Below, piece after piece: positions 1 to 32,000 of a DNA stretch of 32,000 nucleotides. The first letter of the stretch is position 1. The number at the start of each line of letters is the position of its first letter. The DNA comes from Methanococcus maripaludis (GTDB lineage: Archaea; AGJL01; Methanococci; Methanococcales; Methanococcaceae). The DNA lies in contig NZ_CP026606.1 in NCBI RefSeq assembly GCF_002945325.1, positions 750,001 through 782,000 on the forward strand, written 5' to 3'. The notes under the pieces were generated by a model. That model was not told the DNA's origin and did no database searches. It was given only the letters and a program-made list of their open reading frames with translations. Both the position numbers and the translations under genes were made by a program.

Positions 1-1
1 T

Positions 2-331
2 GAAAACGCTATGGAAGAAGCTAGACTCAGTGTTGATATTTACAAAAGCGCTGAAGAACAAATTCCTAAGATTATTAAGGAATTGAGGAAACTTTTACCC
101 ATTAAGTTTGAAAAAAGGGATGTTGCAGTCAAAATTCTTGGAGAATTCGCTGCAAATGCCTACCACACACTTCATGAATATGGCGCAACTAAACAGGAAG
201 AATGGTTGGGCGATGGTTCGCTTGTTCTTGTAATCGAAATTCCGAGTGGTATTGAAAACGAATTTTACATGCATTTGAACAAACTTACAAAAGGAACTGT
301 TCAAACTAAAGTACTTAAAAGATATGAATAA
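2..331 (+). CDS. SBDS/Sdo1-family ribosome maturation protein, C-terminal part (5' end lies outside the window)
   Basis: The frame is open from the window edge. The translated tail (KFEKRDVAVKILGEFAANAYH...GSLVLVIEIPSG) is recognised as SBDS C-terminal domains. It heads the conserved L37Ae-RpoP-Brix-Pcc1-prefoldin cluster. Confidence 0.75.
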   Translation, partial: ENAMEEARLSVDIYKSAEEQIPKIIKELRKLLPIKFEKRDVAVKILGEFAANAYHTLHEYGATKQEEWLGDGSLVLVIEIPSGIENEFYMHLNKLTKGTVQTKVLKRYE

Positions 332-360
332 TCAATTTACGGATAGAAACAGGTGAAATA

Positions 361-651
361 ATGGTAGAATTTAGCCACACTAAAAAAATTGGTTCAGCAG
401 GAAGATTTGGATCAAGATACGGTAGAAAAATCAGAGTAAGATTAAGAGACGTTGAAATCAAACAAAACAAAGATTACAAATGCCCTGTTTGTGCATTCCC
501 TAAATTAAAAAGAGCAGGAACCTCTATCTGGGTATGTGAAAAATGCGGTGCAAAAATCGCTGGTGGAGCATACACTCCTGAAACTGGTGCTGGTAAAGTT
601 GTTACAAAAGCAATCAGAAGAGTTATTGAAAGTAAAAGTAGAGAAATCTAA
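361..651 (+). CDS. rpl37ae: 50S ribosomal protein L37Ae (eL43)
   Basis: 96 aa. The basic N-terminus (GSAGRFGSRYGRKIR) and the CPVC...CEKC zinc ribbon are typical of eL43. An AGGTGA RBS lies just upstream. Confidence 0.95.
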   Translation: MVEFSHTKKIGSAGRFGSRYGRKIRVRLRDVEIKQNKDYKCPVCAFPKLKRAGTSIWVCEKCGAKIAGGAYTPETGAGKVVTKAIRRVIESKSREI

Positions 652-705
652 TTTAATTATTTTTAAACCATTTATTTTTCATTTTAAGCTTTTTTAGGTG
701 ATATT

Positions 706-846
706 ATGGCAGAGTACAGATGTTCCAACTGCGGAAAAATCGTAACTCTTGATGAAATAGGATTAAAAGCTAAATGCCCTCACTGTAGTAACAGAGTTTT
801 GATAAAATTAAGACCTAAAATAGTTAAAAAAGTTCAGGCAAGATAA
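706..846 (+). CDS. rpoP: DNA-directed RNA polymerase subunit P (Rpo12/RpoP)
   Basis: 46-aa ORF found by hand because it is below the ORF-track size cutoff: MAEYRCSNCGKIVTLDEIGLKAKCPHCSNRVLIKLRPKIVKKVQAR. It has a CxxC...CxxC zinc ribbon and an AGGTGA RBS 5 nt upstream. Its stop overlaps the next start (TAATG). Its position after L37Ae is the conserved one. Confidence 0.85.
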   Translation: MAEYRCSNCGKIVTLDEIGLKAKCPHCSNRVLIKLRPKIVKKVQAR

Positions 847-1340
847 TGATAATTACGACTTCCAGAAAACCTTCTCAAAGAACCAGAAGCCTTGTAAATG
901 ATTTAGCGAGGGTTTTTAATTTTAAAATATTAAACCGAGGAAAAATTCCTCTCTCCGAGCTAATCGAAAATAAGGACGATATGATAATTGTAGAAGAACT
1001 AAAAGGAAACCCTGGAAGGCTCAAAATATTTAATTTTGAAAATAATAAAATTCTTTCTATGAACTTATCCTTAAAACTTCAACGGGAAGTTTCAGGAAAA
1101 GCATTTAAAAATTCTGGAAAACTGGGTTCAAAGTTTGATAAAAATACTGAACATTTAAAAGAATTCTTCTTTGAATACTTATTCAAAAAATTGAGTAATT
1201 ATAAGGAAGAGAATTCTGAAGTTGTAATTACCTTTAAAACGGTTGATGAGTCCACATTTTACATTGAAGTTCACAAAGGCTCAGAAAATATGGGTCCGAG
1301 TTTGAAAATAAAAACTGTAAAAATACTCGATATTGAATAG
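846..1340 (+). CDS. Brix-domain (Imp4-like) ribosome biogenesis protein
   Basis: 164 aa. The N-terminus MIITTSRKPSQRTRSLVNDLARV is the typical archaeal Brix start. It is translationally coupled to rpoP and sits at the conserved superoperon position. Confidence 0.8.
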   Translation: MIITTSRKPSQRTRSLVNDLARVFNFKILNRGKIPLSELIENKDDMIIVEELKGNPGRLKIFNFENNKILSMNLSLKLQREVSGKAFKNSGKLGSKFDKNTEHLKEFFFEYLFKKLSNYKEENSEVVITFKTVDESTFYIEVHKGSENMGPSLKIKTVKILDIE

Positions 1341-1347
1341 TGTTATT

Positions 1348-1599
1348 ATGACATATCCCAAATTTACATTAAAATTGACTTTTGAAACTCCAAAAAAAGC
1401 CAGAATTATTTATGAATCTGTTTATCCAGAACATGTCGCATCGCAAGTTCGATCAAAGTGCAAAATGGACCTTTTTGAAAATTCAATTATTATTTCGTGC
1501 ATTTCTGACGAATTGAGTATCTTAAAAGCGTCTATTTATTCATATATTCGTTGGATAAAAGTTGCAGAAAGTATATATAAACTAACAGAAGATGAATAA
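1348..1599 (+). CDS. pcc1: KEOPS complex subunit Pcc1-like protein
   Basis: About 83 aa counted from the ATG at 1348 (the ORF track starts at a TTG at 1333). Size, sequence pattern (TFETPKKARIIYESVYPE) and position between Brix and prefoldin beta fit Pcc1. Confidence 0.6.
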   Translation: MTYPKFTLKLTFETPKKARIIYESVYPEHVASQVRSKCKMDLFENSIIISCISDELSILKASIYSYIRWIKVAESIYKLTEDE

Positions 1600-1656
1600 T
1601 AATTGGTAAATAAAATTAGTTTAAAAATAAATTAAACCTAAAAGAGGATTGAAATC

Positions 1657-1998
1657 ATGGAATTACCTGCAAACGTTCAAAATCAATTAATGCAATTCCA
1701 ACAACTCCAGCAGCAGTTACAAATGATAATGTACCAAAAACAGCAGTTTGAAACACAATTAAAGGAAATGGAAAAAGCTATTGAAGAAATGGAAAAATCT
1801 GATTCCGAAGAAGTATTTAAGATGGCTGGTGGAATCCTCGTTAAAAGAAACAAGGCTGAAGTAAAAGAAGAATTAAGTGAAAAGATAGAAACACTCCAGT
1901 TAAGAGTAACTACCTTTGAAAAACAAGAAGAAAAAATGCAGAAAAGATACACTGAATTACAAGAAAGCCTCCAAAAAGTAATGGGTCAGGGCCAATAA
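1657..1998 (+). CDS. pfdB: prefoldin beta subunit
   Basis: 113 aa. Coiled-coil halves flank a central hairpin ([17 protein letters not shown]). The Q-rich N-terminal helix is typical of archaeal PfdB. Confidence 0.9.
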
Positions 1999-2035
1999 AT
2001 TAATTTTTTACTATACTCTTTTTTAAGGTCTGTTT

Positions 2036-3052
2036 ATGAAAAAAAAAATTGAAATATTGAAAGATTATCTAAAAAATGATGATATTATATTTCTATGTCA
2101 CCATAACGCAGATCCTGATGCAGTTGGTGCTGCAATCGGTTTAAAACAGCTTGCAAACAGCTTTTCTAAGAAAAAATCAAAAGAAAAAAATTTAAAAATA
2201 TCTGCAGATTCTGTAAGTAAACTTTCACGATCAATACTGAAAGAATTAAACGAAAAAATTGAAATTATAGAATATCCAAAATTACCAAAAACTGTTTTTT
2301 TAGTTGATACTTCTTCAATAAATCAGGTAACTGTAAATTCAGAAGAACTAACTAATTCAGATGTTATTTTAATAGATCATCACAAAAAAACCGATCTTAT
2401 AAATTTCTGCAAATTTTATATTGTTGATGAAAATTCAACTTCAACTTGTGAAATTGTAGCAAATTTATTCAGAGAAATGAAGATTTACCCTCCAAAAAAT
2501 ATCCGAATAGGGCTTTTATGCGGTATTTTGTATGATACAAAACATTTGAAAATTGCAAAAGAATCAACCTTTAATATAATCTCGTGGTTGATGAAAGATG
2601 TATCTTTTCAAAAAGTACTTTATCTTTTAAGCCAAGAAAGTGATCCAAGCAAAAGAATTGCACATTTAAAAGCTTGTAGCAGGATGGAATTAATGGAACT
2701 TGATAGCTACACTATTGCAATATCCCATGCAAGTTCTCATGAAGCTTCCTGTGCAAAAACAATCGTAAGTATTGGGGCAGACATTGCATTTGTTGTTGCT
2801 GCAAGAAAAAGGGATCGAGAAATTAGAATAAGTGTGCGCTCAAGAAAAGCAATTTCAAAAAAAATCCACATGGGGGCCCTTATGGAAAAAGTTGCAAAAA
2901 TTTTAGATGGGCAAGGTGGAGGGCATGCTGAAGCTGCTGGCTTAAATGCCCCTTGGAACAAAGAAAAAACTAAAGAAGAAGCAGTTGATTCTGTTCTTTC
3001 TGTCTGCATTAAGTCTCTTGAAGAAGAATTAAGTGGTGTAGAAAATGTCTGA
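2036..3052 (+). CDS. DHH/DHHA1-family phosphoesterase (NrnA/RecJ-like)
   Basis: 338 aa. Motifs CHHNADPDAVGAA, LVDTS, IDHHK and C-terminal GGGHAEAAG match the DHH and DHHA1 signatures. Confidence 0.85.
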   Translation: MKKKIEILKDYLKNDDIIFLCHHNADPDAVGAAIGLKQLANSFSKKKSKEKNLKISADSVSKLSRSILKELNEKIEIIEYPKLPKTVFLVDTSSINQVTVNSEELTNSDVILIDHHKKTDLINFCKFYIVDENSTSTCEIVANLFREMKIYPPKNIRIGLLCGILYDTKHLKIAKESTFNIISWLMKDVSFQKVLYLLSQESDPSKRIAHLKACSRMELMELDSYTIAISHASSHEASCAKTIVSIGADIAFVVAARKRDREIRISVRSRKAISKKIHMGALMEKVAKILDGQGGGHAEAAGLNAPWNKEKTKEEAVDSVLSVCIKSLEEELSGVENV

Positions 3053-3419
3053 AAAAAGCCTTGAAAAAAATGAAATTTTTGATTCATACTTTAAAAATTT
3101 AAGTGATCGGGAAAGAGCAGTTTTTGAAGGGGGTATTTCACTTGGAGCACTTTTCCACCAATTTGTTGGAACACCTGTTAGCGAAAAAACTAAAAAAAGT
3201 TTAGAAATTGCAATGTCTGAATCTTTGAAAAACCAGCCATTTATTGAAGATGTTTCTGTATCAATTGTTGGAATAATCGAAGATGGAAAATATGTTTCAT
3301 TAACTGGCGAAATGCTTGATGTATCCCTAACTGTAAAAACTGAGAAAAACCGTGCTCTTTTAAGATTAAAATACATTAAAGAACTCGATTATCCATTAAT
3401 GTACGTTGAAAAAATTTAA
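3045..3419 (+). CDS. mptD: putative archaeal dihydroneopterin aldolase (MptD-like)
   Basis: 124 aa. The block RERAVFEGGISLGALFHQFVGTPVS resembles the archaeal MptD family from memory. There is an 8-nt ATG/TGA overlap with the upstream DHH gene. Confidence 0.5.
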   Translation: MSEKSLEKNEIFDSYFKNLSDRERAVFEGGISLGALFHQFVGTPVSEKTKKSLEIAMSESLKNQPFIEDVSVSIVGIIEDGKYVSLTGEMLDVSLTVKTEKNRALLRLKYIKELDYPLMYVEKI

Positions 3420-3431
3420 AAGGTGAAACTC

Positions 3432-3701
3432 ATGAAAGTTGCAGTTCCAATGGATATGGACACAATTTCAGACGCTGATTCTGCAAAATATTTTTTAATA
3501 TTTAAAATTGAAGAAAAGGAAGTTGTTGATACAAAAACACTATTAACTCTTGAAGAAATGTTAAAAGAAAAACCAAATGCAATTATCGTAAACAAACGCG
3601 AAAAATTTAATGGAAAAATGGAAAATTATTTTTGTGAAAAAAACGATGTTGACGTTTGCATTTTGGAATTTATCGAAGGAAATTTAGAAAAAATTGAATA
3701 A
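3432..3701 (+). CDS. small hypothetical protein (weak NifX/NifB-like N-terminal pattern)
   Basis: The ATG at 3432 is preceded by a GGTGA RBS (the ORF track starts at a GTG at 3423). MKVAVPMD...KYFLIFKIEE loosely resembles the dinitrogenase-cofactor-like fold family but lacks its HFG motif. Confidence 0.45.
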   Translation: MKVAVPMDMDTISDADSAKYFLIFKIEEKEVVDTKTLLTLEEMLKEKPNAIIVNKREKFNGKMENYFCEKNDVDVCILEFIEGNLEKIE

Positions 3702-3710
3702 ATTTTATTT

Positions 3711-5501
3711 TTATTGATATCCTTTTAATTTTAATCCATAACCGTACTCCCAAGATTTAAAATCTTCTCCTGCAAGCATGTCGATTATTGATGGGTAATT
3801 ATCCGCTTCTTCATAGTACAGGTTATAATCACTTCCCAAAACATACCGGGTACCTTCTGCTCTTGGGGGCGTTATATAATTTATTCCTACTGTTTTTGAT
3901 AAAGAGTAAATATTTGTTGTTGGTTCTATTGAAGCATATTTCCTAACACGGAAATTATCGAAATAGATATCATAAGCATCTATCAAACTTCCTCCTGAAG
4001 TACCCAGTTCAAAATAAGTTCCGTATTTCTCAAGATTCTCTTCTGAAATCATCCAATCGGGTTCATTGTCAGATATATAATCTTCCAAGGTACAATATTT
4101 TGCCTGAATATCGTCATCTAAAACTTCCAATTTAATTGTATACCATTCATTTTCAAGAGGAGCATTGAAGAAATCTGTTCCAACGTATGTCCGAAGTACA
4201 TTATTATAATCAACAGGATATTCTTTGGAAAGTCCGAAGAAAATATCGAATACTTTCAAATCCCATATTAAATTGGATCCAGTAAGGGTAAATAATGCGC
4301 CATGTACGCTACTCATGTCAACTGAATAAAAAGCATCAGGGTGGGTTGTAGTTTCTGCCAAATATTCAGGGTCTGCAAAAAATCCAAGCATTGTATAAGG
4401 GCCAGGAGTGCTATCATGGAATGCAAAATAACCCATTGAATCAACTTCCACAATATACTCACTTAAACTTGTATTTTCTGTGGAGATCATTCTGGCAATG
4501 TCTGGTGCATCCTGACATGTTATAATATTTTCATTATAAAGACTGTTTGAATATATATTTGAATTGGAAATATACTCCCAATCCCCCCTGTAAACATTCC
4601 ATTTTGAATAGAGTGAATTACTATCCTCAAAATCATCAAACATTTCAAATACTCTATTACCATTGCTTTCTGAAATTTTTGGATATGTTGACAAGATATA
4701 TACTGACGTGTTTATATTCGCATCCAATATTGGAACTTTTAACCACAACACTGATGTTCGATCATTGTCATCGTCACTATAATCCCATACTTCAACCCAA
4801 TAAGGGATATAATTCCCATTTTCGTCATAAAATCTAAGACCTTCTCCAGTAGGTTCTATTGAATAATCAAAATTAGAGTCGTTAAAAACCACTTTTACCT
4901 GAAAATCATACAGTGTTTCTGCATTAGGATTAGATACGTTTATTACTCCGACATATGTAGGTTTTATGTAATGGTAAGCATCCAAAACCGTTTTTACAGT
5001 GGAATATTGAAATGAAGAAATATTTTCTTCTTTGATAACGCCTTTGTTTCCTTGGATTTTATAATACAAATCATAATCCAATTTAAAGGTGAACCCGTCA
5101 ACCATCGTAATATTTGTCATGCTAAAATTATAATCGATAGTATATCCTAAATTAGAATATTCTTCGCTTACATTTTCAAGATAATCCTTCACTATTATAT
5201 CTTCCGTCCCATTTTTTAAATACGCTAAAGTATAATTAGTAGACTCAAAAAAAGGGTCTCCTGAAGGGTTGTTATTATAATTGTCGATTACTTCCAGCTC
5301 TGCATCATTTAATACTCGGTTAAACACTGTTGGAAGAGAGCTTTCGATTATGTGTTCTAAGGAAGAAGATTTTAAGTCTATTGAAGACGCTTCCATTTCA
5401 GTTAAAACTTGATTTTTTTGCAAATCCAATGTATTATATGTTAAAGTGGCAGTCAGTAACAATAATAATACAAGAGTTGTAGTGCTTTGAGAAAGATACA
5501 T
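3711..5501 (-). CDS. large pilus-locus protein with DUF2341-like and LamG/concanavalin-like regions and an N-terminal hydrophobic segment
   Basis: 596 aa with a strong AAGGTGG RBS. N-terminus is MYLSQSTTTLVLLLLLTATL. The block LRFYDENGNYIPYWVEVWDY...VLWLKVP is DUF2341-like. FDDFEDSNSLYSKWNVYRGDWEY...FDNFRVRKY is LamG-like. It is a paralogue of the ORF at 6048-7733 and has many N-x-S/T sequons. Confidence 0.75.
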   Translation of the reverse strand: MYLSQSTTTLVLLLLLTATLTYNTLDLQKNQVLTEMEASSIDLKSSSLEHIIESSLPTVFNRVLNDAELEVIDNYNNNPSGDPFFESTNYTLAYLKNGTEDIIVKDYLENVSEEYSNLGYTIDYNFSMTNITMVDGFTFKLDYDLYYKIQGNKGVIKEENISSFQYSTVKTVLDAYHYIKPTYVGVINVSNPNAETLYDFQVKVVFNDSNFDYSIEPTGEGLRFYDENGNYIPYWVEVWDYSDDDNDRTSVLWLKVPILDANINTSVYILSTYPKISESNGNRVFEMFDDFEDSNSLYSKWNVYRGDWEYISNSNIYSNSLYNENIITCQDAPDIARMISTENTSLSEYIVEVDSMGYFAFHDSTPGPYTMLGFFADPEYLAETTTHPDAFYSVDMSSVHGALFTLTGSNLIWDLKVFDIFFGLSKEYPVDYNNVLRTYVGTDFFNAPLENEWYTIKLEVLDDDIQAKYCTLEDYISDNEPDWMISEENLEKYGTYFELGTSGGSLIDAYDIYFDNFRVRKYASIEPTTNIYSLSKTVGINYITPPRAEGTRYVLGSDYNLYYEEADNYPSIIDMLAGEDFKSWEYGYGLKLKGYQ

Positions 5502-5512
5502 AAATTACCACC

Positions 5513-6037
5513 TTAGTTACCATATACTTTTAAAGAAACTTCGACGGGTTTACTGTTATTAAAGTAATAAATTGCTTTTTTGTAATCTCCTGAAACACTT
5601 TGGTATGCTTGTGTTTCTGAGATTTCAGGGCCTTTTATAGTAATACTACCCCCTTCATCCCATGCTACCCCATACCATCCTTCAGACCTATTCATAATCA
5701 CAACGGAAGATACAATAACAATATTTTGATTAGATTTACTTCCTTTACTGAATACTACTTGATCATCCACAATAAAATCGTAGTTTTTAACATATAGCCT
5801 ATTTGATAAAATGGATTCTGCAGTAGAATCTTCATTATTATTCCACAATAGTAAGGCTGTTTCAACAGTTCCATCAGTGATTATCGCTTTTAACTGGTAA
5901 GATACCTTATCATGCAATATATCTGATTTTATAACATCCTGATATGCTCCGGAATGTTCCACCAGCGATGTCGTAAAAAACGCCATTCCAATTGTAAGTA
6001 TGACTATTGCAATGACCAAATCCATGTCAAATATCAT
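5513..6037 (-). CDS. pilus-locus protein with a pilin-like hydrophobic N-terminus but no recognisable class III cleavage site
   Basis: 174 aa with a GGTG RBS. MIFDMDLVIAIVILTIGMAFFTT is followed by a beta-rich-looking soluble part. It is tightly packed between the two DUF2341 genes. Confidence 0.65.
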   Translation of the reverse strand: MIFDMDLVIAIVILTIGMAFFTTSLVEHSGAYQDVIKSDILHDKVSYQLKAIITDGTVETALLLWNNNEDSTAESILSNRLYVKNYDFIVDDQVVFSKGSKSNQNIVIVSSVVIMNRSEGWYGVAWDEGGSITIKGPEISETQAYQSVSGDYKKAIYYFNNSKPVEVSLKVYGN

Positions 6038-6047
6038 TTAAAACACC

Positions 6048-7733
6048 TTAATTGTTCATACTAAGAATACATGACACATTATACTGCTTTAATTTTAAAA
6101 CATATATTGTAGATGCTTCATCGTAATTTAAAGTTAAATCTACATTTGTAGCGGGGTCGGTACTTAATAGTTTTACTTCATTTGGTTCATAGTACTCCCA
6201 AGCATGCGTTGAAATAACTTTTTCAAAGTCGGTTAGTTTGTCACTAGTACCAAGTGAAAGTTCGTAAGGCACACCATTTACCATAAATAAAGCTGTGGTT
6301 GTAGCACCTGCCTTTGCAGTTATATTTGATATCGTTGAGGGCCTTCTTGCCGCAAAATACAGTATTTCCCCGGAACTGATGTTTTCGGTTTCTGAATTAC
6401 TATTTGAATATCTCCAAGTTTTTACTGGAACATATAAATTTCTAGTCATTACATAGGTATCAGGAACTATTGTATAAGTATAATTTACATCAACCAAATT
6501 TACATTTGAAAAAGTGTAACTTGGAACCCCCTCAAAATGGTACTCTGTAACATCTACGGCATTTTGACCGGTATTGTAACTTAAAACTTCATAAACATCA
6601 ACCAGAACATTTTCAGCATATTTTCTAACTTTTATATTGTCAAACCAGAATTCTTCACTGTGACTACCCTGCCCGGTTCCGATAAGAATGTGTTTTCGAG
6701 TACTTGAATAACTTGTAATTTCACAGGTTGTATCGAGCATAGAATCTAAGTTATAATTCGGATTTGTGTCTCCCAAATAACCATTAAACAATACCCAAAG
6801 TGAGGCTTTGCAAATTTTATCCTCATCTCCACCAACATTTTTATCTTCTTGTTCTAAAATTAATTTTTCATAATACCACTGATTGTCTTTTGTAAATATA
6901 TTGGATAATACCGCGTTTGAATCTCCATTTTCACATATCGCAAAAACTTGATCATAACCATTAAATGAATTATAATAGTTATTACCTCCGTTATCAGAAT
7001 AAAATCCAAGCATAGTATCAGGGCTATCCGCACTTCCACCAGTAGCTCCCGTATGCCCCTTAACAAGCGCATCCAAAATGTAAATGTCCCCATCAACAAC
7101 AGATAATGGATCATCTGAAACTGCTCTTCTATACTCGATATCACTTGCTTGAAGGTGTGCTACATGATTGGTACCAGAACCTCCATTATAATAGGAAAGA
7201 TCTGAATCTGTTGAAATTTCCCAATCGCCTCTTACAATATTCCATTTGTCATTGAAGTTTCCATCCTCAAAATCATCAAAGAATATAAACGTGTCCTCTC
7301 CGTCACTTGAATATGACCCGCCCTGGTTTCTTTTTAACAATATAGGCGTTGTTATCTCGCCAGGAAGGCTGTCAACTTTCACCCAGACTCTTGCTTCGTC
7401 GTTATAGTCCCATGTTTCGATCCAGTAATGAAGTTGAGTGTTTCCTTGCCAAAAACTGAGCCCTGAACCATCTGAGGAATAATCAAAATTAAAATTTGAA
7501 GGATTTAACGTTACGAGCACCTGAAAATCTGTAAGATCCTGAGTTCCGGGATTTGTAATATTTATTTCATAGTACCACGATTCATTGTATAAAAATTCCT
7601 GATCCATAGAATATGGATCAAAAGTACCAGGAATTGTTTCTAAACCAGAATATCTTTCAGAAACAGCTTTTAAAAACCTCAAATAATCAGGAACATAAGA
7701 ATTCGAAGGAAATTCATGCATTTTAAATATCAT
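6048..7733 (-). CDS. large pilus-locus protein with DUF2341-like and LamG-like regions, no signal peptide as called
   Basis: 561 aa. Motifs LSFWQGNTQLHYWIETWDYNDEARVWVKVD and FDDFEDGNFNDKWNIVRGDWEIS...FDNIKVRKY parallel those of the 596-aa paralogue. There is no RBS before the ATG at 7733 and no N-terminal hydrophobic segment. See the frameshift finding. Confidence 0.75.
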   Translation of the reverse strand: MIFKMHEFPSNSYVPDYLRFLKAVSERYSGLETIPGTFDPYSMDQEFLYNESWYYEINITNPGTQDLTDFQVLVTLNPSNFNFDYSSDGSGLSFWQGNTQLHYWIETWDYNDEARVWVKVDSLPGEITTPILLKRNQGGSYSSDGEDTFIFFDDFEDGNFNDKWNIVRGDWEISTDSDLSYYNGGSGTNHVAHLQASDIEYRRAVSDDPLSVVDGDIYILDALVKGHTGATGGSADSPDTMLGFYSDNGGNNYYNSFNGYDQVFAICENGDSNAVLSNIFTKDNQWYYEKLILEQEDKNVGGDEDKICKASLWVLFNGYLGDTNPNYNLDSMLDTTCEITSYSSTRKHILIGTGQGSHSEEFWFDNIKVRKYAENVLVDVYEVLSYNTGQNAVDVTEYHFEGVPSYTFSNVNLVDVNYTYTIVPDTYVMTRNLYVPVKTWRYSNSNSETENISSGEILYFAARRPSTISNITAKAGATTTALFMVNGVPYELSLGTSDKLTDFEKVISTHAWEYYEPNEVKLLSTDPATNVDLTLNYDEASTIYVLKLKQYNVSCILSMNN

Positions 7734-7741
7734 GTCTGAAA

Positions 7742-7918
7742 TTAAATTGCTTTTTCAAATTGTTCCATATCTCTCTTTTGTTCCTGATTAGTAAGATTTA
7801 CGTGGGTAAATGTAAAATAACCCATGTAAAATACAGCTATAAATAAAATTACAACTGCTACAGCTTCATAAGTAAAGATGTATCCTTTTTTGGAAGTTAA
7901 TTTTGATTTTAAAGTCAT
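7742..7918 (-). CDS. small protein with class III (prepilin-type) signal peptide; possibly the detached N-terminus of the downstream DUF2341/LamG protein
   Basis: 58-aa ORF found by hand (below the track cutoff): MTLKSKLTSKKGYIFTYEAVAVVILFIAVFYMGYFTFTHVNLTNQEQKRDMEQFEKAI. Its leader KLTSKKG matches the leader KLTSTKKG of the pilin-like ORF at 8404-8859, and a hydrophobic helix follows. Confidence 0.6.
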   Translation of the reverse strand: MTLKSKLTSKKGYIFTYEAVAVVILFIAVFYMGYFTFTHVNLTNQEQKRDMEQFEKAI

Positions 7919-7919
7919 T

Positions 7920-8450
7920 TTATCCCTTTCTTCTCATCAAACATATCAAACATAAAATAAATACTAAAAAATTTACATCTGAGGATATTGGAAGTTTTAT
8001 TATCGAAACTTCATGTTCTGTGATCTTAAAATTTTCTAAAACATAATATGGGCTAGAATTTTCGGTTTTCCAGATATTTGATTCTATTTTGAGTTCATTA
8101 CTCCCATTTACCAGATAATTTGTAATATCGGTTTCGTTTTCTGATTTTTTATACGCGCCTGATCCAGTATTTGAAAGATCTTTTGAATATTCATGGATAT
8201 TGTGGCCATTTACAAAAATCTTAACATACATTCCTTCTTGAAGATTTCCATAGTGAACATAACTAAGTTTATAGGTATAATTCTCTACTTTATCGATATT
8301 AAATGTTTCAGTTTTAGATTTTTCATCCACATTTACCTTATAATAATCAGAATATGAATATACTGAGGAAATTAATAAAAAAATAGAAAATACGAAAAAA
8401 AGATTATTGAATAGATATTTGTAATTTTTTTGTAACATAAAAATCCCCAA
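7920..8450 (-). CDS. pilus-locus secreted/anchored protein (N-terminal signal anchor plus C-terminal TM with basic tail)
   Basis: 176 aa. N-terminal NLFFVFSIFLLISSVYS and C-terminal NFLVFILCLICLMRRKG. The start (8450 or the ATG at 8438) overlaps the 3' end of the upstream pilin-like gene out of frame. Confidence 0.65.
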   Translation of the reverse strand: MGIFMLQKNYKYLFNNLFFVFSIFLLISSVYSYSDYYKVNVDEKSKTETFNIDKVENYTYKLSYVHYGNLQEGMYVKIFVNGHNIHEYSKDLSNTGSGAYKKSENETDITNYLVNGSNELKIESNIWKTENSSPYYVLENFKITEHEVSIIKLPISSDVNFLVFILCLICLMRRKG

Positions 8451-8859
8451 AAGATATGTTTACAGTATTTGGAGGGATTGAATTTACTGAATTGTTAACA
8501 TTACTACTGGATATATTAACAACTCCATTATTATCGGGATCGGGACTAAATATAATATATGTAGTCGAATTTACACTAATTGTCTTATTTGAAATCATAA
8601 TTGTATAATTTAGGTTACCCACTGGCTTAAAAGTTGCATTTATGGCAACATCTTTTGAATATGCTGTGATTGCATAATTTTCGAAATTATCAAGTATTGC
8701 ATGCCCCCGTTCAACAGTTTCAGACTCTTTAAATGATTTTGCCATGTTTAATACATTTTGACCAGTAAATGCAAAAATTAATAATAGAAAGAGCATTGCG
8801 AGTATAAAATCAAAAGAAACCTGTCCTTTTTTAGTTGATGTCAATTTGAACATACTCAT
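8404..8859 (-). CDS. epdC: minor pilin-like protein with class III signal peptide (EpdC-like by position)
   Basis: M(SM)FKLTSTKKG|QVSFDFILAMLFLLLIFAF has a basic leader, Gly at -1, Gln at +1, an acidic residue at +5 and a hydrophobic helix. It has several N-x-S/T sequons. It is the second of two adjacent pilin genes, as I recall for M. maripaludis epdB-epdC. Confidence 0.75.
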   Translation of the reverse strand: MSMFKLTSTKKGQVSFDFILAMLFLLLIFAFTGQNVLNMAKSFKESETVERGHAILDNFENYAITAYSKDVAINATFKPVGNLNYTIMISNKTISVNSTTYIIFSPDPDNNGVVNISSSNVNNSVNSIPPNTVNISFGDFYVTKKLQISIQ

Positions 8860-9247
8860 CCATCCTTGTTAAATTAACTGTTAATATCTTCAATGAAGTA
8901 GTTTCATGAGTAAATGAAGTGCTTCCAAGCTTATTTTTTAGAGTTACCGTAGTATTTGTTGAAATATTATAACCGTCCCCAGATATCGAAATTGACCTAT
9001 TATTAATCTCCCATTTTGAAATTGGGGATTTAACATAAACCATCTTTGATGAACCCGGATCCGATACCGAAAGCAATTCAACACTGCTCTTAACTTTTGA
9101 AAGTGCAGCATGCGCCAAACTTGCCGAAGATAACTCTACAGATTTATTCAATCCAAAAATTCCTGGAGTCATTGTAGATACAACAACCGCTACAAGAAGT
9201 GCTAAAAATAATACGATAAATTCTACTGAAACCTGTCCTTTTGACAT
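8831..9247 (-). CDS. epdB: minor pilin-like protein with class III signal peptide (EpdB-like by position)
   Basis: MSKG|QVSVEFIVLFLALLVAVVV counted from the ATG at 9247, with GAGG 10 nt upstream. The ORF track starts at a TTG at 9262, giving MRNVDMSKG. Gln at +1, Glu at +5, five N-x-S/T sequons. Confidence 0.75.
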   Translation of the reverse strand: MSKGQVSVEFIVLFLALLVAVVVSTMTPGIFGLNKSVELSSASLAHAALSKVKSSVELLSVSDPGSSKMVYVKSPISKWEINNRSISISGDGYNISTNTTVTLKNKLGSTSFTHETTSLKILTVNLTRMDEYVQIDIN

Positions 9248-9280
9248 ATCAACATTCCTCAAAAATTAAAAATAGGTAGT

Positions 9281-10174
9281 TTAAAGCATCCATATATCTT
9301 TGGTATTTTCTTCTTCATCATACCAATACATTTTGTATGAAAAACTTAATTCTTGATTTGATGAAGTAGTATATACGAGTGCAGGGACATCAAATGTTTT
9401 GTAAAACCCTGGGCCCAAGTCAAACACGGGAACTAGTGTGTTATCGAGCATTGTCGATCCATAACTGCTTAATTCGTTGTGATCACTTACCCAGTCAGAA
9501 TATGAATCTACCCAGGTATTTACCGAATATTTACTTATAAATTTATCACAAGTGCTGTAATCCTTTAATACAATTGGTGCAGGTATCAAAATACTCAGCA
9601 CATCTGTATCGTTTTTGACTATTGAGCCTTTCACATAAAGTTTAAAGTTATCAAGCCCTATTTTATCTTTTTTGGATGCAGGAATTATTTCACTTAAATC
9701 AATGAGTTTTGTTTTCGGATACGCTGCAGGGCCAGATATCTCCATTGTTCGAACCACTTCATCGTCATCTTCTTCATCGTCATCTTCTTTTGTAGTTAAT
9801 ACATCAACCCTTGTAGAATACATCTTTATATTTGCAGTCGTGTAAGGGGGGATCCAAAATCCTTCCTGTCCATTTAATTCTGATTTTGGAGTGATATCAA
9901 ATGTAACTGGATCGGTAGACTCTTCTTCGTCGTCATCGTCACTCTCACCATTTGTTAATTCCATGAAATTTTTTGAAGATTTTAAATCTTTCTCGATATA
10001 TTCAATTTCTTCTGGAATCGTTATGAATACGGAATATGGGTATTCGTTTGTAATTTCTCCGGTTAAACTCCAGTATGTATCCAGGGTAGCAACTGTAGTT
10101 TCAGAATGTGCATTTGGAATTATTGATATTAAAAATAAAAAAATAGTTAAATATTTTATATTAAGCATTTTCAT
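9281..10174 (-). CDS. secreted pilus-locus protein with two poly-acidic tracts
   Basis: 297 aa. Sec-type signal MKMLNIKYLTIFLFLISIIPNAHS|ETT. Acidic runs GESDDDDEEEST and KEDDDEEDDDEV. Its start shares one nucleotide with the upstream stop (TGATG). Confidence 0.7.
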   Translation of the reverse strand: MKMLNIKYLTIFLFLISIIPNAHSETTVATLDTYWSLTGEITNEYPYSVFITIPEEIEYIEKDLKSSKNFMELTNGESDDDDEEESTDPVTFDITPKSELNGQEGFWIPPYTTANIKMYSTRVDVLTTKEDDDEEDDDEVVRTMEISGPAAYPKTKLIDLSEIIPASKKDKIGLDNFKLYVKGSIVKNDTDVLSILIPAPIVLKDYSTCDKFISKYSVNTWVDSYSDWVSDHNELSSYGSTMLDNTLVPVFDLGPGFYKTFDVPALVYTTSSNQELSFSYKMYWYDEEENTKDIWML

Positions 10175-11322
10175 CAGTTACCACCTGCTGCTTTTACAAT
10201 GAATAGGTCCTCACTGTTTACTGCAACCAAGTTTGAAACTTTTTCGGTCGGTACTGCAACTATTAATAAGTAATTTACATTTTCATCAAATATTTGAGTG
10301 TTGTCTTCAATTTTATTAAGTCTTTCACCGTAGCTTCCAAATTTATCGATGACTGTTCCGATATCTAATTTATCAGCAGCAGTTGCATGAAGAACTCCTG
10401 GCAAGTTATTAAGGGTGTATGAAATTGATGAAGTACTTTCAACTGTTGATTCACTTCCCTCGTCGTTTACGACATTTGATACGGATCTTTCTTCACTATA
10501 TCCTATATCTGGGAGAATCACGTAAGATGAATCAATTACTGCATAAGCAATAGGTGCTTCAGGAGTATTTTTGTTGTATACCAATATTGAATCTCCGGAA
10601 AGTGGTATTTTACCACACTGTCTTGAAGATACAACAACTGTAAGTTTATTTAAGTTAGATACTGGAGTTACCCTAAATTCTTTGAGCTGCATTATGCCCA
10701 TTGAATCAGTAATTTCTAAAACGTCGTCTTTTGTCATGAAATATTCTTGACCAGACATTTCAACATAAAAGTATGAATCTCCAGACGATATTGTTTTTTC
10801 AAGCGATTTTTCAAGAATTTCTTTAACTTCTTCTTCCACGTTTGACTGTTTGAACAGCTCATCAACTTCTGCAGTTGAATTTGCAGCATTTATTTTTCTT
10901 TCGAGTTCATTTGCCTTTATACTGCTCCCATAATACTCCCCATACATATCCTTAATCTGATTTATGGCCAGAGTCTTATACTGCTTTATTTCCAAATATT
11001 TTTGGGCATCATCCAAAATACGTTCGATATTTTCCTCATCTTGACTTTGCTGTAGTTTAATCACATACGCTATTTTCTGAGGATCATTTGGATACTCAAA
11101 GAATAATTTGTCAATTGTATCTATTGCAACCGCCCTGTTATTTTCTAATTCTTCAAGTTCCCTGTTTTTTGCAGTGAAATAAATATTGTAAACCTCAAAA
11201 ATCACAATAACCGAAACCACAATAACTAGTGCCATCCTAAGCTGTTTCGGAGGTATCCTAGAAGATTTTTTTGATTTAGATTTCAAACTCTTCAATTTAC
11301 CACTATACTCTTCAGCAGGCAT
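10174..11322 (-). CDS. single-pass membrane protein of the pilus locus, C-terminal region possibly CpaB/RcpC-like
   Basis: 382 aa with a very strong RBS (AGGAAGGAGGGAG). A basic N-terminus and one TM (LRMALVIVVSVIVIFEVY) are followed by a charged helical region. The C-terminal pattern is LSGDSILVY...AYAVIDSSYVILPD...YLLIVAVPTEKVSNLVAVNSEDLFIVKAAG. Confidence 0.7.
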   Translation of the reverse strand: MPAEEYSGKLKSLKSKSKKSSRIPPKQLRMALVIVVSVIVIFEVYNIYFTAKNRELEELENNRAVAIDTIDKLFFEYPNDPQKIAYVIKLQQSQDEENIERILDDAQKYLEIKQYKTLAINQIKDMYGEYYGSSIKANELERKINAANSTAEVDELFKQSNVEEEVKEILEKSLEKTISSGDSYFYVEMSGQEYFMTKDDVLEITDSMGIMQLKEFRVTPVSNLNKLTVVVSSRQCGKIPLSGDSILVYNKNTPEAPIAYAVIDSSYVILPDIGYSEERSVSNVVNDEGSESTVESTSSISYTLNNLPGVLHATAADKLDIGTVIDKFGSYGERLNKIEDNTQIFDENVNYLLIVAVPTEKVSNLVAVNSEDLFIVKAAGGN

Positions 11323-11447
11323 AAACTCCCTCCTTCCTGAAATTATAACAATGAAATAATAAATATGGATATTAAATATATTGTCAGGATCTTTTAAATA
11401 TATTTTCTATTGTCTTCAAAATATCTATTTTAAAATTTAAAAAATTA

Positions 11448-11837
11448 TTAACCTGACCAGGCTATGCTGAAATCATATTTTGTTGTATCTATATCCTGAG
11501 TCTCTACAACGTAATTTTTCACAAAAACCCGAGTATTAACAGGAACTGGTGTTGTATTTGAAATATACACAGTTATATTTTCATAATTATTACCTGCATT
11601 ATCCCAGGTCATCCCTGCATAAATAAGTGTTCCCTCGGTTTGTGTCCCATTATATCCGGAATTTACGAGTGAAACCGCAGTTTTTGCACCCAAATCAATT
11701 TTATCAAGTGTTCTAGTTCCTTCGTCAAATGAAGAAGTTAAAAAATACGTAATTGTTATTGTAGATATCAAAAGTATCGAAAGAACGATTATTGAAAATT
11801 CAAAAGATATCTGACCCCGATTAGAACGTTTAAACAT
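11448..11837 (-). CDS. epdA: minor pilin-like protein with class III signal peptide (EpdA-like by position)
   Basis: MFKRSNRG|[19 protein letters not shown] has Gly at -1, Gln at +1 and Glu at +5. It starts 1 nt after the eppA stop, with a GGTGG RBS inside the eppA 3' end. Confidence 0.8.
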
Positions 11838-11838
11838 G

Positions 11839-12879
11839 TTATCCCACCAGATAATTTATAAAGCCCATATTTAGTAGGGTAATTACACAGTAAGCAACAA
11901 GCACAAATGGAACAAACGGATACGTAGTTAAAACATTTAATTCCCCGCCGATTTTCCCTTCATTTTGCAGTTTATTTAATAATTCCAGATTTTCATCCGA
12001 AAGACCTTCTCCATCAGTCATTAACGATTTTCCTTCGAGTTTACCCATTTCTCCATAAATCATGTGCTTGAAACGCTTCAAAATATTTGCATTTTCAACA
12101 GTTACTTCGCCATTTTCTTTTATTGTTACAATGTCCCGAATTATATCTCCCTCTTTTAAATCGCTGATTTGTTTTTTTGAAGATATTTCAGCACCTGTTA
12201 ATGCGTATATTACCAGAGAAATTAAGGAAAGCTGTCCAATATACACAAAAAACGAAATAAGAACATTTTCGGATACAAAATACGCAGGATTGAGTAAATA
12301 AAATCCAACCAAGTAAATAGGCGTAATATATCCAAGTTTATTAGATATAATTCGATATTTTGGAATTTTTCGGGAAATAAATATCGATAAAATTATGTAA
12401 ATCCATAGTATTGTCTTGGTATTTCCAATAGAATATATTTCTGTAATTGAAACTATTATTCCAATAAGCATTGCAAGATATGCGGAAGATGGAACAATAT
12501 CTTTCCAGTAATTTTTTAATATTTTTGTCATCGGAAAAATTGCCGCAAACAATGCGCTTAAACCGATTAATATTAAAATATTTTTCGGAACGAAATATAT
12601 AGTTTCTGCTGCAAAAAGAGGAGATAGTGCCGTAAACATCTTAACGTCTCCACCACCCATGCCGACCCCAAGAATTAAACATAAAATTAACGTTGCAAAA
12701 AACGAAGTTATGGCATCAAAACCAAAAAAATAATACCCGAGTGGTAAATTAACAATTAACATTAATATAATTACAAAATGGGGAATTATTCGCTCTTTGA
12801 TATCAGTATATGTTGCAGTCAGTATCAGTAAAAAATTAAATAAATAAACTCCTAAAATTAAATTATCAAATCCAAACAT
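11839..12879 (-). CDS. eppA: archaeal prepilin peptidase (A24 family), EppA-like
   Basis: Polytopic membrane protein with the two catalytic-Asp contexts [11 protein letters not shown] and [11 protein letters not shown] hydrophilic insert of roughly 90 aa precedes the last TM. The start is placed at the internal ATG ([10 protein letters not shown]); the ORF-track start at 12927 would overlap the upstream gene. Confidence 0.85.
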
Positions 12880-12892
12880 GGTTTTTCCGCCC

Positions 12893-13261
12893 TTAAACTG
12901 AATTATCCTTTCCAAGTTTTTCTTCAACTCGCCTTTTTATATTCATTAAAATTTCATGATTATCAATAAATTCGATCGAATCATTTATGTTCTTATCTTT
13001 AGTAAGTTCTGTAATCTCTTTTAAAACTTCGGATGCGATTTCTGGCTTATGAATCCAGTTGCATTTCATACAGCTCCAGATTAAAGATCCGTCTTTTCTT
13101 TTTACAAATTCGCCCAAGTTTTCATCTTCACAGGGGTAAAATGGGCAGTAGCACCAAAGGCACGATTGATTTTCATAGTGGCATGGATAATATTCGCAAT
13201 CCCTATTTGCTCCGCAGAGGGATAGAACTTTTTTTAAGTGGTCTTTTGCTAAATCTATCAT
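12893..13261 (-). CDS. cysteine-rich small-domain protein
   Basis: 122 aa. CGANRDCEYYPCHYENQSCLWCYCPFYPCED...WSCMKCNW matches the 'cysteine-rich small domain' pattern (CxYYPCH...CxWCYCPxYPC). It lies directly upstream of eppA on the same strand. Confidence 0.7.
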   Translation of the reverse strand: MIDLAKDHLKKVLSLCGANRDCEYYPCHYENQSCLWCYCPFYPCEDENLGEFVKRKDGSLIWSCMKCNWIHKPEIASEVLKEITELTKDKNINDSIEFIDNHEILMNIKRRVEEKLGKDNSV

Positions 13262-13342
13262 ATATGCACCATTTTCATTTATCGAATGAAATATATAGTA
13301 ATTTAATCTATTTATTGTTTTATATATGCCCGAGGTGAATTA

Positions 13343-14029
13343 ATGAAAGATCTAATCGCTCTTGCAGAGGAAATTAAGGACGAAAAATTAAGAAAAAAAG
13401 TTATTGAATATATAAATAATCCCCTACCCAAACATCCTGAAATTGAAAGTACTGGAATAACAATTGAAAACTCTCCTGCGAGCGTTAAACGGCATCATAA
13501 ATACCCCGGAGGACTCCTTGAACATACAATTGCGGTTACAAAAATGGCTGTAAAAATGGCAGAAGCTTTGGAAGAAACATATGGAATTGAACTAAACCGT
13601 GATTTACTCATTTCTGGAGGAATACTCCACGACCTTATGAAACCGCAAAATTATCAGTTAAAAGATGGAAAATTCGACCATCTTTCAGATTTTCACCTTG
13701 ATCATTTAACACTTGGAATTGCAGAACTTTACAGAAGAGATTTTCCACTCGAAGTTATAAAAGTTGTAGCAAGCCACCACGGAGACCACGGACCTGTAAG
13801 TCCCGATTCAATTGAAGCATGGCTAATTCATCATGCAGACAATGTAGATGCTGCAATTAATGATATAGGAATTAGAATATGTCAGGCAAGATCTAGGGAG
13901 TTTGGAATTGATGATTCACAAATTTATAAAATAGTTACCCCTTTAAAACTTTATGAAATGCGTAAAAAATTAGGAAAAGATAAATTAAAAGAATTTTTAA
14001 AGGAAAAATTAGAAATAAAGGATGAATAA
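13343..14029 (+). CDS. HD-domain metal-dependent phosphohydrolase (YhaM-like HD module)
   Basis: 228 aa. Motifs HHKYPGGLLEHTIAV, GGILHDLMKP, ASHHGDHGP and IHHADNVDA. GAGGTGA RBS. Confidence 0.8.
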   Translation: MKDLIALAEEIKDEKLRKKVIEYINNPLPKHPEIESTGITIENSPASVKRHHKYPGGLLEHTIAVTKMAVKMAEALEETYGIELNRDLLISGGILHDLMKPQNYQLKDGKFDHLSDFHLDHLTLGIAELYRRDFPLEVIKVVASHHGDHGPVSPDSIEAWLIHHADNVDAAINDIGIRICQARSREFGIDDSQIYKIVTPLKLYEMRKKLGKDKLKEFLKEKLEIKDE

Positions 14030-14069
14030 TTAATTTATTTTACTTTTAACTTTGAAAACAGGTGGAAAA

Positions 14070-14801
14070 TTGATAGAAATGGTTAATATCCACAAAAAAT
14101 TCAAAGAGGCCCATGTTTTAAAAGGAGTAGATTTAAAAGTGGCTAAAGGAGAAGTTTTAGTAATTGTCGGCCCAAGTGGCAGCGGAAAATCTACACTTCT
14201 TAGATGCATTAATGGACTTGAAAAAATTACTGAAGGACATATTTTCTTTGAAGGGGACGATATAACCGATAAAAAAGTAAATATCAATAAGATTAGGCAA
14301 AAAATCGGTATGGTATTCCAGCAATTTAATTTATTCCCCCATTTAACCGTTTTAGATAATATTACGTTTGCTCCGAGAAAAGTTTTAAACGTTCCAAAAA
14401 AAGAAGCGGAAAATTTAGCAAGAGAACTATTAAAAAAAGTGGGTTTGGAAGGAAAAGAAAATCAATACCCAATACAGCTTTCAGGCGGGCAGCAACAGAG
14501 AGTTGCAATTGCACGAGCTCTTGCAATGAAACCGGATGCAATGTTATTTGACGAACCAACTTCTGCGCTTGACCCTGAACTCGTAAAAGAAGTACTCGAT
14601 GTAATGAAACAGCTTGCCTATGAAGGAATGACAATGGTTGTTGTAACTCACGAAATGGGTTTTGCAAAAGAAGTCGGCGACAGACTCATTTTTATTGACG
14701 ATGGCCAGATTTTAGAGGACGGAAATCCCTCAGATGTATTTAATAATCCTAAAAATGAAAGAACGAAAAACTTCTTTGGAAAAATTCTATCACATAATTA
14801 A
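14070..14801 (+). CDS. ABC transporter ATP-binding protein, polar amino-acid (GlnQ/HisP-like) type
   Basis: Walker [11 protein letters not shown]-loop, signature [15 protein letters not shown], Walker [12 protein letters not shown] and H-loop VVVTHEM. The start is uncertain: TTG at 14070 after GGTGG, ATG at 14079, or the ORF-track TTG at 14052. Confidence 0.9.
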
Positions 14802-14829
14802 TAATTTTAAAAATAAACATAAAATAAAA

Positions 14830-15951
14830 TTAATATTTTTTTGAATGGTATTCAGATATTAAAACGACCAGATCTGAAAGTTCTGCATCTGTTTTTAAAC
14901 CATAAGGATTGTAATGAACCCTTGTAACTTTAAATCCATTTTCTTTTAAATTTTCCATGATATCGTTTACCGGCGGAACCAGCTTTTTTATAAAACTGCA
15001 GAGCTCGTGAATATCAAAACAGCCTACCCGATTAATTTTTGATTCATTTGAAATCAGTTCTAAAATATTTACTGCTCTTTTTGAATAATTTCTAGTTTTA
15101 GCAGTATTTAATGCATTTTGAACGATATTTTTATCTGAAATGTCACCTAAATAGAATGGACCTGCGTATCCTTTTTCAGACCCTTCTTCAAATGTCTTAA
15201 ATGATTTTTGTTCACTATCCTGCCGGATATACCCTAAATTTTCAATTGCAGAATCTGCTTTTCCGGCTCCCCGTTCTGTAACCATGAAAGTTCTTGCATA
15301 GTGATCCGTTACATGTGAAAATATCGGTTTTAATCCAATATCATATTTTGAAGCCATTTTTACAGCATATCCAATCATTAAACGTACTGCAAGTTCCTTA
15401 TCGCCTTTTAAAGGCACCGCATTGTATTTTCTAATGCATGTTTTTCGGTATGCTCCGCATAATACCGCCGTATCTGTTGCAGTCATACATAAAAGTCCCC
15501 CTTTTGTGAGACTTGCCCTGATTCCACTATCTAAATAAGGAACCGGGGAACCAAATGGATCTAAATCAACTACATTAAATACTTTAAAGTTTTTTGAAAG
15601 AAGTACATTTGCATCTTCGTGAAATACTTCGACATTTTCAAGTTCATTTAATTTTAAATTCTCTTTTATCATTTTTACAGCGCTTGGATTAATATCTCCA
15701 ATCGAAACTTTCAAATCCCCGTTAAATTTCAATTCTTTTGCGTATCGGATCCCTCTTGCACCACTGCCCCCGAGAGGATCGCACATTAAAAATTCATCTC
15801 TTTTGAAATCGTCTAAAAATGATTGAACAACTGAAACAGAAATATCCCGATTTGTTTCCATTACAGGATTATAAAATACAGTATCTTTCTTCGATAAAGT
15901 TGATTCCTCTGGAACCATCAGTTTTGTCTCGCCTTCACTAATTATTTTCAT
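14830..15951 (-). CDS. trm1: tRNA (guanine26-N2)-dimethyltransferase Trm1
   Basis: About 373 aa. SAM-binding DPLGGSGARGIRYA, the VVDLDPFGSP motif and overall Trm1 layout. The ATG at 15951 has GGTGA 5 nt upstream (the ORF track starts at a GTG at 15960). Confidence 0.9.
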   Translation of the reverse strand: MKIISEGETKLMVPEESTLSKKDTVFYNPVMETNRDISVSVVQSFLDDFKRDEFLMCDPLGGSGARGIRYAKELKFNGDLKVSIGDINPSAVKMIKENLKLNELENVEVFHEDANVLLSKNFKVFNVVDLDPFGSPVPYLDSGIRASLTKGGLLCMTATDTAVLCGAYRKTCIRKYNAVPLKGDKELAVRLMIGYAVKMASKYDIGLKPIFSHVTDHYARTFMVTERGAGKADSAIENLGYIRQDSEQKSFKTFEEGSEKGYAGPFYLGDISDKNIVQNALNTAKTRNYSKRAVNILELISNESKINRVGCFDIHELCSFIKKLVPPVNDIMENLKENGFKVTRVHYNPYGLKTDAELSDLVVLISEYHSKKY

Positions 15952-16097
15952 CCACTTCACCAGTAAATCTCCATAATTATCCGTTTTTAAGCTTATTTAT
16001 ATAATTAAAGCTCGAACTTCGTATCGATAATGATATATAGTAATCTTACTTATCCTATGATATTGATTAATATAATTCTAGTTATAAATACCCCCTG

Positions 16098-16137
16098 TAA
16101 TATCGGGATTTAAATCGGGGTTATCCTCCCGATATTA
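16098..16137. promoter_or_regulatory. 11-bp inverted repeat (TAATATCGGGA-N18-TCCCGATATTA) in the trm1/nrdD divergent intergenic region
   Basis: Read directly from the sequence. The arms are at 16098-16108 and 16127-16137, and a third ATCGGG copy sits in the spacer. It lies just downstream of a TTATAAATA TATA-like box (16082-16090) and about 45 nt upstream of the nrdD ATG. Confidence 0.35.
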
Positions 16138-16182
16138 ACATTTATTGAATTATTTATTTTTTATTCTCTTTTAGGTGGTTCA

Positions 16183-18495
16183 ATGATCTCTAATTCGAAA
16201 TACGTCGATTTCAAAATAAATATAGTTAAAAGAAGCGGTAATGAAGAAACCTTCAACATTAACAAACTCGTAAAATCACTTTTAAATTCCGGTGTGGATT
16301 ACGAGAATATAGACGAAATATTATCTGAAATTTACGGAAAAGTCTACAATGGAATGTCTACAGATGACTTAAAATCAATCCTTTACACAACATTAAAAGA
16401 ATACGACAAAAAAACGGGCAAAAGTTACTCTAAAAAATATATGTCTGAAAATTGTCTGAAAATCAGGACATCTGAAAAAGAATTTGAACCATTTAATAAA
16501 GAAAAGATTGTAAAAGCTTTAATTCAGGAAGCAGGTGCTGATTTAAAAACTGCAGAAAGAATAGCTACAGAAGTAGAATCAGAAGTTAAAAATTTAAATG
16601 TAACATATCTTACTGCCCCAATGATAAGAGAAATTGTTAATACAAAACTTATTGAACACGGGCTTGAAGAATTCAGGCACAAACACACGAGACTCGGTAT
16701 TCCGGTTTACGATATTGTCAAATTAATCGAAAGAGGATCAAAAGACAATGCAAACCTCATGCACAACCCTGAAAGTATTCATAAATGGGTTGCTGACGAA
16801 ACCATGAAACAGTTTGCACTTTTAAATGTATTCCCAAAATATATAGCAGATTCCCACATGAGAGGGGACATTCACTTACACGATTTAGAATATGCGGCAG
16901 TTAGAACTGTTTGCTGTCAGCACGACCTTAGAAACTTCTTTAAATACGGTTTAAAAGTAGACGGTACTGGAAGGCATACAAGTGTTTCAAAACCTGCAAA
17001 ACACCCGGATGTTGCATTGCAGCATGCTGCAAAGGTTTTGAGTGCGGCACAGTGTGAAATGTCTGGAGGACAGTCAATAGATGAATTTAACATCTGGATT
17101 GCCCCATACATGAGAGGACTTGAATACAGCGAAGTAAGACAGCTCATGCAGTTATTTATCTATGAAATGAACCAGATATATGCTGCAAGGGGAGGCCAGG
17201 TAGTATTCAGTTCAATTAACCTTGAACTGGAAGTTCCAGAATACCTAAAAGGTAAAGATGCAATAAAAGCAGGTCAAGTTGTTGGAGCTTACGAAGAATA
17301 CGATTACGAAGTTAAAATGATTGCAGAAGCGCTTGTAGATGTTTTAATGGATGGGGATGCATACGGAAAACCATTCTTATTCCCTAATGTCATATTCAAA
17401 TTAAGAGAAAATGCATTTAAAGATGAAAATAAAGATTTACTCGTAAAAATACATGAATTAAGCGCTAAATGGGGACTACCGTACTTTATAAACATGTTTG
17501 CAGATTATCAGCATGGAAACACCAATGCAATGGGTTGCAGAACCAGATTAAGCGGTGAATGGGGTAACTCTATTGAAGAAAGTTCCCTTCGAACTGGAAA
17601 CATGCAGTGGTATACAATAAACCTTCCAAGAATTGCTTACGAAGCTGACGGTGATGACGGAAGATTATTCGAGATACTTGACGAAAAATTAGCTATTGCA
17701 AAACAAGCGCTTGAGATAAAACATGAAATTTCTAAAAGAAGACTCTATCACGACAATGTTTTACCATTCTTAACACAGGAATTCGATGGAGAACAGTATT
17801 ACCGGTATGATAGCACCACGAAAACTTTCGGTTTCGTCGGTTTAAACGAACTTTTAAAGTACCATGTAGGAAGCGAACTTCACGAGTCACCAGAAGCACT
17901 TGCCTTTGGTGTAAAAGTAATTTCGCACATTAGAAAATACGCTGATGATTTGAAAAAAGAAACTGGCCTTAGGTGGACTGTAACACAAACTCCTGCTGAA
18001 AGTACTGCTGGAAGATTTGCGAAATTTGACCACAAATACTACCCAGAAGAAACAAAATCCGTGGTAAATGGAAACTTGAATGATTTAAGCAGTATATATT
18101 ACACGAACTCTTCACACGTTAGGGTAAACGCGGACGTTACATTGGGTGAAAAAGTAGGTATTGAAGAAAAATTCCATGAACTTTGTAACGGTGGACACAT
18201 AGGCCATTTCTGGAATGCAGAAGCTTATGCAGACCCTGAGGTTTTAATGGACATTACTAAAAAAATGACAAAAACAGATATTGGTTTTTGGACATACACG
18301 AAAAATTTGAGTATCTGTGAAAAATGCAGTCTTGCAATGAGCGGTTTAAAAGACAATTGTACTGGTTGCGGAAGTGAAAGTGTAGAGAAATTTTCAAGAA
18401 TTACAGGATATTTGCAGAACGTTTCAAACTGGAACAAAGCAAAACAGCAGGAACTACTCGATAGAAAGAGTACACTTCCGGGAAGAAGAATTTAA
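16183..18495 (+). CDS. nrdD: anaerobic ribonucleoside-triphosphate reductase (class III), NrdD
   Basis: 770 aa. It has N-terminal ATP-cone-like segments (VKRSGNEETFNINKLVKSL; IRTSEKEFEPFNKEKIVKAL). It also has a C-terminal Zn ribbon (CEKCS...CTGCGS) and a glycyl-radical motif (FSRITGYLQ). AGGTGG RBS. Confidence 0.95.
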   Translation: MISNSKYVDFKINIVKRSGNEETFNINKLVKSLLNSGVDYENIDEILSEIYGKVYNGMSTDDLKSILYTTLKEYDKKTGKSYSKKYMSENCLKIRTSEKEFEPFNKEKIVKALIQEAGADLKTAERIATEVESEVKNLNVTYLTAPMIREIVNTKLIEHGLEEFRHKHTRLGIPVYDIVKLIERGSKDNANLMHNPESIHKWVADETMKQFALLNVFPKYIADSHMRGDIHLHDLEYAAVRTVCCQHDLRNFFKYGLKVDGTGRHTSVSKPAKHPDVALQHAAKVLSAAQCEMSGGQSIDEFNIWIAPYMRGLEYSEVRQLMQLFIYEMNQIYAARGGQVVFSSINLELEVPEYLKGKDAIKAGQVVGAYEEYDYEVKMIAEALVDVLMDGDAYGKPFLFPNVIFKLRENAFKDENKDLLVKIHELSAKWGLPYFINMFADYQHGNTNAMGCRTRLSGEWGNSIEESSLRTGNMQWYTINLPRIAYEADGDDGRLFEILDEKLAIAKQALEIKHEISKRRLYHDNVLPFLTQEFDGEQYYRYDSTTKTFGFVGLNELLKYHVGSELHESPEALAFGVKVISHIRKYADDLKKETGLRWTVTQTPAESTAGRFAKFDHKYYPEETKSVVNGNLNDLSSIYYTNSSHVRVNADVTLGEKVGIEEKFHELCNGGHIGHFWNAEAYADPEVLMDITKKMTKTDIGFWTYTKNLSICEKCSLAMSGLKDNCTGCGSESVEKFSRITGYLQNVSNWNKAKQQELLDRKSTLPGRRI

Positions 18496-18497
18496 TC

Positions 18498-18543
18498 TTT
18501 TTTAAATATTTTTTATTTTAATTTCATTTTTTGTTCTTTTTTT
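18498..18543 (+). terminator. oligo-T terminator region downstream of nrdD
   Basis: Four T6-T7 runs lie within 46 nt immediately after the nrdD stop. Archaeal termination typically occurs at oligo-T tracts. Confidence 0.45.
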
Positions 18544-18626
18544 AAGTTTTATCATTTAATTTATAAAATTTTAAATACTTTTGAAAATATAATTCCTGAC
18601 TAATTTAAAATAATAAAGGTGTTTTG

Positions 18627-19328
18627 ATGAAAGCTATCTGTGTACTTAGTGGGGGACTTGATTCTGCAGTAACGTCAATGTTTGCAAAATCTAAAAACTA
18701 TGATATCAGTACTGTTACATTTAACTACGGGCAGATGGCACTAAATCAAGAAATAAAATCTGCTAAGAAAATATCAGATATTTTAAATGCTGATCACCAC
18801 GTAATTGATATTAATTTCGTAAAAGAATTCAGTGAAAGCGGATTAAATACGGGAAACATTCCAGAACCTGAAAAAGAAGACCTCGATGATTTTGAAAAAT
18901 CTGAAAAAACCATGAAGGCAGTTTGGGTTCCTGCAAGAAACATGATTATGTTTTCTATTGCATCAGGGTTTGCAGAAGGAATCAGTGCAGAAAAAATATT
19001 CTCAGGATTAAATAAGGAAGAAGGAGTAACTTTTCCAGACAACACAACTGAATTCATTGAAAGATTTAATAAAAGCCTTGAATATGGTACATTAAATAAA
19101 GTTAAGATGGTTGCACCATTATATGAATTAAATAAACCTGAAATTGCAAAATTAGGAAAAGAACTCGAATTAAAACTTGATTTAGAAGTTATAAAATACA
19201 GCTATTCATGCTACAAAGATAATGGTAAAGATTATCTACATTGTGGAACTTGCGAAAGCTGTATGAGAAGAAAAAGAGCATTTAAAGAAGCAGGAATAAT
19301 TGATCCAACGAAATACCTCGTTGAATAG
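18627..19328 (+). CDS. queC: 7-cyano-7-deazaguanine synthase QueC
   Basis: PP-loop AICVLSGGLDS and the C-terminal Zn cysteine cluster CYKD...HCGTCESCMRRKRAF. ATG at 18627 after AAGGTG. Confidence 0.9.
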   Translation: MKAICVLSGGLDSAVTSMFAKSKNYDISTVTFNYGQMALNQEIKSAKKISDILNADHHVIDINFVKEFSESGLNTGNIPEPEKEDLDDFEKSEKTMKAVWVPARNMIMFSIASGFAEGISAEKIFSGLNKEEGVTFPDNTTEFIERFNKSLEYGTLNKVKMVAPLYELNKPEIAKLGKELELKLDLEVIKYSYSCYKDNGKDYLHCGTCESCMRRKRAFKEAGIIDPTKYLVE

Positions 19329-19343
19329 TGAAATAGTGAAAAA

Positions 19344-20348
19344 ATGATTGTAATTCCAAGATATACGATAATTAAGGAAAAAGCATCTTTTAGGATACAA
19401 GAAATCCTTGATAATCTTAATTTAAAAAATCCCCTCGTAATTACTGGCAAAAACACTCAAAAATATAATAAAGACTTTGAGTTTATATACTACAACGAAG
19501 TTGAAACTTCAGATTTAGAAAATATTAAAAATTATGCAAATGACTACGATTCCATCATAGGAATAGGTGGCGGAAGACCTATAGACATAGGAAAATTGAT
19601 TGCGCACAAATCCAAAAAGCCTTTCTTGAGCGTTCCAACAACTGCGTCAAACGACGGGATTGCATCCCCAATCGTTTCATTAACACAGCCTTCATATATG
19701 ACAGAAGCCCCTATTGCAATAATTGCAGATATTGATATTATAAAAAAATCTCCGAAAAAACTTCTTTCCGCAGGTATGGGCGATATAGTGTCAAATATCA
19801 CCGCGGTTTTAGACTGGGAACTTGGAAAAATTGAAAAATCTGAAAAATATAGTGATAGCTCAGGTATTTTTTCTAAAACTATTGCTATTGAACTTATGGA
19901 TTATGTTTTAAATTCAAATTTAGAAGAATATCCAAAAAAACTCGTAAAAGCACTCATTGGAAGTGGAATTTCAATTGCAATTGCTCATTCGTCAAGACCT
20001 GCTTCAGGAAGTGAACATTTATTTTCACATGCCCTCGACACCATGAAAGAAAAATATGGCATCGATACAAATTCGCTACACGGAGAACAGTGTGGAGTTG
20101 GAACGTTAGCAATTGCTCAAATTTACCTTGAAGAAGGAAAAATTGGAAATGAAAATTTTGAAATGCTTAAAAATTCATTAAAAATAGTTGATGCTCCAGT
20201 TACTGCAAAACAGCTCGGTTTTGATGAAGAAATTGTAATTGAAGCACTTTCTTCTGCGCATGCTTTAAGAAACAGGCATACAATTTTAAGAAAAGGAATT
20301 TCAAAAGAAAAAGCGAGAGAAATTCTTGAAAAATCTGAAATTATTTAA
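19344..20348 (+). CDS. egsA: glycerol-1-phosphate dehydrogenase [NAD(P)+] EgsA
   Basis: 334 aa. Motifs [28 protein letters not shown] and HGEQCGVGT, in an iron-ADH-like fold typical of archaeal G1P dehydrogenase. Confidence 0.9.
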
Positions 20349-20395
20349 TTTATTTTAATCATTTGCTATTTTTAAAATTAAAAAAGAAGAAAATT

Positions 20396-21679
20396 TTACA
20401 ATTTTTTCATTGCAATATCGATTGCATTCATTGTTTTTTCTAAAACTTCGTCGTTGTGTTTTATAGATGTAAAACAGCATTCAAATTGGGATGGAGCTAC
20501 AAATACACCGTTTTCTAAAAGCGTGTAGAAATATTTCATGAATTTTTCAGTGTCGCTTGATTTTGCATCTTCATAAGTTACAATTTCTTTTTCATTGAAA
20601 TAAATCTGGAATATCGAAGCTACATTGTAAACTTTTGCTGGAATATTGTATTTTTCAGCAGTTTCTCTCAAGCAATTTGATAAAATACCTGCTTTTTTAG
20701 TTGTTTCTTTGTAGAATTTATCATCAAGATTTTTAAGAGTTTCAATTCCTGCGGTAACTGAAATCGGGTTTCCGTTAAATGTTCCTGCCTGATAAATCTG
20801 TCCATTTGGTGAAAACTGTTCCATATATTCTTTTTTACCAGTTATTGCACCAATTGGAAATCCCCCGCCGAGAATTTTACCAACAGTTGCAAGATCTGAT
20901 TTTATTCCGTAGTATTCCTGAGCTCCACCTTTTGAAAGTCTGAAACCCGTAATTACTTCATCAAATATTAAAAGTATTCCATTTTCTTCGGTAATTTCCC
21001 TTAAAAATTGTAAATATCCTTCTTTTGGAGGAATACAACCGACATTTCCCATTACAGGTTCAAGGATGATACATGCAATTTCATCTTTGTTTTCAGAAAT
21101 TACTTTTTTTACTGCATCTTCGTCATTAAATGGAATTAAAAGCGTGTTTTTTGTAGTATCTTCAGGAATTCCGGGTGAATTTGGAGCACCGTGTGTTAAA
21201 GCACCGCTACCGGTTTTTACAAGTACGTAATCGTGAGCACCGTGGAATGCACCTTCAAATTTGATGATTTTATTTCTTTTAGTAACTCCCCTTGCAAGCC
21301 TTATTGCACCCATGGTAGCTTCTGTTCCAGAATTTACAAATCTAACCATTTCTGCACAAGGAATCCTATTTATTACTTCTTTTGCGAGAATAATTTCTTT
21401 TTCACTTGGAACCCCGTAAGCAGTTCCTAAATCCATCTGTGATTTTACGGCGTTTAATATATTTTCGTTCGCATGGCCCAAAACCATTGGCCCGTATGCT
21501 AAACAGTAATCAATAAATTCGTTTCCGTCTTCGTCGTACAAAAAGCAGTCTTTTGCAGATTTTACAAAAAATGGAAATGGCTTAAATAACCTTACAGGGC
21601 TGTTAACCCCTCCAACAAGGTATTTTTTTGATTCTTCAAATAGTTCTTTTGATCTATCCATTTTGATGTTCAATTCCAC
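20396..21679 (-). CDS. hemL: glutamate-1-semialdehyde 2,1-aminomutase HemL
   Basis: 427 aa class III aminotransferase. Motifs [26 protein letters not shown], the PLP-lysine context [12 protein letters not shown] and AGTFNGNP. Confidence 0.95.
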
Positions 21680-21688
21680 AAAACCACC

Positions 21689-21967
21689 TTAGTAAAAGAC
21701 TCCGTTGTATGTCATTATCCAGAATACTAACCAGATGAAGAAAAATGGAACTACTCCGCTTCCCATCCATTCTTTCTGGTTCATGCTTTCTCTTCCAAAT
21801 ATCATTGAAGCTAAATTTCCAGTAATAACTAATGTGATTAACATGAATACAAACGATGCAACACCACTAAACATTCCTAAACCAAACGTGTAAACGTAGT
21901 TTGTAAGGTATCCAAATGCTGCACCAAATATTGCATGAAAAATTGAAACTTTTGCGTCTAATTTCAT
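21689..21967 (-). CDS. small integral membrane protein, unknown function
   Basis: 92 aa with three predicted hydrophobic helices, packed between the neighbouring genes on the same strand. Confidence 0.6.
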   Translation of the reverse strand: MKLDAKVSIFHAIFGAAFGYLTNYVYTFGLGMFSGVASFVFMLITLVITGNLASMIFGRESMNQKEWMGSGVVPFFFIWLVFWIMTYNGVFY

Positions 21968-21976
21968 AAATTACAC

Positions 21977-22216
21977 CTATTCTTTTGATATATCGGATAA
22001 AACATAAGATTTAATCTTTTCTTTTGGTCTTTTGCTATTCGTATATGTATAATCTAAAATTACATCTACTTCATCATTTACATAAAAATTACGGTTAATA
22101 AGTACTCGGTCATTAATATCTAGTAAAAAAGCAAACTTTCGCTTTGTTTTTAGCGACCCTTTGTCTATTAATAACTCTTCTTCTTTGAAAACAGGTTTAA
22201 TCATTGAATAATGCAT
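21977..22216 (-). CDS. small hypothetical protein
   Basis: 79-aa ORF (or from the internal ATG giving MIKPVFKEE). It is co-directional and tightly spaced with the downstream membrane protein. No recognisable motif. Confidence 0.45.
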   Translation of the reverse strand: MHYSMIKPVFKEEELLIDKGSLKTKRKFAFLLDINDRVLINRNFYVNDEVDVILDYTYTNSKRPKEKIKSYVLSDISKE

Positions 22217-22294
22217 AGTACCCCAAAATAAAAAAATTATTTTAAATATGATTGGTACTTATCATATTTATTTCTTAGTTTTTTCTTAGATTTT

Positions 22295-23773
22295 CTATTT
22301 CATTTCAGAAACTGCCCTGTCAAACTCTTCTTGAATTTCTAATGACGGTTCTTTATCCATTAAACTTACAACGGTAATCATTACTGATGCAAGCAAAAAT
22401 GCCGGAACAATTTCATAAAGGTCGAAAATTCCACCGCTCAAGTTTTTCCAGAGAATTACCATAAATCCACCAGATAACAGTCCTGCAAGAGCACCATTTC
22501 TTGTCATTCTCTTCCAGTACAGTGAAAGCAATATTACTGGACCAAATGCGCCACCAAATCCTGCCCATGCGTATGAAACTAGACCCATAACGCTGCTTCC
22601 AGGAACTATTGCAAAGTAATAAGCTATTGCCGCCACAACAATTACCGCAAACCTGCTTATCCATAAAAGCTCTTTTTGACTTGCATTTTTATTTAATAAT
22701 GCATAAATATCTTCAGTAATTGCTGAAGCAGTCACTAAAAGCTGTGAATCTGCAGTACTCATGATAGCTGCTAAAACACCTGCCAAAAATAACCCTGCAA
22801 TAAGACTTGGGAATAACCCTTGTGCCATTGCCATGAATACATGCTCCGGATCATCAAGTGGTGCTCCAAGAGCCACTGCACCGACCATTCCAACAAGTAC
22901 TGCCATAAAAAGGCTGATTACAACCCAAGTGGTTGCAATTTTTCTTGCTTTTGGAACTTTATCAGCTGATTTGATTGCCATAAACCTTACAAGGATGTGC
23001 GGCATTCCAAAGTATCCTAGACCCCATGCAAGAGCTGATGCAAGTCCCATTATACCTAAGGATTCCCCATCTAGGTTGGTAAATGGATTTAGGTAATCTG
23101 GACTTATTGAATTCCATGCATTCATTGTAGCATCAATTCCACCCACCTGTGAAATCCCCATGATAGGAATTAAAAATATCGCAATAAACATGAGGGAACC
23201 TTGTATAAAGTCAGTCCAGCTAACTGCAAGGAAACCGCCGAGGAAAGTATAACCAATAATTACTAAAGCACCTATTGTAACTGCGAGAGTATAATCTACA
23301 CCAAATACAAGATTGAACAACTTTCCGCCTGCAACTAATCCTGAAGACGTGTACAATAAGAAGAATAGCATAATAAAAAACGCTGAAACAATTCTTAACA
23401 ATTTAGACTGATCCCTAAACCTATTTTCTAAGTAAACGGGTATTGTAATAGAATCTTTTGCAATTTCTGTGTATCTTCTAAGCCTTTCTGCAACGAACTT
23501 CCAGTTTAGGTAAGTTCCGATTGCAAGACCAACTCCAATCCATATTTCACTCATTCCTGAAAGATATGCAACGCCAGGAAGGCCCATAAGAAGCCAACCG
23601 CTCATGTCTGAAGCTTGCGCACTTAACGCTGCAACCCAACTATTTAATTTTCTGCCACCAAGCACATAATCGCTTATCGTTTCGTTTCGCCTGTAAAAAT
23701 ACATACCTACGCCCATTACCACGAGCAAATAGAGTATGAATACCAAAACGATACTCAAATTTTCTGATATCAT
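22295..23773 (-). CDS. putP: sodium/proline symporter (SSF family), PutP-like
   Basis: 492 aa and polytopic. The block LGGRKLNSWVAALSAQASDMSGWLLMGLPG closely parallels the conserved PutP N-terminal signature. Confidence 0.85.
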   Translation of the reverse strand: MISENLSIVLVFILYLLVVMGVGMYFYRRNETISDYVLGGRKLNSWVAALSAQASDMSGWLLMGLPGVAYLSGMSEIWIGVGLAIGTYLNWKFVAERLRRYTEIAKDSITIPVYLENRFRDQSKLLRIVSAFFIMLFFLLYTSSGLVAGGKLFNLVFGVDYTLAVTIGALVIIGYTFLGGFLAVSWTDFIQGSLMFIAIFLIPIMGISQVGGIDATMNAWNSISPDYLNPFTNLDGESLGIMGLASALAWGLGYFGMPHILVRFMAIKSADKVPKARKIATTWVVISLFMAVLVGMVGAVALGAPLDDPEHVFMAMAQGLFPSLIAGLFLAGVLAAIMSTADSQLLVTASAITEDIYALLNKNASQKELLWISRFAVIVVAAIAYYFAIVPGSSVMGLVSYAWAGFGGAFGPVILLSLYWKRMTRNGALAGLLSGGFMVILWKNLSGGIFDLYEIVPAFLLASVMITVVSLMDKEPSLEIQEEFDRAVSEMK

Positions 23774-23970
23774 AACTTCAACTCCATTGGAAAATCACAC
23801 CGCAATGTGAAAATCCCATTTGGTAATACTCAAACAAATATCTTGATAATAATATATACAAATTTTGAATACGTTTTTGAGTTGGCAGTTAAAATTACTT
23901 AAAAAATTTGGGAAAAATCATCTAAAAGTCTCTAAAAATTACGAAATTGAATAAAAATTATTAAAAAAAG

Positions 23971-25440
23971 TTATTTTTTATTGAATATGTAGTCAAGGTG
24001 TTCACTTTCAAATGGTTTTGTAATGAGACTTACTGCCATTACAACAAATATCGGTGCAATCATTGCTAAAGAACCAACTGCAGGCATATAAACGCTGTTT
24101 ATTCCAAAGTAATATGCTCCTCCAAACATTATTACGAGAGCAGATGTGATTCCTGCCCATACTCCTTGTTTTGTAGTTCTTTTCCAGTATAATCCTAAAA
24201 AATATGGGGCTAAAAGACATCCTGATACCAAACCCCATGAAAGAGCCATTAATGATAGAACATAGCTGTTTGGAACTATTGCAAGTATGAACGATAATAC
24301 AACAAATAAAACGCACAACAATCTCATCAATATCATCGTGTTTCTATCTGATAAGTCAGTTTTTAATCTTCCTTTTACAAAGTCTATTGAAACAACGGAA
24401 CTTGAAGCGAGCACGAGTGATGCTAAAGTAGACATTGAAGCTGAAATTACAAGTACGAGAATTAATGCTGCAACCCAGTCAGGAAGTGCAATTTCCATTA
24501 TTTTTGGAACTATCATATCAGGACTTGTTAAGCCTGCTGCAGCTTTTGAAGCGCTATCTGGGTAGAAAACCCTACTTACAGTTCCAATATATGCTGCACC
24601 AAATGTAATGATAAATGCAAATGCTGTTGAAACCCATTTTGCAGAAACTGCTGCTTTTTCACTTTTTATCGTGTAAAATTTATGTATCATCTGCGGAAGG
24701 CCCCAGCTGCCGATACTCGTGAGTAATGCAAGACCCATTATCGGAATAAAGCTTGCTTCATTTATTGGGGTTACCAGCATTGGATCTATTGAACTTAAAT
24801 TCGACAGCATTCCAAAAAACCCGCCAACTTCAGGGTTGCTGCCTAAAAAGAATACCATTAAAAGTACCCCAATTACCATGATGCACCCTTGAACGAAGTC
24901 TGCAAGTGTTGCCGCGATAAATCCTCCGAAATACAAGTAGATCGCAGTTAATGCCGCCATTAAAATATACGCATTCATTGGAGATATTCCAAATCCTTCA
25001 AATAAGAAATTTAAACCTTTATAAATAGATGCAGAATACGGAACTAAGAAGAAAAAGATGATAAACGCAGTTAGTGATTCTAAATTCTTGCTTTTATACC
25101 TTTTTTCTAAAAAACTAGGCATTGTTGATGCACCCAATCGTTGCGTCATTTCTCTTGTTTTTTTACCAAGAACCTGCCATGCTAAAAAACTTCCAATAAT
25201 CGTATTTCCAACAACTATCCACATTGTCGGGATTCCAAAACTCCAACCCATTTTTCCAGCAAATCCTATAAAAATAACCGCTGAAAAATAAGCTGTACCG
25301 TATGAAAACGCAGACATCCACGGGTTTACGTTTCGCCCCCCGAGTAAAAAGTCAGAAACCCCTTTGATTCTTTTTTTCGTTATGGTAGCTATTCCTATAA
25401 TCATAGCAATATAAACCGCCAAAAACACGTAGTGCCACAT
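23971..25440 (-). CDS. sodium:solute symporter family transporter (PanF/other SSF-like), substrate unknown
   Basis: Polytopic. FLLGGRNVNPWMSAFSYGTAYFSAVIFIGFAGK and the overall SSF layout. The ATG at 25440 has GAGGT 6 nt upstream (the ORF track starts at 25467). Confidence 0.8.
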   Translation of the reverse strand: MWHYVFLAVYIAMIIGIATITKKRIKGVSDFLLGGRNVNPWMSAFSYGTAYFSAVIFIGFAGKMGWSFGIPTMWIVVGNTIIGSFLAWQVLGKKTREMTQRLGASTMPSFLEKRYKSKNLESLTAFIIFFFLVPYSASIYKGLNFLFEGFGISPMNAYILMAALTAIYLYFGGFIAATLADFVQGCIMVIGVLLMVFFLGSNPEVGGFFGMLSNLSSIDPMLVTPINEASFIPIMGLALLTSIGSWGLPQMIHKFYTIKSEKAAVSAKWVSTAFAFIITFGAAYIGTVSRVFYPDSASKAAAGLTSPDMIVPKIMEIALPDWVAALILVLVISASMSTLASLVLASSSVVSIDFVKGRLKTDLSDRNTMILMRLLCVLFVVLSFILAIVPNSYVLSLMALSWGLVSGCLLAPYFLGLYWKRTTKQGVWAGITSALVIMFGGAYYFGINSVYMPAVGSLAMIAPIFVVMAVSLITKPFESEHLDYIFNKK

Positions 25441-25586
25441 AATTAACCTCAAAAACTTTGATAACATTTGAAAAAATAGTTAAAATTCAACAATATAATT
25501 CCTATTTTATGGCATTTTTATTTATATTTATCTAATTTTTGAGAAAAGAGTAAAAAATGTATAAAATTTTAAAATATTTAAAATAA

Positions 25587-26510
25587 TTAATTTGAATAGT
25601 ATTTTTCAAGCGGAGGAACTACCTGTTTCTTTCTTGACATCAGTCCATCAATAAATACACTTTTTCCATCCAATTTAAGTTTAAATGCAGTTTCAAAAGC
25701 TGATTTGTTTCCTGCAACTAAAACTTCACTTCCTTCTCTCATGATGTCAGTTACAAGGAATAATACCATATCATATCCTTCTTTTTCAATCATTTCGTCG
25801 ATTAAATTTTGAATTGCTTCTTTTTTAGATGCAACTTCGGACATGTCGATTACTTCGGCTTGGCCGATACCTACCTTTTTACCGCCCATGTCAAATGGTT
25901 TATAATCGATGTGTAAAATTTCTTCTGGAGTCATTTTACCAACAGTTGATTTTGCAGTCAGCATTTCCATTCCGTATGCAGTAATGTCTGAAATTTCTGC
26001 AATTTCTGCTAATTTTCCTGCGAGTTCCTTATCAAGTTGTGTTGCTGTAGGCGATTTGAAGAGTAATGTATCTGAAAGGATTGCTGAAAGTAAAACTCCT
26101 GCAATGTCTGCTTTTAATTCCTTATTTTTTCCGCCGATAATGTCGAGTATTCCTCTAAAGTAAAGTTCTGAAATTACACTTGCAGTTGATCCAACAGGTT
26201 TTGAGAGGTAAATAATTGGTTCAGTTGTTGAAATACCGATTTTGTGGTGGTCAATAATTCCAATTAATTTTCCTTTATCAAAATCATCGAGGTTTTGTGA
26301 TTTTTCTGCATGATCTACCAAAAATAATTCTTTTCCTTCCGCAGTTTTAATTAATTCGGGTTCCATTAATCCAAATCTCTTTAAAATAAACTGTGATTCC
26401 GGATTTAATTCACCAAGTCTTGCAGGAAATGCATCTAAAAAATATGCAAGTGCTATTGCAGAACAAATGCTATCTGAATCAGGATTTTTGTGGCCTACAA
26501 CGTACATCAT
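25587..26510 (-). CDS. ppaC: manganese-dependent inorganic pyrophosphatase (family II, DHH/DHHA2)
   Basis: 307 aa. Motifs VVGHKNPDSDSICSA, LVDHAE, IIDHHK, SAILSDTLLFKSPT and C-terminal SRKKQVVP. GGTGA RBS 5 nt upstream. Confidence 0.95.
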   Translation of the reverse strand: MMYVVGHKNPDSDSICSAIALAYFLDAFPARLGELNPESQFILKRFGLMEPELIKTAEGKELFLVDHAEKSQNLDDFDKGKLIGIIDHHKIGISTTEPIIYLSKPVGSTASVISELYFRGILDIIGGKNKELKADIAGVLLSAILSDTLLFKSPTATQLDKELAGKLAEIAEISDITAYGMEMLTAKSTVGKMTPEEILHIDYKPFDMGGKKVGIGQAEVIDMSEVASKKEAIQNLIDEMIEKEGYDMVLFLVTDIMREGSEVLVAGNKSAFETAFKLKLDGKSVFIDGLMSRKKQVVPPLEKYYSN

Positions 26511-26569
26511 CTATATCACCAAAAATGAAAAAATTAATGATTTTTATATTATTTAAGCCGGGAAAGACT

Positions 26570-26577
26570 ATAAATAC
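26570..26577 (+). promoter_or_regulatory. TATA-like box (TATAAATA) with purine-rich upstream element, candidate promoter of the H/ACA-like sRNA
   Basis: GGAAAGAC-TATAAATA lies about 25-30 nt upstream of the first hairpin (26601). This spacing fits the usual archaeal TATA-to-start distance. Confidence 0.3.
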
Positions 26578-26600
26578 ATAATGATACTTATTAATAACAT

Positions 26601-26834
26601 CTTCAATTAACCGACCTACATGGAGCTTGTGAATACTCTCGCTGTGATAGCGGGTTCGAAATTGGAGTAACAAAACTTTAATCGAATTTTTGGGCGAGTT
26701 GTAAGAGTTGGTAGGATCCTTACTGTGAACACAATACAGCAAAAATTCGTACATTACTCTCGACATAGGGTTATCTGACCGACATGGTATTTTCCAAGGA
26801 TGAAAGTTAGTGTTAATGTCGAGGGACACTTTTT
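26601..26834 (+). ncRNA. candidate three-hairpin box H/ACA pseudouridylation guide sRNA
   Basis: Three consecutive hairpins, each followed by ACA. Hairpin 1: 26601-26667, 8-bp basal stem CTTCAATT/AATTGGAG, ACA at 26670. Hairpin 2: 26683-26749, perfect 10-bp stem CGAATTTTTG/CAAAAATTCG, ACA at 26751. Hairpin 3: 26757-26825, 10-bp stem CTCTCGACAT/ATGTCGAGGG, ACA at 26826, then C and T5. Hairpins 1 and 2 contain K-turn-like geometry: GA opposite (3-nt bulge TGT)-GA. The region is locally GC-richer than its flanks, and the only ORF here is not protein-like. Confidence 0.6.
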
Positions 26835-26879
26835 CAATGAAAAAGAAAATAGAAGTAAAAATTGAAAGAAGAATGAATA

Positions 26880-27659
26880 CTATTTTAAGGATGTTTTAGC
26901 AGTTTTATCAAATGGATTTCTCCTCATCGCAAGAGAGAACAAATATGGATAATTATTTTTCAAATATTTCATGTAATTTACCCATTCTATTGTTATTAAT
27001 CTGTATGATCGAACCATATCTCCGTTTAAATGCATTATATCGTTTTCTGAACTTTCATGCAAATTTTCACGGCTTTCAAGTTCTTCTAAAAGGTGAAAAA
27101 CTGCCCTAAGTAATTCAGTGAAGTGTTCGTGCTCCATTAAATTTGGATTTTCTAAAAGCCTCATTAAAAATTCTTTGTTTTTTGATAAAAATTCATAAAT
27201 TTCCAAAATATCTTCTTTTGAAGCATTTAACGTATAATCCCGGTCTTTAGCATAATTTAGCGCATTTTTAAAGTCTTCGTCAACCCACGAATCTGTGACT
27301 TTTAATTTATTTCCGATTTCTTCAATATTTGGGTCGATTTTCGAGAAATATTTTAAAGATTTAGTTCCAGTTTCACTGAAAAATGTGCCAATTAGTATGT
27401 TTAATTTTTCAAGTCTCGCGCTTTTTTCCATGTCGCTTAAAATTCCAGAAATTACCACGGTTATTAAGAATACCTGAATTGGAACAAATGCTATTTTTCC
27501 AAAAAACGAATTTATTATTCCCAAATAATCATTAAATACTGCATACTGGACAATATACATTAAAATAGACGCAACTAATGCAGAAACCCAGAAGATTTTG
27601 TGCTGTTTTGTTTTCATAACTATCGCTTGGATTGAATTTTTTAGTTTTTTTATAAACAT
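26880..27659 (-). CDS. membrane protein of unknown function (N-terminal TM helices plus helical cytoplasmic domain)
   Basis: The start is placed at the ATG at 27659 (MFIKKLKN). The ORF-track start at 27707 would run through the arsR promoter and operator. Hydrophobic segments are KIFWVSALVASILMYIVQYAV and IAFVPIQVFLITVVISGIL. No family was recognised. Confidence 0.6.
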   Translation of the reverse strand: MFIKKLKNSIQAIVMKTKQHKIFWVSALVASILMYIVQYAVFNDYLGIINSFFGKIAFVPIQVFLITVVISGILSDMEKSARLEKLNILIGTFFSETGTKSLKYFSKIDPNIEEIGNKLKVTDSWVDEDFKNALNYAKDRDYTLNASKEDILEIYEFLSKNKEFLMRLLENPNLMEHEHFTELLRAVFHLLEELESRENLHESSENDIMHLNGDMVRSYRLITIEWVNYMKYLKNNYPYLFSLAMRRNPFDKTAKTSLK

Positions 27660-27682
27660 GTAATTGTTAATTTTCAATATAC

Positions 27683-27705
27683 GAATATAAAAAATTATAT
27701 ATAAC
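27683..27705. promoter_or_regulatory. back-to-back TATA-like boxes of a divergent promoter region
   Basis: GAATATAA (27683-27690, read on the minus strand as TTATATTC) lies about 25-30 nt before the ATG at 27659. TTATATATA (27695-27703) lies about 25 nt before the ATG at 27726. This suggests short or absent leaders on both sides. Confidence 0.35.
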
Positions 27706-27725
27706 ATTTGAACAATTGTTCAAAT
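27706..27725. promoter_or_regulatory. perfect 20-bp palindrome ATTTGAACAATTGTTCAAAT, predicted ArsR/SmtB operator
   Basis: Verified base by base: ATTTGAACAA is the reverse complement of TTGTTCAAAT. It lies between the TATA-like box and the arsR-family ATG at 27726. The TGAACA/TGTTCA half-sites resemble known SmtB/CzrA-type operators. Confidence 0.65.
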
Positions 27726-28082
27726 ATGGGTGATAGTTTGTCCGATCTTTGCAGTGAATATTCCGTTCTTAACGAAAAAATTGAGAAGGTATTGGAAAAA
27801 TTGCCCTCGAATGAGGATATTATCAATATTTCAAACATTATGAATTCGTTTGGGGACCCAAACCGGTTAAAAATACTTTTAGCATTGAAAGAAAGTGAAT
27901 TATGTTCGTGTGAACTTTCAAATATTGCTGATACATCCATTTCAGCAATTTCGCACCAGTTAAGGATACTTCGTGATAGAAAACTCGTTAAATTCAGAAA
28001 AGAAGGTAAATTTGTATACTACAAACTTTACGATGAAAAAATTAGGGATTTTTTAGAAGAAATTGTTGAATTGAGGAAATAA
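27726..28082 (+). CDS. ArsR/SmtB-family metal-responsive transcriptional repressor
   Basis: 118 aa counted from the ATG at 27726. Motifs LFGDPNRLKILLAL-type helix, the ELCSCEL metal-binding motif (the ELCVCDL equivalent) and the recognition helix SAISHQLRILRDRKLV. Confidence 0.9.
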   Translation: MGDSLSDLCSEYSVLNEKIEKVLEKLPSNEDIINISNIMNSFGDPNRLKILLALKESELCSCELSNIADTSISAISHQLRILRDRKLVKFRKEGKFVYYKLYDEKIRDFLEEIVELRK

Positions 28083-28084
28083 TT

Positions 28085-30160
28085 ATGCAAAAATATATTC
28101 TTAAAGGGCTTTGCTGCGCAGGGTGCGCTTCAAAAATTGAAAAATTATTAAAAGAACTGGGTTACCCTTCTGCAGTTATCAATATGGCAACAAGCGAATT
28201 AATATTGGATGAAAAAGAGATAGAACTTGAAAAAATTACCAAAATAGTAACATCCACTGAGCCAGGAGTAATTGTAATTCCAAAACACTCTGAAATAAAA
28301 CTAACAAACGAAATCGATTATAAAGAACTAAAAAAGATAATAATTTCTTCAATTTTTTTCGTTTTTGGACTTTTTAGCAGTTATTCTGGATATTCAGTAA
28401 ATATTCAGCTGTTATTTTTTATTGTAAGCTACATATTAGTTGGACAAAAAGTACTTAAAAAAACATTTCAAAATATTAAAAGACTCGATTTCTTCGATGA
28501 AAATTTTTTAATGAGCATTGCAACTATCGGTGCATTTTTAATTGGGGAATATCCTGAAGGGGTCGCAGTAATGTTATTTTACAGTATTGGAGAATTTTTC
28601 CAGAATATTGCAGTAACAAGATCCAGAAATTCGATAAAATCACTTGTTTCGATAAAAGCAGAATATGCAAATATACTCGAAAACGGGGAAACACTAAAAG
28701 TAAAACCTGAAAATGTACAGATTGGTCAAACTATCGTTATAAAACCGGGAGAAAAAGTTCCAATTGATGGAATAGTTTTAAATGGAAAATCAAGTTTGGA
28801 TACTTCTGCTTTAACTGGAGAAAGTATTCCAAAATCGATAAACCGTGGCGAAGAAGTATTATCGGGAATGATTAATCTAAGCGGGCTTTTAACTGTTCAA
28901 ACAACCAAAAATTTCAGTGATTCAGCAGTTTCTAAAATTTTAAACCTCGTTGAATCTGCAAGTATCAACAAAACAAAAACTGAGAAATTTATAACAAAAT
29001 TTGCAAAAGTGTATACTCCAATTATTGTATTTATTGCAGTTTTACTTGCAGTTGTTCCGCCAATAATATTTAACGAACCATTTGTTCCTTGGTTTTACAA
29101 AGCCCTGATATTATTGGTTATTTCGTGCCCTTGCGCTCTTGTGCTATCAATTCCACTCGGATATTTTGCAGGAATTGGAAGACTTGCAAAAGAAGGAATT
29201 TTAGTAAAGGGTTCCAACTATATCGATGTTTTAAGTAAAACTACTTATGTTTCATTTGACAAAACAGGAACACTTACTGAAGGAAAGTTTAAAGTTACAA
29301 AAGTCGTTTCAAAAAACGAATTTAGCGGAAAAAGGCTTCTTGAAATTGCTAAAATGGTAGAATGTAATTCAAACCACCCGATTGCAAAAACCATTATGGA
29401 TTTTGGAACAATTTCGTGTAAAACTTCCCTTGATGACTTTGAGGAATTTAGTGAAGTTTTAGGGAAAGGAATAATCTCAAAAATAAATGGTAACGTGATA
29501 ATTGCGGGAAATGAGAAACTGATGGAAGAAAAAAACATAAATTTTGAAAAATTGGATGTTTATGAAACTGCCGTTCATTTTGCAGTTGATGGAGTTTATG
29601 CAGGATATATCTTGATTTCTGACAAATTAAAAAAAGATTCAAAAGAAACCGTCCTAGAACTTAAAAAACTCGGCATTAAAAAAGTTTCAATGCTTACAGG
29701 AGATAAAAAAGATATTGCTGAAAAAATTGCATCTGAACTTAATCTTGACGAATATTATTCAGATCTCCTTCCTGAAGATAAAGTCAAAATAATCGAAGAG
29801 ATTGAAGCTAATAAATCTAAAAAAGAAACGATTGCATTTGTTGGTGAAGGAATTAACGATGCACCGGTAATTGCAAGAGCAGATGTTGGAATTTCGATGG
29901 GAACCCTTGGAAGTGATGCCGCAATTGAAACCGCGGATGTCGTTATAATGAACGATAAACCCTCAAAATTGATTTCTGCGATTAAAATTTCGAAAAGGAC
30001 ACAAAATATTGCATTCCAAAACATTTTTGTTATTTTAATAGTAAAAATAGCATTTATTAGCCTTGGAATATTTGGAGAAACCACGATGTGGCAGGCCGTC
30101 TTTGCAGACGTTGGAGTTGCCCTTCTTTCCGTCTTGAATGCAGTTAGAATTTTAAAATAA
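28085..30160 (+). CDS. heavy-metal translocating P1B-type ATPase (Zn/Cd/Pb-type by motifs)
   Basis: 691 aa. N-terminal HMA-like CCAGC, TM6 CPC (SCPCALVLS), DKTGTLT, TGD, GEGINDAP and TM8 FADVGVALLSVLNAVR. It starts 2 nt after the repressor stop. Confidence 0.9.
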   Translation: MQKYILKGLCCAGCASKIEKLLKELGYPSAVINMATSELILDEKEIELEKITKIVTSTEPGVIVIPKHSEIKLTNEIDYKELKKIIISSIFFVFGLFSSYSGYSVNIQLLFFIVSYILVGQKVLKKTFQNIKRLDFFDENFLMSIATIGAFLIGEYPEGVAVMLFYSIGEFFQNIAVTRSRNSIKSLVSIKAEYANILENGETLKVKPENVQIGQTIVIKPGEKVPIDGIVLNGKSSLDTSALTGESIPKSINRGEEVLSGMINLSGLLTVQTTKNFSDSAVSKILNLVESASINKTKTEKFITKFAKVYTPIIVFIAVLLAVVPPIIFNEPFVPWFYKALILLVISCPCALVLSIPLGYFAGIGRLAKEGILVKGSNYIDVLSKTTYVSFDKTGTLTEGKFKVTKVVSKNEFSGKRLLEIAKMVECNSNHPIAKTIMDFGTISCKTSLDDFEEFSEVLGKGIISKINGNVIIAGNEKLMEEKNINFEKLDVYETAVHFAVDGVYAGYILISDKLKKDSKETVLELKKLGIKKVSMLTGDKKDIAEKIASELNLDEYYSDLLPEDKVKIIEEIEANKSKKETIAFVGEGINDAPVIARADVGISMGTLGSDAAIETADVVIMNDKPSKLISAIKISKRTQNIAFQNIFVILIVKIAFISLGIFGETTMWQAVFADVGVALLSVLNAVRILK

Positions 30161-30182
30161 GATTTAATAAAATAAAAAAATA

Positions 30183-30593
30183 TTATTTTTTATGTTTTAG
30201 CATTTCTGAACCTTTTTCAGTTATATTATATCCATCGCCCAGTTTTGAGATGTATGCTGACTTTTCCAACTCTTCCAGATATTTTTCAACCATTTTACAG
30301 CCAATGTCTTCTAAAATCATTTCATACCTATCAATAGATTCTTTACATGGGCTGTTATATACATTGTACAAAATCTCAACGTATTCTTTTATAACTTCGT
30401 CATTTAATTTAAAAAATCCTTTTTCTAAATCGAATATTAATTCTTTTACGGATTCCCTATCTTCACCATAATGTTTCAATTTGTGTTCAATGTACAATTT
30501 TTCAATTTCATCTAACGATAACACACTTCCTTCAAATGCTGAAAGAAGGTTTAATTGAAATCTATTTAATTCCCCAGTTTCTGGTTTGGCCAT
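30183..30593 (-). CDS. small hypothetical protein, possible C-terminal winged-helix
   Basis: 136-aa acidic, helical ORF. The C-terminal KYLEELEKSAYISKLGDGYNITEKG looks wHTH-like. No firm family was recognised. Confidence 0.5.
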   Translation of the reverse strand: MAKPETGELNRFQLNLLSAFEGSVLSLDEIEKLYIEHKLKHYGEDRESVKELIFDLEKGFFKLNDEVIKEYVEILYNVYNSPCKESIDRYEMILEDIGCKMVEKYLEELEKSAYISKLGDGYNITEKGSEMLKHKK

Positions 30594-30706
30594 TATTATC
30601 CCCCGGATAGTTTATAATAAAATTATTTTTTGTAAGGCTATAAATATGTGCAAGCCCGAGTTAAATGATAGTATTGAAATTAGGCAGATTGCATCCTGGT
30701 GATTTT

Positions 30707-31261
30707 ATGAAAATTTATTTTGCAACAGGGAATCAAAATAAGATTAATGAAGCAGAAATTATATTAAAAGAAGCTAATTGCGAAATCGAACAGATTGAAA
30801 TTCCTTACGCGGAAGTTCAGGGAAGACTCGAAGAAGTTTCTGCATTTGGGGTTTTAGAAGTTTTTGAAAAATTCAATAGACCCGTTATAGTTGAAGACAG
30901 CGGATTTTTCATCGAAAAACTAAATGATTTTCCAGGAACTTATTCAAGGTTCGTTCAAGAAACTATAGGAAATGAAGGGATTTTAAAACTTTTAGAAAAT
31001 GAAACTAACAGAAATGCGTACTTTAAAACAGTTATCGGCTACTATGATGGCGACAACATCAAACTATTTACTGGAATTGTAAAAGGAACTATTTCAACAG
31101 AAATAAAAGACGGTGGGTTTGGTTTTGCCTACGACAGCATTTTTATTCCAGAAGGGAAAACTAAAACATTTGCAGAAATGACTACTGAAGAAAAAAGCGA
31201 AATATCGCACAGAAAAAGAGCATTTTATGAACTTAAGAATTATTTAGAAACAAACTTGTAA
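30707..31261 (+). CDS. non-canonical purine NTP pyrophosphatase (HAM1/RdgB/ITPase family)
   Basis: [31 protein letters not shown] and SHRKRAF. The ATG at 30707 is preceded by GGTGA (the ORF-track start at 30665 is an upstream extension). Confidence 0.9.
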
Positions 31262-31272
31262 CTAGTGAAAAA

Positions 31273-32000
31273 ATGAAAGCATTTGACATAATGAAAGCTT
31301 CCCAGATCGCCTGTTGCTTTGAAGTTGGAAGTTTTAAACCTGGAAACGTCCATAAAAATAGAGACTACGACGATATAAAATATCACCACTTTATAAGCTC
31401 GGGAATTGCATTTGGGGATATAATTTACGAAGCCTGCCTTGAAAAAAATAATATCGGAAATTTCATTAAAAAAGGAGTAATTGAATCCAAAAAATGGTCT
31501 CCAACAAATGCAAATCTTGGAATAATTATGCTTCACATGCCAATAGCAATTGCCGCGTCAAACTTAGATAAATTTAGCGAATCGCAACTAAAAAAAGAAA
31601 CAGAAAAAATTATTAAAAACACGACTGTTCAAGATGCAATTGAAGTGTATGGGGCAATTGAAATTGCACTTGCTTTTGTTAACACTCCTGAAAACGGGCC
31701 AGATTTAAAAAGTAAGGATGCTAAAGACGAACTTATTGAAAAAAATCTTACTCTTTACGATGTTTTTAAAATTTCATCCACTTGGGACAGTATTTCCAAT
31801 GAATGGACCGAAAATTTTAAGATATCCTACAAAGGCTATAATTTAATAAAGGAATACTACGAAAAATACAATAACATCAATATTGCAGTTACCAAAACAT
31901 TTATCAATCTACTCTCAAACTATCCGGACACGTTAATTGCAAGGAAAAAAGGTATCGATGTCGCTAAAATGGTTTCAGAAAAAGCTAAAGAAGTTTTAAA
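31273..32000 (+). CDS. CitG-family (triphosphoribosyl-dephospho-CoA synthase-like) protein, 3' end outside the window
   Basis: Hand-translated open frame from the ATG at 31273 to the window edge, with no stop: [34 protein letters not shown]...[15 protein letters not shown]. The KPGNV motif and helical pattern resemble the CitG/MdcB family. It is missing from the ORF track because it has no stop in the window. Confidence 0.65.

Follow-up and report, generated by a model that had tools for sequence, protein, structure and literature searches.

A predicted three-hairpin box H/ACA guide RNA beside ppaC in Methanococcus maripaludis, a divergent relative of HgcG/Pab40

The archaeal RNAs HgcG, Pab40, Pf7 and Afu4, which make up the Rfam family RF00064, carry three tandem H/ACA hairpins on one transcript. 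In archaeal H/ACA particles L7Ae sits on the K-turn of the hairpin, and Cbf5-Nop10-Gar1 on the lower stem and the ACA box. The box consensus in Archaea is ANA, and U2016 of Pyrococcus abyssi has been modified in vitro via motif 3 of Pab40 (PMC2377435). From the Pyrococcus guides Toffano-Nioche et al. derived a '10/5/9' fold, which allows for a 1-nt bulge beneath the K-turn (PMC4652768). The literature searched yielded no description of H/ACA RNAs of M. maripaludis. The locus described here, which lies in a 32-kb window (the whole stretch of 32,000 nucleotides that was analysed), very probably encodes such an RNA: a box H/ACA guide sRNA of ∼236 nt, transcribed on its own, divergent from HgcG/Pab40/Pf7/Afu4 but related to them, with three predicted targets in 23S rRNA. 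The first-pass annotation of this DNA had already assigned the locus to the H/ACA class, and that assignment is now supported by hairpin anatomy, conservation, covariation, family similarity and guide–target complementarity.

The RNA-bearing gap spans 26511–26879 and has the 369 nt that had been given for it at first pass. On one side it is bounded by the ppaC open reading frame (25587–26510, minus strand; 100% identity to the M. maripaludis manganese-dependent pyrophosphatase PpaC) and on the other by a gene for an MJ1433-like protein (26880–27707, minus strand). The sRNA and ppaC form a divergent pair, the sRNA and the MJ1433-like gene a convergent one. In M. maripaludis S2, ppaC is MMP0219 and its neighbour across the gap is MMP0218 (PMC10450193 Dataset S1). 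Downstream of ppaC lie tandem paralogous sodium/solute (SSF) symporter genes (22295–23773 and 23971–25467, minus strand), which correspond to MMP0220 and MMP0221, the SSF symporters of strain S2 (PMC10450193 Dataset S1). The Term-seq and operon tables of strain S2 list protein genes only, and hold no entry for the sRNA. M. vannielii, M. voltae, contig L015 and Methanothermococcus have no MJ1433-like gene in the syntenic gap and an ArsR-type gene directly beside it, a pattern that suggests that the MJ1433-like gene was inserted in the lineage of M. maripaludis. Elsewhere in the window, two independent short-read assemblies that contain ppaC both stop at position ∼4938, inside an open reading frame at 3711–5501 (minus strand), as calculated from the record coordinates; this hints at a repeated sequence near that point.

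Ahead of the hairpins, on the plus strand, a TATA box TATAAATA can be read at 26569–26576, directly preceded by a purine-rich, BRE-like element GGGAAAGAC (26560–26568). In all orthologues a TATA box with such an element stands 23–24 nt before the first stem; the upstream box reported at first pass does exist, 24 nt ahead of the hairpin 1 stem. Archaeal TATA boxes are found ∼26 nt upstream of the start site, and transcription would thus be predicted to begin near A26599. At the other end, the last ACA is followed by a C and a T5 run (26830–26834), exactly as first described, and the run is likely to be an archaeal terminator. Runs of at least four T residues immediately past the last ANA box are present in 5 of the 7 other orthologues. 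From the promoter, the T-run and the family match set out below we infer a plus-strand transcript of ∼236 nt (26599–26834). In M. vannielii (L007 2299–3000, minus strand) a promoter-like sequence, AAAGACTATAAATA, is present twice, ∼67 nt apart, upstream of the sRNA.

A covariance-model search, which had been suggested at first pass, gave no match to any Rfam family anywhere in the 32-kb window at gathering thresholds. With E-value reporting, the sole match in the 32 kb was to RF00064 (HgcG/Pab40), the archaeal three-motif H/ACA family. It lies on the plus strand at 26543–26833 and covers the full model length (positions 1–276), with a score of 25.1 bits against a cut-off of 77 and E-values of 0.0027 over the whole window and 4.3e-5 in a local search of 501 nt. 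The orthologues likewise fall short of the curated gathering cut-off (19.8–43.3 bits against 77 bits), with significant E-values, and it is this shortfall that accounts for the gene being unannotated. The alignment covers hairpins 1 and 3; hairpin 2 is an unaligned insertion. The pocket strands GGUUA and UGUUA of hairpin 3 are identical to the HgcG consensus. The first 57 model positions align to the AT-rich promoter flank (26543–26599), outside the RNA. The transcript of P. abyssi begins at the first H/ACA motif (PMC4652768), and together these two observations indicate that the HgcG model includes flanking sequence that is not part of the RNA.

The three tandem hairpins are 67, 67 and 69 nt in length (26601–26667, 26683–26749 and 26757–26825), with basal stems of 8, 10 and 10 bp, and all of these dimensions agree with the first-pass annotation. 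Hairpin 1 and its box (26601–26672) comprise a lower stem (26601–26608/26660–26667), a pocket with the 5′ guide AACCGA (26609–26614) and the 3′ guide UUCGA (26655–26659), and an ACA at 26670–26672. Hairpin 2 and its box (26683–26753) have a lower stem at 26683–26692/26740–26749, the guides UGGGCGA (5′, 26691–26697) and ACAGC (3′, 26736–26740), and an ACA at 26751–26753. Hairpin 3 and its box (26757–26828) have a lower stem at 26757–26766/26816–26825, the guides AGGGUUA (5′, 26767–26773) and UGUUA (3′, 26811–26815), and an ACA at 26826–26828. The layout is common to all three: a lower stem, an open pocket forming the internal loop, an upper stem with a GA/UGA K-turn signature and, 15 nt past the top of the pocket, a single-stranded ACA (at 26670, 26751 and 26826, separated from the stems by 2, 1 and 0 nt). 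The 3′ ends of the upper stems fall where they had been placed at first pass, at 26654, 26735 and 26810, each 16 nt ahead of its ACA. The guides tentatively proposed there were right for hairpins 1 and 2 and truncated for hairpin 3, whose pocket strands are AGGGUUA/UGUUA rather than AGGG/TGTTA. Alternative folds from RNAalifold and from free-energy minimisation, in which hairpins 1 and 3 have closed pockets, were rejected, as they conflict with the fixed H/ACA spacing; the pairs that close these pockets are uninformative because they are invariant among the orthologues.

The K-turn signature could be located in each hairpin. In hairpin 2, G26705-A26706 faces UGU-GA (26724–26728), with UGU (26724–26726) as the bulge and the adjoining pairs G26707–C26723 and U26708–A26722. 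In hairpin 1, G26623-A26624 faces UGU-GA (26643–26647), within a C-UGU-GA element at 26642–26647. Both arrangements had been recognised at first pass. For hairpin 3 the first-pass annotation had pointed to CUGA (26775–26778) opposite GAUGA (26799–26803); both motifs are present, but the GA of the K-turn is G26781-A26782, which faces GAU-GA (26799–26803), and not the GA of CUGA. A K-turn built on CUGA was dropped, since CUGAC (26775–26779) pairs with GUUAG (26806–26810) as part of the upper stem, and this pairing covaries. The presence of CUGA and GAUGA at these positions, the latter as part of GGAUGA, could also be taken as the mark of a box C/D methylation guide. However, the two boxes stand in reversed order, with the D-like box 5′ of the C-like box, there is neither a terminal stem joining them nor a C′/D′ pair, and the Rfam search of the window returned no significant C/D family. 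Given, in addition, the covarying CUGAC–GUUAG pairing, a C/D guide is exceedingly improbable here.

The folding energy of the region does not differ significantly from that of shuffled sequences (z = −0.24 over its full length; −1.1, −1.3 and −2.9 for the hairpins taken singly), and the minus strand folds about equally well. The case for an RNA therefore rests on comparative evidence. Orthologues were gathered via exact-protein look-ups; a scan of genome contigs with the PpaC protein found no relative. The order ArsR-type gene, gap, ppaC is kept in M. vannielii, M. voltae, a Methanococcus-like contig and Methanothermococcus, and the syntenic gaps match HgcG on the corresponding strand in Methanothermococcus (43.3 bits, E = 4e-9), M. 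voltae (24.3 bits) and M. vannielii (19.8 bits). Moreover, the sequence pattern of hairpin 1 alone, used without synteny, brought up two additional, distinct versions in metagenomes, each with three hairpins. The comparison of orthologous gaps proposed at first pass thus places the RNA in the same gap in other genomes of Methanococcus and in Methanothermococcus, and each of the three basal stems shows compensatory changes. Synteny is lost in contigs of Methanocaldococcus indicus, of Methanofervidicoccus and of an M. okinawensis-like organism, and no RNA could be read there.

The orthologues vary in content and in their boxes. The Methanothermococcus version (L010 2707–2875, minus strand; also L028 and L029) consists of hairpins 1 and 3 only and measures ∼169 nt, and its hairpin 1 K-turn has an A in place of the 5′ G. 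Hairpin 2, the predicted A-loop guide, is missing from that locus; the metagenomic versions L024 and L025 keep all three hairpins. AUA or AAA replaces ACA after all three hairpins in M. voltae (L008 2562–2806, minus strand) and in L024 and L025, with the 15-nt spacing unchanged. These triplets fit the archaeal ANA consensus (PMC2377435).

Covariation was assessed in an alignment of 8 distinct orthologue sequences tested against the three-hairpin structure. Across the 8 orthologues, 90.4% of the pair cells hold a standard pair, compared with 39–45% when the partners are slid by 1–3 columns. Double-sided pair changes number 13 against 6.5 expected, a count reached by 1 of 500 shuffles, and the covariation score of 0.189 (0.126 in shuffles) was reached by none of 500. 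Two pairs of the hairpin 1 lower stem and three of the hairpin 3 lower stem change on both sides among the orthologues, and hairpin 2 has double-sided changes in both its lower and its upper stem. RNAalifold independently recovered the three lower stems. Column identity is highest in the pocket strands (98.3%), followed by the K-turn GA/UGA elements (95%), the lower stems (89.7%), the apical parts (79%) and the linkers (73.5%), and neither hairpin 1 nor hairpin 2 shows any change in its pocket strands in any orthologue that carries it. As judged from these sequences, the conservation pattern is that expected of a guide RNA.

These data also bear on two readings in which no guide RNA is made. 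The conserved sequence might be promoter or regulatory DNA of ppaC or of the convergent neighbour, with the hairpins incidental, and the AT-rich promoter-like elements that adjoin ppaC in the gap, the alignment of the first 57 Rfam model positions to promoter-like flank and the unremarkable folding energy are all in keeping with this. Regulatory DNA would nevertheless hardly account for three stems kept paired by compensatory changes, or for conservation that peaks in the pocket strands, 90–300 nt from the ppaC start. Furthermore, the element persists in M. vannielii, M. voltae and Methanothermococcus, which lack the MJ1433-like neighbour, and was recovered in the two metagenomic orthologues by its hairpin 1 pattern. 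This reading is accordingly very unlikely. Still less probable is that the region codes for a 116-aa protein on the minus strand (26479–26829). An open reading frame of that length is indeed open in this strain, and was described at first pass as unlike a protein; among the orthologues it is open only here, the antisense frames being shorter or broken by stops in the closely related C5-like strain and every other orthologue, and it overlaps the start of ppaC. The geometry of the hairpins favours the guide RNA reading. The succession GA, 7 nt, 5-nt 3′ guide, 10 nt and ANA is found in 20 of the 23 hairpins of the 8 orthologues, and the 5 + 10 spacing, which sets the pocket top exactly 15 nt from the ANA and so within the 14–16 nt of H/ACA RNAs, in all 23. 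At the sequence level, a 5′-strand GA lies opposite (N)UGA in all three hairpins, 7 nt above the pocket in 20/23. This layout is that of the '10/5/9' fold of the Pyrococcus guides (PMC4652768).

Candidate targets were sought by scoring bipartite pairing at every U of the 16S and 23S rRNAs of the Methanothermococcus sp. Ax23 operon; the 16S probe MC1109 had retrieved rRNA operons of Methanothermococcus, not of M. maripaludis. The 23S rRNA of P. furiosus served as outgroup and to calibrate the published numbering. All three pockets can pair bipartitely with 23S rRNA around an unpaired U-N, which was the complementarity looked for at first pass. The best match of hairpin 3 is UAAC-UA-UAACCCU in helix 69 (11 bp; equalled by 33 of 2000 shuffled guides), with the target equivalent to E. 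coli U1915. That of hairpin 1 is UCGA-UG-UCGGUU in the peptidyl-transferase centre (10 bp; 48 of 2000), equivalent to U2504. Hairpin 2 matches the A loop best (10 bp; 58 of 2000), in either of two registers, GCUG-UU-CGCCCA (U2554) or GCUGU-UC-GCCCA (U2555). The per-hairpin p-values against shuffled guides are modest (∼0.02–0.03). The sequence contexts of the E. coli equivalents were checked on E. coli 23S rRNA, and the position numbers are the standard ones for that molecule. All three target strings are present in the 23S rRNA of M. maripaludis C5 (supplement of Dennis et al. 2015, PMC4644070), and those of hairpins 1 and 2 occur in no other of the seven archaea that the alignment covers. Each predicted duplex leaves the 3′ guide's first nucleotide unpaired and has no more than 4 bp on the 3′ side; the validated motif 3 of Pab40, with its identical UGUUA strand, is built in the same way.

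Further observations concern the rRNAs. Around position ∼2617 of the P. furiosus 23S rRNA (L031 6142–9192, minus strand) the sequence is CCUCGCUGUCGGCU, against CCUCGAUGUCGG in Methanococcales and E. coli, with C in place of E. coli A2503, and the A-loop stem of P. furiosus reads GGUGUUCACC against GGCUGUUCGCC. A 138-aa open reading frame runs antisense to the helix-69 region of 23S (L019 4888–5304, minus strand); its 669 'protein' relatives in the protein collection make up a spurious family called on rRNA.

The three assignments differ in how they relate to the Pyrococcus guides. HgcG/Pab40 and the Methanococcus RNA have the same spacing of stem, guide and K-turn, and motif 3 is shared in both its pocket strands (GGUUA/UGUUA) and its helix-69 target U (P. 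abyssi U2016, M. jannaschii U2015). Indeed, the Pf7/Pab40 motif 3 site is the same helix-69 U as the predicted hairpin 3 site, and the helix-69 string is the same in Methanothermococcus, P. furiosus and M. maripaludis. The stems of the Methanococcus RNA, in contrast, are AT-rich, and the other two motifs diverge. The Pyrococcus motif 1 site, UGC-UA-CCUCG, is the equivalent of E. coli 2496 (P. abyssi U2588-equivalent), whereas the site predicted for hairpin 1 is the equivalent of 2504, 8 nt downstream; the hairpin 1 pocket AACCGA/UUCGA does not fit the former and does fit UCGA-UG-UCGGUU. Hairpin 2, with different guide strands, has no relation to motif 2 of Pyrococcus, and its predicted target is the A loop. 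Since the RF00064 cut-off is not reached, and since the motif 3 target is shared and the targets of motifs 1 and 2 are not, the most fitting description of the RNA is that of a divergent HgcG/Pab40 relative from Methanococcus.

It is conceivable, though we consider it unlikely, that the locus encodes a true H/ACA-type sRNA of which at least one hairpin is an orphan or acts elsewhere, as an rRNA-folding chaperone or on another target such as 23S GCUG-UA-UGUCCGA, so that the sites given for hairpins 1 and 2 are wrong. Neither of these sites has a validated Pyrococcus counterpart, Pab40 motif 1 acting 8 nt upstream and motif 2 elsewhere; hairpin 2 has a near-equal second candidate (score 9.5 against 10) in addition to its two A-loop registers; and the shuffle p-values are only ∼0.025. 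The invariance of the hairpin 1 and 2 pocket strands argues against this, as does the occurrence of the matching strings in the 23S rRNA of M. maripaludis as the sole holder among seven aligned archaea. In species with AAACCGA, moreover, hairpin 1 would form a longer duplex, of 7 bp, with the rRNA sequence UCGGUUU.

The yeast H/ACA snoRNAs snR191, for the 25S pseudouridines 2258/2260 in helix 69, and snR10, for pseudouridine 2923 in the A loop, serve equivalent positions of the large subunit. These too direct RNA-guided pseudouridylation but have two hairpins, H and ACA boxes, no K-turn and Nhp2 in place of L7Ae, and they show no sequence homology to the Methanococcus RNA. In bacteria, RluD (pseudouridines 1911/1915/1917) and RluC (955/2504/2580), which act at the positions predicted for hairpins 3 and 1, respectively, are by contrast stand-alone, protein-only synthases that use no guide RNA. 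To our knowledge, the position of E. coli U2504 is modified only by the bacterial protein-only RluC. It is possible, if somewhat doubtful, that hairpin 1 has been retargeted, its pocket having slid by 8 nt on the 23S strand relative to Pab40 motif 1, and that it now directs pseudouridylation at the U2504 equivalent.

On the established archaeal mechanism, we infer transcription of the RNA, its assembly into a ribonucleoprotein and the formation of the predicted pseudouridines. L7Ae would bind at the K-turn of each hairpin, and the lower stem and ACA box would be taken by Cbf5-Nop10-Gar1. Both pocket strands would then pair with 23S rRNA on either side of the unpaired U-N, and Cbf5 would isomerise the unpaired U to pseudouridine; in E. 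coli numbering, the predicted sites are U1915 for hairpin 3, U2504 for hairpin 1 and U2554 or U2555 for hairpin 2.

Overall, the biology proposed for this locus is expected housekeeping and holds no surprise: the RNA appears to be an ordinary archaeal H/ACA guide that had gone unannotated. M. maripaludis is a genetic model methanogen, and the fact that a curated Rfam threshold misses its AT-rich orthologue exposes an annotation gap. For the functional core of 23S rRNA the analysis predicts three concrete pseudouridine sites, one each in helix 69, the A loop and the peptidyl-transferase centre. It also provides a small case of guide evolution, in which hairpin 3 has remained frozen between Pyrococcus and Methanococcus, hairpins 1 and 2 have changed predicted targets, and hairpin 2 has been lost in Methanothermococcus. 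If true, the retargeting of hairpin 1, together with an A-loop guide that Pyrococcus lacks, would amount to a lineage-specific rewiring of a conserved multi-hairpin guide RNA.
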